64,000 bases of DNA. Source: Candidatus Obscuribacteraceae bacterium. GTDB taxonomy: Bacteria; Cyanobacteriota; Vampirovibrionia; Obscuribacterales; Obscuribacteraceae. Position numbers and translations under genes: made by a program. Position 1 is the first letter of the stretch. Every line of letters begins with the position of its first letter. The stretch covers positions 288,001 through 352,000 of the forward strand of contig JBGASG010000005.1 in assembly GCA_044229845.1 (NCBI GenBank), given 5' to 3'. The notes under the pieces are model-generated. The model saw nothing but the letters and a program-made list of their open reading frames with translations. It did no database searches and had not been told where the DNA came from. Below, one piece after another: positions 1 to 64,000 of this stretch.

Positions 1-1
1 T

Positions 2-346
2 CAGTACGAAATCTACTACTTCCCAGTACGTCTGATTTCGATGGCTACCGGCATCCTCTGGGATGTACCAACGGCAGCCTTCCAAGATGGCATCAAAGGC
101 GCCATCGGTGGAACCAAAGTCGTTGCCCGCAAACTGGGCAAAGAAGATGGTTTCTATGAATTGTCGGCCGGCGGCTTGGTTGGGGGACCAGTTGGTCTCG
201 CCAGCGGCGCTGCTTACGGATTGCTTCACGGCTTCGGCTATGGCACCTGGCACGGCTTCATGGGCTACCAGAGCCCCCACAATGGCAGCCACGTCAGCCT
301 GTTCCAGGGCAGACAATATGTCGTTCCTTACGATGACGACTATTAA
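2..346 (+). CDS. Hypothetical Gly-rich protein, probably 5'-truncated by the window edge
   Basis: Frame is open from position 2 (QYEIYYFPVRLISM...) through the 41..346 ORF and is followed by a hairpin. Confidence 0.6.
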   Translation, partial: QYEIYYFPVRLISMATGILWDVPTAAFQDGIKGAIGGTKVVARKLGKEDGFYELSAGGLVGGPVGLASGAAYGLLHGFGYGTWHGFMGYQSPHNGSHVSLFQGRQYVVPYDDDY

Positions 347-375
347 ACCCGGACCCTGATGAGTGCAAATCTCAA

Positions 376-403
376 GCAAGCCCCGGCTCCGGCTGGGGCT
401 TGC
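376..403 (+). terminator. GC-rich hairpin, probable terminator
   Basis: GCAAGCCCCGGC-TCCG-GCTGGGGCTTGC, 30 nt after the stop codon. Confidence 0.55.
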
Positions 404-668
404 GCTTTGCAGGGGTGTACGAGAACATGGAGGTGTCCTCTTTTTCCCTTAGGGCGCAACAACACTTGTGTTGTTTTTGTTTTGTCGACTGTATCCGTTG
501 TTGACTGGTCGTCAGATGCAATGGTCATACAGTTAACCAATCGACTCGTCGACTGGTACACCAGTCGTATTGTTAACAGGTGAAATCATCAAGTGGAAAC
601 GCTGTTTTCGTCAATCGCCCCTGAATCTGAGTCTCCATGCTGATTTTGCATAGAGGGCCGCAATGGCA

Positions 669-688
669 TGCCATCATATATGGTGGCA
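669..688. promoter_or_regulatory. Palindromic operator-like box TGCCATCATATATGGTGGCA
   Basis: Near-perfect 20-bp palindrome; same motif as the boxes at the ncRNA-array promoters (40-42 kb). Confidence 0.55.
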
Positions 689-791
689 CGGCGTGGATTT
701 CCGACGGCAGACAAAATACGGGCGATTCCGTAAACTGATTAGGGGTTTCCCGTGAGAACATTCGGGCCATACTGATGGCAGTGCTCAGCAC

Positions 792-2417
792 ATGAATGCG
801 GTTGCCCCTCACCTATTGGAGCCGGAGAAACTCTCCATGTTACGCGAAGATTGGCTTCCCGCCACGTTCTCCAAGGTTATCCACAAGCGCAGGGAATACC
901 TGCGAATCTCGCAGGAAGAGCTGTCACAGCGCAGCGGACTGCATCGCACCTATATCAGCGACGTCGAGCGCGGCGCGCGCAATGTTTCTCTCAAAAACAT
1001 GAGCAAGCTGGCTGCGGCGCTCGAAATCTCGCCCTCAGCCTTGATGCGCTGGACAGAAATGCGAAATGCGAACGCGCTCGGCGGGTTGATTCTCGAACCG
1101 GAATTCCTCGCCTACCTCGATGGTATGGGCGCAGGCTACGTGCTGCTCGAACAGGGCGGTGCCGTCATCAATGCCAACGGAGTCTTTGCCGAGTGGCTTG
1201 CACGCTCAATCGAGACGCTTGTCGGTACTAGATTTGTTGAAACGGTCGCCGACGATGACCGCGCCAAAGTGCAAGCGGCCCTGGAAGCCGTCCGGGTCGG
1301 CACCTTCAAAGACGCACTGAAAGTGCGTCTGAAATTAGTGTCGGGCGAGTTGCTCCCTGTTCTCCTGCAACTCGACCCAATCAAGGATGAATCTGACGAG
1401 TACTCGATGACCCGCATCAATGTGTCTCAAAGTTCGACCGCAGCCGGCGCATCCTCGTCAGCAAGCGCCGAGTTACTGCCATTGTCCCGGATCGATGCTG
1501 CAAGTCTGGCGCCGCATGCGTTGCACAAGGCCATTAGCGGCGGCATTCCGATGGCGGCGATGGCAATCAAGGGCGATGTAATTTCGTTTTGGAATGAAGC
1601 AGCCCACGACCTCTTTGGATACTCCGTCAGCGAGGCGCTGGGCGCACCGGTGACTTTGATTGTTCCGGAGGCGAGGCTGCCTGAGCTCAATGATGTTTCT
1701 GCGCGTGCCCGCCAGGGATTTGCGCGACAGCAGCTGGATGTGCGCTACAAGTCGAAATCCAACTCACCGCTCAACCTCTCCATGACGTGCGTGCCGGTGC
1801 CTGATCTCGCTGATGAGCCGCAATTGCTTTGTTTCTTCAGCTGTGCGTCGCAGAGATCCAGTGGCACTGATTTCTTGTCGCTGCAACTAGCGGTGGTATC
1901 AGCTCTGGAAGAGTCAGAGTCGTTCACCGAAGCGGTGCCCGGCTTGCTTGCTGCTTTCGCGGGAGACCGCTTCCACTTTGCGATGCTCTGGTGGGTCGAT
2001 CCGGACAGCGGTCATTTGCGCCCCTTCGGGCACACCACCATCGATTTGCCACCAGATGCAGTGCAATCTTTGACCGAAGGCATTCGGTTTCTGAGCAACG
2101 GACTGCCCCGCATCGTCTGGGAAACGCGGCAACCCTTCTGGATTCCGGACGTCAGCCGAGAGCCTCGGTCGCGCCCGCAAGTCAGTGCCAATCAACTGGG
2201 ACTGGTGTCGGGCGTCTGGTTCCCGATCACCGTCGGACGAGAGGTCATCGGTGTTTTCGAGCTTTTGTCGAAGGACTCGCTGCCCCAGGACGATCAGACA
2301 ATTGAAGTCTTCAGTTCGCTGGGTTCCCGCATCGGGCGCAGCATCCTGCGAAGCGGCGAACGCCCGCGTATAAGTGAAACCGGCACCACCAGCCAATCAA
2401 AGCAAGTTGTAACCTGA
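792..2417 (+). CDS. XRE-family HTH regulator with PAS-PAS-GAF sensory domains
   Basis: N-terminal SQEELSQRSGLHRTYISDVERGARNVSL (HTH_3), two PAS-like repeats (ANGVFAEWL; WNEAAHDLFGYS), C-terminal GAF (GLPRIVWETRQPFWIPDV...FPITVGREVIGVFEL). Confidence 0.85.
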   Translation: MNAVAPHLLEPEKLSMLREDWLPATFSKVIHKRREYLRISQEELSQRSGLHRTYISDVERGARNVSLKNMSKLAAALEISPSALMRWTEMRNANALGGLILEPEFLAYLDGMGAGYVLLEQGGAVINANGVFAEWLARSIETLVGTRFVETVADDDRAKVQAALEAVRVGTFKDALKVRLKLVSGELLPVLLQLDPIKDESDEYSMTRINVSQSSTAAGASSSASAELLPLSRIDAASLAPHALHKAISGGIPMAAMAIKGDVISFWNEAAHDLFGYSVSEALGAPVTLIVPEARLPELNDVSARARQGFARQQLDVRYKSKSNSPLNLSMTCVPVPDLADEPQLLCFFSCASQRSSGTDFLSLQLAVVSALEESESFTEAVPGLLAAFAGDRFHFAMLWWVDPDSGHLRPFGHTTIDLPPDAVQSLTEGIRFLSNGLPRIVWETRQPFWIPDVSREPRSRPQVSANQLGLVSGVWFPITVGREVIGVFELLSKDSLPQDDQTIEVFSSLGSRIGRSILRSGERPRISETGTTSQSKQVVT

Positions 2418-2633
2418 AAGATGCTGGCGCAGCCGTGTCGCCTGATGGCGATGTCAACTGTTGTTTGTCGTATCGTAGTCCGTTTCACTAGTCGACAATA
2501 CGAATGTTGGTCAAAATCTGCCGCATCCTCGTGGAACAGAACCGGAGCGAACCGTCAGCAGCCCTTGGCGAATCCGCCGGCGAGTGCTATATTGTGTTCA
2601 GTGCAATTTGTAATCGCGTGAGTACAAAGTGTA

Positions 2634-3227
2634 GTGGGCGAGAAAACATCAAATATCAGCATACGCATCCCCGATGAGTACCGAAAGCGGCTCCAGCTGC
2701 AGGCGGACAAGAAGTCGATTAGCTTCAACGCCCACGTGCAGCGGATTATCGAGATTCATTTGATGAACTCGGGCTTTGGACCCACCTCGGTGACATCAAA
2801 CTCGGGACGGCTTTTCCAGATACGCTGCGAGCCCTATCTCGACAACGTTGACGAAACCACCTGGGCATACTTCATAGATGAGCCCAAGTACGAGAAGGAG
2901 CGCGCCTATTACTTGATCGGTATCGGCAGAACAATTCTGCGCGACTGGCAGGTGAAGGACAAATCCACCGTCTCCAAAGAAGTCGGACTGGCGCTGCTCA
3001 GCTACTACAACAGAAAAGGTTTGGAGGTCGATCGACTCGTCTGGAACCAATATCCCGGACCAGACAACGACGGCCGTCGGGTGCTTCAGGTCGCTGAAGT
3101 GCCCGAGACACTGGAAGAGTTTCTTGATCTATTGATGACCGACAAGTGGACCGACAAATTCGTTTCCCAGGACGAGAAGAGCCAGGATATGCGGAGGGGT
3201 CGACCAGAATCGGCACTGTATCGCTAG
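2634..3227 (+). CDS. Protein with N-terminal ribbon-helix-helix (Arc/MetJ-like) domain
   Basis: SNISIRIPDEYRKRLQLQADKKSISFNAHVQRII is a typical RHH pattern. Confidence 0.65.
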   Translation: MGEKTSNISIRIPDEYRKRLQLQADKKSISFNAHVQRIIEIHLMNSGFGPTSVTSNSGRLFQIRCEPYLDNVDETTWAYFIDEPKYEKERAYYLIGIGRTILRDWQVKDKSTVSKEVGLALLSYYNRKGLEVDRLVWNQYPGPDNDGRRVLQVAEVPETLEEFLDLLMTDKWTDKFVSQDEKSQDMRRGRPESALYR

Positions 3228-3431
3228 TTTCCCCGTAGTGCGTGAGGACGCACTGACCTATCGATGAATTAGAGCCAGGAGCACCACTCCTGGTGCTAGT
3301 GGCACGCGCGCTGAACACGCGTCTGCCTTTAGATAATGGCGCGAGCCTGACTCGCTCGCGCCTCCAGATCGGTGTACGCGTGCCTGGCACTCGTGCCCGC
3401 GGATTGTGGCGAAAACCTGAGGAGGTTCATC

Positions 3432-4295
3432 GTGCTTGCAGAATTTATCGCGTTATTCTTGTTGTTCTACGTATGGCATGGACTGGGTGTCACCGTCGGA
3501 TACCATCGCCTGATTTCACACCGCTCCTTCTCGTGCCCCAAGTTCGTCGAATACTTCTGGGTGTTGGCGGGATACCTCGCCTTCGAGGGGTCTCCTATCT
3601 GGTGGGCGACAATTCACAGAGCGCACCATCGGCATGCCGACACCAAGCTGGACCCGCACTCACCTCGGTTTGGGCTCTTTCACGCTCACGTCGGCTGGCT
3701 TATGGAAGCCGGTTATCCCGCGCATATCAATCCCGAAACTCAAGCCAAAGATCTGATCAAGGATCCAATCTATAGATTCCTCGAGCAGGGTGGACGGTGG
3801 CAACGAGCGCATCACGTGGCTGCAGTGCTCTGCATCGGATTCCGTTTGGTACTGTGGGCGCTGTGGGGTCCAATCCCGGCGTTGGCAAGTCTTCTAGCCG
3901 GCTTGGCTGTGCAACAGATTCCCTTCATGCTCAACGTCGTTTGCCACCTGCCCAAGTGGGGCTACAAAACATTTGCCGCTGCCGATGACAGCGTCAATAT
4001 CTGGTGGGTGGCGATCCTTGCAATGGGTGAAGGTTGGCACAACAACCACCATGCCAGCCCTGGTTCCGCTAAAACAGGTTTGATGCCGTGGGAATTCGAT
4101 CTCTCCTGGCTGACCATTTGCATGATGAAGCGTCTCAATCTTGTCGGTCGAGTCAATGTCGTCAGTCAAGAGGAGCTGACAATCAAGATGCTCGCCAAAG
4201 CCGCTAAGCAGCGTGCTAAGAATGCTCCCAAACTGCGGACGGCTCGCATCATCCGCGGTGCCCGGCATCTCACCAGTAAGCGAGTTGCATCCTAG
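3432..4295 (+). CDS. desC: Delta-9 acyl-lipid/acyl-CoA fatty acid desaturase
   Basis: His boxes HRLISH, HRAHH, HNNHH; GGAGG RBS before GTG at 3432. Confidence 0.9.
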   Translation: MLAEFIALFLLFYVWHGLGVTVGYHRLISHRSFSCPKFVEYFWVLAGYLAFEGSPIWWATIHRAHHRHADTKLDPHSPRFGLFHAHVGWLMEAGYPAHINPETQAKDLIKDPIYRFLEQGGRWQRAHHVAAVLCIGFRLVLWALWGPIPALASLLAGLAVQQIPFMLNVVCHLPKWGYKTFAAADDSVNIWWVAILAMGEGWHNNHHASPGSAKTGLMPWEFDLSWLTICMMKRLNLVGRVNVVSQEELTIKMLAKAAKQRAKNAPKLRTARIIRGARHLTSKRVAS

Positions 4296-4505
4296 CTTCA
4301 GCGACTCTTAACGACTTTTCAGCCACATCCCTGGACACGATGCTGAGGATGTGGCTGCGTCATACGGAAGAAACTCGATTAGCGTCTTTTTTGCGGTCTG
4401 AAACGCACTGCAGCGCCGCACGCGCTGATAATGTATATTATGTTTCACCGCCGGCGGTGCCGGCGAAATCGCTGGACCTTCGTATTTGCGTTTTAAGGCA
4501 CCTGA

Positions 4506-4967
4506 ATGCGAGCGATCCTCATCATCATACTAGCTGCCTCTCTCTGGGACCCTTCTATGCCCGCAGAGGCGGGTGGGGGTAGTGGGCTGGTCGCCCGGGT
4601 CAATCAATTAATAGACAAGCGCCAGAACGCCGAAGCCAAGAAGTTGGTCGATCAGGCGCTGCGAAAAAATCGTGGCGATGCTCGGGCTCATTTCGCAAAA
4701 GCGAAAATCTATGTATCCGAGGCCAAGATCGATGAAGGTGTCAGCGAACTTCATCAAGCGATTAAATATGACCCGCGCGACGCGGAGGCTTACTACTTGC
4801 TCGGTATTCTTGAGTTCACGCGCGGTCATCAACAAGAGGCAGCTGATGCCTGGCGCGAAGCCATGAAGTACAAACCGTCGCTTCGCCATGCAAAAGATTG
4901 CAAGTGCGGAAGCATCGATTCGCTGCTCAAACAATATCCGCCTCGAAAAAAACGCAAGACCAGTTAG
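4506..4967 (+). CDS. Secreted TPR-repeat protein
   Basis: Signal-like N-terminus; TPR pattern AEAYYLLG...A...WREA. Confidence 0.8.
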   Translation: MRAILIIILAASLWDPSMPAEAGGGSGLVARVNQLIDKRQNAEAKKLVDQALRKNRGDARAHFAKAKIYVSEAKIDEGVSELHQAIKYDPRDAEAYYLLGILEFTRGHQQEAADAWREAMKYKPSLRHAKDCKCGSIDSLLKQYPPRKKRKTS

Positions 4968-5416
4968 CTGTTGTCGGAGCACAAAAGAGTTTCTTGAATG
5001 AAACGTTTTAGAGCTACCTTGGAAAAGGGAACCAGCAATAGACTGCCGATAGGATAGATGAGTAATCCAAGGGGCAGATAAAGCCAATCCCAGATTGTGG
5101 TGGGGTGAATGATGAACGCTTCCATCCCCAATCCGATAACAAGGAACGCCAGGGTCACCGCGAGTCCTAGCGGTTGCGCAAAGATTGTCGATCCGTGAAT
5201 CTCGACCGCAACCTTAGTTCCTGCGCCGTCGGATGTTGCTTTCGCCGAGAGCAGTGCGTAAGAGTTTGCATAATCAACGCGACACGAAAAGCCTAGTTTA
5301 TCGCCGGTCGCATCGCATGGACCGATCCGCGGAGCCATCTCCTTGCGGCTTGACTGCAGCTGTTCGATCAACTGATTGGGCGGCAACGGCACTTCAATCT
5401 CAAATGAGTCAGGCAA
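4964..5416 (-). CDS. Hypothetical membrane protein (two TM helices)
   Basis: Two hydrophobic C-terminal segments; convergent 4-bp overlap with the TPR gene. Confidence 0.6.
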   Translation of the reverse strand: MPDSFEIEVPLPPNQLIEQLQSSRKEMAPRIGPCDATGDKLGFSCRVDYANSYALLSAKATSDGAGTKVAVEIHGSTIFAQPLGLAVTLAFLVIGLGMEAFIIHPTTIWDWLYLPLGLLIYPIGSLLLVPFSKVALKRFIQETLLCSDNS

Positions 5417-5622
5417 GACCGGCTCCAGTGGCGAGACAGGAGAAGTATAGTCTGGTTAGACAACAGTCGCTTCCTGGGACAACCCGCTGCCCACCTCTAG
5501 CCCTCTGCCAGCGCGAAAATTACGATTTCATTCGTGATATCCCCATTGAGGACGTCCATCGGAGTCGATAACCTGGGTCTATTCCCTCACCGTGACCCAG
5601 CAAAGCTTTGAGGACCATAGGC

Positions 5623-8568
5623 ATGGCGGACGATCCGAGTACCGCGGTGCGTCAGTCTGACGCGCCCGCGCACGACAATATCTTCACGGAATTTGGGAGC
5701 TCGTTCTGGAGATCCGGCATTCAGAAGCCCCTTGCGGGCACTGGACAGCTGGTCGGACTGAGGACAGAAGAAGTTAAGACCGACGATAACGTCACGGGTG
5801 CTATGAAGGCAGCCAACATTGCGGGCGTTGCGGCGGGGCAATTGTTCGATATGGGACTGCTCGCGATTGGCGGCGGGAAAGTATTTAAGATGCTCGGGCT
5901 GCAATCCAAATTTGAATCGCAGATGGCCAGCACTTTGTTCATCAACGGCTTTACTGGTGCCATGTATGGTGGCGTTCTCACACCGGTAGCCGAAGGCGAC
6001 AGCCAGTGGAGCCGCATCGGACATGCCACCACCGAAGCCGGCACCTTCATGACGCTCGGTGCCGTTTCTCATCGCATGAATCAGGCTTTCGGCAAGGGAT
6101 TGCTCGCCACCCAGGTGGCTGATCTTGAAGCCGGCACTTTCAAGACGACTGCCATGCAATTTGGCGCCGGTGTTGGCGACCGCGCAATAGTGCATGCAGG
6201 AAGCGGCGCCGCGGCCGGCATCATCAACACTCAACTGGATACGATGATGCATGGTCATCTCGTTGCCGAACCGGACCAATACATCAACAACGCAGTCGGT
6301 TGGGCGCTCGGCAACGTCGTCCTGGGCGAAGGCGTGCATCAGGTCAAGGCAGGCACGCTGCTTGGTTTGAGAGAAACGCGCAAATTCCTCGGCACCACCG
6401 CCGAAGCAGAAGCAGCCGGCGACGCCAATGTGGCGCGCGCCAGAAGAGGCGGAGAGCCGCCGGAACTTGATCTGCGCAGCCTCAAAGAAATTGCTGCCAG
6501 TGGTGACGAGGCGCGCGTTAGAAAGCTGGTCGAACTCTATTATCCCGCGTTGCAAAAGGCGTTCCCGCTGCCGGGTGAAATCGAAAGCGTCGAAACGTAC
6601 GTCAAATATTTGATGGACCCCGAAATGAAGTGGGAAATGGAGCAGTTGCTCGGTCCCATTCAGGGCGGGCTGCAGTATCAAATTTTGCCCATCGAAGGCG
6701 GCACCAACATCAAGAACGCCGGCTGGCTCGAGCACATCTGGGTTGCCGATCACGTCCGCGAAGGCGGCTATGGTTCAGGCTTGCTCAAACACGTTCAGGG
6801 GCAGGTTGCCAAAAAGGGCGGCGATGTCACTTTCTGGGAATGGAACAACCCCGACAAGATGTCCGCGGCCGAACTGTTGGAAGACGCCAAAGGCGGTATC
6901 ACCACTCAAGACCGCGTCGGCTACTGGGCCAATCGTGGTGCTTATGTCGCCGTCGTCAAATCAACCGGCGAAATCGCACCATACTCGCAGCCCGGCATGG
7001 ATGGTCAGGAAGCGGTGCCGTATCTGTCGCTGGCATGGAGCAAGCCAGGCGGGCTCGATGGACAGACCATCCTGAAGAGCGACTATTTGAAGGTGCTGAC
7101 GTCCGCGCACAACACCATTACCGAAACGGCAAGCGATGCCACCGTGGCCGAGTACAAAGCCGCATTGGATGCGCTTCCGGACACCGAATTCCAGTTCATG
7201 AAACTGGCGGATTACGTCAAGCAGCGCACACAACTCCTCGAACAAGCGCGCCAAAACAATCCTGTGGAAGCCGATCAGCGCATCGCGCGCTGGCAAGGTG
7301 ATGACTTTACGCCGATTCAAGCACCGCGTCGCATGTTCGATATCGGTGATGCACCGGTTAACGATGAAGTGGCGAAAGCCGCTCAGTATCAGGCTCAGTC
7401 GACGTCTCCGTGGATGCGCACCGTCGATGCCAGCAAGCGTTTTCCGACGCTCACGGGTGAAGCCAACGCAGATACGGTAGTGGTCGGGTCCGGCATTGTC
7501 GGTCAACAGATCGCCGATACATTGGCCGGCATGGGACAGCGTGTGATCGTCCTGGAACGAGGCAGACTCGGCTCCGGCACATCCAGCATGATGGGAGCCA
7601 TGAATACCTTTGTTCCGGACACCGGCTTCGAAGCCATGGCCGAAGCTTACGGACCGCAGTTTGCCGAAATCATGCAGAGATCGATGGCGGCGCGCACTGC
7701 GACGGCTCGTCTCGGCATGCGCTACGGCGACTTCCAACCTGTAGATTCGTACAATATCGGCTACTCGCCAAATCACGAAGGCATCGCTGCCGAAGTGCGT
7801 CTGGCTTCCAAGTTCGACCCGTCTGTCCGTTTCTTGACGGGCGGCGATGCTGAAAAAGTATTTCCAACCGCACGCTCCGTCGGAATCTTCCCGGGTGAAG
7901 GCAACCTCAACCCGCGGCGCCTGCTGCTGGGATTGGCTAATTCCGGTCGCTTCACCGTTTTCGAAGATTCGCCCGTGGTTGGTGTCAGCCAGGCCAAGAC
8001 TGGTGATGGTGCCGATGTATTCACGCCTGCTGGCGTCGTCCACGCCAACAAAGTGATCTTTGCGACCAACGGTACGGTGACACCGTTCTCGTACCTCAAC
8101 CAGCACCTGACGCCTGTCCAGACATTCGCCAACGTCGGCGACATCAAAATGAAACTGCCCGGCAATTTCTTCGATGCGCCTGACGCAGCCGTCAGCGGCG
8201 AGCAGATACCGTTCTCCTACTGGCGCCAGTTCGGTCTGCCGCAGTTCGGTCCGACAGAAACGCTGATCGGCGGCACCGCCAAGTTCCTGGATACCGGCAA
8301 AGCTATGCCGTTTGAGCCGCAATTGAACGAAGTGACGCAGCGGTTGTTCGGCGTCAACGGACGCAATCAAGGCACCGCGCTGATCTTCACGTCCTATCGT
8401 GACGGTGTGCCGATTTATGCCATTCATCCTGAGTTTCCAGCCATGTCGATAGCCACCGGCGCTGGTGGCACAGGACTGGTGGGCGGTGGACTGCTGGCGC
8501 AGGCAGCGGCTATGGAAGCCAAAGGCAAAGTAGATCAGTTGCTGTCGCCCTATCGGTTCAACAACTAG
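5623..8568 (+). CDS. Multidomain protein: Gly/Ala-rich hydrophobic N-region + GNAT acetyltransferase + FAD-dependent oxidoreductase (DAO family)
   Basis: GNAT motif A (HIWVADHVREGGYGSGLL); Rossmann VVVGSGIVG...LERGRLGSGTS and FATNG; AGGA RBS before ATG 5623. Confidence 0.8.
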   Translation: MADDPSTAVRQSDAPAHDNIFTEFGSSFWRSGIQKPLAGTGQLVGLRTEEVKTDDNVTGAMKAANIAGVAAGQLFDMGLLAIGGGKVFKMLGLQSKFESQMASTLFINGFTGAMYGGVLTPVAEGDSQWSRIGHATTEAGTFMTLGAVSHRMNQAFGKGLLATQVADLEAGTFKTTAMQFGAGVGDRAIVHAGSGAAAGIINTQLDTMMHGHLVAEPDQYINNAVGWALGNVVLGEGVHQVKAGTLLGLRETRKFLGTTAEAEAAGDANVARARRGGEPPELDLRSLKEIAASGDEARVRKLVELYYPALQKAFPLPGEIESVETYVKYLMDPEMKWEMEQLLGPIQGGLQYQILPIEGGTNIKNAGWLEHIWVADHVREGGYGSGLLKHVQGQVAKKGGDVTFWEWNNPDKMSAAELLEDAKGGITTQDRVGYWANRGAYVAVVKSTGEIAPYSQPGMDGQEAVPYLSLAWSKPGGLDGQTILKSDYLKVLTSAHNTITETASDATVAEYKAALDALPDTEFQFMKLADYVKQRTQLLEQARQNNPVEADQRIARWQGDDFTPIQAPRRMFDIGDAPVNDEVAKAAQYQAQSTSPWMRTVDASKRFPTLTGEANADTVVVGSGIVGQQIADTLAGMGQRVIVLERGRLGSGTSSMMGAMNTFVPDTGFEAMAEAYGPQFAEIMQRSMAARTATARLGMRYGDFQPVDSYNIGYSPNHEGIAAEVRLASKFDPSVRFLTGGDAEKVFPTARSVGIFPGEGNLNPRRLLLGLANSGRFTVFEDSPVVGVSQAKTGDGADVFTPAGVVHANKVIFATNGTVTPFSYLNQHLTPVQTFANVGDIKMKLPGNFFDAPDAAVSGEQIPFSYWRQFGLPQFGPTETLIGGTAKFLDTGKAMPFEPQLNEVTQRLFGVNGRNQGTALIFTSYRDGVPIYAIHPEFPAMSIATGAGGTGLVGGGLLAQAAAMEAKGKVDQLLSPYRFNN

Positions 8569-8596
8569 GTGCGCGGTAAGCGCCAGTTAAATCGAA

Positions 8597-9232
8597 TCAG
8601 TTAATCGCCTGGTGCTGCTGCTTCTGCTGCCCGACGAGGATATCTAGAATCGCCGGTTCAATCCAGCCGCGGCGAATCAATAGCTCGCCGAGACTGTTCA
8701 TAGAAGTGCGTTGATCGAAGAGCACGATTTTGATCATGTCTGGATTGACGATTTCCATAACCATGGCGCGCCGTGTCGTATCGTCGACTGGCCGCGGCTC
8801 TCCGGCGAGGAAGATGTGCTGCCCCATCAACAGTCCGTCAAGCTCACTTTGCGACAGAAGCCGCTTCTCTTGCAGTATCTGTCCCAGCGGCAGGTCGATA
8901 TCTTGCTGCTCGTTGATGGCGGCTTCCAACTCATCCAGAGTGATAATGCCGGCGGCAACACAGATGTGGCCAAGCTTTGGATTGTAATTCTCTTGCTTGA
9001 CACTGCGTTCGTTTTCAACTTCTTGCTTGTGCTTTTCGCGGCTCGGGAGCTGATTTAGCACGTCATACGCGGCTTTGATTTTTATGCGCGCTTTGGCTGC
9101 TTGCCAGGCTGCAGGGCTTCCGGGCGTGAAGTTCGACTCATCAAAAGCTTTGCTCAAATACCGGTACGCCTCTTCCACAGCCAGATCGGAAGCGGTTTCC
9201 GGAATTCCCAGGACGACAAAATGGTTGGGCAA
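8597..9232 (-). CDS. J-domain-like protein with MshEN (GSPII_E N-terminal-like) repeats
   Basis: NHFVVLGIPETAS...AYRYLSK...IKAAYDVL (J fold, no HPD); KLGHICVAAGII..LEAAINEQ, LGQILQEK, LGELLIRRGWI. Confidence 0.75.
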   Translation of the reverse strand: MPNHFVVLGIPETASDLAVEEAYRYLSKAFDESNFTPGSPAAWQAAKARIKIKAAYDVLNQLPSREKHKQEVENERSVKQENYNPKLGHICVAAGIITLDELEAAINEQQDIDLPLGQILQEKRLLSQSELDGLLMGQHIFLAGEPRPVDDTTRRAMVMEIVNPDMIKIVLFDQRTSMNSLGELLIRRGWIEPAILDILVGQQKQQHQAIN

Positions 9233-9631
9233 GGCTCTTTACCACTGGAACATACGTGTCTTTTAACTATACCCGGAAGGGACCTAAATGCCATCCTCTC
9301 TTGCGTTTACAAGGACTGAACAGACTTTAGGCGACATGATTTTACCGATAGTCGTATTGTCGACGAGACGACCAGTCTACTGATACTTAATACAAATGTT
9401 GTATCAGTCGACGACTTGACAGTTCTACTAGTCGACCTGAGTTACCGTTGACCTGTCCAAAAGACACCAATTCGACAGTTGGACAGGCGGACCCATCAAT
9501 GCCAGGGCAGGCGCAGCAAGCATAGTATTAGCGCTGCGCCCTTTCGGCGATTTGCAGCTTCCTGTATCGTTTAAATTCCTGCCACTAAACGGTTGCCGAC
9601 TAAATTCTCGGCGCCTCGCACTCTCGTAGCC

Positions 9632-12088
9632 ATGCAAATTCCAACCACGAAGAAACAACGCCTGATTGGATTTGACCTGCCATTTCTCATGGAAGAGTGG
9701 CGGCAAATGTTCAACCCGGCAAGTTTGCCTAAAGATATCTGGGCTGGCACCACTGTCGCACTGGTGGCATTGCCTCTGAACCTGGCTCTGGCAGTGGCTG
9801 CCGGGGTCCCACCCGGGGTTGGTATCGCTACTGGTATCACAGCCAGCGTCATCGCTTCCATGCTCGGCGGACAGAAGTATGCTATTACCGGACCCGCGGC
9901 AGCCATGGCTGTGATCCTGGTGCAGATCACGGCGCGCTACGGCATCAGTGGGATCTGGCTGGTCGGGCTTCTCGCCGGCATCATGCAGGTTACCGCTGGG
10001 TTGCTGCGTCTCGGCCGATTGATCTCTTACATACCGATGCCGGTGATTACCGGTTTTGCAAATGCAATCGGCATACTGGTGGCATTTAACGCCCTGGATG
10101 GTTTCATGGGCATGCCATTGAAGAAGCATGCTCCAGGCGCTGCGCCGGCTGTAGCGCATGAGATCATCCCCAAGTTTATCCTTGATGTTCAGCACCTCGT
10201 CCAGGCCATACTGAAAGGGCAGGCAAATCACGACGCGCTGATCATCGGCGGATTGACCCTCGCGGTCGCAGTCGTAGTACCGCGTTTAACTAAAGCAATT
10301 CCCAGTCAGCTGGTGGCGATCATTGTCGGTACGGTGGCATCTGTGGTGCTCGGCTATCAAATCCCGCGAATTGTTGATGTTGCGCCGCTTACTGACGCAT
10401 TGCCGGTTCTGCAGATGCCCGTCCTGCCATGGGATGCGTTCGGTCTACTCTTTGCCGCCGCCTTCACGGTGTTCATGCTGGGATCGATCGAATCGCTGCT
10501 GTCGGCATCGGTGGCAGACGGGATGACGATGTCCAAAAAACATCATGCCGATCAAGAACTGATCGGACAGGGCTTCGCAAACGTGTTCATGCCTTTCGTG
10601 GGTGGAATACCTGTGACGGGCGTCATTGCGCGTACTGCGATCAATGTCAGGGCAGGCGCACAAACCAGACTGTCCGGAATTGTGCATGCTGTTGTGTTGA
10701 CTGTACTGATTGTGTTTCTCTCAAAATATGCCGAGCAAATCCCTCTGGCAGCGCTGTCGGCGATTCTCATTCTGACTGGCTTTCGATTGTTCGAATGGGA
10801 CGAAGGCCGCGAAATCTGGAAAGCTTCGAAGTTGGAAGCGTGGGTGATGATACTCACAACAGTAGTCTCGGTGCTGGTCGATCTGACAGCCGGTGTGCTC
10901 GCCGGGCTGCTCTTCACGTGCGGACTGTTCATCAAACAAATGAGCGAGTTGCGTCTGGTGTCGGCAGCTGAGACAGACGGTGGTGAGAATCTCTCGCCGG
11001 CTCTCAACATGCCGTGCTGCAAATTTGCTCAGACATTTTTGGTCGATGGACCGCTGTTTTTCGGTGCGGCTGAACGCTTTACTGAAAACATTCTGCAGGT
11101 GCAGGACGTGCGCGTGCTGGTTCTCGACATGAGCCAGGTCAATCATATGGATTTGACCGGAGTAGAAACGCTCCTTTCGGTGCACCGCCAACTGGAGCGC
11201 AAAGGCGCGCGCATGGTGCTGGCGGCATTGCCGACTCAGCCGCTTGAACTGTTGCGGCGTACGAAAGCGATGAACGAAATCGGCGAAGAAAACATCTTCC
11301 GCGATCTGACGCAAGCCAACATCGAGGCCCATGTTGCGCTGCTCAGCAGCAGCTGTTCTGATTGCGCAGTCGGACTAGATCCCAGCAAGAAGCCAGCCGG
11401 TCCACGTGACTGCAAGATGCGCTCCGCTCTGCTGGCGGACAACAGTCCGCTGATCCAGGTAGTCAAAGATCGCCTCTTGAAGAAGGATGTTGTGGCACCG
11501 CCTGTAGTGGCGGACGTACAGGGGCGGCTGGTAGTGGTGGATGACGAGTCTAAGATCCCCGGCTTTCTCAGGGGCAGTCCTATCGAAGTATTGTTGCGGG
11601 CACAAAACTTCCGCGGCACCGAAATTCCATATGTTGCCAGACCTGAGCTTTTAATCGGTATGTGTGTCGACTATGGCAAGACAGTCATGTTGCCCAAAGT
11701 ATGGGCGCATGTTATACGGCGTGAAGGAGCCAGCATGCAGGGCAGCGAATTCGCTATTGCTCTGTCTGTAGCGGACGGCGTCAAGTACATGGCATTGATC
11801 GCGCATGATGACTGCGCCATGGGCAATACAGTCGAGCACAAAGACGCTTTCGTCAAAGCGATGACCGGCAACCATGGCTGGGATCCGGAGCAAGCAAATG
11901 GTTTCTTCGATATATACGTTCGATCTCCAGATCTGAATACCGAAATCGACTTCATCATGGAAGAGAGCGCTCGGTTGCAGCGGCTTTTCCGCGGTATTTT
12001 GGTGATACCACTTGTTTACAAAACTGAGAGCGACCAGCTGTATTTGGTCAGTGAGTGGCTATCCGGGCGCTTGGAAACTGCCGGCTAA
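9632..12088 (+). CDS. SulP/SLC26 anion (probably bicarbonate) transporter with STAS and C-terminal beta-carbonic-anhydrase-like domain
   Basis: DIWAGTTVALVALPLNLALA, GPAAA, ARTAINVRAGAQTRLSG; STAS GPLFFGAA/DLTG; C-terminal GMCVD...AHDDC. Confidence 0.9.
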   Translation: MQIPTTKKQRLIGFDLPFLMEEWRQMFNPASLPKDIWAGTTVALVALPLNLALAVAAGVPPGVGIATGITASVIASMLGGQKYAITGPAAAMAVILVQITARYGISGIWLVGLLAGIMQVTAGLLRLGRLISYIPMPVITGFANAIGILVAFNALDGFMGMPLKKHAPGAAPAVAHEIIPKFILDVQHLVQAILKGQANHDALIIGGLTLAVAVVVPRLTKAIPSQLVAIIVGTVASVVLGYQIPRIVDVAPLTDALPVLQMPVLPWDAFGLLFAAAFTVFMLGSIESLLSASVADGMTMSKKHHADQELIGQGFANVFMPFVGGIPVTGVIARTAINVRAGAQTRLSGIVHAVVLTVLIVFLSKYAEQIPLAALSAILILTGFRLFEWDEGREIWKASKLEAWVMILTTVVSVLVDLTAGVLAGLLFTCGLFIKQMSELRLVSAAETDGGENLSPALNMPCCKFAQTFLVDGPLFFGAAERFTENILQVQDVRVLVLDMSQVNHMDLTGVETLLSVHRQLERKGARMVLAALPTQPLELLRRTKAMNEIGEENIFRDLTQANIEAHVALLSSSCSDCAVGLDPSKKPAGPRDCKMRSALLADNSPLIQVVKDRLLKKDVVAPPVVADVQGRLVVVDDESKIPGFLRGSPIEVLLRAQNFRGTEIPYVARPELLIGMCVDYGKTVMLPKVWAHVIRREGASMQGSEFAIALSVADGVKYMALIAHDDCAMGNTVEHKDAFVKAMTGNHGWDPEQANGFFDIYVRSPDLNTEIDFIMEESARLQRLFRGILVIPLVYKTESDQLYLVSEWLSGRLETAG

Positions 12089-12171
12089 TCGTATCTTAGA
12101 GGATTGCACTAGATTCCAAGGCTGTTTGCGGCAATGATGTAATCCTCTTGTCTACAAACTAATGAGCGCGA

Positions 12172-13341
12172 ATGACTAAGGAAAAACTGGTTTATCTGGC
12201 TATTGCCATCGTTTTCTGTGGAGCCCTGCTGTCGTATTTTGCGAGACCAAAAGCGCCTCACCTCGAACTGGTATCACCGGAACAAATCTCACCGGGAGTG
12301 ATCGCTGAATACGCTTCCGCCAACAGCAACCTTGCGGAGCACGTTCTCAACTCCTATGGACTGGCTCTTGTTCTCGTGCAGAGCTCTTATTCGCCGGATA
12401 ACGCCACCGCTCTTGAAGCCTTGCGCTCGTGGGCTCGCGATAACTATGTGGCTGACAAAGGTTTCTTGCATCCGATCTCGCTGGAACAACATGAAAAGCC
12501 GGCCGACACCGTATTTGGTGCTTTCACCTACAACGTCCTCGGTGGACCGTATTATTTCTTGCGCAGCAAGGTCGGCGATCTGGTGCGCTCGCGCATCGCG
12601 ACATTCCAGGAGTCGCAGCGCTACATCAGTGTTTCGGACGCGTACTTCGAACTTTTCGGCGACGATCCGGAAGCCGCAGTCTTGTTGGCTCGTTATCAAT
12701 CAGACCGGGCCAAACTCTCACTCGACGTCGTGATGTCGAGTCTCGTTTGGGGAGTGTTCACGGTCGGTTCTTTGATCTACATCTTCACCGCCGAGTGGCG
12801 AAAATATCGATTTATTCGCCTGCAGAAGTGTCTGGCATTTCTCTGGTTGATGCTCGGCGCTTCCTACTTTATTTCAGCCACTGTGCATAATGAGGTGGGT
12901 ACGGTTCTCTCTGCGCTGCTGGCCACCGCCGTTGGACTGTATTCGCTGCGTCCCTGGTTCCTTCACATCAATGCGCACGGCATCGATGGTGTCAAATTCC
13001 TGCACACCAATCCACTCTTGATCGCTTTGTTTACATGGGCAACGTGGTCCTTGATCTGCATGCAGATGCTGAGCTGGATGAAGACGCCGTTGACTGCAAC
13101 TCCAGATCCGTTGACCTTGTTGTTCTCCGCGGTGACCGGTGACTTCATGCACGATCACTCCGCCGAGAAGGCAGTGGTGAAGCATTTCATTGCCTTGCTC
13201 TGGGTGGTCTGTGTGGTCTGGATCATGTGGGTCCGGCACCGTGATGGACAGTCTTTCGTGGAAGATCGACTGATCGAACATTTCCGAGAAGAAGGTCCGA
13301 TTGCAGGCGACCGCGAGCCGGCGTTGACCTCGCGCCGCTAA
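12172..13341 (+). CDS. Hypothetical multi-pass membrane protein
   Basis: 389-aa ORF with several hydrophobic helices. Confidence 0.7.
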   Translation: MTKEKLVYLAIAIVFCGALLSYFARPKAPHLELVSPEQISPGVIAEYASANSNLAEHVLNSYGLALVLVQSSYSPDNATALEALRSWARDNYVADKGFLHPISLEQHEKPADTVFGAFTYNVLGGPYYFLRSKVGDLVRSRIATFQESQRYISVSDAYFELFGDDPEAAVLLARYQSDRAKLSLDVVMSSLVWGVFTVGSLIYIFTAEWRKYRFIRLQKCLAFLWLMLGASYFISATVHNEVGTVLSALLATAVGLYSLRPWFLHINAHGIDGVKFLHTNPLLIALFTWATWSLICMQMLSWMKTPLTATPDPLTLLFSAVTGDFMHDHSAEKAVVKHFIALLWVVCVVWIMWVRHRDGQSFVEDRLIEHFREEGPIAGDREPALTSRR

Positions 13342-13367
13342 GTGGTGCGTCAGCCCGGCAGGCAGTC

Positions 13368-14498
13368 ATGAGCGATCAAATAGCGCAGCGCATTGGACGG
13401 GAGTTGGACGTCTCCAATCTTTGCGAGCTTCTGGCTGAGAAACTGTCTGGCGCCGATCTGCACTCGTTGTTGCTGGCAGTGTTCAAGCGCCGCATCGGCG
13501 AAATTCTGCCCGCGCGACTGACGCAGGACAATGCCGCTACGCTGGCGAGCAATGTCAGCGGACGCTTGTTGAACAAAGTCGATCAAATGGCATTCGAAAT
13601 TGCGTCGCGCTTCGAAGCAGTGGAGCTATCGCCCGTGACACCACTTGGTAGCGTGGCGGTTTTGACGGGACTTGATCAGGGCAACGTCCTCAGCACAATC
13701 AGAGCGCTGGAATGTGCTTCGGATCCTACTATCGGACTTGCCTTGGAATGCGCGAGATTGCGCAGGAAACAAATGGATCGTAGAGAACCTAATCGCCTTT
13801 GCACCAGCCAGCGCGTGCTCAGATTTCCCCTGCCTTCAACCCCTGGTTATTCAGCCCATTTCAAATTGCTGTGTATGGTGAGCGCTGGGCGCGACATAGG
13901 TTCGTTCGGCTTCGAAGTGGAAGCACTGCGGGAGCACATCGACTTCTATCTAACCTTCGTCAAGAATCTTCGAGCGATCGGTTTTTCATACTCGCATATT
14001 GCTGTGCAAATCTGCGATACGCGCGTGGTGTCACATCTTTGTGCGCGTTCCAATATTGATCGCGACAACATCAAAGCCACGGTCCGTGCGCGCGACTCGC
14101 AAAGCTCCGAGCGATTGCTGGAGAAATATTCAATCGATTGGCCGAAAGCGATGAAGTCGCCGGCAGAGGAGTTAGCTGCATACGATCTCCCCGAACACCT
14201 GATCAGGCACATGAGTCTGATACAACAGGATGTCTGCGATGTTTTGCAAGGCATTCATGAAGGCGTCGAGTTTAGTTTCAACCTGCGCAGGCTGACAGGA
14301 CTGGGCTACTACGACGGACCATGTTTTCACATCAAAATGACCAACGATCGCGGTGAGTCATTTATGCTTGCCGACGGTGGTTTCGTGCAATGGACGCAGC
14401 GCCTGCTCGGCGACAAGAAGGAGCGTTTACTCACCAGCGCCATCGGGATCGAGCTTCTGTGTCGTCTGTTCCGCGTTGAGGGCGATACTGCAAAATGA
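13368..14498 (+). CDS. Class II aminoacyl-tRNA-synthetase-like catalytic domain protein (HisRS/HisZ-like paralog)
   Basis: RLTGLGYYDG, LADGG and SAIGIELL resemble HisRS motifs; no anticodon-binding domain. Confidence 0.55.
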   Translation: MSDQIAQRIGRELDVSNLCELLAEKLSGADLHSLLLAVFKRRIGEILPARLTQDNAATLASNVSGRLLNKVDQMAFEIASRFEAVELSPVTPLGSVAVLTGLDQGNVLSTIRALECASDPTIGLALECARLRRKQMDRREPNRLCTSQRVLRFPLPSTPGYSAHFKLLCMVSAGRDIGSFGFEVEALREHIDFYLTFVKNLRAIGFSYSHIAVQICDTRVVSHLCARSNIDRDNIKATVRARDSQSSERLLEKYSIDWPKAMKSPAEELAAYDLPEHLIRHMSLIQQDVCDVLQGIHEGVEFSFNLRRLTGLGYYDGPCFHIKMTNDRGESFMLADGGFVQWTQRLLGDKKERLLTSAIGIELLCRLFRVEGDTAK

Positions 14499-15001
14499 GT
14501 CAGGCAGAGATACGCATTGTCAATCTGGATGACTTCGATGCTTACTGGGCGCTGCGGTTGCGCGCGCTCAAAGAAGAGCCCGAGTCATTCGGAAGTTCAT
14601 ACGAAGAAGCGGTGACGCGACCGCGGGCGGACGTCGAAAAAATGATCGTCGGTCCCGGCGGCGGATTTGTTCTTGGTGCATTCGCGCCGGAACTCGTCGG
14701 TGTCGTCGGCATGTTTTGTGCCCAGGGACCCAAGGAGAAACATAAGGGCGGTATCTGGGGCATGTATGTAGCGCCTGATTTTCGGGGGCAAGGATTGGGC
14801 CGCGCTCTGATGACGAGAGCCATTGCGCAGGCGCGGAGCGTCGCACTGATTGAAGAGTTGAGGTTGTCCGTGGTCACAACTAATGAGTCAGCGTACAAAC
14901 TCTATCTCTCGCTGGGATTCACCGAATATGGTGTCGAGCCGCGCGCTCTGAAACTTGGCGGCAAGTATCTCGACGAATACATGATGGTGCTGCGCCTATA
15001 G
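14495..15001 (+). CDS. GNAT acetyltransferase
   Basis: MYVAPDFRGQGLGRALM, NESAYKLYLSLGF; ATGA overlap with the upstream gene. Confidence 0.9.
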   Translation: MSQAEIRIVNLDDFDAYWALRLRALKEEPESFGSSYEEAVTRPRADVEKMIVGPGGGFVLGAFAPELVGVVGMFCAQGPKEKHKGGIWGMYVAPDFRGQGLGRALMTRAIAQARSVALIEELRLSVVTTNESAYKLYLSLGFTEYGVEPRALKLGGKYLDEYMMVLRL

Positions 15002-15499
15002 CGCCGACAGCATCGCTCCGATGTAATTGCAGATGACTCCGAAAATGGTTCCGTAGGACATCTTGTCGAGCCGCTTGGCGCGGAGCGATTTGACTTGTTG
15101 GTTCGCTTCCAGCTTTTTGGCTGCCCATTTTGCATGAATGCAGACCAGTGAAGTGAACATGCACGCAGACCCGATAATCAGAAGCACGAACTCAGCCCAT
15201 ACGCGCAGATCGGCAAGTCGCGGCGGCCAATGAGGCCCGAAATAATCCAGACCGGTCATGGTCTCCTTCGACAAAGCAAACATGGACAGAGACGCCATGA
15301 TCACGCCTATGGCGCAAACAAGCCACAGACCCCAGCCACGCGGCAAAGGCGCGGAAGGTGGACCACCGCCGCCGGCGTAACCGACTGGCTGACTGTCCAC
15401 AGCGGCGGTTGCGTCGTCACCAGGCAGCGCTTCCAGATGTGGACGGGAGTGAATTTCGCGTTCAGGCTGTTGCATTTGTTTCGGCTGTTCGGTGCCCAA
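14996..15499 (-). CDS. Hypothetical membrane protein
   Basis: Three hydrophobic segments. Confidence 0.55.
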   Translation of the reverse strand: MGTEQPKQMQQPEREIHSRPHLEALPGDDATAAVDSQPVGYAGGGGPPSAPLPRGWGLWLVCAIGVIMASLSMFALSKETMTGLDYFGPHWPPRLADLRVWAEFVLLIIGSACMFTSLVCIHAKWAAKKLEANQQVKSLRAKRLDKMSYGTIFGVICNYIGAMLSAL

Positions 15500-15572
15500 A
15501 TTCTCCTATTGCCATCTTATCTGCGCTGGATCGATCTCTGTCTTCTCGAAACAATTCCTTCAGGGTATGTCG

Positions 15573-15698
15573 TGCACCAGTTTCGAGTGCAAGACTGTCC
15601 AATTCTGCACTCGAAACTGATGTCAAGAGCTAGTGCAAAATCTGTCAAGAATGAATTCGAGTGCAAAAATCCGGATTCCTGCACTCGAAACTGGTGCA
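15573..15698. repeat. Nested inverted-repeat element (4 copies of TGCACTCGAA or its complement)
   Basis: Exact 19-bp terminal IR (15573-15591 / 15680-15698) enclosing two TTCGAGTGCA-N14-TGCACTCGAA palindromes. Confidence 0.85.
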
Positions 15699-15800
15699 AC
15701 GACTTGGACTCGAAGGCGAGACGTGAACCGGAACCGACTCAGGAGTCGATGGGTGCCGGCTGGAATGCCAGGATTGCTGTCCGCGGATAAAACCCTACGG

Positions 15801-15903
15801 GTATAGGTAATAGCCTATACATTGACAAGGTAATAGGTAAAAGCATATAATCGCTAATATGTTATAACAGATACAGTTCCAGAGCTATAGGTAATAGCCT
15901 ATG
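15801..15903 (+). promoter_or_regulatory. hipBA sigma70 promoter with three palindromic operators
   Basis: TTGACA (15822-27), 18 bp, TATAAT (15846-51); TATAGG-N6-CCTATA-type sites at 15802, 15832 and 15886. Confidence 0.85.
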
Positions 15904-16218
15904 CCAGCCTCCAAATATTCAATCCAGCCGACCATCGACGTGCTGCGTTCCGCGCGGCAGAACCGTCGCATGAGTCAGGGCGAGCTGGGGCAGGCGATGG
16001 GTTTGCCGCAGAGCCATGTCTCAGACATCGAGCACGGCAAGAAGGATATTCGCCTCAGTACATTGATCGAGATGGCGCGCGTGTTGGGACTGGAACTGCT
16101 CCTGGTGCCACGCGAAATGGTACTGCCGGTGGAGACGCTCATTCATGCGTCGCCATCCGAAGACTTGCAGGAGCGCCCGGCTTACGCGCTTGATGATTTG
16201 AATCGAGATGAAGAATGA
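15901..16218 (+). CDS. hipB: HipB-like XRE antitoxin
   Basis: HTH_3 (MSQGELGQAMGLPQSHVSDIEHGK); ATGA overlap with hipA. Confidence 0.85.
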   Translation: MPASKYSIQPTIDVLRSARQNRRMSQGELGQAMGLPQSHVSDIEHGKKDIRLSTLIEMARVLGLELLLVPREMVLPVETLIHASPSEDLQERPAYALDDLNRDEE

Positions 16219-17477
16219 GTCAAACGATGAACGAACTTAAGAGAGCAAAAGCTTTTGCAGGCACCGAGACCCTGCGCATCTATCTCAACGAAACTCCCGT
16301 TGGGATTCTGTCGCTGTTGCCTGGGGACACCAGCGTTTTCGCATTCGACGATGATTACGTCCAGGATGCGCGGCGGCCGACTCTCAGTTTGTCTTTTAAG
16401 TCGGCGACTGGACAGTTGATGACGCGGGTAAAGCCTCGGCGGACAAAACTCGATCCGTTCTTTTCCAACTTGCTCCCAGAAGGGCACCTTCGCGATTACC
16501 TCGCCAACAAAAGCGGCATCAACAAGGAGCGTGAGTTCCTGCTACTGGCAGCGCTGCGCGATGACCTGCCCGGTGCGGTGCGCCTTGAGCAGGCGAGCGA
16601 TGCCGACACCACGCATGACCTGTCTGATGTGATGCACGTCGATCACGACGACGGTCCGTTCAGCTTTTCGCTGGCGGGTGTGCAACTGAAGTTTTCCGCC
16701 GTCAACGAAGCGAAGGGCGGGCTGACAATCCGCGCCTCCGGATCTGGTGGCAACTGGGTCGTCAAGCTGCCGTCATCGGCCTATGATTCCTTGCCCGAAG
16801 CGGAATACTCGATGATGACACTGGCTCGCCTGTCGGGCATCGAAGTTCCGCAGATCAAATTGGTGGACACCGCTTCTGTCAAAGGTCTCCCAATTGATTT
16901 GCCGCCATCGTTCGGTCAAAGCCTCGCGATTGAGCGCTTCGACCGTGGACCTCGCGGCAAGCGCATCCACGCCGAAGACTTCGCACAGGTATTCGGGCTG
17001 TATCAGGGCGACAAATATGGCAAGGCGAGTTATGAAAACATCGCCTCCGTACTTTGGGCGGAAGCGGGCGAAAATGATGTGAAGGAGCTGGTGCGCCGCA
17101 TCGTTTTCTCAACTCTAATCGGCAATGCCGATATGCACGTAAAGAACTTCTCTGTTCTCTATCAAGACACCATCCATGCGCGTCTATCGCCCGCGTATGA
17201 TCTGGTGCCGACGATCTTGTTTATGCCCAGTGATCTGACTCTAGGGCTGTCGCTCGGCAAGACCAAAAAGATGTACGACATCAATCTGGATGTGATGAAG
17301 AAGTTCGCTGCCAGCGCCAGAATCCCCGAGCATCTAGTGCTTCAGACCAGTCAAGAAACTGTCACCGCTGTTCGCGATGCATGGACAAAGAACAAATCTG
17401 ACTTTCCGCTGTCGAAGAAACAGGTAGAGTCCATCGAAAAACATATGGATGCGATTCCGCTCGCACACGATCAGTAA
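16215..17477 (+). CDS. hipA: HipA-family Ser/Thr kinase toxin
   Basis: FFSNLLPEG, SLAGVQLK, IERFDR, GNADMHVKNFS, LSPAYD. Confidence 0.95.
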   Translation: MSQTMNELKRAKAFAGTETLRIYLNETPVGILSLLPGDTSVFAFDDDYVQDARRPTLSLSFKSATGQLMTRVKPRRTKLDPFFSNLLPEGHLRDYLANKSGINKEREFLLLAALRDDLPGAVRLEQASDADTTHDLSDVMHVDHDDGPFSFSLAGVQLKFSAVNEAKGGLTIRASGSGGNWVVKLPSSAYDSLPEAEYSMMTLARLSGIEVPQIKLVDTASVKGLPIDLPPSFGQSLAIERFDRGPRGKRIHAEDFAQVFGLYQGDKYGKASYENIASVLWAEAGENDVKELVRRIVFSTLIGNADMHVKNFSVLYQDTIHARLSPAYDLVPTILFMPSDLTLGLSLGKTKKMYDINLDVMKKFAASARIPEHLVLQTSQETVTAVRDAWTKNKSDFPLSKKQVESIEKHMDAIPLAHDQ

Positions 17478-18658
17478 TCAACGGTGCGCCAGTCGCTGGA
17501 ACTTGTTGTGCAGGTCCCACGAATAGAACATCTCGAACGAATCCGTGTTGTGCCCGAACCCATAAAGTCGTTGACGATGAACGCGGTGCTGTCCGGCGAC
17601 CAGATAACATCCACATTGCGCTGGTAAGTGAACACCGGCGTGCCGGCTTTGCTGCCTTTCTTGGTCAGAACCAGTTGGTGATTATCTAGTTGCTTTGGAT
17701 CGAAGTATTTCTTCGATGGGATGTTTCGTCCTAGCGATTCATTGATGTTTCTCACGGTGAACAAACCGTTTGGCGAAACTATCTCGGAGGCATCACCAGG
17801 AAAGTTTTGCGAAAAACCAACAGCCGAGGTCGAACTCGATGCGAAAACGGCAATGAACATTGCGCAAATCATAGACGCGACCACACGCCAACCGATCGAC
17901 TTGATCACGCCCAGAGCAATCAATTGTTCTTCCGCCGCCAGGAGTTCTCGCGCGACCTTCACACCAGTTTCGTTCTTGACCAGGAATCTCACCGGGTTGC
18001 GAAACAGATATGCGCAACTGCTCTCCTCCAGAGTGGAGAATTCGCGTTGTAGCGCGGCGCGCATCTCATCCGACCGCGACAGATTATGTGCGACGAAATA
18101 ATAATCGTTCCACTGCGACAGCGCATCGCCCGAGACGTGCTCTTTCCCCTGCTCGTGTCCATGTTTGTGATCGTGCTCGTTGTGCATGAGACCTGCGGCT
18201 CGCAGCAAGTCCTCCTGTTGCTTCAGCCAGGTCGCTGTGACCTGGTCCGCCAGCTCGGGAGCGAATTCCTCCAGCACCACCTTGCCGTCGGGTTTCAAAA
18301 GCGCCTTCGCAGCCTTGACTGCATCCGGCATCGGATTGACGTGGTGCAGGCATCGCGAAAACAAAATCACGTCGTATGGCGCATCACATTTGTATTGAAG
18401 AATATCAGCATGTTCGACATCAACACCGCGAGCTCTCGTGTTGTTCACCGCTTCTTCGTCGATATCAATCGCTTTGATGCTAACGTTATGTTTCATCAAA
18501 GCGGCTGCTAAGTCACCGTTGCCGCAGCCGACTTCGAGCAGGCGTAACTCCGGACTCAGCGGCAGGTTGCTTCTGAGAAACTCCATCGAGTGTTCCGTCG
18601 CAACATCAACCGGGCGAAATGCCACGCCCTCGAATCCGCCTCTTTGTGTTTTCATCAT
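17471..18658 (-). CDS. Class I SAM methyltransferase read through into the remnant of a secreted protein
   Basis: LLEVGCGNG, YDVILFSRCLHH, LKPDG; from about residue 263 a signal-peptide-like segment and WSPDS beta-propeller-like motif. Confidence 0.75.
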   Translation of the reverse strand: MMKTQRGGFEGVAFRPVDVATEHSMEFLRSNLPLSPELRLLEVGCGNGDLAAALMKHNVSIKAIDIDEEAVNNTRARGVDVEHADILQYKCDAPYDVILFSRCLHHVNPMPDAVKAAKALLKPDGKVVLEEFAPELADQVTATWLKQQEDLLRAAGLMHNEHDHKHGHEQGKEHVSGDALSQWNDYYFVAHNLSRSDEMRAALQREFSTLEESSCAYLFRNPVRFLVKNETGVKVARELLAAEEQLIALGVIKSIGWRVVASMICAMFIAVFASSSTSAVGFSQNFPGDASEIVSPNGLFTVRNINESLGRNIPSKKYFDPKQLDNHQLVLTKKGSKAGTPVFTYQRNVDVIWSPDSTAFIVNDFMGSGTTRIRSRCSIRGTCTTSSSDWRTVDY

Positions 18659-19713
18659 CTAGAACCGCCGGCTTTTACGGGAGCCAGTTCAGACGCGAGT
18701 GCCTTGATGCGGTTTGCGGCTTCCTCGATATCTGCCTTGGTGATGCCGTCGTGGGTGACGGCACGAATGCCCTGCGTGCCTTCCACACCCATCAGGACGC
18801 CTTTCAGTTTGAGACGGGTTGCAAAATCGGAATTCGCGATACCCGGAACCTTGATGTTGAAGAAGACCATGTTGGTGCGTACCGCAGGACTCACCACATC
18901 CAGCTCCGGCACCGCCGCCAAAAGGTCGGCGAGCAACTGCGCATGCTCGTGATCCTCCGGCAAGCGCGCAATCATTTTCTCTAAGGAAACGATGCAGGCT
19001 GCCGCCAGCACACCCACCTGGCGCATGCCACCACCCAGGACCTTGCGCATACGGCGCGCCTCTTCAACAAAGGCACGCGTACCGCACAGGATGGAACCCA
19101 CCGGCGAAGCGAGCCCCTTGGAGAAACACATCTGTACCGAGTCGGCATCTTCAACCAATTTGTCCAGGTCGATCTTCAATGCCACGGAAGCATTAAAAAG
19201 CCGCGCGCCGTCTACATGTAGTTTCAACCCATTCTCGTGTGCAATGCGCGCAATTGACTTGATGTGCGACACAGGCAGCGGATTGCCGTTCCAGGTGTTT
19301 TCGATGCAGATCAGTTTCGTCCGCGCGCAGTGGACGTCTTCGTGCTGTATGGCGTTGAGCACCGCATCCAGATCCAGCGTGCCGTCTGCGTTGTTAGGCA
19401 CCATCCGCAGTGTTATGCCACCGAGCGTCGCGGCACCGCCCTGCTCCCACAATGAAATATGCGAATGCTGGCCGACGATTGCCTCGTCGCCGCGACCGCA
19501 ATGTACCAGCAAGGCAATCAGGTTGCCCATGGTGCCACTGGACACGAACAGCGCAGCTTCTTTGCCGCATATCTTCGCTGCCATGGCTTCCAGGCGATTG
19601 ACAGTGGGATCCTCCCCGTAAACGTCGTCGCCCACTTCGGCTTTCAGCATTGCCTGACGCATCTCGTCGGTGGGGACAGTGACCGTATCACTGCGTAGGT
19701 CGATCGTTTTCAT
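18655..19713 (-). CDS. ltaE: Low-specificity L-threonine aldolase
   Basis: IDLRSDTVT, GDDVYGEDP, SGTMGN, HVDGARLFN, CFSKGL, GGGMRQ. Confidence 0.95.
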   Translation of the reverse strand: MKTIDLRSDTVTVPTDEMRQAMLKAEVGDDVYGEDPTVNRLEAMAAKICGKEAALFVSSGTMGNLIALLVHCGRGDEAIVGQHSHISLWEQGGAATLGGITLRMVPNNADGTLDLDAVLNAIQHEDVHCARTKLICIENTWNGNPLPVSHIKSIARIAHENGLKLHVDGARLFNASVALKIDLDKLVEDADSVQMCFSKGLASPVGSILCGTRAFVEEARRMRKVLGGGMRQVGVLAAACIVSLEKMIARLPEDHEHAQLLADLLAAVPELDVVSPAVRTNMVFFNIKVPGIANSDFATRLKLKGVLMGVEGTQGIRAVTHDGITKADIEEAANRIKALASELAPVKAGGSR

Positions 19714-19759
19714 GATGACTATTTCCGCTGGGGCATTTGGAACTTGCTACTATAGCGCA

Positions 19760-20680
19760 ATGAAGTTTCAACGCATTGCCTGTGTGGACAACGTTAATCT
19801 CACTCCTGAGGCGTACAAGCGGCTCGCAAAGCTGTCCAAAGTCGAGTTCATACCGTGTCTTGCCGATCCCAAAGATACTGCGCAGCTCACTCAGCAGGTT
19901 GACGGTGCAGATTGTCTCTTGGTCAGTTGGCGCACCCGTGTCGACGAGGAAGTGATGGCGCGGCTGCCCGCCCTGCGCTACATCGGCTTGTGTGCGTCGA
20001 AGTACACCAATCCAGAAGAAGGTAACATCGACCTCGAAGCCGCGCGTCGCCGCGGCATCACCGTGTCAGCAGTGGGGCAGTACGGCGACGAGGCGACCGC
20101 GGAATTTATCTTCTGCGTGTTGCTCAATCTGTTTCGCGGCATGCAACCGACCCGCTGGAGTGACACGGCTTGTGAATTGCACGGCAAGTCGCTGGGGATT
20201 ATCGGCATGGGCGCCATGGGGCAGCATGTCTTGAAGCGCGCGATCGGCTTCGGCATGGATGTGCACTACTACAGCCGTACGCGTAAGCCTGAGAGTGAGC
20301 AACTCGGCGCTCGCTATGCGTCGAAAACCGAGGTATTGGCAGCCAGCGACATCATTTCTTTGCACGTCCCTAAGGGCATCAGCGCCATGACGGCCGATGA
20401 CTTCTCGACCATGCGACCGAGATCGGTGCTCATTAACACATGCCTGGGGATCGTCTTCGCTCCCCAGGATCTGGAGGACTGGTTGAACAGTCCCAGTCAC
20501 TTTGCAGTCATGGATGAATCGGCAGACGAGAGCTACAGAAAGTTTCGTTCACGCACCAATGTCATCTACCCGAACGTGGTGGCGGGCCGAACTGCAGAGT
20601 CCCGCCAGCGCCTCAGCATTCAGGTGCTGGACAATGTGGAAGCGTTTCTCACCGGTATTCCTCAGAACGTAATTAATTGA
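19760..20680 (+). CDS. D-2-hydroxyacid-dehydrogenase-fold NAD(P)-binding protein with atypical active site
   Basis: ELHGKSLGIIGMGAMG, SDIISLHVP; INTCLG replaces the usual INxxRG. Confidence 0.75.
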   Translation: MKFQRIACVDNVNLTPEAYKRLAKLSKVEFIPCLADPKDTAQLTQQVDGADCLLVSWRTRVDEEVMARLPALRYIGLCASKYTNPEEGNIDLEAARRRGITVSAVGQYGDEATAEFIFCVLLNLFRGMQPTRWSDTACELHGKSLGIIGMGAMGQHVLKRAIGFGMDVHYYSRTRKPESEQLGARYASKTEVLAASDIISLHVPKGISAMTADDFSTMRPRSVLINTCLGIVFAPQDLEDWLNSPSHFAVMDESADESYRKFRSRTNVIYPNVVAGRTAESRQRLSIQVLDNVEAFLTGIPQNVIN

Positions 20681-20783
20681 CGCCTTCGTGCTGTAGCCAA
20701 GAGCAAATTCATCTCGACTGAGCGTATATTTCTCAGGATGTAAAACAGCGACAGCGCTGGACGTGTCAAGAGAAACTACGAAT

Positions 20784-21569
20784 ATGGATTTGAACCTTAA
20801 AGGCAAACGAGCGCTGATCACCGGTGCCAGTTATGGATTGGGACACGCTTGTGCCGACGTTCTAGCCGGCGAAGGCGTTAACGTCGCAATATGTGCACGC
20901 GATAAAGCCAAGGTCGAAGCGGCAGCCAAAGAGCTGGCGGGCAAACATAGCGTCAAAGCGGCTGGTATCGCAGCCGACCTGACGAAAACAGAAGACCTCG
21001 AGCGATTAGTAAAAGAAGCGAGAAAGCAGATTGGTGGCATCGATATTCTCGTCGTCAGCACCGGGCATCCGCCCACCTACCCTTTCACTTCCGCCACTGA
21101 TGAGCACTGGCAGCAGGGCACCGATCTGGTTTTGAAGCCGCCGATCATGTTGACCCGCCTCGTGTTGGAAGAGATGAAGTATCGCAAGTACGGCCGCATT
21201 ATCTTCATCGGGTCTATCTTTGGCTTGGAAGCCGAGAAATCTTCCGTGGTGCAAAGCACCCTGCGAACCGGACTCAACGCTCTGGCCAAGTGCATCGCCA
21301 GTGAAGTCGCTCCCGATGGCGTGACGGTGAACGTGGTCTGTCCTGGCTACTTCGAGACACCGCTGGTCTACGACCTGGCCAAGCAATATGCCGACAACGG
21401 TAACTCGGTGGATGAAGTCTTGAACGAGTGGCGAGCCTATTCGCCGGTGAGATGTTTCGGCAAGCCTGAAGATCTGGGAGCGCTGGTGGCGTTTCTGGCC
21501 TCGCCGCGCGGCGAGTTTATGACAGGGACTACCGTCACCATGGATGGTGGCGCGGTCCGCAAGTACTGA
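20784..21569 (+). CDS. Short-chain dehydrogenase/reductase
   Basis: ITGASYGLG, VTVNVVCPG, MDGG. Confidence 0.9.
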   Translation: MDLNLKGKRALITGASYGLGHACADVLAGEGVNVAICARDKAKVEAAAKELAGKHSVKAAGIAADLTKTEDLERLVKEARKQIGGIDILVVSTGHPPTYPFTSATDEHWQQGTDLVLKPPIMLTRLVLEEMKYRKYGRIIFIGSIFGLEAEKSSVVQSTLRTGLNALAKCIASEVAPDGVTVNVVCPGYFETPLVYDLAKQYADNGNSVDEVLNEWRAYSPVRCFGKPEDLGALVAFLASPRGEFMTGTTVTMDGGAVRKY

Positions 21570-21579
21570 CGTTGAGGAA

Positions 21580-22857
21580 ATGACCTTGGCTAAGCAAAAT
21601 CAACTGAAAACCACATGCTGCATCGTGGGCGGTGGTCCGGCAGGGCTGATGTTGGGTTATCTGCTGGCCCGCGCCGGCATCGATGTGCAGGTACTGGAAA
21701 AGCATTCGGACTTCCTGCGCGACTTTCGCGGGGACACCGTACACCCGTCGACGCTCAATTTACTCGATGAGCTTGGCATTCTCAAAGATTTCCTGGCATT
21801 GCCCTTCGACAAGACTGAAGAACTGGGCGGTCAGATCGGTGATGACTTCATCGTGTTCGCCGACTTCAGGCGGATCAACGCCAAGTGCAAATTCGTTGCT
21901 TTCACGCCGCAATGGCATTTTCTCAACTTCCTTGCCGAGAAGGCGGCTGCCTTCCCAGGGTTTCACCTGCAAATGGACACCCAGGCAACCGATCTAATGG
22001 AGGAAAACGGCAAAGTCGTCGGCGTCAAAGCAGAGACCAAAAGCGGCACCAGCCTGACTGTCAAAGCAGACCTTGTCGTGGCTGCCGACGGTAGAGCATC
22101 TCTGATGCGAGAGAAAGCCGGATTCAAAATAATCGATGTCGGCGCACCCATGGACGTGCTCTGGATGCGCATGTCTCGGAAGGAATCAGATCCGCCGCAG
22201 ACGCTCGGACGCATTCAGATGGGACTGCTGTTTATCATGCTCAATCGTCATGATTACTGGCAGTGCGGTTTTGTCATTGCGAAGGGCAAGCTGGAGCAGC
22301 TGAAGGCCGATGGATTGGACAAACTGCGCCAGCGCATCAGCAGCATCGCGCCATTTGTGAGTGACCGCGTCGACGAGCTGAAATCCTGGGACGACATCAA
22401 ATTGCTGACCGTGAAAGTCGACCACCTGGAAAAATGGTATCGCGACGGATTGCTTTGCATCGGCGACAGTGCACATGCCATGTCGCCGGTCGGTGGGGTT
22501 GGAATCAACCTGGCGATTCAGGATGCGGTGGCAGCTTCGAACTACTTGCAAGAGCCCTTGAAGCATGGGTGCTGTGACGAGTCGGATCTGGAGCGTGTGC
22601 AGAAGTGGCGTATGTATCCGACTCGCATGACGCAACGTCTGCAGGTAGCAATCCAAAACGCCGTGATCAAGCCGACTCTCGAAAGTGCCGGGCCGGTTAA
22701 GGTGCCGGCGGCGGCGCGGATATTCCAGCATGTGCCTGCAGCGCGCGCCTTGCCTGCCACCATACTCGGTATTGGGTTCCGCCCGGAACACATTCGTCCG
22801 ATTCCGCTGCATCACAGGTGCGAGCAGAAAGACAAAACCCCGGCTGCCGTCGGTTAG
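21580..22857 (+). CDS. FAD-dependent monooxygenase/oxidoreductase (UbiH-like family)
   Basis: GGGPAG, ADG, IGDSAHAMSPVGGVGINLAIQDA. Confidence 0.9.
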   Translation: MTLAKQNQLKTTCCIVGGGPAGLMLGYLLARAGIDVQVLEKHSDFLRDFRGDTVHPSTLNLLDELGILKDFLALPFDKTEELGGQIGDDFIVFADFRRINAKCKFVAFTPQWHFLNFLAEKAAAFPGFHLQMDTQATDLMEENGKVVGVKAETKSGTSLTVKADLVVAADGRASLMREKAGFKIIDVGAPMDVLWMRMSRKESDPPQTLGRIQMGLLFIMLNRHDYWQCGFVIAKGKLEQLKADGLDKLRQRISSIAPFVSDRVDELKSWDDIKLLTVKVDHLEKWYRDGLLCIGDSAHAMSPVGGVGINLAIQDAVAASNYLQEPLKHGCCDESDLERVQKWRMYPTRMTQRLQVAIQNAVIKPTLESAGPVKVPAAARIFQHVPAARALPATILGIGFRPEHIRPIPLHHRCEQKDKTPAAVG

Positions 22858-23486
22858 ATGCCAAACTTATAGTCGATGACCGGCGCGCCGTCAGGCGTTT
22901 CTTCCCCGAATGGTTTTTCCGGCAGAGTTCCGACGTCTGCGGTCAGCGAAGCGGCTAACTGGGTTGGCAGGGCTGCGACCAGGTAAAGCAGTTGCACTGG
23001 CAATTTGAGATCGCGCAAGTTGATCTCTGTGACCGTTACGCCCCAGGTCCTCGCGGAGCGGTTCACGAGATCGAGGCAACGGCGTTCTAAAGCGCGCAGG
23101 TCGCCTACGCTTTCTCTGACTGTGCACTGCGGCAAGACACTGTTGAGCACGCTGCCCACCAACTGCGCTGTGGCGTCATGGGCATCGAACGTCTCGGTTA
23201 CCGCCTTCATGGGGTCATCGATTACATAAGAGTACGTTCCGCTGACGATGCTCTGTTTTGCCGCGCCGTCAAGGGTGACCGCGGGCAACGGCATGGAACG
23301 CGGCACTATATTGATTTTCCTGGCCATCTGGAGAAACGGCCAGACAAACACCAGTCCCGGTCCAACCACCTTACTGGCTCGGCCGAGATGGAAGACGACC
23401 AGGCGCTCGGTGTCGGGAACCCGGCGCGCGGCATAGAGGAGGAACACTCCTACGAGCAGCAGCGGCCAGAAGATTTCGCCCGGCAT
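22854..23486 (-). CDS. SPFH/band-7 (stomatin-like) membrane protein
   Basis: N-terminal TM, ERLVVFHLG..GPGLVFVWP, WGVTVTEINLRD. Confidence 0.85.
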   Translation of the reverse strand: MPGEIFWPLLLVGVFLLYAARRVPDTERLVVFHLGRASKVVGPGLVFVWPFLQMARKINIVPRSMPLPAVTLDGAAKQSIVSGTYSYVIDDPMKAVTETFDAHDATAQLVGSVLNSVLPQCTVRESVGDLRALERRCLDLVNRSARTWGVTVTEINLRDLKLPVQLLYLVAALPTQLAASLTADVGTLPEKPFGEETPDGAPVIDYKFGI

Positions 23487-23591
23487 GATTTGTTTGTCTC
23501 ACACGACAGAAAGCGGATTGTACTCCCAATTTTGGGGCTTCCGTTGCCTGCCCGGGTCATGACATGTAGACCCATGTAGAATTATCTGCAG

Positions 23592-23675
23592 GCCTTTGTG
23601 TCGGAACTGGTATACGAGACGCACTTAAAATGCGTTGCCCGTAAGGGATTGAGGGTTCGAGTCCCTCCAAAGGCA
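23592..23675 (+). tRNA. tRNA-Leu(TAA), no intron, CCA not encoded
   Basis: Acceptor GCCTTTG/CAAAGGC, anticodon arm ACGCA-CTTAAAA-TGCGT, long variable arm, T arm GAGGG-TTCGAGT-CCCTC. Confidence 0.95.
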
Positions 23676-23851
23676 GTCTTTTAAGTTCTCATTACATCAT
23701 CTGTACAGCGCCCGGGCGGGCGTTGCGGGCGTCGATTATCCGCCACATTGCCCGCTTATAACTTGATGCCATGGGAGAAACCGTCATAATTCGTTCACTC
23801 AAAATCCGGTTTCCGTTGTACGTTATTCCTGACGCCTGGAGTTTCTGCACA

Positions 23852-24181
23852 ATGATGTTTGATCGGTCCACTACAGCTTCCATGCCCAAACCTGTAACCG
23901 CCTCGGGATCCCATCGAGTCACCGGGATTATCGAGCTTGCCGACGGTAAGGAATTGCATGTCGACGTCATGCAAAGCTACGGCAGCAACGGACAGAAGCG
24001 TGCCGCTATGCACGATGTTCACCAGATGAAAGTCGTACCCTGGGTGGACGAGCCCAAGGGCAAGGCGCCTGGATTCTTTTCCACCATGGCTGGTCGCGTG
24101 GGCGGATTGGCAGTATGCAGCGCCGTCGTCGTTCTGGTTTCCTGGCAGATTGGCGTCTGGTTCGCCATCATAACTCGCTAA
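23852..24181 (+). CDS. Small hypothetical protein with C-terminal TM helix
   Basis: GGAG before ATG 23852; hydrophobic C-terminus. Confidence 0.5.
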   Translation: MMFDRSTTASMPKPVTASGSHRVTGIIELADGKELHVDVMQSYGSNGQKRAAMHDVHQMKVVPWVDEPKGKAPGFFSTMAGRVGGLAVCSAVVVLVSWQIGVWFAIITR

Positions 24182-24201
24182 CTCTTCGCTCAGGTCTTAG
24201 T

Positions 24202-26055
24202 ATGCCGCACCGAATGTGGTGCAGACAGGTATTGGTCAGTTTCTTGGCTGCCTGTGCTCTTCTCCTGAACTCTGTTCCGCCAATCTTCGCTCTGGAGACT
24301 GCCATGGCGGGACAATTCCCCGTACCTGATAAATACAAGGTGACGGCGAGCTTCGACAAGGAGAAGTATTTCCTCGGAGAGAACGTGCTGCTGCACTTCT
24401 GTGTCGAGAATACCGGCGCGCAACCGTTTTCTGTCGATGCCGGGGGCGACTATCGGGGAGCCGCGCGTCACCTGCGATTTAAGGTGACAGCAGTGGACGC
24501 GAGCGGAAAGGCTGCGCGCGATCCGCATCCCGCCAGCTATTGCATGGGCGGACTCAGTTCGTCACCGTCACTGAAGCCGGGCGAGAAGTTTTATGCCTCG
24601 TTACCCTTGATGCGTTACTGCGCCATAGATGCGCCCGGCACATACACTGTCACCGTCAGTCACGACCTGGGTTGGAAGCTTGCTGGGAAGAAACCTCCGA
24701 TAGCCTCCACCACAATCACGTTTGTGGCGCCCTCACCCGCCGAAGCACAGGCAGTCGTCGACAGGACGGCGAAACTTCCCGCCGATGGAAACAGCGTGTT
24801 CGGCAAGCGGACGGACGATTACGAGGACTTCAGCACACTGGCTTATCCAGTGTACTTTCCTATCTTGATGAAGCGATTGAAGACGACTGCCACAACCACT
24901 GCCGAGGACGAAGCCAATAAGCACACTCTGGAAGGCATCGGCGCCATCGCTACTTCGGAAGCCACGCATGCGTTGCTAGACCTTGCCGGCGGCAGCAACC
25001 CGAAACTGGCGTTGGAGGCTGCCGGTTATCTCAACCTGCGCCTGCCTGACCCGCAATTGACAGGAAAACTCGGCCCGCGCAACGTTTTCGAAGACCCGCA
25101 GAAAAGTGAGCGCCAATGGCTGGTCAAACATGCCTGGCGACCGGAGTTTGTGCCCGCGGTGCGCAAATTGGCGCGTGCCTATTTAAAGAGCAGCGACAAG
25201 CAACACATAGTAATGGGAGCATTTATGCTTGAGTGCGTCGGCACCGCCGATGACATCACGCCACTGACGGCGGCGCTCGATAAGGCTATCGAACAAACTA
25301 AGGGAATGAAACTGGAAGAGGGCATCTATCCCCGTCCTCGAGGTGCGGTCGCTGAACTGATGCGGGCAGCGGAGGTTCTGTCTAAACAACAGCACGCTCC
25401 GCCGACGACCAACCCGAAAACACCGGGCGAAGCGGTTCTGTTTCTCACCGCCATCGGTGCTGATAGAAAGTTTCGTCCATCGGGCTGGCAATCGGTCTAT
25501 GCGCGGTTGCTAAAGCACGAGTTGCCTTATGTTCGTGAGGTGGCACTGAACAACTTACCTTCGCCTACACCTGCGGAATTCAGAAAGCAGGTTGCGGACT
25601 TGCTGCTTGATCCCGAAGTCGACACACAGATTGCGGCGTGCCATGTCGCAGAGAAGGAGGTCGACTCCACGTTCAAGGGACCACTTTTGAAAGCGCTGCA
25701 GCAGGGCAAGGAAGAATGGCTTCTCCGTACGGCGCTCAACGCGGCGGCCAAGCAAGCTGTTTACAGTCAAGCCCTGATAATCCTTGCCGAGCGACTTGAT
25801 GAGCCGGGCATGACGCAGCACAGTTTTGACTTACTACTCGGTATCTTTACCGGCGCGCAGGGTTGGGGTAGCAACAAAGTTCCGGATGCTGCGGACGGTG
25901 CCAGGATGAAACCACTTTGGCTGGCGTTCTTGAAACAACACGCGAAGCAGATAGATGCGGGACAGCAGATCAAAATCGGTGATCCTGCATTGAGCAAAGA
26001 GATGTTTCCTGCAACCTTCCAATTCAATCTATCGGGCGGCAAGAAATGGCCATGA
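24202..26055 (+). CDS. Secreted protein with Ig-like N-domain and HEAT-like repeats
   Basis: Signal peptide; YVREVALNNL, LLRTALNAA helical repeats. Confidence 0.75.
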   Translation: MPHRMWCRQVLVSFLAACALLLNSVPPIFALETAMAGQFPVPDKYKVTASFDKEKYFLGENVLLHFCVENTGAQPFSVDAGGDYRGAARHLRFKVTAVDASGKAARDPHPASYCMGGLSSSPSLKPGEKFYASLPLMRYCAIDAPGTYTVTVSHDLGWKLAGKKPPIASTTITFVAPSPAEAQAVVDRTAKLPADGNSVFGKRTDDYEDFSTLAYPVYFPILMKRLKTTATTTAEDEANKHTLEGIGAIATSEATHALLDLAGGSNPKLALEAAGYLNLRLPDPQLTGKLGPRNVFEDPQKSERQWLVKHAWRPEFVPAVRKLARAYLKSSDKQHIVMGAFMLECVGTADDITPLTAALDKAIEQTKGMKLEEGIYPRPRGAVAELMRAAEVLSKQQHAPPTTNPKTPGEAVLFLTAIGADRKFRPSGWQSVYARLLKHELPYVREVALNNLPSPTPAEFRKQVADLLLDPEVDTQIAACHVAEKEVDSTFKGPLLKALQQGKEEWLLRTALNAAAKQAVYSQALIILAERLDEPGMTQHSFDLLLGIFTGAQGWGSNKVPDAADGARMKPLWLAFLKQHAKQIDAGQQIKIGDPALSKEMFPATFQFNLSGGKKWP

Positions 26056-26056
26056 G

Positions 26057-26695
26057 CTACTGCGTTGGCTGCTGACCGGCTGTATTTGTGCTTGCTCGAT
26101 CTGCTGGTGGATGCGCAGCTTGCGGCGTGTCGACGCTGTTAGCCGGTCTTTGCAGAGTTTCCCGATAAAGCTTCCAGTCTCTGTCCAGCGTAATGTCCAG
26201 GTTGAGTTTGGTTTCGGTCCCAGTCTGTAGCGCACGCACGGTGCTGGTGACTGCCTTGGGATCGGCGGTATAGAAAATGAAAGTGCGCACACCTTCGTTG
26301 GTGACTACACCGGCGAACAGCGAGCGCTGCTTGTTTTCCAATTGGGCAGCCAGCAGGTCTTCGACGTTATTTAGATCCTGGAAGATGTGCTGGTCCTGTG
26401 GCATGCCGGTATCGTCTGCCTTATACGGAACGCTAATCGATGCCGCGTACGGGTATTCAGCGGGCGCGACTCGCTTGTCGAGTGCCACCGCCTGCCGGAT
26501 GAAGATCGGCTTACCGTCCACCTGTCCTTCCGCCACTGCCCAGGGCTCGAAGCTTTCCTTTTGCCCGGTAGTCGTGGACTGCGGTGCCGGTACTTGCGTT
26601 TTCTGCGAAGCACAGCCTGATAAAACTAGTGAAACAGCCAGGGACACCAGCAGCGCACGGCTGCCACCGCCGGCGATGTTAGCGGGCGGCCGCAT
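26057..26695 (-). CDS. Lipoprotein with DUF695-like domain
   Basis: Lipobox LSGC; WAVAEG, TGMP, GVVTNEGVRTFIFY, DRDWKLY. Confidence 0.7.
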   Translation of the reverse strand: MRPPANIAGGGSRALLVSLAVSLVLSGCASQKTQVPAPQSTTTGQKESFEPWAVAEGQVDGKPIFIRQAVALDKRVAPAEYPYAASISVPYKADDTGMPQDQHIFQDLNNVEDLLAAQLENKQRSLFAGVVTNEGVRTFIFYTADPKAVTSTVRALQTGTETKLNLDITLDRDWKLYRETLQRPANSVDTPQAAHPPADRASTNTAGQQPTQ

Positions 26696-27596
26696 ATTGC
26701 GGTGCCTTGACTTTGCTCTCCAGGGTGCCGATGCCCTCGGCATGCATGGTGATCACGTCGCCGTCTTTCAGCCAGGCATATTTAGCCGGTGTGATCACTT
26801 CACCGGATTGGGGGTCGAGCTTGGCCGTGAACTCGGCGATGCAGCCACTGCCGACGGTGCCGCTACCGATAACGTAGCCGGCGTGCATGGTGATGTTTTG
26901 TTGTCCCAACCAGGCCATGATGCGCGGGAAGTTCCAGGCGCGTTTCTCGCCGGTAGTCGGATGTGTGTGGTAGATGGTGTTGTAATTGGTGCGGTTGCGT
27001 TCTTCGCCGTTGACGGTGAGCACCATCTCCATGTCGAGCACGCCGTTTTCATCCATCTTGAAGTTCTTTACAGGCACCACTTTCGGTCCGAAGGTTTTGC
27101 CCATGATCGATTTGCTGTTGCTCGGTCCCAGACCGGCGATGTCCTTCATCTGGATGTCGCGGGTCGACCAGTCGTTGAGAATCGTCAGGTAGCAATGCTC
27201 CTTGAAGAACTCAAGGGCTTCCTTTTCATTCGTTAACAGCTGTGTCTTGCCGATGATGCAGGCGATTTCAAATTCGTAGTCGGCAGCCTTGGTGCATTCT
27301 GGGATGGTGACATCCTCGCCGGGTCCGAAGACTTTTTCGGGCGGCAGGTCGGCGATGTAATAGGCGGCATGGTCGTACCAGCCCGGCCAGATGCTGGTGC
27401 CGCGTTTGTCGCGAATCTGGATTACATGTTTCTCAAAGCCCAGAAAGTCCATCAGCATGAAGGGTTGCGGAATCTCGGCATCGAGAAACTTGACGGTTTT
27501 GACTTCGCGTTTGATCAACATGGGACTCTGCTCCTGACCTGATAGACCTGATTTATGGGCAGCGCATATCTTACAATCTTCTGCGGATTGGTTCAC
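26679..27596 (-). CDS. Fumarylacetoacetate hydrolase family protein
   Basis: DYEFEIACIIGK, ILNDWSTRDIQ, GSGTVGSG, GIGTLE. Confidence 0.9.
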   Translation of the reverse strand: MNQSAEDCKICAAHKSGLSGQEQSPMLIKREVKTVKFLDAEIPQPFMLMDFLGFEKHVIQIRDKRGTSIWPGWYDHAAYYIADLPPEKVFGPGEDVTIPECTKAADYEFEIACIIGKTQLLTNEKEALEFFKEHCYLTILNDWSTRDIQMKDIAGLGPSNSKSIMGKTFGPKVVPVKNFKMDENGVLDMEMVLTVNGEERNRTNYNTIYHTHPTTGEKRAWNFPRIMAWLGQQNITMHAGYVIGSGTVGSGCIAEFTAKLDPQSGEVITPAKYAWLKDGDVITMHAEGIGTLESKVKAPQYAAAR

Positions 27597-27616
27597 CGAG
27601 GGTTTCTAACGAAATC

Positions 27617-27985
27617 ATGAAACACAGTGAGGCTTTCGAGAAGCTTGTAGCCGAAGTCATGCCCAGAATCAAAGAGATAACAATTGAAGACGTCCGCAAA
27701 AAGCAGGGCGCGGGCGAGCAATTTCACTTTATTGACGTGCGGGAAGACAATGAATTTGCGGCTGGGCGCGCCACAGGCGCGATGCATGTAGGTCGCGGTA
27801 TTCTGGAAAGAGACATAGAGAAGCATGTGCCCGACAAGGGCGATGAGATCGTTCTCTATTGCGGTGGCGGCTACCGCAGTGCGCTCGCTGCGGACAACCT
27901 CCAGAAGATGGGTTACACCAACGTACTGTCCATGGCCGGCGGCATCAGAGGCTGGCGCGAACGAGGTCTCCCGGAGGACCACTGA
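27617..27985 (+). CDS. Single-domain rhodanese (sulfurtransferase)
   Basis: IDVREDNEF, LYCGGGYRS, SMAGGIRGW. Confidence 0.95.
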   Translation: MKHSEAFEKLVAEVMPRIKEITIEDVRKKQGAGEQFHFIDVREDNEFAAGRATGAMHVGRGILERDIEKHVPDKGDEIVLYCGGGYRSALAADNLQKMGYTNVLSMAGGIRGWRERGLPEDH

Positions 27986-27987
27986 TT

Positions 27988-29052
27988 TTGAAGGCTGTCC
28001 TGGTTGTTTTTGTTCTGCTGCTGGCTATAGGTGGCGCCGGCGGCTGGTGGTTCTGGAGTCAAATTACGGAGCCGCACGCACATTTCATGGGCGGCGAGCG
28101 AGTTGAGATTACCGAGGGCTCGACCACCGAGCAGATTGCCGAACAACTGAAAACGGCGGGCATCATTACAGAAACGCTGCCGATGCGGGTTTACATCAAA
28201 CTGACTAATGCTGCGCCACGCATTAAGGCAGGGACGTATGTATTCGAGTCTCCGATCAGCAGTATGGATGTGGTGAAGAAACTGGAACAGGGCGGCATGG
28301 CCGGCTCCGCGAAGTTGACCGTCATCGAAGGCTGGAACCGCTGGGATGTCGCGAATGCGATGGCTGCCGTGCCGCAGTTCAAGATGACGAAGGAGCAGGC
28401 AATGGCTCTGGTCAACGATCCGCGACCGATCAAAGATATGGATCCAGCCGCCAAGACTTTGGAGGGCTACTTGTATCCCGACACTTACTTCATTACGTCG
28501 AAGACGACTCCCAAGGATCTTGTATTGGCGATGGTGAATCGCTTCAAAGAAATCTGGAAGACGCGCTTAGTCGATGCTGCGAAGCGCCGCAAGATGACAG
28601 TGCACAACACAGTCGTGGTGGGGTCTCTGGTAGAAACGGAAGCGAAGATTCCCGGTGACAGGCCGAAAATCGCGTCGGTCATCTATAACCGTCTCAACAA
28701 AAACATGACCTTGAGTCTCGATTCGTGCATCGTGTATGCATCGAAGGAAGCCGGCAAATGGCACTACGACGGCAAGGTGTATCAGAGTGATCTCGATCGC
28801 AAGACGCCATACAACACCCGCATGTACACAGGCTTGCCGCCTGGTCCGGTCGGCTCACCGCGCGTTGAGTGCATGGAGGCGGCGCTGGATCCGTCGAACA
28901 CGACCTATCTCTATTACGTGCGTAACCCGGATAATTATGATGGCGCGCACAACTTCTACTCGACGCCGGAGTCGTTTGAATATGGCGTGCAAGCGTTGCG
29001 CAACTGGGAAGCCAAACAACAAAAACCGCAACCCACCAAGTCGGGCAGCTGA
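27988..29052 (+). CDS. mltG: Endolytic transglycosylase MltG (YceG)
   Basis: N-terminal TM, IKAGTY, LEGYLYPDTY, SLVETE, IASVIYNRL, PYNTRMYTGLPPGP. Confidence 0.95.
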   Translation: MKAVLVVFVLLLAIGGAGGWWFWSQITEPHAHFMGGERVEITEGSTTEQIAEQLKTAGIITETLPMRVYIKLTNAAPRIKAGTYVFESPISSMDVVKKLEQGGMAGSAKLTVIEGWNRWDVANAMAAVPQFKMTKEQAMALVNDPRPIKDMDPAAKTLEGYLYPDTYFITSKTTPKDLVLAMVNRFKEIWKTRLVDAAKRRKMTVHNTVVVGSLVETEAKIPGDRPKIASVIYNRLNKNMTLSLDSCIVYASKEAGKWHYDGKVYQSDLDRKTPYNTRMYTGLPPGPVGSPRVECMEAALDPSNTTYLYYVRNPDNYDGAHNFYSTPESFEYGVQALRNWEAKQQKPQPTKSGS

Positions 29053-29060
29053 AGTCGTGT

Positions 29061-29167
29061 TGCTGGATCCGCACATTTTCGGCACGCGCGTGAGCAGTTT
29101 TCGTGTGTGAGCGCCGATTTTGATGCAAAACTGAGCACCGAACCGCTGAAAATGTGCGGATCCGGCA
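29061..29167. repeat. 23-bp inverted repeat between convergent genes
   Basis: TGCTGGATCCGCACATTTTCGGC ... GCTGAAAATGTGCGGATCCGGCA (two G-U-compatible differences on the + strand). Confidence 0.8.
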
Positions 29168-29196
29168 CACCTGTTCGAAGGGCAAATCGACTTGGG

Positions 29197-30162
29197 TTAA
29201 ACGCGCTTTTCTTCGCCGGGCTTCTGCAGTTTCTTCCCGATCTTGTCCAGCATCTTCACTTGCTGGGTGCTGCGGCCGCCTAGAGCTTGCGCCATCTCTG
29301 ACATCGACTTGTAGCGGTCCTTTGGATCCTTAGCCATCGCCTTCAGCACTACTTGCGCCAGCGAGTTAGGCACCGACCACGCGTCAGACATAGCCGGCGG
29401 CTCTTCGGTGCAGTGTTTGGCGTTGAGTTCGGCGGGGTTATCGCACTTGAACGGAATGCGTCCTGTCAGAGCTTGATAGAGTATGCATCCCAGTGCGTAG
29501 ACGTCCGCACGTCCGTCCACTGGCTTGTGCTGACGCTGCTCGGGGCTCATGTAGAGTGGGTGGCCGATCACCTCACTGGCAGTTTCCAACTTGCTTTGAT
29601 CGTCATCGTCTTCGAGCGGTTTGGTGCGTGCCGAACCGAAATCGATAATCTTAATGGAAGCCATTTCATCCATGTTGTGGATGATGATCTCGTCCGGGTT
29701 GAGTCCGCGATGCACGATGCCCAGTTGGTGGCATTGCTGCAATGCGTTACAGACAAGCTGGAAGACGGCAATCGCAGTTTGTGGCGGCATCGGTCCGCCG
29801 TCATCGAGGAGCTTCGTGAGGCTATGTCCTGGAGCCAGTTCCAGTACTAAATATGGACCGACAGCTTTGCTCAGCGACATTTCACTGAAGCCGATCACGC
29901 CGGGATGACTGATTGCGTCCAGCACCTTAGCTTCTTGATTGAATCGCCGTACCGAAACTGCTGAAGAAACCAGCTGCGGGTTGAGAATCTTCAGGGCTAC
30001 CGACTTGTCGTCGGTTCCGTCTTTTGCTTTATAGACGCGGCTTGTGCTGCCGGTTCCCAGAAGACCAACCAGCGTATATCTGTCATCGATTTTGGTGCCG
30101 ACTAGAGACTCCGGTGCATGTTCGCTGTCGGTCTGCATGGTAGGACTTGCCTCGTTGTACAT
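29197..30162 (-). CDS. Hanks-type Ser/Thr kinase-like protein, probable pseudokinase
   Basis: VALKIL, IIDFG, YMSPEQ, DVYALG present; catalytic loop reads HRGLNPDE. Confidence 0.85.
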   Translation of the reverse strand: MYNEASPTMQTDSEHAPESLVGTKIDDRYTLVGLLGTGSTSRVYKAKDGTDDKSVALKILNPQLVSSAVSVRRFNQEAKVLDAISHPGVIGFSEMSLSKAVGPYLVLELAPGHSLTKLLDDGGPMPPQTAIAVFQLVCNALQQCHQLGIVHRGLNPDEIIIHNMDEMASIKIIDFGSARTKPLEDDDDQSKLETASEVIGHPLYMSPEQRQHKPVDGRADVYALGCILYQALTGRIPFKCDNPAELNAKHCTEEPPAMSDAWSVPNSLAQVVLKAMAKDPKDRYKSMSEMAQALGGRSTQQVKMLDKIGKKLQKPGEEKRV

Positions 30163-30224
30163 ATACGTAGGGCAGCAATATTAGCAGCCCGCGGCAGTAA
30201 GTGTTCAGGGAGGCGCTTGGCTTC

Positions 30225-31076
30225 CTACTCGGCTTTGAGCAGCCCGTGTTTCTCGCAGAGTTTCTTGTAGGTTTCCAGACCGGCGGCGTGCCGTTCTGTG
30301 TAGTCGAAGTTGAGAAGCCGCTTGTAATAGATAGTCAGTTCGCCGCGGGTCAATCCGCTGCGTTTGGTAGCTTCGTCAATAACTTCGTTGAAGCGATGTC
30401 CCAGTCCAAGGTTTTTGGCACGGGTCAGGGCATCGACCATGCGGTCGAACTCGAATGGACGCTCTTGCTTCCAGTCATTGCGAGCGGCCCAGACGCCGAA
30501 CACCATGGGCAGATGGAACTTCTGCATCCACCACTGACCAAGATCGATCATCAAATAGTTGCCTGCCCATTTCTCGTTGAGTGAAAGAGCTTGATCGCCG
30601 ATCAAAAGCGCACCGGCAACTTCAGGTTTTGTCATGTCTGGTTCGGGCGTCGCGATGATTTTCGGGCGCACACCAAATTGCTCGGCGAGCAGCACTTGCA
30701 GCAAGTTGACCGAGGTGGCTGAACTCGAACTGGTTTGAATAATCTTGCCGTTGAGATTGGCTGGTTCTTCCTTGGCGAAGAACAACACGCTGCCGACAGG
30801 GCCTACACACGATATCGATATGTTAGGCACCAGAGATAGTTCCTTCGCCTTCTGCAGATAGAAGAACGAACTCATGGCGCTGACGTCAAGCTCTCCGCGC
30901 AGCACGCGACGGTTGAGGGCGGCCGGGTCGGCGCTATATGTGGTGGCATTGACCGGGACGTAATGTTTCTCCAGTGGTACCACAATCGGCAGACTGTTGA
31001 TAAACGATATCTGTCCGAGGCGTGTGGTGGCTGGAGACGGGGAGAACAAGATGCCGTTCTGTGTTGTCGTAGTCAT
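30225..31076 (-). CDS. mqnA: Chorismate dehydratase (futalosine menaquinone pathway)
   Basis: LGQISFINSLP, GPVGSV, SSATSVNLL, LLIGDQAL, DLGQWW..LPMVFGVW. Confidence 0.9.
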   Translation of the reverse strand: MTTTTQNGILFSPSPATTRLGQISFINSLPIVVPLEKHYVPVNATTYSADPAALNRRVLRGELDVSAMSSFFYLQKAKELSLVPNISISCVGPVGSVLFFAKEEPANLNGKIIQTSSSSATSVNLLQVLLAEQFGVRPKIIATPEPDMTKPEVAGALLIGDQALSLNEKWAGNYLMIDLGQWWMQKFHLPMVFGVWAARNDWKQERPFEFDRMVDALTRAKNLGLGHRFNEVIDEATKRSGLTRGELTIYYKRLLNFDYTERHAAGLETYKKLCEKHGLLKAE

Positions 31077-31443
31077 TCTGTCCTATCACCGAACACGGTG
31101 CGGGTGCCAACAGTGTAAGAATACACCAGTGGTTGCGCGGTGATAGTGAAGGCTCTGTAAGCAGAAAGTCGACTTCAGCAAGCCGAACACGACAACGAGC
31201 ACAGCGGGTTTTGCTGTGCGGTCCATGCTGTGCTACTGGCGGTGGCGCAAAAGAAAGGGGAGGAGGCCGGAACAACATTTGGTAAGCTTCACGAGGCCTC
31301 GCTCCCATAACTTATAAATCATGTTTCGCACGTCTTGTCAAGAGGCTGCTGAAAGTCTCTTTTCTGCACTCCTGGCGGTATCGCCGCTAGCAAAGATTCG
31401 CCTAGTCGATATACAATCTGCGGCACTTACGAGGGCCTAAGTC

Positions 31444-32778
31444 GTGCGGATGGTAGATCTGATAGTCGCCAAGCGGAATGGCAAAGAGCATTCACGCGAG
31501 GAGATCGACTTCATCGTCAAAGGTGTCATGGACAAATCGATCGAGGATTACCAGCTGTCTGCCTGGCTGATGGCGGTTTGCTGGCGCGGCATGACCATGG
31601 ACGAGACAGCTCATCTGACCGACGCCATGGCGCGCTCGGGAGAGCTAATTGACCTCTCTTCCATTGGTCCTCTGGTCGGCGACAAGCACAGTACGGGCGG
31701 CGTCGGGGACAAAACGACGCTGGTCTTCGTGCCCATGCTGGCGGCGGCGGGCATTCCGATGGCCAAACTTTCGGGTCGCGGACTGGGACACACAGGCGGC
31801 ACCATCGACAAACTGGAAGCTATCCCGGGATTCAAGACCGAGCTGTCTATAGACCAGTTCGTCAAACAGGTGAAAGACATCGGTCAGGCGATTGGCGGGC
31901 AGACCCAGGACCTGGCGCCGGTGGACGGCAAGATGTACGCGCTTCGCGATGTCACCGGTACCGTCGAATCGATTCCGCTCATCGCGGCTTCTGTCGTCTC
32001 CAAGAAAATCGCAGCCGGAGCCAATCTGATTATTCTGGATGTGAAATGCGGAAGTGGTGCCTTCATGCAGACCGAGGAGCAAGCCATCGAACTGGCTCGC
32101 ACCATGGTCGAGGTAGGGCGGCGTTTGAAGCGTCCTGTCATCGCCGTAGTCACCGACATGGAGCAACCGCTCGGCAATGCAGTCGGGCACACCGTCGAAG
32201 TGATCGAAGCGATTCAAACCTTGTCCGGCGACGGACCGGAAGATCTCCGCGAACTGTGCTTGTCCCTCGGTGCCGTGGCGTTGACCACCGCCGGCAAGTT
32301 CAAAGAAGAAAAAGCCGCGCGTGCGCACCTGGAAGAATTGCTATCCAACGGTGAAGCGCTCAAGAAACTCAAAGAACTGATCAAGGCTCAGGGCGGAGAT
32401 CCCAAAGCCGTCGACGAGCACAAGTTGATGCCGCATTCGAAGATGACAGTTGAGTTTAAGGTGCCTGGCACCGGCAAGAAATGGGTGAAAGAGTTGCACG
32501 GACGCACCGTCGCTGAAGCCTGCAAGCTGATGGGTGCCGGACGAGCGAAGAAAGGTGACCCTATCAACATGGCTGTCGGCATCGTGCTCAAAGCTAAAGT
32601 GGGCAGCACCGTCAATGGTGGCGATACGGTCGCCGTGGTTCATGCCGACACCCAAGATCACGCCGACAAGGCTTTGAAGAAACTGGAAGAAGCCTTCAGC
32701 TTCAGCGACAAACCCGTCGAGAAACCGCCTGTGATCAAGGCGCGAGTGAGTGAGGCCGATGCACTGGCGCGTACTTAG
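31444..32778 (+). CDS. pdp: Pyrimidine-nucleoside/thymidine phosphorylase
   Basis: DKHSTGGVGDK, KLSGRGLGHTGGTIDKLE, LDVKCGSGAFM. Confidence 0.95.
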   Translation: MRMVDLIVAKRNGKEHSREEIDFIVKGVMDKSIEDYQLSAWLMAVCWRGMTMDETAHLTDAMARSGELIDLSSIGPLVGDKHSTGGVGDKTTLVFVPMLAAAGIPMAKLSGRGLGHTGGTIDKLEAIPGFKTELSIDQFVKQVKDIGQAIGGQTQDLAPVDGKMYALRDVTGTVESIPLIAASVVSKKIAAGANLIILDVKCGSGAFMQTEEQAIELARTMVEVGRRLKRPVIAVVTDMEQPLGNAVGHTVEVIEAIQTLSGDGPEDLRELCLSLGAVALTTAGKFKEEKAARAHLEELLSNGEALKKLKELIKAQGGDPKAVDEHKLMPHSKMTVEFKVPGTGKKWVKELHGRTVAEACKLMGAGRAKKGDPINMAVGIVLKAKVGSTVNGGDTVAVVHADTQDHADKALKKLEEAFSFSDKPVEKPPVIKARVSEADALART

Positions 32779-33514
32779 ATTTCGGAATCACTCGGCTGCC
32801 GAAAACATGGCCATCGATGAGGCCATACTAGAATCGCATCTGCGCGGATTGACTCCGCCGACCTTGCGCTTTTACGGGTGGACACCGCCGGCAGTATCGT
32901 ATGGCTACAACCAGGTGTTGCCGGAAGAAACGATCGCGCGCATCAAAGCCGAGGGACTGGACGTGGTGCGCCGCCCCACGGGTGGGCGCGCCGTGCTGCA
33001 CATGGGTGAATTCACCTATTCGTTTGTGGGCAGTTCGTCGACCCAGGAGTTTCAAAAAGGTTTCTTAAGCAGCACAATATCGGAAGCCTATCGGCAAATC
33101 TGCAATGGATTGCAGGGTGGTCTGGCTCGATTAGGTGTCGAGGTAGAACTCGGCAAGGCCCAAGCCGCGTACCGGCAACAGCAAGATTGTTTCCTCGCCA
33201 CCACCGGCGCTGATTTGCACTACAATGGCAAAAAACTTGTTGGCAGCGCGCAATTGCGTCGCAAGCATGCCGTGCTGCAGCATGGGTCGTTGTTGCTCAA
33301 TCAGCCGCAAGAGTTGATGCCGCGCTTGCTGGGAGTGGTACCCGGCAGCGATGCCGCTAAGGCCGAGCGTCACGCCAATCTGTTCGAGATTATCGATCCC
33401 TGTGCTGTTGAAAAAATAGAAATCGCGATGATTGCCGGTTTCTCTGATGCTTTCGGCGTCGAGTTTGAAGAGGGCGAAATCTCGTTCGCAGAATTGGCTT
33501 CGGCGCAGGTGTAG
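32750..33514 (+). CDS. Lipoate-protein ligase A family (LipM-like octanoyltransferase)
   Basis: NMAIDEA, PTLRFYGW, RRPTGGRAVLH, KLVGSAQ, LQHGS. Confidence 0.9.
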   Translation: MRPMHWRVLRFRNHSAAENMAIDEAILESHLRGLTPPTLRFYGWTPPAVSYGYNQVLPEETIARIKAEGLDVVRRPTGGRAVLHMGEFTYSFVGSSSTQEFQKGFLSSTISEAYRQICNGLQGGLARLGVEVELGKAQAAYRQQQDCFLATTGADLHYNGKKLVGSAQLRRKHAVLQHGSLLLNQPQELMPRLLGVVPGSDAAKAERHANLFEIIDPCAVEKIEIAMIAGFSDAFGVEFEEGEISFAELASAQV

Positions 33515-33534
33515 TTCAGAACTGCCGTTCCGTT

Positions 33535-33978
33535 CTATTCCTCGTCGGAATCTTCGTCGTCATCGACTGGCTCTGGTTTCTTCTTGCTCTTCTTCTTCGG
33601 CTTCGCTTCAGCTTCTTCTTCATCGTCAGAGTCCGCAACTTCGGCATCGACGACATCGCTCCCGCCTTCGTTGCGCATTTCGGATTGCAACGTAGAAATC
33701 TCATCCTGGATTTCGACGGTGCGATTATCGATGCGCTCGATCAAGTTGAGCTCGTTTTTCACTTCGTTGGTGACTGTATCCACATCCAGATTTTTGTCTT
33801 TCTGGTAAATGGCATAGACTTTGGTGCCAATGGTTTTCAGATGGCGTTCGCGCTCGGTCTTCTGCGTAGCCATCTCGACGCGCAACTTGGCGATTTTCGC
33901 CGCCTTGCTCATTTGAGACGCAGTTGACTTTGCTCCGCTCTTAATTTGATCGAAGAAGTTGCCGAATGAACCAGACAT
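33535..33978 (-). CDS. Hypothetical coiled-coil protein with charged tail
   Basis: AGGAG RBS; coiled-coil character, acidic/basic low-complexity C-terminus. Confidence 0.7.
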   Translation of the reverse strand: MSGSFGNFFDQIKSGAKSTASQMSKAAKIAKLRVEMATQKTERERHLKTIGTKVYAIYQKDKNLDVDTVTNEVKNELNLIERIDNRTVEIQDEISTLQSEMRNEGGSDVVDAEVADSDDEEEAEAKPKKKSKKKPEPVDDDEDSDEE

Positions 33979-33987
33979 CTGGTGCTC

Positions 33988-35268
33988 CTAGCTGAATACC
34001 CTGGCGTCAACCGGTGGATATATGCAGAATTTCTCGTGAATGTGGTTCACAGCTTCTTTTCTGAATTGCTCGGGCACCAGGGCGGTGACCCGAATATCCC
34101 CTGTGGTGAGCATACGAATTGGAATCGATGCGTTGCACAGGGTATCAAATATAGCTGCTACCAGGCCTCGGCGGCAACTTAATCCGCTGCCGATCACCGA
34201 AATTCGAGCCAGGTCGCTGTCAACAACAATTTCCGGTTTGCCCAGGTCTTCGTCCATGCTTTCAATCACTGCCTGCACGCGGCGAGCGCTGCGCTTTTCG
34301 CATGTAAACAGCAGTTCCGGAGCCGCGCCGTTTTCTTTCCCGATCAAAGTGACGTTGTCAGTCGTGACGCCCATGTCGTGCAGTTGCTGGAACAGGCGTC
34401 CGACGGATTCTAAGTAATGCACGGGCGTTCTCGACCCATCAGGATTGGGCTGTAGGGGTCTGGTCACCTTGACGCGGAAAGACGTGTGGTTGGTATCACA
34501 AGCGATACCGCAGACCGTGTATTCAGGGGCCAAAAACTTATGAGTGACGAGAGTCCCTTCGTCGTCGGGCTCGAAGGTCGAACGCAACCGAATCGGCACC
34601 TGTGTGTTCATCGCCAGTTCAACGGCACGTGCATTCAACACCTGAGCACCAGCGGCGCTCAGCTCGAGCATCTCTTCATAAGAAACGGCTTCCAGCCGCC
34701 GTGCTTGCTGCACCGCCCGCGGATCAGCCGTATAGACGCCGTTTACATCAGTGTAGATATCGCACCACTCAGCTTTGAGGGCTGCCGCCAGGGCGACCGC
34801 CGTGGTGTCGGAGCCGCCCCGACCGAGCGTGGTGATGTCGCCCGTTTCGGTTATACCTTGAAATCCTGCAACGACCGCGATTTCGCCATTTTTCAGGCAT
34901 TTTTCGAGAGCTTCGGCGCGTACTTCTTTTATACGGGCGCTGCCGTGAATCCCATCCGTGATGATGCCCGCCTGGGCGCCTGTGAAGGAGCGGGCTCTGC
35001 CGCCCAGGCTCTGGATGGCCATGGTCAAAAGCGCAATAGAGACCTGTTCGCCCGTGGCGAGCAACATGTCCATCTCACGATTTGATTGCTCGTCGGCAAC
35101 ACTGTCGGCCAGCGATATCAGCTGGTCCGTGGTGTGCCCCATTGCCGAAACGACAACGGCTACCTGATTTCCAGCGGCGGCTTCCTTGACTACTATTTCT
35201 GCGACGTGGCGGAGCTTTTTAGCATCCCCGACTGATGTCCCGCCAAATTTCTGGACCAAGCGCCCCAT
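33988..35268 (-). CDS. lysC: Aspartate kinase
   Basis: VQKFGGTSVG, VVSAMG, TLGRGGSDTTAV, IYTDVNGVYTADP, ACT domains. Confidence 0.95.
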   Translation of the reverse strand: MGRLVQKFGGTSVGDAKKLRHVAEIVVKEAAAGNQVAVVVSAMGHTTDQLISLADSVADEQSNREMDMLLATGEQVSIALLTMAIQSLGGRARSFTGAQAGIITDGIHGSARIKEVRAEALEKCLKNGEIAVVAGFQGITETGDITTLGRGGSDTTAVALAAALKAEWCDIYTDVNGVYTADPRAVQQARRLEAVSYEEMLELSAAGAQVLNARAVELAMNTQVPIRLRSTFEPDDEGTLVTHKFLAPEYTVCGIACDTNHTSFRVKVTRPLQPNPDGSRTPVHYLESVGRLFQQLHDMGVTTDNVTLIGKENGAAPELLFTCEKRSARRVQAVIESMDEDLGKPEIVVDSDLARISVIGSGLSCRRGLVAAIFDTLCNASIPIRMLTTGDIRVTALVPEQFRKEAVNHIHEKFCIYPPVDARVFS

Positions 35269-35578
35269 ATTAGTCTTCCGTCTTTGTTGATGCCCTCGTG
35301 GCACCTCAAAACCGCAGTAAGTTGCTGCCTTCACTGTTGTGAAGAGCAAATTTGCGAAATTATGATAGCACCGTTCAGAAACCTAGACTGTGGCACTGCG
35401 TTAAAGTTCCCCTTCATGGGTGTTGCCAGTATGCGCCGCATATCGATTAGCCTCGCTGTTCTGAAACCTGCGCAGCTTGGGCTTTTCGGAATTCTGCCCA
35501 GGACCAAGGCAAGGACCGACCTGGGACTCTGATGCATCTCTTGGCATGCATAGGCTTGCCGACCGGGGGGCGAGCAAC

Positions 35579-35598
35579 TGCCACCATATATGGTATCG
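35579..35598. promoter_or_regulatory. Copy of the TGCCACCATATATGGT box
   Basis: TGCCACCATATATGGTATCG matches the ncRNA-array boxes. Confidence 0.5.
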
Positions 35599-35625
35599 AG
35601 GTTCATTGCCGTCAGCGCCTCGCCA

Positions 35626-35661
35626 AAAGAAGAGGGCACGTCGAGTGTTCAACGTGCCCTC
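35626..35661 (-). terminator. Intrinsic terminator of the Ro60-like gene
   Basis: Minus strand GAGGGCACGTTGA-ACAC-TCGACGTGCCCTC followed by TTCTTTT. Confidence 0.8.
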
Positions 35662-35682
35662 CGGCTTCCTGTTAGTCGTCGA

Positions 35683-37263
35683 TCAACCTGGCGCGCCGGC
35701 CAGTTGACGGTCTTTTCGCACCGGCAGCGGATACGCGAGGATATCCATCAGCAGCTCCAACCGAGTCCCGCCTGCCAGCATTGGCAGCAAGCTGGGCAGA
35801 CTGTAGTAGTCACCGCTAAACGTATAGGTGTCAACCTCGATATTGTTTCGCGTCAGAGCCGCCTCCAGATGGTTGGAGAATTGCCCGCAGTTGAGAATCA
35901 TGACCGTAGGCAGGGTGCCCAGTTCTTGTTGATATTGCAGCATTGCATCAGCCAGGTAGGGCTTGCCGTTTTCACCTTGATCGGTGATCACGATCACTTG
36001 TTCGACGAGCTGCTTCTTGCGGCGCATCATATCTAATGCCACGCCGCACGAGGTGCCGCCGTCGGCCTTGATGCCTTTGAAAGCCTTTTCCCAGTCGGAG
36101 AGTTCGTTGCCTTTCGCTTCGATTGCGTAAGCGAGGGTGTCGAACGCGTAGACGTAGAGATTGGCCTGGCATATTGGGGCTACGATGGCGCAGAGCTGTT
36201 TTCCAATTTCAATTGCTTGTTGCATGGAACCACTCTTATCGACAAAGATTGCGGTCGGACGCTTGATCTTGGCTTTGGATTTGATCTGCTTGTCGCCGAC
36301 CTTCTCCACCTTTTGGGCCATTTCGGCATCGATGTCGGCAGCTTGCAGGGCTTGCCGCGTCTTGAGCGCGGATACGCGCTTATCGCCTTCGGCTTCCTTC
36401 AGTTTTGCTTCGATCATGCGGCGCAGATCTTTGTTGTCCATGGCACCACGCTTCTTGAGTGAAGCAAGGTTGTTGATCACTTCCTGCGGAGTCATGGCGT
36501 CGACCAGTGCCACCAGCAATGCCGGCGTGACTTGCTTGATCGCCGAGACAGCAACCCGATAGGGAATCTTGTTCTGCACGATCAGTCTTGCCTGTTCGCC
36601 TGAGTTGTTGGTCTTAGCCAGTTGCTTCAAGACGTACAGTCGACTGCCTTCCGGCGGATCGTTGTCGAAGAGCACACGCTGTGCGTATTCGCCGGGCTTG
36701 ATGCGCAGCGACGCATAGAGTGTCTTCAACGAGGAACGCGCGTGCAGCACAACATTGTCGAACTGCTCGTGATTCTTCTCGCGTTGATGCAGGTAGTCTT
36801 CGATGGCGGTGCGTACAGATCGCGGGACGGAACCCGCGACACCAGGAATGAACTTGCCGCCTTCTTCATGACCCTTGATCAAACCGATCACGCGCTCTAC
36901 CTGATAAGGAGGCAGTTCGGTGATCATCGCGATGCCGGCGTTACGGTATTCGTCGGAAAACTTTGATGTGGCCATGTACGCCGCAAACAATTGCTTCAAG
37001 TCATGCACGCTGCCGTTCTTGAAGTACCAGGCGGCGAGCGGACCGAAAAAGCGCGGATCGCGTTCGTGCACGTGTTCGAAAAGTGGCATGTGCGGTGCGA
37101 CCGCACGGTGCGGCGTGCGCAGCAGTGCGTTCAGGATCGCCAGACGAAAGTCTTGCTCGCCGGCGTTGCGTGTGCGAGCCATGAGTTCGGTGAAGTTAGG
37201 CGCAGGGGTGGTCGCCGCTTGATTGGCTCGCGCCGGTCGTCGTCCCCCTCGTCGTGTAGTCAT
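35683..37263 (-). CDS. Divergent Ro60/Rsr-like TROVE + vWA domain protein
   Basis: About 330-aa helical N-region (DPRFFGPLAAWY; MTPQEVINNLASLKKRG resembling TROVE motifs) then vWA with MIDAS VDKSGSM, GGTSCG, IVITDQGEN; adjacent Y-RNA-like genes. Confidence 0.8.
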   Translation of the reverse strand: MTTRRGGRRPARANQAATTPAPNFTELMARTRNAGEQDFRLAILNALLRTPHRAVAPHMPLFEHVHERDPRFFGPLAAWYFKNGSVHDLKQLFAAYMATSKFSDEYRNAGIAMITELPPYQVERVIGLIKGHEEGGKFIPGVAGSVPRSVRTAIEDYLHQREKNHEQFDNVVLHARSSLKTLYASLRIKPGEYAQRVLFDNDPPEGSRLYVLKQLAKTNNSGEQARLIVQNKIPYRVAVSAIKQVTPALLVALVDAMTPQEVINNLASLKKRGAMDNKDLRRMIEAKLKEAEGDKRVSALKTRQALQAADIDAEMAQKVEKVGDKQIKSKAKIKRPTAIFVDKSGSMQQAIEIGKQLCAIVAPICQANLYVYAFDTLAYAIEAKGNELSDWEKAFKGIKADGGTSCGVALDMMRRKKQLVEQVIVITDQGENGKPYLADAMLQYQQELGTLPTVMILNCGQFSNHLEAALTRNNIEVDTYTFSGDYYSLPSLLPMLAGGTRLELLMDILAYPLPVRKDRQLAGAPG

Positions 37264-37401
37264 GGTGTTGTTCCTATACCTTTAATGTTGGTGTCCTTCG
37301 GGATACCGACATCCACTATGTTGCCAACGGCAATGCGGCACCTTTATATGGTGTCCGCCTGGATAAAACGCGCGCCGGGACAGTGGACAGAGAGGTCTGG
37401 T

Positions 37402-37472
37402 CCTGTACAAGTCGGGAGAGCTTTTGAGTTACGTTTGCAGACGTGTGTAGGCTCTTCCTGTTGGAGCACAGG
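37402..37472 (-). ncRNA. Minimal Y-RNA-like element (Y7) in the leader of the Ro60-like gene
   Basis: CCTGTGC-TCCAACAGGAA-GAGC-CTACAC...GCTC-TCCCGACTT-GTACAGG: same terminal module as the array RNAs, no tRNA domain; candidate promoter TGGCGA-17-TAAAGT just upstream. Confidence 0.7.
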
Positions 37473-37712
37473 GTAAGGGTCACTTTAGCACTTGTCCGCA
37501 AAAATCGCCACGATTTTTGGCTGGCTGTTCTACCAGCCGAGACTGGCTCTGGAAGCGCGTCGACGGTGTTTTATACACGTTTTCGCTAATACGATTCGGA
37601 GAATTTACACCCATGCTGGAGCGGGTTAATGTGGTGACATAGCCCAATTGCCGGAACCACTGACGGCAGCGGGCGATGCGCTCCCACCGACCACACCCGC
37701 GAGGCTACCGCC

Positions 37713-38486
37713 ATGATGCTCACCGCTTTGCTTACCAACATCAAAGAAATTGCGAAGAACTCCAAGCCCACGTACTTCACCAAGGATACGTTCTTCGACA
37801 AGCAGTGGGGGCAGAACACAGCTTTCAACAAAACTCTGGACAAGTCTGTGTATGACCATGAGGACTGCGATGAAGATCAAGAGTCTCAACTGCGCGACGA
37901 GATTCTCGTCAGACTGAAAGCCAAGGGCGGTAGCGGCAGTTTTGTCTCCGGCATTGCGGGCGAATCGATTACATTTCTCGAGTCGTTGAAAAATCGCAAG
38001 GATGCGAAGGCCAAACAACAGCGCCTCTGCAACCAGTCGATGAACGAGCTGCTGGCGCTGATTTTCGAAATGCTCAAATCCTACGCTTACGACTACAACC
38101 ATGCCGTCGGTTACGGACCTCTGCACATCGCCATTACCGATCCGCAAATGGTGACCGAGGTGTTGCGCTTCGATCGTCAGCGCAATCCGCTCGAGTCGGT
38201 GACTTACTTCCGTGCGCGGCTCTCGACCTCGTCGCATTCGCTGGTATTGCGTGGGCAAGACGACGGCATTGTGTTTTTCATATTGCCGGTGGCGCGCGCA
38301 CTAGGATTGACCAAGCAAGAAACGAACTATGAGCCGGCGACTTTGCTGCGCATCAAGGCGGAGAACAATCTTGTCCATTGGGAAACCAAGATCGGAACAC
38401 CCTTGACACCGTCTTCGGTAGAAGCGATCTGCATGGCTGTTTTCCAGTGGTTGATTGAAGAAACCAAAGCGCACATCGCCGAATAG
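37713..38486 (+). CDS. Hypothetical protein, paralog of the downstream gene
   Basis: Shares (F/Y)E(M/L)LK.YA..YN.AVG.GP, RA.L.TS.HSL and WETK.G.PLT with the next ORF. Confidence 0.8.
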   Translation: MMLTALLTNIKEIAKNSKPTYFTKDTFFDKQWGQNTAFNKTLDKSVYDHEDCDEDQESQLRDEILVRLKAKGGSGSFVSGIAGESITFLESLKNRKDAKAKQQRLCNQSMNELLALIFEMLKSYAYDYNHAVGYGPLHIAITDPQMVTEVLRFDRQRNPLESVTYFRARLSTSSHSLVLRGQDDGIVFFILPVARALGLTKQETNYEPATLLRIKAENNLVHWETKIGTPLTPSSVEAICMAVFQWLIEETKAHIAE

Positions 38487-38519
38487 TTTTTGATTTTGAT
38501 ACAGGAGGTCGATTCGACC

Positions 38520-39281
38520 ATGCTTAACGGAATGTTCTCAGGCAACAATAAAGAGCGCAATCGCCCGACGCCGAAACCATTTTCGCAAAACAGTCGCTTC
38601 GACTGCAATTGGGGAAAGGCGTCGCCGGTTGAAAAGGCGCCGCCGCGAGCGGTCGAATCTTCGTCTTCGTCCCGGCGCACCGGCATCTATCCGCAAGTGA
38701 TCACGGGTGAGCATCCGATCGCGCTCGATGCCCGCAGCGTATCGCAAAGACTCAAGGAAACACTCGATACCGGAAACAATAGCGACGGGCATCAGCAGAT
38801 CATTTCCGACCTGGCGCCGCGCGACTTGCTGACCATTATGTATGAGCTGCTGAAGGTTTACGCCGTGGAATACAACTCGGCGGTAGGACTGGGTCCATTC
38901 TATTTAGAACTGACCAGACCGCACGAAGTGTCGGGTCCGCTGCGCCTGCAAAAGGATAGCCGTCCCTCCTCGTGGCTCACAAGAATACGAGCGGCACTGG
39001 CGACATCAACTCATTCGCTTTTGCTTTGTGCAGACGAGGGAGTGGTCACCTTCTATGTCATACCTCTGGAGCAGTTGCATGGCAGCAATGCTCTCGGCAA
39101 AGACGCGGTCGAGGGTCACGAACCGCAGACCTATTTACAGTTGAACAAAATGAGAGGCGGCGTTTTCTACTGGGAGACGAAGGCGGGGTTGCCCCTCACC
39201 ATGTCGCGTGTCGATGCCACGTGCCGTGCGCTATTTCAATGGCTCATTGAAAGAACCGCGGACCGGGTCGCTGGAGACTGA
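38520..39281 (+). CDS. Hypothetical protein, paralog of the upstream gene
   Basis: CAGGAGG RBS before ATG 38520; C-terminal domain aligns by eye with 37713..38486. Confidence 0.8.
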   Translation: MLNGMFSGNNKERNRPTPKPFSQNSRFDCNWGKASPVEKAPPRAVESSSSSRRTGIYPQVITGEHPIALDARSVSQRLKETLDTGNNSDGHQQIISDLAPRDLLTIMYELLKVYAVEYNSAVGLGPFYLELTRPHEVSGPLRLQKDSRPSSWLTRIRAALATSTHSLLLCADEGVVTFYVIPLEQLHGSNALGKDAVEGHEPQTYLQLNKMRGGVFYWETKAGLPLTMSRVDATCRALFQWLIERTADRVAGD

Positions 39282-39309
39282 GTTTGGGACGAGCACGCGA
39301 CATTACTCG

Positions 39310-39343
39310 ACTGGTCGATCTGCCCCCCAGGTCGGCCAGTTTT
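39310..39343 (+). terminator. Intrinsic terminator of the paralog pair
   Basis: ACTGGTCGATCTG-CCCCC-CAGGTCGGCCAGT followed by TTT. Confidence 0.7.
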
Positions 39344-39359
39344 ATGTTGGAACTCCGAT

Positions 39360-39435
39360 TGGAGTGATCGACGGTAATCGAAACCGTACCTTGTCGGTTC
39401 ACAGCCGACGGCTCTGCCACTTAAGCTACGACCAC
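39360..39435 (-). tRNA. tRNA-His(GTG), atypical, CCA encoded
   Basis: GTGGTCG/CGATCAC acceptor, GTCGG-CTGTGAA-CCGAC, ACGGT-TTCGATT-ACCGT, TCCA end. Confidence 0.85.
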
Positions 39436-39439
39436 AGCT

Positions 39440-39510
39440 CTCGGGGAATTGGATTCGAACCAATATTGCAACGTTCAAAGCGTTGTGACCTACCATTAGT
39501 CGATCCCCGA
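39440..39510 (-). tRNA. tRNA-Gln(TTG)
   Basis: TCGGGGA/TCCCCGA acceptor, CAACG-CTTTGAA-CGTTG, ATTGG-TTCGAAT-CCAAT. Confidence 0.9.
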
Positions 39511-39680
39511 TCATCTGCTGCGCTCGGGGAGGAAACGATCTGGTCACTCCGGCACCGGCACTGCAATAGATCCCGACGGAACTGACACCAGTTGGTTTAC
39601 TGGTGTCGCGGGGTCTGTTGCTGGTGCTGGAGTCTCTTCATTGAAGTATGTCTCTGAATGTTGAACTGAATTGATTAGGT

Positions 39681-39755
39681 TGGCCGGAGCGGTTGGAATC
39701 GAACCAACTACCTTCTGCTTCCAAGGCAGACATGCCACCAATGCACTACGCCCCG
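39681..39755 (-). tRNA. tRNA-Pro(TGG), atypical, CCA encoded
   Basis: CGGGGCG/CGCTCCG acceptor, TCTGC-CTTGGAA-GCAGA, GTTGG-TTCGATT-CCAAC, GCCA end. Confidence 0.9.
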
Positions 39756-39862
39756 AGATGTCTCGCTTTTACTGCGGGCGTCTCGGGTTGGGGCGCAATT
39801 GATGTTGGCGTCTATTCATTGGAGAGGGATCGAGTTAATTGGAGAGGGGGGACTACGTTTGA

Positions 39863-39992
39863 TTGCGACCTGCGCAAGTTATGGGAGCTGTTTTTTTGCT
39901 TTGGCGAGGAATCTCTCCTCAGGGTGGATTCGAACCACGGGCTTTCGCCTTTACCAGTTTGTAAGCTCACATTGTTGGAGCGCAGAACGCAA
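39863..39992 (-). ncRNA. Y-RNA-like RNA Y6 (T-arm only subtype)
   Basis: CTGCGC-TCCAACA..GAGC-TTACAA, CTGGTAA, T arm GTGG-TTCGAAT-CCAC, ...GCTC..TAACTT-GCGCAG. Confidence 0.7.
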
Positions 39993-39994
39993 TA

Positions 39995-40050
39995 ATTATA
40001 GTAGCACACTTTATCGGAAGCGATCAACTTTATAAACCATATATGGTGCC
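39995..40050 (-). promoter_or_regulatory. Promoter of the Y6-tRNA cluster with upstream box
   Basis: Minus strand GGCACCATATATGGT ... TTGATC-18-TACTAT(AAT). Confidence 0.6.
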
Positions 40051-40098
40051 TGGTGTTTACACCACCAGTGGTGCCTTGCGTTCGGTTTCCTCTCCAAA

Positions 40099-40191
40099 GG
40101 GAATGACGGGCACCAGCACTTGGCTGAGCCCGTTGTTGAAGTAATGATCGCAGCTGTGCGCGGTTTTTCTGCCGCTTTCAATGCTTCTCCC
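40099..40191 (-). ncRNA. Family-B structured RNA, copy B5 (divergent)
   Basis: GGGA...TCCC closing stem; ACGGGC-T-CAGC-loop-GCTG-GT-GCCCGT hairpin. Confidence 0.55.
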
Positions 40192-40256
40192 ATATGTACG
40201 CATATCTGAGTGAAATCGAAAACTCGTATGCGATTGTGGTGGTGTGTGGTTCCAGT

Positions 40257-40347
40257 GGGGGAGCGGGCCTCGGCAGCATGGCCGGACCCGTGAGAATAAC
40301 TTCGAATTTGTGATATGTGCGGAGTCGGTCACTGACGAAGTTCCCCC
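40257..40347 (-). ncRNA. Family-B structured RNA, copy B4
   Basis: GGGGGA-ACTTCG...CCGAC...ACGGGT-C-CGGC-loop-GCCG-AG-GCCCG-C-TCCCCC. Confidence 0.6.
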
Positions 40348-40514
40348 TATGTTCACCGCGTCCGGGGTCAATAGCCCTGTTCATCGCATACGCCCGCTCG
40401 GAGATGAATTGGGGATTCATTCCGCACTTATTATTGCCAGCCGCGGAAATGAAGAGCCTTCATTTCCATGATTGGACAATCCCGAGTTGCAATGGGACGT
40501 GGTCCAAAGGTCTT

Positions 40515-40631
40515 GCCTGTACGAGTCGAGAGAGCCACTTTGAACACCTCCATGGCGGAGGTTTTCGGATTCGAACCGATTCCTTGAAAGGGAATTACCA
40601 GATTGTATGCTCTTCCTGTTGGGGTACAGGC
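40515..40631 (-). ncRNA. Y-RNA-like RNA Y5 (T-arm only subtype)
   Basis: GCCTGTAC-CCCAACAGGAA-GAGC-ATACAA-TCTGGTAA, T arm TCGG-TTCGAAT-CCGA, hairpin ACCTCC/GGAGGT, GCTC-TCTCGACTC-GTACAGGC. Confidence 0.75.
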
Positions 40632-40640
40632 GATACTATT

Positions 40641-40697
40641 AAAGTAACACGCAAAATGCGTGGTGTCAATAGCCGTGCGATACTAAATATGGTGGCA
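40641..40697 (-). promoter_or_regulatory. sigma70 promoter plus upstream box (drives Y5)
   Basis: TGCCACCATATTTAGTATCGCA-6nt-TTGACA-17-TACTTT. Confidence 0.8.
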
Positions 40698-40711
40698 CTA
40701 CTAAAACAAAC

Positions 40712-40832
40712 GGAGATACGGGCAGCGGCTAGCTATGCCGTGCCCGTGATGATCACTGCGGAGAGCTACTCCGACTGGACCAACCTTTTTCTGTCGATAG
40801 TTTATGAAGCCTTGGCGACAAAAACGATCTCC
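40712..40832 (-). ncRNA. Family-B structured RNA, copy B3
   Basis: GGAGAT/ATCTCC closing stem and three arms, including ACGGGCA-CGGC-loop-GCCG-C-TGCCCGT. Confidence 0.7.
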
Positions 40833-40844
40833 TTTCTTTCTCTC

Positions 40845-41004
40845 AGTTCGCGTACTTTCTGTACAAGTCGAAGGAGCAGAGTTTTGGTGCTCTACCACTG
40901 AGCTATGAGGGCATAAAGCCCCCAGTAGGATTCGAACCTACGCCCACCCGCTTCGAAAGGCGATTGTATGCTCTAAATGTTAGAGTACAGATCGTCCGCG
41001 GACT
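40845..41004 (-). ncRNA. YrlA-like Y RNA Y4 with circularly permuted tRNA domain
   Basis: Terminal module encloses T arm GTAGG-TTCGAAT-CCTAC, looped acceptor TGGGGGC-TTTAT-GCCCTCA, TA, D arm GCTC-AGTGGTA-GAGC. Confidence 0.85.
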
Positions 41005-41012
41005 TTGAGCAA

Positions 41013-41161
41013 TGTATTCCGTATGAGTCGCAAGAGCGTAAACGCGGTCTCGAATTGCTCTTCCTTTGAGCTACACAGGCATGTTGCCCGCGGCAGGTTT
41101 CGAGTCTGCATACTATCGGGGTTGTCGCGTTTGTATGCTCGGGGACTTGAATACAGTTACA
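41013..41161 (-). ncRNA. YrlA-like Y RNA Y3 (degenerate T loop)
   Basis: GCAG-ACTCGAAAC-CTGC, acceptor CGCGGGC-AACAT-GCCTGTG, TA, D arm GCTC-AAAGGAA-GAGC; terminal GAGCATACA / GCTC..CGACTCATAC. Confidence 0.75.
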
Positions 41162-41167
41162 AGGAAC

Positions 41168-41223
41168 AATGTAGCAGATAAAGTTAGTGGTGTCAATAGT
41201 GGTGCGCACCATAGGTGGTGGCT
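41168..41223 (-). promoter_or_regulatory. sigma70 promoter plus upstream box (drives Y3-Y4-B3)
   Basis: AGCCACCACCTATGGTGCGCA-6nt-TTGACA-17-TACATT. Confidence 0.8.
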
Positions 41224-41236
41224 TATCGAGACCAAC

Positions 41237-41353
41237 GGAGAAACGGGCAACAGCTAGCAAGGCTGAGCCCGTTATGACCATCGCGAACAGCTAATCCGCT
41301 TAGATCACACACTTCTTGTCGGTTGTTGCACCAAGGCGACAATGAAGATCTCC
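41237..41353 (-). ncRNA. Family-B structured RNA, copy B2
   Basis: GGAGA/TCTCC; CTTC-ATTGTC...GACAA-GAAG; TGTGATC/GGTCATA; ACGGGC-T-CAGC-loop-GCTG-TT-GCCCGT. Confidence 0.7.
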
Positions 41354-41367
41354 TTACCTTGATGAAT

Positions 41368-41534
41368 TGATGCGGCTGTATGAGTCGATGGAGCGGAGTA
41401 CAAAATCGAATGCTCTACTAATGAGCTACGAAGGAAAGTTCCTTAGGCAGGATTCGCACCTGCTACCGTTCGAGTGAGACAGTTTTTCAAACTGATTGTA
41501 TGTATGCTCAACCTGTTAGGTTACAGTTGCATCA
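41368..41534 (-). ncRNA. YrlA-like Y RNA Y2
   Basis: TGATGC/GCATCA outer stem; TCGAA/TTCGA anticodon-stem equivalent; T arm GCAGG-TGCGAAT-CCTGC; looped acceptor; D arm GCTC-ATTAGTA-GAGC. Confidence 0.85.
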
Positions 41535-41540
41535 GTCATC

Positions 41541-41596
41541 AATGTAGCAAAGACCGATAATGGTGTCAAGGGCGGTGCGCACCATAGATAGTGGCA
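41541..41596 (-). promoter_or_regulatory. sigma70 promoter plus upstream box (drives Y2-B2)
   Basis: TGCCACTATCTATGGTGCGCA-6nt-TTGACA-17-TACATT. Confidence 0.8.
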
Positions 41597-41610
41597 CGCG
41601 ACAAACCAGC

Positions 41611-41723
41611 GGAGAGACGGACAGCAGCCTGGGAAGCTGAGCCCGTCGCGATGCTCGCGAACGCCAGGTCGCGAGACAAGCTTGCTTGTTGTCGGTGATA
41701 GCACCAGGGCAACGAAGTTCTCC
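41611..41723 (-). ncRNA. Family-B structured RNA, copy B1
   Basis: GGAGA/TCTCC closing stem; ACGGGC-T-CAGC-loop-GCTG-CT-GTCCGT. Confidence 0.7.
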
Positions 41724-41737
41724 TTACCTTGATGAAT

Positions 41738-41888
41738 TGATGCGGCTGTAAGAGTCGATTGAGCTTAGATCAACTATTCGCATGCTCTTACCATCTGAGC
41801 TACAAAAGCCGAAGCCTCTGGCAGGAATCGAACCTGCGACCAAGCGGTTACGTGTGTATGCTCTACCTGTTAGATTACAGTTGCATCA
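41738..41888 (-). ncRNA. YrlA-like Y RNA Y1
   Basis: T arm GCAGG-TTCGATT-CCTGC, acceptor CAGAGGC-TTCG-GCTTTTG, TA, D arm GCTC-AGATGGTAA-GAGC, inside the CTGTAA..GAGCATAC / GCTC..CGACTCTTACAG module. Confidence 0.9.
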
Positions 41889-41894
41889 GTCACT

Positions 41895-41950
41895 AATCTA
41901 GCAAAGCCTAGAAGTGGTGTCAAGTATGGTGCGCACCATAGGTGGTGGCA
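41895..41950 (-). promoter_or_regulatory. sigma70 promoter plus upstream box (drives Y1-B1)
   Basis: TGCCACCACCTATGGTGCGCA-6nt-TTGACA-17-TAGATT. Confidence 0.8.
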
Positions 41951-41964
41951 GTATTTAGTAAAGC

Positions 41965-42255
41965 GCTGCGCGGGCAGCGACCTGATTGTCGAGCCCGAAA
42001 TATGCATCTACGCCAACGGCGGTGCTGGTTGTATGGACGGAAAATGACGTCTGCATTTGCTGCATCTGTGAGGACAGGGTCGGTCGAGCCGAGCCGCAAT
42101 TCTCACGGCGATAACCGCCGGCTATGACGCCGTGGTTAAACTGCCATTTTCCTAGTGGTGTTCTGATGTCCTTCACGGACCGAACCTCCATCTCCCCTGC
42201 ACTTCGCGAAAACAAAATTCGCGCGCTGCTATACAAACAACCTGGCAGGCGGAAA
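41965..42255 (-). ncRNA. Candidate ~290-nt structured RNA ending in the family-B hairpin
   Basis: Own promoter; long-range pairs GGAAAATGGC/GTCATTTTCC and GGTTGT/ACAACC; terminal CGGGC-T-CGAC-loop-GTCG-CT-GCCCG. Confidence 0.45.
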
Positions 42256-42259
42256 TTCC

Positions 42260-42297
42260 ATCTTAGGGCCGGCTTGAGAATCCTGTCAATAGGATTT
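42260..42297 (-). promoter_or_regulatory. sigma70 promoter with palindrome over the -35
   Basis: TTGACA-18-TAAGAT; AATCCT-N6-AGGATT straddles the -35. Confidence 0.6.
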
Positions 42298-42340
42298 TCG
42301 CCTCTGCATACCTTTAATTCGCTGAACCTACGCTGGACCT

Positions 42341-42985
42341 TTATAAATCCAGCTCTCTATTAATAGATAGATCGCCCACCGTTACGGAATAGTTCCGCTT
42401 CTCCCCGGTGAGGATATGGCGCACCAGCACCTCCGCTGCGACAGACACCACCAGGGTGACCAGATTGCGGGCCAGCGGATAGTCGCAGATGTCGATGCCC
42501 ACGTCGCTTGGCACACGATACTTCTCGTTCCAGATGACTTCGCCGTATCCGTCGTTCATTCCGGCATGCAGGCAAGCGATGGCGTTATCGCGGCAATAAT
42601 CGGCGACCAGCCGGCGAGAAGCCGTATTGTCGAAGACATCAACCACCAGGGTTGCCCCCTTCAGAAATTTTGCCGCATTTTTCTCAGTTAATTCCTGCGC
42701 TCGCGCGGTGATTTCAACTCCCACCTCGCGATACAAAAGATTGCGCAACAACTCTGCTTTTTGCCCACCGACATCGTCCAGCGAATAGACCTGGGTACTG
42801 ACATTGTGCTCTTCCACGCGGTCCTTATCGATCACCGTCATGTTCGTCACACCCATGCGCGCCAGGGTTTCGGCAAGATTCGAGCCGAGCGCCCCCGCGC
42901 CGCAAATCAAAATGCCGGCAGCGGCAATTTTGCGCATCGCCTGTTGTCCGCGGAAAATCTGTTCGTGATGAAATCGATGGCTCAT
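42341..42985 (-). CDS. ThiF/MoeB/E1-family adenylyltransferase
   Basis: GAGALGSN, DKDRVEEHNVSTQ, KAE, DVFDN; single C-terminal Cys in DICDYP, no CxxC pairs. Confidence 0.9.
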   Translation of the reverse strand: MSHRFHHEQIFRGQQAMRKIAAAGILICGAGALGSNLAETLARMGVTNMTVIDKDRVEEHNVSTQVYSLDDVGGQKAELLRNLLYREVGVEITARAQELTEKNAAKFLKGATLVVDVFDNTASRRLVADYCRDNAIACLHAGMNDGYGEVIWNEKYRVPSDVGIDICDYPLARNLVTLVVSVAAEVLVRHILTGEKRNYSVTVGDLSINRELDL

Positions 42986-43001
42986 CTAATAATTCCTTGC
43001 A

Positions 43002-43442
43002 CTACTCGACAGCAACCAGAACTAGTCCTTTGAATCGCTGCACGCGGGCGACCGCCCGCGGTTTCTTCTCGTATTCATAAATCCATCCGCGCGCGCCGGC
43101 GCTCGTTTCGATCACACATAAAATCGGCTTCCCAAAACAAAAGCACCACGCATCCAAAGTACGGTCGTCGCGCCCGGAAGGACCAGTGAAACCCTCAGGG
43201 TGCGTGTGATAGAAGCCAATCACATCGCCCTCCGCTTCTTCTCGCGCCAGGACACGTTTGCCGTCAAACCGCACTGAGGTCTCCGAGCCCTTTGTGCGCC
43301 AACGCATCTTGGCGTGCCAGACACCATTGAGGCATTCACCCGTCAACACATAGGCAATTTCCTTGCCGCCTGGAAATTCTCCACCATCGGCAAACTTCAC
43401 TGGTCCGGAGGCGGCGGCGTCCTGCTTACCCGAGGTAGTCAT
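43002..43442 (-). CDS. JAB/JAMM (MPN+) metallopeptidase
   Basis: GFYHTHPEGFTGPSGRDD = HxH-x7-S-x2-D. Confidence 0.9.
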   Translation of the reverse strand: MTTSGKQDAAASGPVKFADGGEFPGGKEIAYVLTGECLNGVWHAKMRWRTKGSETSVRFDGKRVLAREEAEGDVIGFYHTHPEGFTGPSGRDDRTLDAWCFCFGKPILCVIETSAGARGWIYEYEKKPRAVARVQRFKGLVLVAVE

Positions 43443-44295
43443 AATAGTTGCCCGCTTCGCGCAATACTCCGACGACGCTGGTCAGGTCGAATTGCTGATC
43501 TTCCCCGCTCAAGCAAACTCCAGCACTTTGCAGTGTCAGGTCGCCGACTGCCACGTTGACCACGTGATCGCGACCGTCCATTTCAAACCGAACGGTTGCG
43601 TACTGTTGATGCTGATCAGTGTAACGAAAACTTTCCAACGTCGCGCCGGCGTGCCGCAATGCATCGCTGATGCGCGTCCGATCGTCCAGCATCGTCTCGG
43701 TCGGATCGTTACGATGCTTATGTAGATACATCATGCGGTAAGCGAGGCGCTCGCTTGGCACCATTCCGCGAGCACGCACTTCACCAGGTTTGATATCGGC
43801 TTCCAACGACCGGCGCAGAGTTCGCGAAACTGCCGGGTCTCGTTTTCGATCTACAGAATCAAACCAGAAGGCTGCGCCATCGAAGCGCGCATGAATGGTA
43901 TCGAAATTGGTGCAGCCCAGAACCAGCTGCACGGGCACCGGACCAGATAACCGCAAGCGTGTGTCAGCTTCGGAATATGCCAGCGCCCACCATGTTTTAT
44001 CTAATTGATCGACGAGCACCAGACGCACGCGAGGAAACAACGCCAGATATTTTGAGACAAGCGAAAGCGGCGCCGTTTCCACGACTTCTGCCACGCCTTC
44101 CTCTACCATGCGCAAGATACAAAATCCTGTTTCTCTCGTGCGCACTTTCATTTCATAGACAATGCCCGCCACGCGAACGCGCACCTTACCGCCTGCAACG
44201 ATCGGAGCAAGAAACGTTGTCTGCGACAACTTCTTTTCTTCCTCTTCCATTTTGGCAATCATCGCCAGCGGATCGGGCCGCTCACGTTCTGTCAT
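43426..44295 (-). CDS. Uncharacterised protein with C-terminal GxCL motif, candidate divergent E2-like/acceptor component
   Basis: Between Ubl and JAB, overlapping JAB by 17 bp; C-terminal SAGVCLSGEDQQFDLTSVVGV. Confidence 0.6.
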   Translation of the reverse strand: MTERERPDPLAMIAKMEEEEKKLSQTTFLAPIVAGGKVRVRVAGIVYEMKVRTRETGFCILRMVEEGVAEVVETAPLSLVSKYLALFPRVRLVLVDQLDKTWWALAYSEADTRLRLSGPVPVQLVLGCTNFDTIHARFDGAAFWFDSVDRKRDPAVSRTLRRSLEADIKPGEVRARGMVPSERLAYRMMYLHKHRNDPTETMLDDRTRISDALRHAGATLESFRYTDQHQQYATVRFEMDGRDHVVNVAVGDLTLQSAGVCLSGEDQQFDLTSVVGVLREAGNYYDYLG

Positions 44296-44320
44296 GATGG
44301 AGCACCGCGCACCCGGCTGA

Positions 44321-44593
44321 TTAACCGAATACGGCTTCTGGGCGCACAGTAATGTTGCCATTTTCGTGGCGTTCGATCACCGTGCTGCTCAGATGTTGGG
44401 GCGGTACTTCCATAAAACGTGCCACAGCGGCGCGAATGTCTGCATCGCTGGAACCCGGGGTCAGCTCGAGCAAATCAAGTGCGATGTCGCGGCTGCGACC
44501 TTGAATGCGTACGTGCACGACCGGACCGGTTTGCGTTTGCGGCTCGGTACCAGTGGCGCGGTTGTACAGGTTGTTGATGTCATCGTTTGCCAT
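44321..44593 (-). CDS. Small ubiquitin-like (beta-grasp) protein ending in Gly
   Basis: 90 aa, strand-strand-helix-strand-strand pattern (VVHVRIQGRSRDI..DADIRAAVARFM..NITVRPEAVFG-stop); AAGGAGG RBS; first gene of the E1/JAB operon. Confidence 0.7.
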   Translation of the reverse strand: MANDDINNLYNRATGTEPQTQTGPVVHVRIQGRSRDIALDLLELTPGSSDADIRAAVARFMEVPPQHLSSTVIERHENGNITVRPEAVFG

Positions 44594-44607
44594 GTGGGAG
44601 CCCTCCT

Positions 44608-45705
44608 TTATCTAAAGGAATGTCGGGGAGAAGTTCCAATCATAGCAGACAATATATATTGCCAAGGACGCTTCAATGCGCCGATGTTTTGCCGCCGGCC
44701 GATTTTAATTTCATCGTACATTTTCTTGCCTTCGAAACAGAGACCACGCTGCATCAACGCCCAGGTTGCATTCGGGTCCAATTTCAGAACGCGGTCGTAA
44801 TCTTCTATCGCCGGATCAAATTTATTCTGGTCCTGAAACATCTTCGCCCGCTGCCCAATTACTTCAGTGTCCTGCGGGTTGGCTGCGATGGAACTATTAA
44901 AATCAGCCATTGCCTCGGCATTCTTTTTGATGCCCTGATAATAGATGCCGCGCAAAAACAGCGCTTTAGCCTGCTTTGGATTTAGCTTGATCGCCTTATC
45001 GAGATCCTGCTTCTCGTGCACTCGATCTTCCATGAATGAGTAGGCATCGGCGCGTCCGGTCAGAGCATCGGCAGAAGATGCATCCCAACCGACGGCTTTG
45101 TTGTAGGCCATCAGTGCACGGCTATATTGATCGCGCAGCATGTAGGTGTTGCCGATCTCAATAGCTTTCACCGACATCTCAGCATTTTTCAAGCCTTTCT
45201 GCGCGGTCAGTGCCACCAGTTCTTTCGGAGGCTGCGTGCGCTGCTTTTCGATAAATGCAATACGCTTCGTCATCTTCACGGCGTCAGCGGTTTTGCCGGT
45301 GCGCTTCAAAAAGGCAGCATATTCTTGAATCGGAAAAATCACCGTCGGGCCGTCGTCGCCGTCTTGCGCTTCGCGTCCAGCAATAGCGTCGCGATGAAAC
45401 TGGTCTGCTTTGTCCAGCTGTTTCATCTTTTCGTACACATCGGCGATTGCGATTTGCTGAACCATCAAGTCCAACCCTAAAGCTTTTCGCTGCTCAAGAA
45501 TCGCATTGTATTTCTGCAATGCAATTTCAAACTTGCGATTCTTAATTGCGGTCTCCGCATCGCGCCCCATCACCATCCATTCGCCGCTGCCTTTCTGGAT
45601 GGCCGCAGCCGTCTTTGGATCCCGCGATGCAGCAAATGCATTCGCACCCACGATCGAAGCGATGGCGATTGCCACCAGTGTCGCGCGCGCTATTTGAGTT
45701 TTCAT
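44608..45705 (-). CDS. Secreted TPR-repeat protein, apparently C-terminally truncated
   Basis: Signal peptide and many TPRs; last repeat breaks at KKMYDE and reads through the Ubl promoter. Confidence 0.75.
   Translation of the reverse strand: MKTQIARATLVAIAIASIVGANAFAASRDPKTAAAIQKGSGEWMVMGRDAETAIKNRKFEIALQKYNAILEQRKALGLDLMVQQIAIADVYEKMKQLDKADQFHRDAIAGREAQDGDDGPTVIFPIQEYAAFLKRTGKTADAVKMTKRIAFIEKQRTQPPKELVALTAQKGLKNAEMSVKAIEIGNTYMLRDQYSRALMAYNKAVGWDASSADALTGRADAYSFMEDRVHEKQDLDKAIKLNPKQAKALFLRGIYYQGIKKNAEAMADFNSSIAANPQDTEVIGQRAKMFQDQNKFDPAIEDYDRVLKLDPNATWALMQRGLCFEGKKMYDEIKIGRRQNIGALKRPWQYILSAMIGTSPRHSFR
44639..44663 (-). promoter_or_regulatory. Ubl operon promoter: extended -10 with adjacent palindrome
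   Basis: Minus strand GGCAATATATATTGTC-TGC-TATGAT. Confidence 0.55.
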
Positions 45706-45799
45706 GTTCCCTGCCTGTTGTCCTGTCCTAACCTGACTGAGCCGGCCTGCGCCAACCTAATTGACTCAACGAGAGCTAATGGAAATTTAGGCTGCGCCC

Positions 45800-47518
45800 C
45801 TAGACTTCTTCCATCGGGATGCGCACTTTCTTCTTCTTAGCGAAATCAATCGCCTCTTCATAACCGGCATCAGCGTGGCGTATCACGCCCATGCCGGGGT
45901 CGGTCGTCAAAACGCGTTCAAGGCGTTTCGCGGCTGCTTCGGTACCGTCGGCGACAATCACCTGCCCGGCGTGCTGGGAATAACCGATGCCGACTCCGCC
46001 ACCATGGTGCACCGACACCCAGCTGGCACCACCGACGGCGTTGATCATGGCATTCAGAAACACCCAGTCAGCGACCGCATCAGTACCATCCTTCATGGCT
46101 TCGGTTTCTCTATTTGGTGAAGCTACTGATCCGGCATCCAGATGGTCGCGTCCGATCACGACGGGCGCCTTCACCTTGCCCTGTGCCACCAGGTCGTTGA
46201 TTATCAGTCCCAACTTGGCACGGTCGCCGTAACCCAACCAGCAAATTCGCGCCGGCAGTCCCTGGAAAGCCACGCGCTTGGAGGCCATTTCAATCCAGCG
46301 AGCCAGCGCCTTGTCCTCGGGGAAGTTTTTCAAGATCGCCTCGTCGATGGTGGCGATGTCTTTTGGATCGCCCGACAGGACTGCCCATCTAAAAGGACCT
46401 TTGCCTTCACAGAACAATGGGCGAATGAACGCCGGCACAAAGCCCGGGAAGTCGAAGGCATTCGCGACGCCATGATCTTTTGCAACTTGTCGGATGTTGT
46501 TGCCATAATCAAATGTGATGGCGCCGGCTTTCTGCAGATCGAGCATCGCCTTTACGTGGGTGACGATCGACGCGCAAGACTGCTTCAGATAGTCTTGCGG
46601 ATCGCGCGCGCGCAGTTCAGCGGCCTTCTCCAGGGAGAAACCGATGGGCACATATCCATTCAACGGATCGTGCGCCGAAGTTTGATCCGTCAGTGCATCG
46701 GGTTTGAACCCGCGCCGCACCAGTTCAGGCAAAATTTCCGCGGCATTGCCGAGCAACGCAATTGATACGGCCTCGCCTTTTGCCGCCGCATCCTGAGCAA
46801 GTTTAATTGCGTCGTCCAGATCCTTCGCTTGCTTATCGCAATAGCGCGTTTCCACCCGGCGATCGATTCTAGTTTGATCGACTTCGATGCAGATTGCGAC
46901 GCCTTCGTTCATCGTAATAGCGAGCGGCTGAGCACCACCCATGCCACCAAGACCGGCGGTGACGGTGATGCGTCCCTTGAGAGTGCCACCAAAATGTTTC
47001 TTCGCGAGTGCAGCAAAGGTCTCATACGTACCTTGCAAAATGCCTTGCGTGCCGATGTAGATCCATGAACCCGCAGTCATCTGTCCAAACATGATCAGAC
47101 CTTTGCGTTCCAACTCTCTGAAATGCTCCCAATCAGACCACTTGCCGACCAGGTTGGAGTTGGCGATCAAGACACGCGGCGCATCGACATGGCTTTTGAA
47201 GACGCCGACCGGCTTACCGGACGCCACAAGCAGGGTTTCGTCGTTCTCCAACTCGACCAGAGCTTTGACTATCGCCTTGAAGCAATCCCAGTTGCGGGCT
47301 GCCTTGCCCGAACCGCCATAGACCACCAGGTCGTGCGGACGCTCAGCGACTGCCGGGTCCAGATTGTTGAGCAGCATGCGGAAGGCGGCTTCTTGCAGCC
47401 AGCCCTTGCAGGTGAGCTCGGTCCCGTGCGGAGCCCGAACGTCAATCGGGGCTTTGCTTTTCAGGATCGCCGTTACCAGTTCGGACGCAGATTTGGTTGG
47501 CATAGCAGTTGATGTCAT
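45800..47518 (-). CDS. hutU: Urocanate hydratase
   Basis: [51 protein letters not shown]. Confidence 0.97.
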
Positions 47519-47663
47519 GGTTTGTCTCTTGTGGCTGGCTCTTGAGAATCTGGGGGCTGAATATAAGGAAGCAATTAGGATACGCGGAGAACTACAATAA
47601 CTGGTATAAGCTGGCTAACCAGTGAAGGCATATCATAGCCTAAGCACGCCACGGGAGTGAGTC

Positions 47664-49280
47664 ATGGTCAAGGAACTGTCGAAGCCGAAGACGGGCGAAA
47701 TCAAATACAGCCTCTCTGATATTCCGCTTAAGTCGGTCTATACGGCTGACGATTTGAAGGGCTGGAATTACGACGAGAAGCTGGCCGACCCGGGTCAGTT
47801 CCCCTATACCCGCGGCATCCACGAAAACATGTATCGCGGCAAAGTCTGGACAATGCGCCAGTTTGCCGGCTTTGGCGGTCCGGAAGAGACCAACGAGCGC
47901 TTCAAATATCTGCTCGCTCAGGGGCAAACCGGCTTGTCGACTGCATTCGATCTGCCGACACTGATGGGCTACGACTCCGACCATCCCAAGTCGCTCGGCG
48001 AAGTGGGCGTCTGCGGCGTCGCCATCGACAGTCTCAAGGACATGGAGATTCTCTACAAAGACCTGCCGCTCGATAAAGTTTCGACCTCGATGACTATCAA
48101 CGGTCCTGCGGTGATCATCTACAGCATGTTTCTCGCCAATGCCGAGAAGCAGGGCTTTGACTGGAAGAAACTGAACGGCACCCTGCAAAACGACATCTTC
48201 AAAGAGTACATCGCTCAGAAGACTTACCTGATTCCGCCGCGTCCGGCACTGAAATTGATCCAGGACATGATCGTCTTCACGACTATGAATGTCCCGCGCT
48301 GGAACTTCATTTCCGTCAGCGGATATCACATTCGCGAAGCCGGTGCTACTGCCATTCAAGAGCTGGCGTTTACGCTCGCCGATGGGTTTGCCTATGTGGA
48401 CGCCGGTATCGAAGCCGGTCTCAAGGTCGACGAGTTTGTGCCACGTCTGTCATTCTTCTTCAACGCGCACATCGATTTCTTCGAAGAGATCGCCAAATAT
48501 CGCGCCGCTCGCCGCATCTGGGCAAAACGCATGCGCGACCACTACGGCGCCAAAGATGAGCGCTCGCTCAAGTTGCGTTTCCATACTCAGACCGCCGGCT
48601 GCAGCTTGACCGGTCCACAACCGGAAAACAACATCGTGCGCACCGCCATCGAGGCGCTCGCCGGAGTGCTGGGCGGAACGCAATCTCTGCACACAAACTC
48701 CATGGACGAAGTGCTGGGTCTGCCGACACAAAAGGCAGCGCACATCGCGTTGCGCACGCAGCAGATCATCGCCCACGAAACCGGTGTCACCAATGTCGTC
48801 GATCCGCTAGCCGGCTCGTATTACATCGAATGGCTGACAGATCAGATGGAAGCCGGTGCCAACGAATACTTCAAGCGCATCGAGGAAGAAGGCGGAGTGC
48901 TGGCGGGCATTGAAAAAGGTTTCTTCATGAAAGAGATCGCTGACGCTGCCTATCGATTCCAACAAAAGCTCGACTCTGATGAGTTTATCTTCGTCGGCTT
49001 AAACGGCTTTACCGAAGAGGCACCAGGTTCGAAGATCGAAATCTTGAAGATCGGCAAAGAGTTTGGCGAACGTCAGACGCAACGTCTGCAAGAGCTGCGC
49101 AGCACCCGCGACAATGAGAAAGTCGCCCAGACTCTGAGCAACCTGGAAGCCGGCCTGCGACGGGGCGAAAACTCCTTCCCGCTTCTTCTGGAAGCCTGCA
49201 AGGCATACGCCACTCTGGGCGAGATTTGCGACGTGATGCGCAGCATCTGGGGTCAATATCGCGAGAGCTCGATTATCTAA
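47664..49280 (+). CDS. B12-dependent acyl-CoA mutase large subunit (isobutyryl-CoA mutase-like), no B12-binding domain
   Basis: PGQFPYTRG, RQFAGF, QNDIFKEYIAQK, SGYHIREAG, GGTQSLHTN. Confidence 0.9.
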   Translation: MVKELSKPKTGEIKYSLSDIPLKSVYTADDLKGWNYDEKLADPGQFPYTRGIHENMYRGKVWTMRQFAGFGGPEETNERFKYLLAQGQTGLSTAFDLPTLMGYDSDHPKSLGEVGVCGVAIDSLKDMEILYKDLPLDKVSTSMTINGPAVIIYSMFLANAEKQGFDWKKLNGTLQNDIFKEYIAQKTYLIPPRPALKLIQDMIVFTTMNVPRWNFISVSGYHIREAGATAIQELAFTLADGFAYVDAGIEAGLKVDEFVPRLSFFFNAHIDFFEEIAKYRAARRIWAKRMRDHYGAKDERSLKLRFHTQTAGCSLTGPQPENNIVRTAIEALAGVLGGTQSLHTNSMDEVLGLPTQKAAHIALRTQQIIAHETGVTNVVDPLAGSYYIEWLTDQMEAGANEYFKRIEEEGGVLAGIEKGFFMKEIADAAYRFQQKLDSDEFIFVGLNGFTEEAPGSKIEILKIGKEFGERQTQRLQELRSTRDNEKVAQTLSNLEAGLRRGENSFPLLLEACKAYATLGEICDVMRSIWGQYRESSII

Positions 49281-49330
49281 GTCGCTTGCAGCCAGAAGCA
49301 CCTAAGCAAGAATCTGAAAAACGACGCATC

Positions 49331-49810
49331 ATGATGAGTCGAGCCACCGACTCGTCGATGAAACTGGCGCGCAAATGCGCGGCGCCGCTATTGGCACGTC
49401 AATTGGAGGCGTCCGACGCCGAGGCGCTTGGGCGCCTGCTCCACGATGCATATAAGGGAACCGTCGATGATGACGGACAGACTTTCGAGCAAGCAGTTCA
49501 AGAAGTGAAGGAAACTTTTTTCGGGCGCTACGGGGCCATGATCTGGACTGCATCACATGTGGTGCTGGACGGCGGCACCATAGTCTGTTGTTCGGTGGTC
49601 ACTAATTACCAGCACAATCCATTGATTGCATTTGCGGCCACCCTGCCCGAGTATCAAGGTAAGGGGCTGTGCACGCAGGTAATGACGGAAAGCATTCGGG
49701 CGCTGGCGCGCATGGGGCGACCGCTGGTCAAACTTGTGGTTACCGAAAAGAACGAGCGTGCGCTATCGTTATATCATCACCTGGGATTCAAACCTGTTGA
49801 CAAGAAATGA
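49331..49810 (+). CDS. GNAT acetyltransferase
   Basis: TLPEYQGKGL, NERALSLYHHLGF. Confidence 0.85.
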   Translation: MMSRATDSSMKLARKCAAPLLARQLEASDAEALGRLLHDAYKGTVDDDGQTFEQAVQEVKETFFGRYGAMIWTASHVVLDGGTIVCCSVVTNYQHNPLIAFAATLPEYQGKGLCTQVMTESIRALARMGRPLVKLVVTEKNERALSLYHHLGFKPVDKK

Positions 49811-49842
49811 CATGAGCTGCGAAGCGCTAACTGAGGAAGACC

Positions 49843-50526
49843 ATGGACAATCGTGAAATCGGACGCCTGTTGTCGATTATGTTTCAAGCGCATCCCTGGC
49901 ATGGCATTTCGCCCGGCGAAAGCTGTCCCGAGAAGGTGCAAGCATTTATCGAGATCGTGCCCACCGATACGGTCAAGTACGAAGTGCACAAACCCTCCGG
50001 TCACCTGCACATCGATCGTCCGCAATCTTTTTCATCGATGTGCCCGACGCTCTATGGTTTTATCCCGCAGACGTATTGCGGACCGCATGTCGCCGATGTT
50101 TGCGAGCGGCGCGTCAATCGACAAAACATCGTCGGCGACGGCGACCCGCTGGACATCTGCGTGATCACCGAACGCCCGATCAACCAGGGCAATATATTAT
50201 TAAACGCCCGTCCGATCGGTGGCATGCGCATGATCGATCACAACGAAGCTGATGACAAAATCATCGCGGTGCTCGACGACGATCTGGCGTATGGCAAATT
50301 CAAAGACATCAGCGATTGCCCGAAACCAATCATTGATCGCCTCAAGCACTATTTCCTCAGTTACAAGCAATTGCCGGACGAGCCTGAGCACCTCGTGACC
50401 ATCGCTGAAGTGTACGACATCGTCTCGGCGCACGAAGTCATCGATGCCAGCATCAAAGACTATGTCGAGAAGTATGGTGCACCAGGTGAACGCATGGGAC
50501 AACTTCAGGAGTTGCTGACCCGCTAG
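49843..50526 (+). CDS. ppa: Family I inorganic pyrophosphatase
   Basis: HPWHG, IEI, KYE, YGFIPQT, DGDPLD, EADDKIIAV. Confidence 0.95.
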   Translation: MDNREIGRLLSIMFQAHPWHGISPGESCPEKVQAFIEIVPTDTVKYEVHKPSGHLHIDRPQSFSSMCPTLYGFIPQTYCGPHVADVCERRVNRQNIVGDGDPLDICVITERPINQGNILLNARPIGGMRMIDHNEADDKIIAVLDDDLAYGKFKDISDCPKPIIDRLKHYFLSYKQLPDEPEHLVTIAEVYDIVSAHEVIDASIKDYVEKYGAPGERMGQLQELLTR

Positions 50527-50527
50527 T

Positions 50528-50770
50528 ATGGAATTCACCCCAGAGAAAAAGAAGTTCTTGATCATCGCCTGCAGTGTCGGTGCGTTGATCGGCTGCGTGT
50601 GGGCTTGTTTCGTCCCGCTGCCGGGCGCACCAAAATTGTCCAGCGGCATTGCGCCGGTGATGAGCTACTCCTATTCAACGTTCAGCTACATCTTCATGGC
50701 AGGATTGGGCGGCGCCATACTTGCCGCCATGCTGGTCTTCTTCGTGTTTTTCATCTCATCACAAGATTGA
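50528..50770 (+). CDS. Small two-TM membrane protein
   Basis: Starts 1 nt after the ppa stop; two hydrophobic helices. Confidence 0.6.
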   Translation: MEFTPEKKKFLIIACSVGALIGCVWACFVPLPGAPKLSSGIAPVMSYSYSTFSYIFMAGLGGAILAAMLVFFVFFISSQD

Positions 50771-50774
50771 ACCA

Positions 50775-52169
50775 TCAGGATTGGCGAGTGGGCTGATAAT
50801 CTTCTTCGCGCATCCCAAACGACCAGGCAACGCCGGCGCGCGCAGTACGTGTTCGCGGTGGCACTCGAAGATGATACGTTCTGAACGAACCATCCGCTTC
50901 TGGCGTGCTGTTGGTGACTTGCACCACAACTAGTGGCTCGTCGTTCTTCTGCTGAATCTCATACAGAACACCGCACTCATCGCGATGTAGTTCTTTAGCG
51001 TCGCTGGCGGTAACGAATTTACTCAGTCCGAAGCGGTCGATCATAACTCGACGCACTTCGACGTTTCTCTCGTTGATAATGTCTTCCATCGTAAATGCAT
51101 CGCGAATGACGTTTTCGGATACTCGCACCCCGTTCACTGCATGCATTCCCCAATCTCCGAATGCGACTGCATGATCACTGTCGTGGTGCGGTAGACCATT
51201 TTGCAAATGCAGCTTCGATGGACCTTCAGAAACTACGCAAACATCATCCATCGGCCACCACCAGCCACCGGCATCGAGCGCATCGAAGTAGAACTCGTGT
51301 TTTGTGGGGTGGAGGCGTTTCATAAGCTCGCACAGGCGCACCAGCATCAAGCTGCTGCCATCACTGAGCGGTGAATGGCAAGTTTGCAAATGGCGCATGC
51401 GCCACGGAACTGAGCGACAAACCTGATCGGGATCTGTCACCTCCTGTCCCAGATTAGGCACAGGCACCACAGTCGTAGCCCATGAAAAACGCGCAGCGGC
51501 TGTAGGCTCTTCGTTTTCCTTCCACTCTTTATTCTGGAACGGGACCCTCGCCTTCATCTCTTGTTGTGCCAGGATTTTCTGGACGTCTCGATGCGCGAAC
51601 AGCTCAGTTGCGTCGGCGAGGTCTGCATTAGCTAGCTGTTCGGTCATCAACGCTGCAGCGCTGTACAACGTGTCAATGCGCCACACATGGCCGGACAATC
51701 GTTCGGCATCGACTTGGAGCCCATGCCGAAGTGAGGCCTGGACGAAGTCGTTTACTGAGGTTGGGTCGACCAGAGTGAGCTTGTCACTGAATGCGGAACC
51801 GAACCAGCCTCGCAAGTCAGGCGTTCGCAATCCGCGATGGCTGGCAGCACCGAGCAAGTCCGGCACCAGAGGCATTTCGCTTGGTTCCGGTCTGAATTGC
51901 GTGTGGACGCGCTGCTCATAAAGCTGGGCAAGCAGATGCACCACTGCAATAGCTTGAAGAGGCGAGTCAATCCAGAGGAAGAAAACCGGGCGCTTTTGCT
52001 TGCGAAACTGATAGATGCGGCGAACGGCAGATTCCAGTTTCTCCCTGTCACAAGGCACGGCGCGCTCGATGCGCGGCAGCATTTCCGCCCGCAAGTCCGG
52101 TATCACCTTGAGGTAGTCGCTAAATTGTTTCTGAGAACTAGCCATTATCGCAACCCGTTGCCGTGCCAA
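50775..52169 (-). CDS. DUF6745-type protein (paralog 3)
   Basis: GGWWW, NVEVRRVMIDRFG, VTNSTPEADG, LRVPP..TARAGVAWSFG. Confidence 0.8.
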   Translation of the reverse strand: MARQRVAIMASSQKQFSDYLKVIPDLRAEMLPRIERAVPCDREKLESAVRRIYQFRKQKRPVFFLWIDSPLQAIAVVHLLAQLYEQRVHTQFRPEPSEMPLVPDLLGAASHRGLRTPDLRGWFGSAFSDKLTLVDPTSVNDFVQASLRHGLQVDAERLSGHVWRIDTLYSAAALMTEQLANADLADATELFAHRDVQKILAQQEMKARVPFQNKEWKENEEPTAAARFSWATTVVPVPNLGQEVTDPDQVCRSVPWRMRHLQTCHSPLSDGSSLMLVRLCELMKRLHPTKHEFYFDALDAGGWWWPMDDVCVVSEGPSKLHLQNGLPHHDSDHAVAFGDWGMHAVNGVRVSENVIRDAFTMEDIINERNVEVRRVMIDRFGLSKFVTASDAKELHRDECGVLYEIQQKNDEPLVVVQVTNSTPEADGSFRTYHLRVPPRTRTARAGVAWSFGMREEDYQPTRQS

Positions 52170-52183
52170 GCCTATCCCGCATG

Positions 52184-53503
52184 TCAGGTTTCAACAAGAG
52201 GTTCATATTCATTCTCATCCAAGTTGAACGACCAGGCGACTGCCTGCCTGGCTGTTTGCACGTCTGGTGGCACACGCAGGTGGTACATTTTGTATGAACC
52301 GTCCGGCTCCGGGGTTTTATTTGTGACCTGAACAACGGTCACAGGCTCGTCTGCTACCATCTCGATTCTATACAAGATGCCGCATTCGTCGCTCTGCAAC
52401 TGGCGAGCACCACTTTCACGAATGAAGTTGCCTAATCCAAACCGGTCAATCATCAACCGTCGCAATTCAACGTTTCGTTCGTTGTGAATGTCCTTTATGG
52501 TGAATGTCCTTGTGACCACGCTCTCGGGAACGCGTCTGCCGCCCAGAGCCCAAATGTCCCAATCGGCGAAGCTAATCGCCGGTTCGCTTTCGTGTCCAGG
52601 ATTATTGCCATCCAGGTGCATCACCAGGGGATTCTCTGAAACCACACAAATTTTGTCGAGTGCGAACCACCAGCCACCAGCCTCGAAGGCGTCGATGTAG
52701 TCATTGACTCGGGCATCTGCCTTGTTCAGCAAACGAGCAATCTGGTGATACAGCAGATAGCCCGATGTGAGCGGTGAATGAATTTCTTCCAGAACCTTTC
52801 TGCTCCATAGGATGCGGCGCGATACTTCCACCGAGACTTGGGAAACCATCGTTTCGGTCGGCGTACTATTAGCTCGTTGGAACTTCAACCTGGCTCGACG
52901 TTCTTCCGACCAGAGTTTCTTTTCGATCTCGAGCTCTAAATCCGGATCGAATAAACTGTTGCTGTGTGCCGAAAGCGTATCTGAAAGCAGAGAAGCTACA
53001 TTGCTCAAACGCTCCATCCTGAGGACTGTTCCTGTGACTCGGTCCAGATCTAGGTCTTCAGCCGCTGCCTTGATCGCGGCAAGTTCAGTCCACCACCTCC
53101 GATATGCATCGGCTGCTTCAGGGTCTTGCACGGTAAGTTCGTCCTGAATAGCAAATCGAAAGAGTTGCTGCAGGTCTAACGTAGATGGTGGTCTTCTGGA
53201 TGTCAGCGACACCACAGGCTGCGCAACGCGTGGCACTGGCATACGATGAAGGTTGAGTCCGCACAATTGACGTAAGAGCAACACTGCAACTACGGCACTA
53301 GCAGGCGAGTCAAAGTAGACGAAGACGACCGGAGCCTGCAATCCCCAGTGACCATAGATACGACTGACGGCCCGCTCCAACTCGTCTCTTTGCACTGGAC
53401 TGGTGCTCGCAGCCTTCTCAGCGAAGTCACGCTCAAGCTGGCGAATTTGTTCTTTGCTTTGCGCGTAAAGAGCTTCGTCAAACGGCTCGGTGTGTCGTGT
53501 CAT
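52184..53503 (-). CDS. DUF6745-type protein (paralog 2)
   Basis: GGWWF, NVELRRLMIDRFG, VTNKTPEPDG, LRVPP..TARQAVAWSF. Confidence 0.8.
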   Translation of the reverse strand: MTRHTEPFDEALYAQSKEQIRQLERDFAEKAASTSPVQRDELERAVSRIYGHWGLQAPVVFVYFDSPASAVVAVLLLRQLCGLNLHRMPVPRVAQPVVSLTSRRPPSTLDLQQLFRFAIQDELTVQDPEAADAYRRWWTELAAIKAAAEDLDLDRVTGTVLRMERLSNVASLLSDTLSAHSNSLFDPDLELEIEKKLWSEERRARLKFQRANSTPTETMVSQVSVEVSRRILWSRKVLEEIHSPLTSGYLLYHQIARLLNKADARVNDYIDAFEAGGWWFALDKICVVSENPLVMHLDGNNPGHESEPAISFADWDIWALGGRRVPESVVTRTFTIKDIHNERNVELRRLMIDRFGLGNFIRESGARQLQSDECGILYRIEMVADEPVTVVQVTNKTPEPDGSYKMYHLRVPPDVQTARQAVAWSFNLDENEYEPLVET

Positions 53504-53518
53504 AATTGCTGCACCGCA

Positions 53519-54643
53519 TTATGTTTCATGCAAAGGTTGGTATTCGCTTTCACGCAAATCGAACGACCAGGCAACCGCCTGGCGCGCCGAGCTCATTGTC
53601 GGCGGCACCCGCAGATAGTACTTGCGGAAGGTGCCATCAGGTTCCGGCGAACTATTGGTGACCTCAACAAGGCACATGAAAGGCTCGACTTCCAGCGGCG
53701 TCTCTACGTGATACAAAACACCGTAATCATCGCTGCTGATTACATGCGAATTGGATTGCTTGATGTAATTATCCAGCCCCAGTCTATTTAACAGGATGGC
53801 GCGAATCTCGGCGTTTTCTTCGAATTGCACATCGGCTGCCGTCACCGGCTCGCAGATGATACGCGCTGGAACTATCCTGCCATTAACCGCAAACACATCC
53901 CACTTGCCGGCAAAGCTGACGGCGGGTCCGTCCAGGCAGTGCGGCATATTGTTAGTCACATTGAAAACAGTCGGGTTGTCGCACCAGACCACGATATCGT
54001 CGAGGGTCCACCACCAGCCTCCGGCTTGGAAAGCCTCGAAGAAGCCGCGGTACTCCTCGGCACCAAACAGTCCAATACTCTGAAAGAAACTGACTAACAG
54101 CAAATCCGCCGCATCGACTGCCGGTGCATGATAGTGAGCCGGCAAGAAGGCTGAGTGACGTACGGATGCCATGCCGCCGCCCGCTTCTTTTATCTCCGGA
54201 ATGCGCTTCTTCAGCGATTCGGCTTCCTGTCGGCCGATTTCCTCGATGATTGAGTGAGCGATGTCTGGCGGGTTTCCTTCGCCTTTCTTGGGAATCGCCG
54301 CATCAAACCAGGAACGCAAACTGATCATCTCGAGCCAGCGGCTGGCGGGAGCCTCGGTGCGACCGACCACTATCGGCAGCTGGCTGCGACTGGGCAGGGA
54401 GAACGCAAACCCGCGTATCCCGCAACGATTGGTGAGAAAGTTTACTGTCGCCATGGCTTCTGCCGGCGACGCGCAGCGCAGAAACAGCGACGGAACCTCA
54501 CTGGACCACTGCGTGTAGACCTGGTCGACAGCCGCTCGCAACCGCTCGAAATCGACAGAAGCTGTGGTCAGTGCCTGTTGCGTGAACTCGGCTTTCGCTT
54601 TGAGGACGTGCTCAGCGAGCAGTTCATGGAGTTGTGAGGACAT
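53519..54643 (-). CDS. DUF6745-type protein (paralog 1)
   Basis: GGAGGTGA RBS; GGWWW, NAEIR, VTNSSPEPDG, LRVPP..SARQAVAWSF. Confidence 0.8.
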   Translation of the reverse strand: MSSQLHELLAEHVLKAKAEFTQQALTTASVDFERLRAAVDQVYTQWSSEVPSLFLRCASPAEAMATVNFLTNRCGIRGFAFSLPSRSQLPIVVGRTEAPASRWLEMISLRSWFDAAIPKKGEGNPPDIAHSIIEEIGRQEAESLKKRIPEIKEAGGGMASVRHSAFLPAHYHAPAVDAADLLLVSFFQSIGLFGAEEYRGFFEAFQAGGWWWTLDDIVVWCDNPTVFNVTNNMPHCLDGPAVSFAGKWDVFAVNGRIVPARIICEPVTAADVQFEENAEIRAILLNRLGLDNYIKQSNSHVISSDDYGVLYHVETPLEVEPFMCLVEVTNSSPEPDGTFRKYYLRVPPTMSSARQAVAWSFDLRESEYQPLHET

Positions 54644-54838
54644 GTCTCACCTCCGGTTTAACTGACGGCGGGTCTGAGTTCTATCTTAATATGATTGGGC
54701 GTCGTGCGCCCGGGGTTGTAAGTGGCGTCCCATACATTGTGGCAAATCCAGCGGGACGAGCGCCGGCCAGCCTGCTAGAATGCCGATAACGTAACTTATT
54801 GGTCCGCACGCTAGCGCGTCTGCGCTGCAAGGCTTCTC

Positions 54839-56590
54839 ATGTCGCTTGTCATTTCCGACGAAACAGAGCTTAAATACGACCGCCTGTCACTGATTCCGCT
54901 GGGCGGTCAGAGCGAAATCGGACAATCCCTGTGGGCTCTGTCATATGGCGGCGAGATTCTCCTGGTCGATGCGGGCGTCTGCTACCCCGGCACCGACCTA
55001 CCCGGCGTCGATCTTTTGCTGCCAAACATCAACTTTCTGGTCGCCAATCAACAGCGCATTACCGCCCTGGTCCTGACCAACGGCCACGAAGAACATAGCG
55101 GCGCCATCGGCTATCTCCTCAGTCACCTGAAAATACCGCGTATTCTGGCGCCCCGATTTGTATCGGCGCTGGTGTCGCAAAATCTGATGGGTCGCGGTTA
55201 CGATTCGTCCGGCACCATTCTTGATACCATCGAAACCCGCTATCCGTATCAAATCGGTCCCTTCGAAGTGGAATGGATTCAGGTCAACGATGCGATTGCC
55301 GACGCGACTGCGCTGCGTATCAATACGCCGGAAGGCGCGATTGTTTATACATCCAGCTTCAAGGTCGACCAGACGCCCGTGGATGGGCGGCACATAGATA
55401 TCTCCCGGCTGGCGCAAGTCGGCGAGTCCGGCGTCGCGCTTTTAATCAGCAACTCGGCCGGAGTCGAAAATGCCGGCTACACACCCTCCGAGCGCGCTGT
55501 GCAACCAGCTTTCGAAAAGGCGCTGGAGACGGCGGAGAGTCGCATATTCTTCCTCATGCACGGCACCAACACGCATCGCCTGCAGATGCTGTTTGATCTG
55601 GCGAAAAAATATGAGCGCAAGGTGGTGCTCTACGGAGACACTTTGATTCAATCGGCTGTGGCAGCAGTGATTACCGGCAACCTTGTTTATGATCGCAGCA
55701 TCGAAGCGAGTCTGGATCAATTCGGCAAACTCAAGGACGATGAAGTCTTGATTGTCGCCACCGGCGATGACGATGATGCTTTGAGCATGATGTGGGATCT
55801 GGCTCACGGCAAGTGCCGCGACCTCACTTTGAAGAAACACGACGTGCTCGTCTTCAGCGCCGAGATCTATCCGGGACGTTCGCGCCGGGTGGCTATGATT
55901 CTCGACCAGCTGTTGTCGCTGGGCGTCCAGGTGTTCAACAGTATGCGCGATGGTGTGCACGTGTCGAAGCACGCCAGCCAGGAAGAGTTGAAGTTGATGC
56001 TGTCGATTACCAGACCGCGTTATTTTGTGCCGTCGATTGGAGAGGGGCGGCATATCATGCACCACGCGCAACTGGCGATCGACTTCGGCATTCCCACCGA
56101 GAGTGTTTTTCCTTTGAGAAACGGCGAGGTGCTCGAACTCGCCAACGGCGGCGCCAACGTAATCGGCTCTGTCGAGGCGCAAGCGGTCTTGTACAACCGG
56201 GATCAGGGTGAAAGCGTCACCAGCTTTTCGGTCAACGAGCGCCGCGCCCTCAGCAACGAAGGCGTGCTGACGATCGCTGTCTTGCTGACTCCCGCCGGAG
56301 ACATTTTGCAGCCGCCGCATCTGGAGTATGCCGCGCTCGGATTTACAAACACTCCCGAATGGGAGACGGTGCGCGCCGACATGCTTACGGCCATTGAGGA
56401 AGTAGTGGCGCGATTTAAGTCAGCGCAAGAGCAGGCGGCCGGTGAAGAAGCTACAGATGCCGAGCCGCCGTCGTTGCGCGGCTCGATTCGCGAAGTAGTG
56501 AGCAAACTTCTGCGCTCACGCTTTCAAGCGAAACCGACTGTGCAAATTGTCGTGCACGAAGTGGCGCCTGAGAAAGCTAAAGCCAAATAA
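54839..56590 (+). CDS. rnj: RNase J homolog with degenerate metal-binding motifs
   Basis: IPLGGQSEIG, VDAG, FKVDQTPVDG, GYTPSE, HASQEELKLM; HxHxDH reads NGHEEH. Confidence 0.85.
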   Translation: MSLVISDETELKYDRLSLIPLGGQSEIGQSLWALSYGGEILLVDAGVCYPGTDLPGVDLLLPNINFLVANQQRITALVLTNGHEEHSGAIGYLLSHLKIPRILAPRFVSALVSQNLMGRGYDSSGTILDTIETRYPYQIGPFEVEWIQVNDAIADATALRINTPEGAIVYTSSFKVDQTPVDGRHIDISRLAQVGESGVALLISNSAGVENAGYTPSERAVQPAFEKALETAESRIFFLMHGTNTHRLQMLFDLAKKYERKVVLYGDTLIQSAVAAVITGNLVYDRSIEASLDQFGKLKDDEVLIVATGDDDDALSMMWDLAHGKCRDLTLKKHDVLVFSAEIYPGRSRRVAMILDQLLSLGVQVFNSMRDGVHVSKHASQEELKLMLSITRPRYFVPSIGEGRHIMHHAQLAIDFGIPTESVFPLRNGEVLELANGGANVIGSVEAQAVLYNRDQGESVTSFSVNERRALSNEGVLTIAVLLTPAGDILQPPHLEYAALGFTNTPEWETVRADMLTAIEEVVARFKSAQEQAAGEEATDAEPPSLRGSIREVVSKLLRSRFQAKPTVQIVVHEVAPEKAKAK

Positions 56591-56909
56591 CCGAGTCAGC
56601 GTCCAGCTAGAATTTGCAACCCTGGGCAACTCACGTTTGGCTCAGGAAGCGACTGCACACGCGGGTTTCGAAAGTGATCGATCACTCGGCCGTCTTCGAG
56701 AGCCTGGAGAGTTTCGCGTTGCATGAACAGATCGGCGTTTGCGCCACTTAGTTTTAGTTTCCGAGCAGCCGAACCGATTTTTCGACCACTCGCATTGTTT
56801 GCCAGATCCTTTTTCGTGTCCAACCAATTGTCCGGCAATGCCCTCTGGCTTCCGAAAATAAATTCTGCATACTCGTTGCACCGAAAAAGGTAGTCGGCAG
56901 CCTTGCTGC

Positions 56910-57107
56910 CTATGAATCAGGCGTTGGGGGTTCGTTCAATGCCTGTTTGTGCAAGGAGAGCGGTATCAACCTGCTGCTGCCAAAATGCTTTTGCTCGGCG
57001 ATGCTGACGCGCCACATGATACTCAGGACGTACAACCCCAGGCAACCGGCGCAGGCAAGCACGACAAGCCCAACAAGTTTGTGCTTTGGAATTCCGAATG
57101 AGCGCAT
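56910..57107 (-). CDS. Small membrane-anchored hypothetical protein
   Basis: Starts 6 nt after the upstream stop; one TM helix. Confidence 0.5.
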   Translation of the reverse strand: MRSFGIPKHKLVGLVVLACAGCLGLYVLSIMWRVSIAEQKHFGSSRLIPLSLHKQALNEPPTPDS

Positions 57108-57113
57108 CAGCCT

Positions 57114-58370
57114 TTACCAGGCGCCTTTGATGACCAGCGCGTTGCGTTCGTTGAGCACGACGTTCGTCGATGAACCTGGTGGCACGCTCACCGGCATGTT
57201 CCAGTAATACGTCAGACCTGGAACTTTATGTGTGCCGACTACCCACCAATTGCCCGGCGGCAGATTCGTGGAGGCACCAAAGTTGCTCAGGCGCTTCATC
57301 TTCAGAGGGAAGAGACCATCACGCACTGATTGCATTTCGATGTCGACGCGCTTTTCGTTGTATTCGGTATTGACACCCTGGTAGCGCTCCCAGCGTTCGT
57401 CTTCCTGCGCGTTGATGCGGCGGCACTCAGGCAACACCCACTTCACCATTTCGGAAGACCACGGGTAATACGTCGCGAATGTGTGCGGCTCGCCCATGCC
57501 GACCTTGGCGGCGGCATGCCGCAAACCTGCGTTGTAGGCTTCTTCCCAGCGCCAACCGAAAGTCGGAATCGGCTTGATACCTGATTGTCGGTTCAGGTAG
57601 CCGGTTTCTACTATGCGACCCTTGATGAGCTTGAATGAGGTGGGCAACCCATCCGGCTGCTTCACTACCGGCGGTTTCACCGGATATGGATAGACCATGA
57701 ATGAATCGATCGCTTGTTTGTTGTGAGGCACCACCACGCGCAGACGCAATAGCGCCGTGCCGCTGCGGAACAGCGTCGACCGCCCCGTCAGGTCGGCAAA
57801 CAAAGAAGTGTCCTCGGGACCCGCGTTGGGCTGCGGCGGAGGCACTGCACCGACAGGCAGTTGTTTGGTTGTGACCGTGGAGGCAGGCGCCGGAACCTTC
57901 GGATAGGGTGGTAGCGGTTGTCCGGGTTTGACCCGTGGAATCAGAACTGCACCGCGTCCCGATGCCGGCACGATGGGCACCTGGGCAAGTTTTTTATTGG
58001 GAGTAGGAGTTGCAGGTGCAGCTGACGTTGCCGGTGCTGCCGGCTGCGCCGCGGGTACCGTTTCTACGGTCTCTGAAGACGCCGCTGACCCACCAGGCAA
58101 GGGCGCCAGGCTGGCGGCTGCTGGTTTCTTCCCGCGTCCGGCGCTGGGACTGATCTGCACCTGCTGCACAACAGTCTGCTCGACTTCGGCACCGGCTTTC
58201 GGCGCGTACGAAGTGGGAGCGTCAAGCAGCTGTTCGTCACCACCAACGGTGGCATCGTCGCCGGTCTGTCCAAAGCTCGGCGCTTGTATCGAGATCAGTA
58301 GGGCGGCGCTCAAAAAGACTGTTCGGTATTTGACCGAAAACATCACTGGTGCTCTCTCTGGTGGTTTCAA
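57114..58370 (-). CDS. Secreted Pro/Ala-rich hypothetical protein
   Basis: Signal-peptide-like segment, low-complexity linker, globular C-terminus. Confidence 0.7.
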   Translation of the reverse strand: MKPPERAPVMFSVKYRTVFLSAALLISIQAPSFGQTGDDATVGGDEQLLDAPTSYAPKAGAEVEQTVVQQVQISPSAGRGKKPAAASLAPLPGGSAASSETVETVPAAQPAAPATSAAPATPTPNKKLAQVPIVPASGRGAVLIPRVKPGQPLPPYPKVPAPASTVTTKQLPVGAVPPPQPNAGPEDTSLFADLTGRSTLFRSGTALLRLRVVVPHNKQAIDSFMVYPYPVKPPVVKQPDGLPTSFKLIKGRIVETGYLNRQSGIKPIPTFGWRWEEAYNAGLRHAAAKVGMGEPHTFATYYPWSSEMVKWVLPECRRINAQEDERWERYQGVNTEYNEKRVDIEMQSVRDGLFPLKMKRLSNFGASTNLPPGNWWVVGTHKVPGLTYYWNMPVSVPPGSSTNVVLNERNALVIKGAW

Positions 58371-58498
58371 AGCGTCACAGTATTGTAGGCGGTCAGCCTA
58401 TCTCCATGGCTGGAGAAATCGTTCATGTTAATATTTCAGGGCTGCCGGACACAGCTGAGCCCGCAGCGGACGCCGCCTGATGAAGGATAACCACCAAG

Positions 58499-58711
58499 AT
58501 GATTTGCCCGCGCTGTACTGGAGAGATGAAGCAGGTGGAGATTCAAGACGTACCCGTCGAGCAATGCCTCGGGTGCGAAGGTGTCTGGCTCGATGCAGGT
58601 GAACTGGAACTAATCGCCCAGCGCGAATGCCACGCCATGCGCGAAAGCTGGATAGTCAAGTTGTGGAATGCCTGCCAGCCCCGCAAAAAGAAGTCGGTAG
58701 ACAACGGTTGA
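58499..58711 (+). CDS. TFIIB-like zinc-ribbon protein
   Basis: CPRC...CLGCEGVWLDAGEL. Confidence 0.85.
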   Translation: MICPRCTGEMKQVEIQDVPVEQCLGCEGVWLDAGELELIAQRECHAMRESWIVKLWNACQPRKKKSVDNG

Positions 58712-58735
58712 TATTGCGGGCGGCCGCCGGCAACG

Positions 58736-58837
58736 CTATTTATTCTTTTTCTTCTCGGCCTTGGCTGCTTTCTTCTCTTTTTGAGACTTGGCAGGTTTTT
58801 TCTTGGTTTCTTTTTTGGCGTCTTGCGCTTTTCCCAT
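58736..58837 (-). CDS. 33-aa lysine-rich small protein (below the ORF-track cutoff)
   Basis: AGGTGGTG RBS; MGKAQDAKKETKKKPAKSQKEKKAAKAEKKKNK-stop. Confidence 0.7.
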   Translation of the reverse strand: MGKAQDAKKETKKKPAKSQKEKKAAKAEKKKNK

Positions 58838-58867
58838 GGTTCACCACCTAGAAGTATTGTTTACGAC

Positions 58868-59239
58868 TTAAGACCTGTAGTGTCCAAATTTCTCGATCAG
58901 GATACCGATGGCATCCTTCACTTCTAACTCTTTTCCATCTTTATAGGTTAGTTTATCGATGTCTTCTCCCGGAGCCAGCTCTTTCATCGCTTTCTGCGCT
59001 TCCGTGCGCACCCAGTTGTTGGCGTGCATGCGGTAAACGAAGTAGAGCGGCGGGATTGCTTGCGGTTTCTTTTCCTTCACCAGCTGGTGCATCGTATCCA
59101 CTACTGATTCTGCATCGGGCGACTTGAGATTGTCCACCAGCATCTTGAAGGTGAAGTGGTCGATCTTCGACATAACAGATTTTGCCGAGTTGCGAATGAA
59201 CTCGTCAATTTGAGCAAACTGCGTAACGAAGTCCGACAA
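58868..59239 (-). CDS. Hypothetical protein with HEAT-like helices
   Basis: AIPPLY...WVRTEAQKAM. Confidence 0.65.
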   Translation of the reverse strand: MSDFVTQFAQIDEFIRNSAKSVMSKIDHFTFKMLVDNLKSPDAESVVDTMHQLVKEKKPQAIPPLYFVYRMHANNWVRTEAQKAMKELAPGEDIDKLTYKDGKELEVKDAIGILIEKFGHYRS

Positions 59240-59269
59240 GGTGTGCCGCTTTCCGCTGCTTTTGCGTTG

Positions 59270-60781
59270 CTAGTCCAGTTCCTGATAATCGGCCGGCAGG
59301 TTGGCGTTGTAGATGCGCCAGAACGCTTCCTTCAAGCCATCTTCATGCGGTTTTGGTTTGGAACCCTGACACAGTTCGACCAGGCGCAACCAGCTGATGT
59401 TGCGGAACAGATCCAGTTCTGCCGGAATAGTGGTGCCGCGCTCCGACTCCATGACCTTGAGCACTTTGTCGCAAGGCAGAGCATAGAACGCATCCACGAC
59501 TTCCGGGTCGAAATGGTTTTCGCGACCGGCTTCCATAATCTCGAAGACCTTGGTCACCGACATTCTGTTGCGGTAGTGACGCACTGAGGTCAATGCGTCG
59601 AATACATCAGATACGGTAATCACACGGGAGAGAAACGGAATTTCGTGTCCGCGCAGTCCGCGATAATAGCCGGTGCCATCCAGTTTTTCGTGGTGGCAAC
59701 TGGCTACGAAGGGTACCTGAGCCAGTCGGCTCGTAAACGGCAAGTTGGAGAGCAGTTCGTACGTGATGCGCGCGTGCGTTTGCACTTGCGCGTACTCTTC
59801 CGGAGTCAGGCGGCCGTTCTTCCAGAGAATGTTCTCGGGAACGCCGATCTTGCCGTAGTCATGCATCATCGCCGAATAGCGCAGCACATCTTTTTCGTCG
59901 GCCGACACATTCATGTGTTCGCCGATCAAGAGGCTGTACCAGGTGACGCGCATGGAGTGACCTGCTGTGAGCGGGTCGCGTTTATCAATTGTTTGTGCCA
60001 ACGTCTCCAGGGTCTTATCTACGAAGTGTTCGATCTCCGTATAGGCTTGCGCCTGTTCGATCAACCCGGCTGCCACCGCAGCCAGTGCTTGCAGCCATTC
60101 TTCATCGACATCGGTGAAGCCGCCGCCGTACTCTTTGTTCATTACTTCGAACACGCCGATCACCGCGCCGTTGCGGTTGGTCATCGGCACGCACAAAATG
60201 TTGTTGGTCCGGTAGCCGGTGCTCTTATCCACTTCGGCATCGAAGCGCGGATCGGCATAGGCATCGGGAATGTTGATGATGCGACCGGTGCGGGCGCACA
60301 AACTAACGATCGAAGTGCCCGCTAACGGAACGCGAATCGTCTTCGAATCTTCGAGACCCTGCGCGACTTGCGTCCACAGCTCGCCCTGACGATTGTCCAG
60401 CACAAATACGCTGCAACGATCGCACTTGAGCATTTGCGTCGTCTCTCGCGTGATTACATCGAGCAACGATTCGAGCTTGCGCTCGGTGGCCATCGCTTTA
60501 ACGACACGGAACAACCCGGTCAGCGGCCGTAAGCGGTCGACTTCTTTTTGTAATCCCAAGACTTTTATCTCCCGCTCAATCAAACCTATTTCGCGTTGGC
60601 TGAGGTCCGACTCCAGTTTGCGAAGATCTTCCTTCTTCGCAGGCCCATTGTCCTTTGCGTCCTTCGCCTTGGACGATGATATGCGAGAGTCGTCGTTACT
60701 GTCTACCTGTGGCTCCGTCTTTGTCTTTGTGGTCGCTGCCGCGCCGTTCTTCTTTGATGCCTTCATGTCTCCCTTAGCCAT
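59270..60781 (-). CDS. GAF + HD-GYP phosphodiesterase
   Basis: GAF (DRCSVF, DAYADPRF, GVFEVMNK); GHSMRV, MHDYGKIG, HHEKLDGTGYY, DVFDALTS. Confidence 0.92.
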   Translation of the reverse strand: MAKGDMKASKKNGAAATTKTKTEPQVDSNDDSRISSSKAKDAKDNGPAKKEDLRKLESDLSQREIGLIEREIKVLGLQKEVDRLRPLTGLFRVVKAMATERKLESLLDVITRETTQMLKCDRCSVFVLDNRQGELWTQVAQGLEDSKTIRVPLAGTSIVSLCARTGRIINIPDAYADPRFDAEVDKSTGYRTNNILCVPMTNRNGAVIGVFEVMNKEYGGGFTDVDEEWLQALAAVAAGLIEQAQAYTEIEHFVDKTLETLAQTIDKRDPLTAGHSMRVTWYSLLIGEHMNVSADEKDVLRYSAMMHDYGKIGVPENILWKNGRLTPEEYAQVQTHARITYELLSNLPFTSRLAQVPFVASCHHEKLDGTGYYRGLRGHEIPFLSRVITVSDVFDALTSVRHYRNRMSVTKVFEIMEAGRENHFDPEVVDAFYALPCDKVLKVMESERGTTIPAELDLFRNISWLRLVELCQGSKPKPHEDGLKEAFWRIYNANLPADYQELD

Positions 60782-61011
60782 TTGCGAAGTGTCTCCAATC
60801 AGATCGGCAAGGCATGCCAAAGATAGTTATACCCAGTAAGAGAGCAATTTCCGTAATGAAACATAAAATCAAGGGGTCTGACAGCGTGGCACAAAAGCTC
60901 AGCTGGTAGCAGTTTTCGAGCATCGACGCGGAATTGACTGAAACCAGACAGGGGCTTGTCAAGGCGGATGATTTGTACTAGGAAGTGCCGCTGCGCATGA
61001 GCCTCGACCGT

Positions 61012-61884
61012 TCACTGTCCGGCCGGCGTCTGCACTTCCTGACGCTGGCGATTGATGATCTCCGAGTACCGGGGCGGATCCAGCTTCCTCCAGAAGAGCA
61101 AACACGCCCGCCCGATCACGCGCTTTTCATCTAAGAAGCCCCACACATGCGAGTCTTCGCTGTTATTACGATTGTCGCCCAGCATGAATACCATGCCGGG
61201 AGGCACAATAATCGGCTCGTCGGCGCGATCTTTGTACGGCCGCTTGTCGTCGCCGATGGTGGCATGACCGATGTCGCCCAGCTTGATAAGGTCGTAGGCG
61301 GGTGGATCCTTTATGTAGGAGGTCTCATTGAGAAACTTCTCGTCAACGAAAACGCCGACCCCGCGCTTGATTTTGATTTTTTCGCCGGGCAACCCGACAA
61401 CGCGCTTGATAAACGCAGGCTCGTAGGGAAGAAACGGCAAGCCGGTCAACCGTCCCAGTACTGTGGCGGGATCGTTGCTCAGGTCCTTGCCGCCAGGCAG
61501 TTGCGAGGCAGGTGGATAAAAGACGAGGATATCGCCACGCTTCGCTTCCTTACCCAGGTTCTTCGATATCTTTTCGACGAGTATGCGATCTTCGGCTTGC
61601 AGAGTCGGTTCCATCGAGCCGGATGGGATGTAGCGCGGCTCGACCAGTAATCCGCGAATGACAATCAGGATCAGGAGCGTAACCACAACCAGCTCGGTGA
61701 TTTCTTTGACGACGCCGAACGCGCTCATTTTTTCTTGCTTTGACTCGTCCTCTATGCCCAAGTCCGAGCCCGCAACAGCATTCCCGCCTGCGTCACCTGC
61801 GTCTGCGGCGCGCAGCACTTTCGCCTCCGCATGGGCATTGGCGGATTCGCTGGCAGAGACAATTTTTTCGCTCGAGTCAGTCAC
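61012..61884 (-). CDS. lepB: Signal peptidase I
   Basis: IPSGSMEPTL, IKRVVGLPGE, GDNRNNSEDS. Confidence 0.95.
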   Translation of the reverse strand: MTDSSEKIVSASESANAHAEAKVLRAADAGDAGGNAVAGSDLGIEDESKQEKMSAFGVVKEITELVVVTLLILIVIRGLLVEPRYIPSGSMEPTLQAEDRILVEKISKNLGKEAKRGDILVFYPPASQLPGGKDLSNDPATVLGRLTGLPFLPYEPAFIKRVVGLPGEKIKIKRGVGVFVDEKFLNETSYIKDPPAYDLIKLGDIGHATIGDDKRPYKDRADEPIIVPPGMVFMLGDNRNNSEDSHVWGFLDEKRVIGRACLLFWRKLDPPRYSEIINRQRQEVQTPAGQ

Positions 61885-61929
61885 AAGTCACGACGAAATC
61901 TGAAGTTCCATCAGATCACGGGGCCTATT

Positions 61930-62685
61930 CTATTCGACTCGTTCGATTATCTGCTTGGAGAGAGAAGGGGGTATCTGGAGCTGGCGCCAGAAGAGCAACC
62001 AGGCGCGACCAATGACACGATTTTGGTCGAGAAAACCCCAGGCGTGGCTGTCCTGGCTGTTATTGCGATTGTCGCCCATCATAAACAGGTGACCTGCCGG
62101 CACTTTAATCTCGTTGTTGGCAATTTTGGGGTCGCCGTAGGGGCGGGTGCCGCCGCCGAATGGGTCGACACCGATGTCGCCCATCACCTTCAGGTCGTAA
62201 TTCGGAGCATCCGGCGCGTAGCCGTCTTCGGTCAGCAGTTGACCGTTGACGAAAACACCCACACCCTTCTGGATGCGAATCACATCCCCGGGCAGTCCAA
62301 TAATTCGTTTAATGTAGGCGGTTTCAGAGGGAAGAAACGGCAAGCCGGTCAGCCTGCCCAGAATGCTGAGCGGATCATTACTCAGGTCTTTGCCGCCGGT
62401 TTGGGAGGGTGGCGGATAGAAAACCAGTATCTCGCCGCGCTGATACGGGCGATGCAGGTGTCCGGAGATTTTCTCAACCAGCAGTCGATCTTCGATCTGC
62501 AAGGTCGGCTCCATAGAGCTGGACGGAATGTAGCGAGCCTCGGCAATCGCCCAGCGAATGGCAATCAGCAAGACAAGCACCATGACGACCAGTTCTACGA
62601 CTTCGCGCACGAACCCCAATGGTCCGCTGGGCTTGCCTTTTTCCGGCGATTTCTTTTCTGAGGTCATTTCTTCGGTTGCGGTCAT
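61930..62685 (-). CDS. lepB: Signal peptidase I (tandem paralog)
   Basis: IPSSSMEPTL, IKRIIGLPGD, GDNRNNSQDS. Confidence 0.95.
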   Translation of the reverse strand: MTATEEMTSEKKSPEKGKPSGPLGFVREVVELVVMVLVLLIAIRWAIAEARYIPSSSMEPTLQIEDRLLVEKISGHLHRPYQRGEILVFYPPPSQTGGKDLSNDPLSILGRLTGLPFLPSETAYIKRIIGLPGDVIRIQKGVGVFVNGQLLTEDGYAPDAPNYDLKVMGDIGVDPFGGGTRPYGDPKIANNEIKVPAGHLFMMGDNRNNSQDSHAWGFLDQNRVIGRAWLLFWRQLQIPPSLSKQIIERVE

Positions 62686-62708
62686 AGCAGAATTGATTTT
62701 CTCACTAA

Positions 62709-64000
62709 CTAACGTTTGTGCGCCAGCGCCGACTCGGCTTTGGCGGAACGGTCCTTGGCGCCCTGTCCGCCTGCGATTTGCGCGACGGCTTCTGCATAAC
62801 GCTCCAGTTCTGCCGGAGAATTTGTTTCCGTGACAGCAACCAACAAGCAATCTTTGTAGTCAGGCAAGAAACGGCCGAGTTCGATGCCGCCGAGAATGTT
62901 CTGTTCTTTCAATTCGTCGAGCAGCTGTGCGACCGGCACCGGCGACTGCAAAACGAACTCGTTGACGAAGGGCTGATTGAAACGCAATTTCATTCCGCCT
63001 TTGCTGGTGAGAAGTTCAGCGAGATGATGGGCGCGGCGCACGCTGATTTCGGCGGCATCGCGCAAACCCTGCGGTCCGAGCAAAGTCAGGTAGACGAGCA
63101 TGGCCAGCGCATTGAGCGCCTGGTTTGTGCAGATGTTCGACGTGGCGTTTTGCCGGCGAATATGTTGTTCGCGCGTCTGCAGTGTGAGCGTGAAAGCACG
63201 CTGTCCGCGGTTGTCCAGCGTCTGTCCGGCAAGCCTGCCCGGCAACTGACGCACAAATTTAGTGCGTGTTGCCATAAATCCAGCAGTCGGTCCACCGAAC
63301 GAGAGGTTGTTGCCGCATTGCTGCGCGTCACCAACGACGATATCAGCTCCAAAGGTTCCGGGCGGAGTCAAAAGACCCATGGCGATTGGGTCGGTGACCA
63401 CGACCAGGAGGGTGCCGGTGGCTTCGGTCTGTTTCTTGATCGCTTCCAGATCTTCCAGGCAGCCGAAGTAGTTCGGATATTGCACGACGAACGCCGCCGT
63501 TGCGTCATCGAATTTCAAAGCGGCCGCATCGACCACACCGTCGGCGGTCGGCACTGAGGTGTGCGCTACACCGGCGGTATCGAGCATGGTCCGCGTCACC
63601 AGCGCGTATTCGGGGTTGACCGATTGGGCGATCACTACTTTCTTGCGATCAGTCAGACGGCAAGCCATCATCGCCGCTTCGGCACAGGCAGTTTGTCCGT
63701 CGTACATGGATGCGTTTGCTACTTCCATGTCGGTGAGAAGGCATATGGCGGTCTGAAATTCATAGATGGCTTGCAGGCTGCCCTGGCTGACTTCAGGCTG
63801 GTAGGGCGTGTAGGCAGTGGCGAACTCACTGCGCGAAATAATGCTGCCCACCGATGCCGGCACAAATCTTCTGTATGAGCCGCCACCCAGGAAGCATGCT
63901 TGCTGCGAAGCCGGCTTATTCTTACGCGAGAGCTCCGCAACTTTCTGCGTCAACTCCAGCTCATTCAGTCCTGGAGCCAGGTTTAGCTCTTTGACGCGGA
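62709..64000 (-). CDS. gcvPA: Glycine dehydrogenase (decarboxylating) subunit 1, 5' end outside the window
   Basis: TAYTPYQPEVSQG, NASMYDG, LQTREQHIRR, SNICTNQAL; frame open to the window end. Confidence 0.95.
   Translation of the reverse strand, partial: RVKELNLAPGLNELELTQKVAELSRKNKPASQQACFLGGGSYRRFVPASVGSIISRSEFATAYTPYQPEVSQGSLQAIYEFQTAICLLTDMEVANASMYDGQTACAEAAMMACRLTDRKKVVIAQSVNPEYALVTRTMLDTAGVAHTSVPTADGVVDAAALKFDDATAAFVVQYPNYFGCLEDLEAIKKQTEATGTLLVVVTDPIAMGLLTPPGTFGADIVVGDAQQCGNNLSFGGPTAGFMATRTKFVRQLPGRLAGQTLDNRGQRAFTLTLQTREQHIRRQNATSNICTNQALNALAMLVYLTLLGPQGLRDAAEISVRRAHHLAELLTSKGGMKLRFNQPFVNEFVLQSPVPVAQLLDELKEQNILGGIELGRFLPDYKDCLLVAVTETNSPAELERYAEAVAQIAGGQGAKDRSAKAESALAHKR

Follow-up and report, generated by a model that had tools for sequence, protein, structure and literature searches.

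Y RNAs mimic tRNAs, and for most of them no effector is known. To our knowledge, bacterial ubiquitin-like pathways operate without E3s. In the sulfur-relay systems (ThiS/ThiF, MoaD/MoeB, and Urm1/TtuB), a beta-grasp protein is activated by a ThiF-family enzyme. Bacterial YrlA, in the account of Wang et al. (2018; 10.1101/312249), has no anticodon loop, and the cyanobacterial YrlAs in the supplement of Chen et al. (2014; PMC4201824) show a GNCGAA-like sequence at the 5' end and adjoin Ro60 proteins of 533 aa. The supernumerary tRNAs of cyanobacterial L-arrays are described as induced by translational stress and have been proposed as possible sponges for toxin RNases (PMC8421152, PMC10272220). 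The main texts of these two papers make no mention of Ro60, and that of PMC8421152 is also silent on TROVE, Y RNA, and ubiquitin. The locus described here is from Candidatus Obscuribacteraceae bacterium (GCA_044229845.1, contig JBGASG010000005.1, positions 288,001–352,000 of the forward strand). Coordinates below are positions in this 64,000-nt stretch, which is referred to as the window.

Protein-coding genes and their linkage

The five proteins that an earlier note on this DNA had read from one strand are all present on the minus strand:

44321..44593, minus strand: ubiquitin-like protein (Ubl), 90 aa, beta-grasp, mature C-terminus RPEAVFG (structure model and homologs)
43426..44295, minus strand: Cys protein ("GxCL" protein), 289 aa, N-terminal OB-type barrels and a C-terminal domain with Cys261 (AG[IV]CL)
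43002..43442, minus strand: JAB/MPN+ peptidase (Prok-JAB, E 2.5e-7)
42341..42985, minus strand: minimal E1 of the ThiF family (ThiF, E 7e-33)
37713..39281, plus strand: two paralogous ORFs, 257 and 254 aa, function unassigned, between the tRNAs and the TROVE gene
35683..37263, minus strand: divergent Ro60-like TROVE-vWA protein, 526 aa, intact MIDAS (profile search)

The block is thus on a single strand for these five genes but is interrupted by the two plus-strand ORFs (37713–38486 and 38517–39281). The latter share 30% identity, have a further paralog on another contig (C8) of the same genome, gave no match of note in family searches, and show weak matches in only 2 of 80 genome loci; the pair probably lies outside the system. 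The absence of rtcB from the window was correctly noted. The genome has two RtcB genes, both on contigs other than that of the locus, and no Rtc RNA repair genes (rtcB/rtcA/rtcR) are among the recurring neighbor families scanned.

On its structure model (pLDDT 82), the Ubl is a predicted ubiquitin-like modifier with a beta-grasp fold and an exposed C-terminal Gly. The fold search, dominated by beta-grasp chains (PB1, MoaD, ISG15, and FAT10) with middling Z scores of 4–6, agrees with the model and with the beta-grasp assignment made from the sequence alone. Residues R84, P85, A87, F89, and G90 are invariant across 116 homologs, and the C-terminus is [VI][FYW]G in 104 of 115 (FG or YG in 103). 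The E1 is a stand-alone single domain of 214 aa without CxxC zinc sites. It has the adenylation domain, nucleotide-binding motif, and conserved Cys of E1/ThiF proteins (Cys167, conserved in 98/98 sequences), and its best-scoring models are ThiF/MoeB. The JAB has an E...HxH...S..D metal site (E28, H79-x-H81, S89, and D92), with the HTHP and PSxxD motifs kept in a 74-sequence alignment. A PADLOC and NCBIfam scan returned just generic E1 and JAB matches, all below curated cut-offs where given; PADLOC has no family for Ro60, the Ubl, or the Cys protein.

The Cys protein is presumed to be an E2-like carrier. Its structure model has a pLDDT of 92, residues 76–153 give OB-fold matches (Z 6–7.5), and Cys261 is present in 145/145 aligned sequences. 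In the model, the C-terminal domain runs helix, three-strand meander, short strand, Cys, and helix, an order that we take to recall the UBC fold. Searches for UBC by fold, profile, and HMM-HMM comparison are weak tests for this domain: no UBC chain was listed in the whole-protein fold searches, the lists being filled by OB-domain matches; no UBC structure came up when the Cys domain was used in a PDB profile search; and hhalign against a two-sequence Prok-E2_B alignment gave a probability of 0.1. Similarly, E2 homology was not found in a Pfam scan of 109 members, in Atlas, in a viral fold library, or among the best 150 of 1005 representative-search matches (listed unannotated). The best fold matches of the OB domain include proteasome ATPase OB rings, such that RNA binding by the Cys protein is not implied.

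The TROVE-vWA protein matches the TROVE and vWA parts of solved Ro60 structures. Profile positions 199–418 match phage phiRo60 (9l5y and 9kop; E 3.8e-6), and the same profile matches human RO60 (E 3.9e-5) and the Xenopus protein (E 0.0098). A Pfam scan gave no match to TROVE (PF05731) and only E 0.013 for vWA_Ro60. The MIDAS residues (DxSxS...T...D; D342, S344, S346, T404, and D428) are invariant in 33 sequences. Binding of Y RNAs by this protein is putative, as suggested by the linkage and by the leader position of bare stems.

The link that had been drawn between the TROVE gene and the Ubl operon extends to other genomes, across phyla and giant phages. Because genomes and loci are related, the following counts are not independent: the TROVE, Cys protein, and Ubl genes are carried by the same 8 of 41 relatives; among 301 sampled genomes, 34 have the TROVE clade, 34 the Cys protein, and 32 both; of 18 viral loci of at least 20 kb, 17 have all five genes side by side in the locus; and 353 of 355 module genes share the TROVE strand. 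Of 80 genome loci, 76 have no JAB. Recurrent neighbors include L7/L12 paralogs, EF-Ts paralogs, Tpt1/KptA, and an RNA ligase. The association of these genes and the RNAs described below is real and above chance. Cultured cyanobacteria, such as strains of Fischerella or Nostoc, are among the carriers, which makes the system testable.

RNAs of the array and their cargos

Upstream of the TROVE gene, the window contains the following elements:

41892..41951, minus strand: palindrome and sigma-70-like promoter unit (promoter scan)
41538..41597, 41165..41223, 40638..40698, and 39995..40052, minus strand: further promoter units
41746..41880, minus strand: RNA Y1, shared stem and permuted tRNA (T arm, closed acceptor stem, D arm); YrlA 38.3 bits, E 5.9e-6
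41376..41526, minus strand: RNA Y2, shared stem and permuted tRNA; YrlA 31.1 bits
41019..41156, minus strand: RNA Y3, shared stem and degenerate permuted tRNA; YrlA 24 bits, E 0.084
40859..40990, minus strand: RNA Y4, shared stem, anticodon-like hairpin (UUC), and permuted tRNA; YrlA 35.2 bits
40517..40629, minus strand: RNA Y5, shared stem, short anticodon arm, and T arm (pattern match)
40255..40495, no strand given: abundant RNA contig of about 235 nt, no shared stem, inside the array (metatranscriptome contigs)
39870..39985, minus strand: RNA Y6, shared stem, long-variable-arm-like hairpin, T arm, and closed acceptor stem
39681..39755, minus strand: tRNA-Pro(UGG), confirmed
39440..39510, minus strand: tRNA-Gln(UUG), confirmed
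39360..39435, minus strand: tRNA-His(GUG), confirmed
37403..37471, minus strand: RNA Y7, bare shared stem in the TROVE leader (stem pattern match)

The RNA module reported to recur across the array and the TROVE leader has six array copies and one leader copy, and the three tRNAs seen earlier are genuine, with each of their anticodons found again elsewhere in the genome. The description of the RNAs as YrlA-type tRNA mimics is also borne out: they are YrlA-like, with four copies matching Rfam YrlA (RF02553) at 24–38 bits, below the gathering score of 69 even for the best copy. The 5' GNCGAAN0-1G Rsr-binding motif is missing, and the 5' strands carry YCYRAC-loop stems. Strict matches to the permuted order of T arm, closed acceptor, and D arm number three in the whole genome, all at the locus. 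Y2 escaped the strict stem pattern by one terminal-stem mismatch. The Y5 anticodon is UUC in the window and UCA in a related genome (G001).

The claim of promoter-driven RNAs fared less evenly. The promoter scan found five sites compared with 5.3 in shuffles, and what supports the claim is the register of these sites with the repeats. A shared operator had also been proposed. Five promoter-like sites do have the palindrome CACCA-N4-TGGTG in front of them, but this palindrome has 285 copies in the genome (8–41 for other spacer lengths), indicating a genome-wide motif, and a system-specific operator was rejected. RNA contigs cover the array in 4/4 metatranscriptomes compared, taken from a list of 21 RNA runs. 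The RNA of about 235 nt, probably transcribed from the minus strand, reaches depths of 478 (X3), 283 (X10), and 7 (X9), values that are contig-based and can neither rank genes nor give strand. It has a 99% identical counterpart in G001 only, a fold z of -1.1 on either strand, and no Rfam match; no 6S RNA was called in the genome, and Pfam gave nothing for an overlapping ORF of 80 aa. Two spacer hairpins ("H" and "M") recur in this genus only, plus weakly in two other loci, and the small ORFs within them are not conserved in length.

Across loci, the shared stem consists of a 6-bp helix, an internal loop (YCYRAC/RACUY), a second helix, and then NUAC. Its strict pattern occurs in 398 copies in 129 of 197 sources; the 5.2-Mb genome of this bacterium has seven, six of them at the locus. 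Among stems chosen by motif alone, 296 of 408 are fully paired, compared with 97 with shuffled partners. In other loci, the 300 nt ahead of TROVE hold a total of 45 bare stems. The cargo on this stem is interchangeable and may be a YrlA-like permuted tRNA, a tRNA body, or, in related loci, an rRNA-site mimic. Anticodon arms are present in 123 of 201 T-arm RNAs (17 when shuffled), with U33 in 106. The stem RNAs have 37 different anticodons, nine of which are stop-reading, and the anticodon differs in 36 of 73 near-identical RNA pairs. In linear tRNA bodies, one acceptor-like sequence is common to all anticodons, and CCA is found near positions 74–76 in 24 of 85. Many cargos receive tRNA calls from ARAGORN and Rfam, and 97 of the 204 ARAGORN calls in 80 genome loci fall inside a stem RNA; stem RNAs explain many odd tRNA calls.

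Mimicry of rRNA sites was found in related loci. Among 297 cargos, 17 mimic the sarcin-ricin loop (SRL) and 19 mimic 23S helices 69–71 (H69-71). The 23S SRL and GTPase center are fused in one RNA, and the rRNA mimic matches Rfam LSU 1179–1234 (E 4.9e-13), with 320/320 cells paired and seven compensated pairs. Of the 301 genomes, 26 contain the pattern of stem plus SRL, and the TROVE clade is present in 25 of these 26; a reversed control gave 0. Within the window, rRNA matches are just 12–16 nt (best E 0.087). No rRNA mimic was found in viral loci by exact motif, and motifs for the P loop, 530 loop, h44, L1 stalk, and PTC had 0 matches in the loci. The SRL-GAC RNA was not found on the tRNA-array plasmid of Anabaena PCC 7120, and two other plasmids matched. 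A literature search, which did not include one key review, found no earlier paper on rRNA-site mimicry in such RNAs.

A proposed guard and its alternatives

We give a probability of about 0.5 to a bait-and-tag guard, in which decoys for parts of the translation machinery are held out on Ro60 and any attacker of these decoys is tagged by the cascade. The Ro60-like protein, presumably a ring, would bind the common RNA stem, and each RNA would present a different translation look-alike: tRNA elbow or anticodon arm, and in related genomes SRL plus GTPase center or helices 69–71. The E1 would adenylate the terminal Gly of the Ubl, which would pass to Cys167 and then to Cys261 of the OB-fold protein, itself recruited to the RNP. 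Proteins binding to or cleaving the bait (tRNA/rRNA nucleases and modifying toxins) would be tagged and neutralized, and the JAB, where present, would undo the tag. In bacteria, such a guard may serve under ribotoxic stress; in giant phages, it may counter host defenses that cut tRNA. The decoy idea, already in the earlier note, is favored by the variable anticodon arms and the rRNA-site mimics of related loci, whereas the window itself has no such rRNA mimics. More tentatively, the system may be an RNA-programmed Ubl ligase of bacteria and giant phages: the Ro60 clade would be an E3-like scaffold, the Y RNA decoy library would select the ribotoxin or defense nuclease, and cargo grafting would create new specificities.

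Because normal elongation factors also dock on the GTPase center plus SRL, host factors may be the partners. The RNAs could belong to a translation-stress regulator, in which the mimics capture or sense host EF-G, EF-Tu, L11, synthetases, and modification enzymes when ribosomes stall, while the Ubl stores, reroutes, or degrades them or the RNP. The union of both sites in one RNA fits this explanation, as do the long tRNA arrays of several loci and the bare stems ahead of TROVE and the Cys gene, which suggest autoregulation. Among 65 cyanobacterial loci, 7 have upstream direct repeats of TrcR type (motif as given in PMC8421152; 7 in 44.5 kb vs. 22 in 1065 kb), which points the same way. However, anticodon hypervariability, which includes stop anticodons, and the patchy distribution favor conflict over housekeeping, and giant phages carry the system, leaving a regulator doubtful.

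A quite unlikely alternative is that the Ubl carries sulfur or is itself ligated to RNA, with the E1 and Cys protein thiolating or capping tRNA-like or damaged RNAs on Ro60. The ThiF/MoeB scores of the E1, MoaD among the Ubl fold matches, and the resemblance of the Cys protein OB folds to those of RNase II/R are in line with it, and sulfur donors could act in trans, outside the neighborhood. Nonetheless, the thiolation role considered in the earlier note is weakened, as no rhodanese, cysteine desulfurase, or PP-loop thiolase is among the 24 recurring neighbor families scanned; the FG or YG ending of the Ubl also speaks against it, and the second invariant Cys fits a thioester relay. It is similarly improbable that the RNAs are a tRNA-precursor reserve or neutral captured fragments, co-regulated with but uncoupled from the Ubl cascade. 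The tRNA calls within stems, the CCA ends, and the RNase P processing of M. smegmatis YrlA described in PMC4201824 would agree with such an origin, but a single acceptor-like sequence is used whatever the anticodon, the rRNA mimic shows structure-preserving changes, rRNA cargos cannot be tRNA precursors, and the phyletic overlap of the genes is near-complete.

Comparison with known systems

The closest likeness on the RNP side is to bacterial Ro60 (Rsr) with YrlA/YrlB. As described for those systems, the locus has a TROVE-vWA protein with MIDAS (PMC4201824; 10.1101/312249), several RNAs close by on the same strand that combine a T arm, a closed acceptor stem, and a D arm, and a modular layout of putative binding stem plus effector domain. 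In contrast to bacterial Rsr, the Ro60-like protein escapes Pfam TROVE, the stem has no 5' GNCGAA motif, and the partner genes are those for Ubl, E1, Cys protein, and JAB rather than rtcB/rtcA. Unlike YrlA as characterized by Wang et al. (2018), many stem RNAs have an anticodon loop, and related loci add rRNA-site cargos.

On the protein side, the Gly-ended Ubl, E1, JAB, presumed E2, lack of an E3, and plausible role in phage conflict resemble Bil (BilABCD), Bub (6E/DUF6527), and type II CBASS, as these are presented by Ye et al. (2024; PMC11601596) and Iyer et al. (2006; PMC1779556). An IAD-AAD-CYS or fused E1-E2, a UBC E2, and DUF6527 or a CD-NTase, which mark those systems, were not detected, and no DUF6527 or nucleotidyltransferase was seen. 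Compared with the E1s and carriers described there, this E1 is stand-alone, 214 aa, and Zn-less, and the carrier is an OB-fold protein without a detected UBC; the system is also tied to an RNP and carried by giant phages themselves. Compared with sulfur-relay Ubls, the locus has an extra Cys carrier and no sulfur donor or thiolase among recurring neighbors. Some loci share L-arrays and TrcR-type repeats with the cyanobacterial trn (L-array) operon and TrcR regulon, whereas L-array tRNAs are portrayed as charged and normal (PMC8421152, PMC10272220).

Each part therefore has known relatives, and novelty rests on the combination, relative to a compared literature without one key review. One module joins Y RNAs with a Ubl pathway and extends mimicry to the factor-binding and subunit-bridge sites of the ribosome. 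It allows the role of the effector domains in Ro60-Y RNA systems to be tested directly, and it might let giant phages survive tRNA-cutting defenses.

Layout and expression of the locus

All five protein genes and three tRNAs reported in the earlier note were found in their places, and the names of homologs suggest Obscuribacterales (Vampirovibrionia) as the lineage.

44321–44593, minus strand: ubiquitin-like protein (Ubl; 90 aa)
43426–44295, minus strand: Cys protein (289 aa)
43002–43442, minus strand: JAB
42341–42985, minus strand: E1
39360–39755: tRNA-Pro, tRNA-Gln, and tRNA-His
35683–37263, minus strand: TROVE-vWA protein (526 aa)

The interval between E1 and the tRNAs contains repeats, which correspond to six RNAs built on one shared stem (Y1–Y6); a seventh, bare copy (Y7) is located in the TROVE leader. 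Five promoter-like units are in register with the repeats, each with a palindrome upstream, but the promoter count by itself is not above chance (5 vs. 5.3). The palindrome (CACCA-N4-TGGTG) had been described as an operator motif that recurs in the array and TROVE leader. Instead, it is distributed genome-wide, with 285 copies (about ten times other spacer lengths, which have 8–41), and is possibly the site of a global regulator or nucleoid protein; it resembles an NrdR box. One copy is upstream of an aspartate kinase gene (35580–35595) and an imperfect one is in the TROVE leader (37340–37353). Nor do the tRNAs and TROVE form the uninterrupted same-strand run once described, as two plus-strand paralogs stand between them. 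The RNAs are followed by two recurrent spacer elements (41600–41740, 41225–41370, 40700–40848, and 40089–40138): a hairpin that starts with AAGGAG and, ahead of each promoter unit, a GC-rich one. Both are nearly limited to the genus. Upstream of Ubl, a TPR gene (44608–45705) and its ortholog in a relative's genome (G001) are distinguished by an apparent frameshift near residue 331.

RNA contigs cover the array in all four metatranscriptomes (four studies). Bin depth in two runs was 10–37 over the array vs. 0–4 over the protein genes; these depths come from contigs, which give neither strand nor gene ranking and may include DNA carry-over. A contig of ~235 nt (40255–40495) is far deeper in three runs. 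This abundant RNA lacks the shared stem and was found only in the window's genus. Because two differences in G001 preserve G-U pairs, the sequence hints at the minus strand.

Protein components and gene linkage

For the 526-aa protein, a profile built from 33 sequences gave matches to phage phiRo60 (E = 3.8e-6) and human RO60 (E = 3.9e-5). Its MIDAS residues are conserved, yet no Pfam TROVE match was found; as judged from sequence, it represents a divergent Ro60 clade. The phage entries that were matched are those of phiRo60, according to PMC12135203. The 90-aa protein has a predicted beta-grasp structure, in agreement with its designation as a Ubl, and its C-terminus is [VI][FYW]G in 104 of 115 locus copies. 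E1 has no CxxC, and its Cys167 is present in 98/98 sequences; the JAB active-site residues are intact. The predicted model of the Cys protein is confident (pLDDT 92), and its OB-type barrels match OB domains of RNase II/R, Unr, IF5A, and proteasome ATPase (Z 6–7.5). Its C-terminal domain has the Cys in 145/145 sequences. A possible E2 likeness, in topology and in the G[IV]CL motif, was not confirmed in profile or HMM-HMM searches.

The proposed linkage between the TROVE gene and the Ubl cassette is strong in other genomes, including viral loci, with the counts including relatives that are not independent samples. The same 8 of 41 relatives carry TROVE, Cys protein, and Ubl. Among 301 genomes of the phylum, TROVE and Cys protein are present in 34 each and together in 32. 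The best 80 of 568 TROVE genome loci (chiefly from cyanobacteria, with some from Vampirovibrionia and Planctomycetota and one from a deltaproteobacterium) contain Ubl in 58, Cys protein in 40, E1 in 35, and JAB in four; in those of at least 20 kb (n = 43), the counts are 40, 24, 20, and one, respectively. The reverse search, starting from the Cys protein, gave 357 metagenome loci; among the best 80, many of them on short contigs, TROVE occurs in 42. The 25 viral loci (24 from one search plus one from a 595-kb phage) have Ubl in 24, Cys protein in 22, JAB in 21, and E1 in 20, and all five genes are present in 17 of 18 long viral loci. The usual order (Ubl, RNAs, TROVE, Cys protein, JAB, E1) is rearranged in the window's lineage. 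Recurrent neighbors in the 80 genome loci include paralogs of L7/L12 (15 loci) and EF-Ts (8), Tpt1/KptA (13), RNA ligase (4), and GNAT and AAA proteins. A 245-aa protein of no known family, present in 24 of these loci and located between Ubl and TROVE in locus L022 (8016–8750), is a possible sixth component in cyanobacteria. Of 65 cyanobacterial loci, 7 have TrcR-type repeats upstream, at about 7.6 times background density. Two or three paralogs of the TROVE clade occur in L055, L061, G020, and G001.

Shared stem and its cargo

The stem pattern was matched 398 times. The sources with a match number 129 of 197 and include 74/80 genome, 38/80 metagenome, and 11/25 viral loci; a looser search reveals variants in more viral loci. 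The window's own genome has seven, six in the window and one on another contig (C8:227057), a lone bare stem; no module gene was seen downstream. Across sources, 370 copies have the same strand as TROVE and 10 the opposite one; in L017, L018, L142, L171, and L194, some opposite-strand RNAs are in the gap upstream of TROVE. Because the pattern itself demands pairing, a second search used only sequence motifs. Among the 408 terminal stems it selected, 296 are fully paired vs. 97 (maximum 118) when partners were shuffled, and a three-pair extension left free of constraint is paired in 248 vs. 102. Among bare plus-strand stems with a downstream module gene (n = 78), 45 are within 300 nt of TROVE and eight within that distance of the Cys gene, and this clustering suggests feedback by the binding protein, which we infer to be the TROVE protein.

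The 385 distinct RNAs comprise 46 whose T and D arms are permuted, 102 in which an anticodon arm and a T arm are not followed by a D arm, 67 with a T arm only, 89 with other cargo, and 81 with little or nothing. Anticodon arms are in tRNA register in 123/201 RNAs vs. 17 after shuffling; shifted registers gave 43, 21, and 6. Features outside the selection are also tRNA-like in these 123 arms (U33 in 106, pyrimidine 32 in 114, purine 37 in 113), and 37 anticodons cover 19 amino acids plus stop. The linear bodies are argued not to be charged, decoding tRNAs because all have one acceptor-like sequence while anticodons differ in 36 of 73 pairs with at least 85% identity. In the window, Y1–Y4 have below-threshold Rfam YrlA matches, and the Y5 anticodon is UUC (UCA in G001, where stem RNAs are more numerous and arranged differently). 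Further conserved classes (L023:462–582, L049:9635–9776, L026:136–360) have a GCAAGCCU...GCAGGC motif, perhaps forming a pseudoknot.

Other cargo, found in related loci and not in the window, mimics rRNA. One class (~200 nt) joins the sarcin-ricin loop (SRL) sequence to the GTPase-associated center (GAC; Rfam alignment to LSU positions 1179–1234, E = 4.9e-13); another (~180 nt), apparently permuted, contains sequence of helices 69–71, as checked against the 23S of the window's genome. Among 297 longer cargos, 17 and 19 belong to these classes, respectively, and rRNA matches number 48 vs. 6–13 in shuffles. Sixteen aligned SRL-GAC RNAs are paired in 320/320 cells, with two-sided changes in 7/20 pairs, vs. 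35–57% pairing in slid controls. In the unbiased set of 301 genomes, 26 contain the stem-plus-SRL pattern and none the reversed one; the TROVE clade is present in 25 of these 26. Two metagenome loci with JAB in the cassette also bear such cargo, GAC in L144 and helix 69 in L186. In L022 (2421–2628), an SRL-GAC RNA is embedded in a long tRNA array, flanked by calls for tRNA-Arg and tRNA-Ala.

Possible function and comparison with known systems

This organization can be read as variable baits on one constant docking module, beside a thioester relay that has no E3. The baits copy sites attacked by ribotoxins, and the SRL is a toxin target. According to PMC8421152, VapC acts at anticodons and MazF on rRNA. 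The cascade may tag attackers of the baits, a reading to which we assign a probability of about 0.5. Alternatively, the system could tag or store the cell's own translation factors, a less probable explanation. Sulfur relay or RNA ligation is unlikely, and slightly more doubtful still is that the RNAs are reserves uncoupled from the Ubl cascade.

Among the papers listed in full-text searches, most of them judged from the listing, none links Ro60 to a Ubl cascade or describes rRNA-mimicking Y RNAs; the literature compared comprised passages of several papers (PMC4201824, PMC11601596, 10.1101/312249, PMC1779556, PMC7824862, PMC7159879, PMC6514570, PMC8421152, PMC10272220, PMC9938897, and PMC12135203). 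The gene linkage may already appear in Burroughs and Aravind (2016). The most surprising part is the modular RNA library with mimics of rRNA sites.

What the first reader, a model, noticed from the sequence alone, without database searches (positions are those of the whole stretch)
42341..44593. Compact Ubl - GxCL protein - JAB - E1 operon with a possible unrecognised E2-like enzyme
Seen: four tightly packed genes (gaps of 25, -17 and 16 bp). The E1 is minimal (214 aa), lacks the CxxC zinc pairs and rhodanese domain of MoeB/ThiF sulfur carriers, and keeps one late Cys (DICDYP). The Ubl already ends in Gly, so the intact JAMM enzyme is not needed for maturation, which suggests deconjugation. 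The ~289-aa partner ends in SAGVCLSG, recalling the GxICL context of E2 catalytic cysteines. No thiamine, molybdopterin or cysteine synthesis genes are adjacent. Inference: protein or RNA conjugation rather than cofactor synthesis.
Basis: partly seen in the sequence, partly recalled or inferred. Interest (0 to 1): 0.8.

Follow-up and report, generated by a model that had tools for sequence, protein, structure and literature searches.

The report
Ubiquitin-like kit on Ro60–Y RNA particle
The four genes are half of a larger conserved gene set, found in several bacterial phyla and in large phages, that joins a Ro60-like RNA-binding protein and an array of tRNA-shaped small RNAs to a small ubiquitin-like protein, its activating enzyme and an unknown cysteine enzyme, which likely tags proteins at this RNA-surveillance particle.

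Summary
The operon is real as described (gaps 25, -17, 16 bp; E1 without CxxC; Ubl ending in Gly). Downstream on the same strand lie seven Y-RNA-like genes, three tRNAs and a divergent Ro60 (TROVE-vWA) gene. In 151 genomes of this class, Ubl, partner X, E1 and the Ro60 paralogue occur in exactly the same 10. Elsewhere, and in phages, the order is usually Ubl–Ro–X–JAB–E1, often with the Y-like RNAs between Ubl and Ro.

Best reading: a Ubl thioester cascade that modifies protein at the Ro–Y RNA particle (0.5). Sulfur relay (0.2) and RNA tagging remain open. I found no description in print, but four key comparative-genomics papers were not readable. Other agents in this scan noted the same system.

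The parts
44321..44593 (-). Ubl, 90 aa, predicted beta-grasp; C-terminal RPxAVFG with invariant Gly90
   Evidence: Gly invariant in 49 of 49 aligned. Nearest annotated structural neighbours are Prok_Ub, PB1, ubiquitin and Ufm1 clusters at TM 0.45-0.53, below the tool's naming bar. No Pfam family for the window protein.
43426..44295 (-). X, 289 aa: N-terminal helix, two predicted OB folds, helical linker, C-terminal alpha/beta domain with invariant Cys261 (codon 43513-43515); candidate Ubl-transfer enzyme
   Evidence: AF2 model pLDDT 91.5; OB-fold matches; Cys 121 of 121 and 343 of 347; E2 fold inconclusive.
43002..43442 (-). JAB/JAMM metallopeptidase, 146 aa; optional part
   Evidence: PF14464, 31 bits against cut-off 25; catalytic motif conserved; present in 35 of 68 loci with E1.
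42341..42985 (-). Minimal ThiF-like E1, 214 aa; invariant Cys167 (codon 42485-42487); no CxxC, no rhodanese domain
41740..41886 (-). Y-like RNA 1 (outer stem, T arm, acceptor-like hairpin, D arm); TTGACA promoter-like site at 41923
   Evidence: Rfam YrlA 38 bits, below gathering 69; model R1 94 bits, training member; promoter scan.
41370..41532 (-). Y-like RNA 2; promoter-like site at 41569
   Evidence: training member.
41013..41162 (-). Y-like RNA 3; promoter-like site at 41196
   Evidence: training member.
40853..40996 (-). Y-like RNA 4
   Evidence: 124 bits, training member.
40511..40635 (-). Y-like RNA 5 (shortened tRNA-like part)
   Evidence: 74 bits, training member.
39864..39991 (-). 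Y-like RNA 6
   Evidence: Model R1 63 bits, E 1e-14; not in the training set.
39360..39755 (-). tRNA-Pro(TGG) 39681-39755, tRNA-Gln(TTG) 39440-39510, tRNA-His(GTG) 39360-39435
   Evidence: ARAGORN and Rfam.
37397..37477 (-). Minimal Y-like RNA 7 (outer stems only), directly upstream of the Ro gene
   Evidence: Model R1 46 bits, E 5e-10; not in the training set.
35683..37263 (-). Divergent Ro60/Rsr paralogue (TROVE-like ring plus vWA), 526 aa, with invariant MIDAS-type DKSxSM..T..D
   Evidence: Family profile hits an RO60 entry (9nen, E 6e-6), phage-type TROVE entries (9l5y/9kop, 3.5e-4), Ro 1yvp (1e-3) and Rsr 2nvo (0.013). vWA_Ro60 in 18 of 46 members. Pfam TROVE itself does not ring in this genome.

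Best explanation
Ubl, X, E1 and a Ro60 paralogue with its own family of tRNA-shaped RNAs form one inherited module, which likely works as a two-enzyme ubiquitin-like cascade that tags protein at the Ro60–Y RNA particle. Shown: the co-inheritance, the RNA structure (by covariation), and the invariant Ubl Gly90, E1 Cys167 and X Cys261. Inferred from E1-family chemistry: the E1 adenylates the Ubl C-terminus and takes it as a thioester on Cys167. Inferred: the Ubl passes to X Cys261, which plays the E2 role whether or not it descends from E2. Inferred: X docks on the Ro–Y RNA particle through its N-terminal helix and OB folds and discharges the Ubl onto a lysine of Ro or of a protein held by the particle. 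Inferred: JAB, where present, trims tailed Ubls and removes conjugates. Inferred setting: control of RNA surveillance under translational or tRNA damage, used by hosts and carried by large phages.
For: Same 10 of 151 class genomes for X, Ro, Ubl and E1; all 10 have 3-8 matches to the RNA model. In 80 X-anchored loci from at least eight phylum-level groups: E1 68, Ro 60, Ubl 48, Y-like RNAs 42 (0 decoy hits). Ro lies upstream of X in 42 loci, 19 of them directly adjacent. In 26 phage loci: Ro 25, E1 23, JAB 21, Ubl 20. A distant subfamily keeps Ro–X–JAB–Ubl–E1 with both cysteines and the Gly. True E2s (Pex4, UBE2S, UBE2N) align over 84-88 of the 94 residues of the Cys domain, while most higher-ranked rows cover only the sheet. 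In two Planctomycetota genomes the gene after Ro is a Ser/Thr kinase ending in only X's helix+OB1; no Ubl, family E1 or Cys domain was found there. This suggests that position holds a protein-modifying enzyme docked by that module. No PP-loop thiolase or rhodanese among 41 bacterial and 121 phage neighbouring ORFs.
Against: E2 homology is not shown: best Z for E2-fold chains is 3.7-4.9, tied with or below unrelated folds; hhalign probability 0.95% lies within the shuffled range; no HPN motif; no Pfam E2 hit in 81 members. The target is unknown, and nothing here shows a protein rather than an RNA or sulfur acceptor. OB folds fit RNA binding as well as protein docking. One phage locus has a cysteine-desulfurase-like enzyme directly before Ro (L102). 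JAB is dispensable. The kinase replacement rests on two incomplete, probably related genomes and was found nowhere else. The co-distribution is among kin and is not a count of independent events.
Confidence: 0.5

Rival explanations
1. Sulfur relay: the Ubl is a thiocarboxylate carrier, as in Urm1/TtuB/ThiS (recalled), and X Cys261 carries a persulfide or acyl-disulfide used to thiolate tRNA or the Y-like RNAs held by Ro.
For: ThiF-class E1. RNA-binding-type OB folds in X. tRNA arrays of 10-29 genes directly before the Ubl in 4 of 58 loci scanned. IscS-like enzyme before Ro in one phage locus. JAB is optional.
Against: No PP-loop thiolase, rhodanese or conserved desulfurase among conserved or in-operon neighbours. 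The E1 lacks CxxC and rhodanese. The kinase–OB1 replacement points to protein modification.
Confidence: 0.2
2. The same cascade, but the acceptor is RNA: X transfers the Ubl onto an end or base of a damaged tRNA or Y-like RNA presented by Ro.
For: Tandem OB folds resemble RNase II cold-shock and S1 domains (E 1.8e-4). The module's only constant companions are RNAs and an RNA-binding ring. No X lysine is conserved.
Against: No precedent from my searches. The tandem OB unit superposes best on the protein-threading ring of the proteasomal ATPase Mpa (rmsd 3.9-5.2 A). Kinase replacement.
Confidence: 0.13
3. E2-free conjugation, as with archaeal SAMPs (recalled): the E1 alone conjugates the Ubl, and X Cys261 is a terminal acceptor, a protease nucleophile or a redox/metal site of an RNA-binding adaptor.
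For: No detectable E2 homology; weak fold evidence. Ro–X pairs occur without Ubl/E1 in the locus (L012, L016, L017, L025, L034). In three genomes such pairs are second copies beside a full operon.
Against: X, Ubl and E1 never separate at genome level in the class sample. The Cys context GxC(L)x7[F/W] and the whole-domain topology match E2s loosely. No conserved His-Asp partner is evident beyond H215.
Confidence: 0.12
4. The Ubl operon and the Ro–Y RNA genes are only co-regulated neighbours of a stress island and do not act together.
For: In this window 5.1 kb and two opposite-strand genes separate E1 from Ro. Ro is outside the fetched locus in 9 of 36 loci with at least 8 kb on both sides.
Against: Ro and the RNAs sit between Ubl and X in many loci. 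Three of those 9 loci were tested and all 3 genomes have Ro elsewhere. The linkage survives in a subfamily only distantly related (E about 1e-15 to the family profiles).
Confidence: 0.05

Closest known systems
Bacterial Ro60 (Rsr) with YrlA Y RNAs (Chen et al. 2014, PMC4201824, passages read)
   Same: Ro-like TROVE-vWA gene with tRNA-mimic RNAs on the same strand within about 4.5 kb; T arm, acceptor-like hairpin and D arm in the YrlA order.
   Different: The Ro is too divergent for Pfam TROVE. The RNAs lack the GNCGAAN0-1G motif (0 of 50) and score below Rfam gathering; they have their own conserved outer stem. RtcB is in 1 of 80 loci. The partners are Ubl, E1, X and JAB; the paper has 0 occurrences of 'ubiquitin'.
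Operon class 6D/PRTRC: Ubl + JAB + E1 + E2-like (Iyer et al. 2006, PMC1779556, passages read; equating 6D with PRTRC is recalled)
   Same: Separate Ubl, JAB, E1 and Cys-bearing partner genes; E2-like proteins lacking the classical His; Prok_Ub is a near structural neighbour of this Ubl.
   Different: The E1 scores 47 bits on PRTRC_ThiF against a cut-off of 145. X has OB folds and no Prok-E2 hit. Ro and RNAs replace the alpha-helical protein. The paper's main text has 0 occurrences of TROVE, vWA or 'OB fold'; its supplements were not read.
Bil (BilABCD) anti-phage ubiquitination (as described in PMC11601596, passages read)
   Same: Ubl, E1, E2-role protein and JAB, with no E3; cysteine chemistry.
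   Different: BilD is a multi-domain IAD-AAD-CYS E1; here it is a single 214-aa domain. No PADLOC hit for X or Ubl. The module is carried by phages themselves.
Bub (6E/DUF6527) and CBASS Cap2/Cap3 (PMC11601596, passages read)
   Different: Bub uses Tyr/Ser oxyesters and DUF6527. Cap2 is an E2-E1 fusion acting on a cyclase. Neither is linked to Ro or RNAs.
Urm1/Uba4, TtuB/TtuC/TtuA and SAMP/UbaA dual sulfur-carrier/modifier systems (recalled)
   Same: Beta-grasp protein plus ThiF-class E1 in an RNA context.
   Different: No PP-loop thiolase or rhodanese here, and a dedicated second Cys protein is present.

Membership tests
E2/UBC enzymes (protein X, C-terminal domain) | UBC fold | tested here: inconclusive
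E2/UBC enzymes (protein X, C-terminal domain) | Invariant Cys after the beta-meander and before a crossover helix | tested here: met
   Cys261 in 343 of 347 stored homologues, the other 4 being N-terminal fragments, and 29 of 29 phage copies; lies between strand 254-257 and helix 271-284. Residue-level equivalence to the E2 Cys was not measurable.
E2/UBC enzymes (protein X, C-terminal domain) | HPN motif upstream of the Cys | tested here: not met
   D-L-T stands there. Iyer 2006 notes bacterial E2-like classes that also lack the His.
E2/UBC enzymes (protein X, C-terminal domain) | Detectable profile similarity to E2 families | tested here: not met
   No UQ_con or Prok-E2 among the families listed for 81 members. 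hhalign against 25 bacterial UQ_con proteins: 0.95%, 8 columns around the Cys; shuffled maximum 8.8%.
E2/UBC enzymes (protein X, C-terminal domain) | Accepts the Ubl as a thioester from E1 | not testable with these tools
   Needs biochemistry.
Ro60/Rsr | TROVE ring plus vWA homology | tested here: met
   Family profile positions 208-455 match RO60 (9nen) at E 6e-6; also 9l5y/9kop, 1yvp and 2nvo.
Ro60/Rsr | Pfam TROVE PF05731 match | tested here: not met
   0 matches in the window's genome, with controls ringing; hence a divergent paralogue.
Ro60/Rsr | MIDAS DxSxS..T..D | tested here: met
   D342, S344, S346, T404 and D428 invariant in 46 sequences.
Ro60/Rsr | Binds Y RNA | not testable with these tools
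   Only adjacency is shown.
YrlA Y RNA (RF02553) | T arm, acceptor-like hairpin, D arm inside a closing stem | tested here: met
   47 sequences: 93.5% of cells paired, 22 of 29 pairs with two-sided changes; slid controls 27-48%.
YrlA Y RNA (RF02553) | 5' GNCGAAN0-1G motif | tested here: not met
   0 of 50 full-length units (motif).
YrlA Y RNA (RF02553) | Rfam gathering score of 69 bits | tested here: not met
   Best 38.3 bits; none at gathering in 4 relative loci.
Beta-grasp ubiquitin-like proteins | Beta-grasp fold | tested here: inconclusive
   All annotated near neighbours of the Atlas model are beta-grasp-containing clusters, but at TM 0.45-0.53 and under the naming bar; no Pfam or PDB sequence hit.
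Beta-grasp ubiquitin-like proteins | Conserved C-terminal Gly, free or released by a peptidase | tested here: met
   49 of 49 bacterial sequences end in Gly; 9 of 22 phage Ubls have a short tail after it, all with JAB.
ThiF/MoeB cofactor-synthesis E1 | Two CxxC zinc pairs and/or rhodanese domain; equivalog cut-off | tested here: not met
   0 of 69 with CxxC; below every NCBIfam cut-off.
Bil / Bub / CBASS-Cap2 systems | IAD-AAD-CYS E1 (Bil); Tyr/Ser oxyester plus DUF6527 (Bub); E2-E1 fusion plus cyclase (Cap2) | tested here: not met
   Single-domain Cys E1, separate X, no such neighbours (definitions).

The most novel reading that the evidence does not exclude
Bacteria and giant phages share an unrecognised ubiquitin-like pathway whose transfer enzyme is a new RNA-guided E2/E3 equivalent. 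A Ro60 ring loaded with interchangeable tRNA-mimic RNAs selects the target, protein or possibly RNA, and X conjugates the Ubl to it. This would be the first ribonucleoprotein-directed ubiquitin-type ligase and would give bacterial Ro60–Y RNA particles an effector other than a nuclease or RNA ligase.
Probability: 0.3. Interest if true: 0.95.

Novelty: categorically new. Interest (0 to 1): 0.8.

Why it matters
Characterised bacterial ubiquitin-like pathways act in anti-phage defence or sulfur transfer. Characterised bacterial Ro60–Y RNA particles tether a nuclease (PMC4201824) or sit with RNA repair genes (PMC7824862). A conserved module that interleaves the two, with a new Y RNA subfamily and a Cys enzyme of no assigned family, would link RNA surveillance to covalent protein tagging. 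It offers a direct handle on the open question of what the tRNA-like domain of Y RNAs is for. It is small enough to reconstitute: four or five proteins and one RNA. Its presence in large phages suggests a role in counter-defence at the level of translation.

Tried and rejected

Single-sequence scan of viral contigs found nothing; the alignment scan found 26 loci. Pfam, NCBIfam and PADLOC gave no real hit for X or the Ubl. PDB sequence searches for the Ubl and the Cys domain gave only chance-level hits, such as uL23. The Atlas feature search of the Cys domain reached at most 0.81 (DUF1815), which is chance level. Foldseek of the Cys domain had no match at E 0.001 or better, and no E2 among the rows shown. 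The viral structure library returned only S1/OB matches. The E1 profile aligned to solved E1s mostly over the adenylation core, so residue-level equivalence of Cys167 was not shown.

RtcB-type repair operon rejected as the identity: RtcB is in 1 of 80 loci and elsewhere in this genome. Tandem-tRNA artefact rejected for the Y-like units: ARAGORN overlaps were removed, the closing stems covary, and reversed decoys gave 0 hits. The promoter count in the region is not above shuffles (6 against 6.4); only the register of three sites is notable. Distance correlations between gene families (0.41-0.68) reflect shared descent and were not used as evidence. The first JAB codon comparison was misaligned and was redone.

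RNA-library contigs from three studies cover the array, the Ubl and parts of Ro and E1. Contigs cannot show strand, ends or level, and the JAB gene and the 3' part of X had no cover; I do not count this as proof of expression. The upstream TPR gene and the two opposite-strand genes are not conserved parts.

Literature: searches found no paper pairing Ro60/Y RNA with a Ubl-E1 system. Burroughs & Aravind 2016 (RNA repair), Burroughs 2008, 2009 and 2011, and Sim 2020 are not held, so prior mention there cannot be excluded.
Full report
OBSERVATION. The four ORFs, their sizes and the gaps (25, -17, 16 bp) are as reported. The E1 is a single ThiF-type adenylation domain, below every NCBIfam equivalog cut-off, with no CxxC in 69 of 69 family members. 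Cys167 is invariant, but so is C138, and C28 nearly so. The JAB has an intact JAMM motif. The Ubl and X have no family in Pfam or PADLOC and only a chance-level NCBIfam row for X. All four genes show mostly synonymous change against the nearest relative. That relative (93% identical in X) is titled Candidatus Obscuribacterales, which places the window there by inference.

THE CYSTEINE. Cys261 of X is present in 121 of 121 first homologues. It is present in 343 of 347 stored proteins: 341 by pattern, 2 seen by eye, and the remaining 4 are fragments ending before the domain. It is present in 29 of 29 phage copies. The family is sizeable: 1,199 representatives at 50% identity with E 0.001 or better.

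THE MISSED HALF. Between 41,886 and 37,397, on the same strand, lie seven related non-coding units; four hit Rfam YrlA below gathering. Three tRNAs follow, then a 526-aa gene whose family profile matches Ro60 and Rsr structures and keeps a MIDAS motif, though Pfam TROVE misses it. An alignment of 47 units gives 93.5% paired cells and two-sided changes in 22 of 29 pairs, including 8 of 9 in the outer stem; slid controls give 27-48% (I set the structure by eye from the alignment, which favours it somewhat). The order T arm, acceptor-like hairpin, D arm is that of YrlA (passages read in PMC4201824), but the YrlA 5' motif is absent in 0 of 50 units examined. They are a distinct Y-like subfamily. 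Three units have a TTGACA site in register, each preceded by the same palindrome.

ONE MODULE. The genome scan found 236 relatives of X, of which 80 were returned: Obscuribacterales and other cyanobacterial-lineage genomes, Planctomycetota, Chloroflexota, Desulfobacterales, Abditibacteria, a spirochaete, a selenomonad and Bacteroidia. Within the DNA held, E1 is in 68, Ro in 60, Ubl in 48 (one false hit of 49 dropped) and JAB in 35. Y-like RNAs are in 42; five of these loci supplied training sequences, and reversed decoys gave 0 hits. Many loci are cut by contig ends. Of 36 with at least 8 kb on both sides, 27 have Ro; 3 of the other 9 were tested and have Ro elsewhere. Ro lies upstream of X in 42 loci, directly adjacent in 19. 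In at least 12 loci the RNAs lie between Ubl and Ro. Four of 58 loci scanned have 10-29 tRNA genes ending just before the Ubl. A second vWA gene is inserted in 9. RtcB is in 1 of 80. In an even sample of 151 genomes of this class, X, Ro, Ubl and E1 ring in the same 10. In a near-identical sample of 150, those 10 have 3-8 RNA matches, and 6 others have one weaker match each. These genomes are kin, all in one family, so this shows joint inheritance and not independent events.

PHAGES AND A SECOND SUBFAMILY. Twenty-six IMG/VR loci, on contigs up to 467 kb and including three near-duplicate pairs, carry X. Ro is in 25, E1 in 23, JAB in 21 and Ubl in 20 (one false hit dropped), nearly always in the order Ubl–Ro–X–JAB–E1; the RNA model finds units in most. 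Among 221 Planctomycetota genomes, three have a distant form, matched only by the Cys domain (E about 1e-15). Two contigs show Ro–X–JAB–Ubl–E1 with the E1 Cys, X Cys and Ubl Gly kept. Its 78 homologues include named Myxococcus and Pyxidicoccus proteins.

A NATURAL REPLACEMENT. Two other genomes in that sample have the Ro paralogue but no Ubl, no Cys domain and only generic ThiF hits. In both, the gene right after Ro is a Ser/Thr kinase whose last ~70 residues match X's helix and first OB fold (E 1e-9 and 5e-6 within six loci), and one has a 98-bit Y-like RNA. I infer that helix+OB1 is the docking module for the Ro particle and that the slot holds a protein-modifying enzyme. This rests on two incomplete genomes, 51% identical in that protein, and a wider search found no third case.

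JAB. It is absent from 33 of 68 loci with E1; in 25 of these E1 follows X directly. It is absent genome-wide in 4 of 5 module-bearing genomes tested. All 48 bacterial Ubls in the 80 loci end in Gly. Of 22 phage Ubls, 9 have a tail and all 9 have JAB; 11 of the 13 without a tail have it too. JAB is therefore a maturase in some lineages and probably a deconjugase where kept. It is not required, and it does not by itself prove conjugation.

MECHANISM. I commit to a two-step thioester cascade (E1 Cys167 to X Cys261) ending on a protein at the Ro–Y RNA particle (0.5). Adenylation follows from E1-family knowledge. PMC11601596 (passages read) states that known E1s use a crossover-loop Cys; Cys167 lies after the adenylation core, but exact equivalence was not shown. 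Transfer to X, docking and the target are inferred. Sulfur relay (0.2) stays alive: tRNA context, OB folds and one phage locus with an IscS-like neighbour favour it, while no thiolase or rhodanese was found among 41 of 66 bacterial in-module ORFs scanned (the 41 include one Ro ORF added by me) or 121 phage ORFs. RNA tagging (0.13), E2-free conjugation (0.12) and mere neighbourhood (0.05) follow.

WHAT IS KNOWN. Passages were read in PMC11601596 (Bub, Bil, CBASS; 0 'TROVE'), PMC1779556 (operon classes; 0 'TROVE' or 'vWA'; supplements not read), PMC4201824 (YrlA; 0 'ubiquitin'), PMC7824862 (jumbo phages have ROT/TROVE for RNA repair; no Ubl link in the passages) and PMC7159879 (other Ubl systems). 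Searches were seen as listings only and showed no description of this pairing. Five relevant papers were not held, above all Burroughs & Aravind 2016, so novelty is 'not found in what I could read'. Eight earlier notes of this scan describe the same module in other genomes. I saw them after my own tests up to and count them as agreement, not evidence.

VERDICT. Real, conserved and larger than reported; no described system matches it as a whole; the chemistry is inferred and the E2 identity is unresolved. Interest 0.8.

Noticed in passing
window 40160-40510 (between Y-like RNAs 5 and 6): Non-coding stretch, 96% identical in the nearest relative, where neighbouring spacers are 89-92%. No Rfam hit; found only in one other genome of the same genus among 61. 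Lies under the deepest contigs in the RNA libraries laid. Possibly a further ncRNA.
   Followed up: partly
window ~41200-41213, ~41573-41586, ~41925-41938: Palindrome TATGGTGCGCACCA (one copy imperfect) just upstream of the TTGACA of three RNA promoter-like sites; candidate operator of an unknown regulator.
   Followed up: partly
L088:7472-8554 and L089:10962-12005: Ser/Thr kinase fused to the helix+OB1 part of X directly after the Ro paralogue, in genomes where no Ubl or family E1 was found.
   Followed up: yes
L049, L067, L071, L079: Arrays of 29, 18, 10 and 27 tRNA genes directly upstream of the Ubl in Phycisphaerae-type planctomycetes.
   Followed up: no
L101:7860-8393, L103:6499-6969, L105:6648-7304, L102:1-1128, L094/L095: Phage neighbours: ribosome recycling factor between Ro and X (2 loci), RNA ligase before the Ubl (1), IscS-like enzyme before Ro (1), PARP after E1 (2 loci).
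   Followed up: no
window 37713-38486 and 38490-39281 (+): Two paralogous unknown genes (30% identical) inserted on the opposite strand between the tRNAs and Ro; a third paralogue is on contig C8.
   Followed up: no
G000:C8:227051-227128: An eighth, minimal Y-like unit elsewhere in the window's genome.
   Followed up: no
L046:6246-9227: The Ro paralogue carries an intein with a LAGLIDADG endonuclease.
   Followed up: no
L012, L016, L017, L025, L034: Ro–X pairs with no Ubl or E1 in the locus; in some genomes a second copy beside a full operon.
   Followed up: partly
window 50775-54643 (-): Three tandem DUF6745 genes.
   Followed up: no
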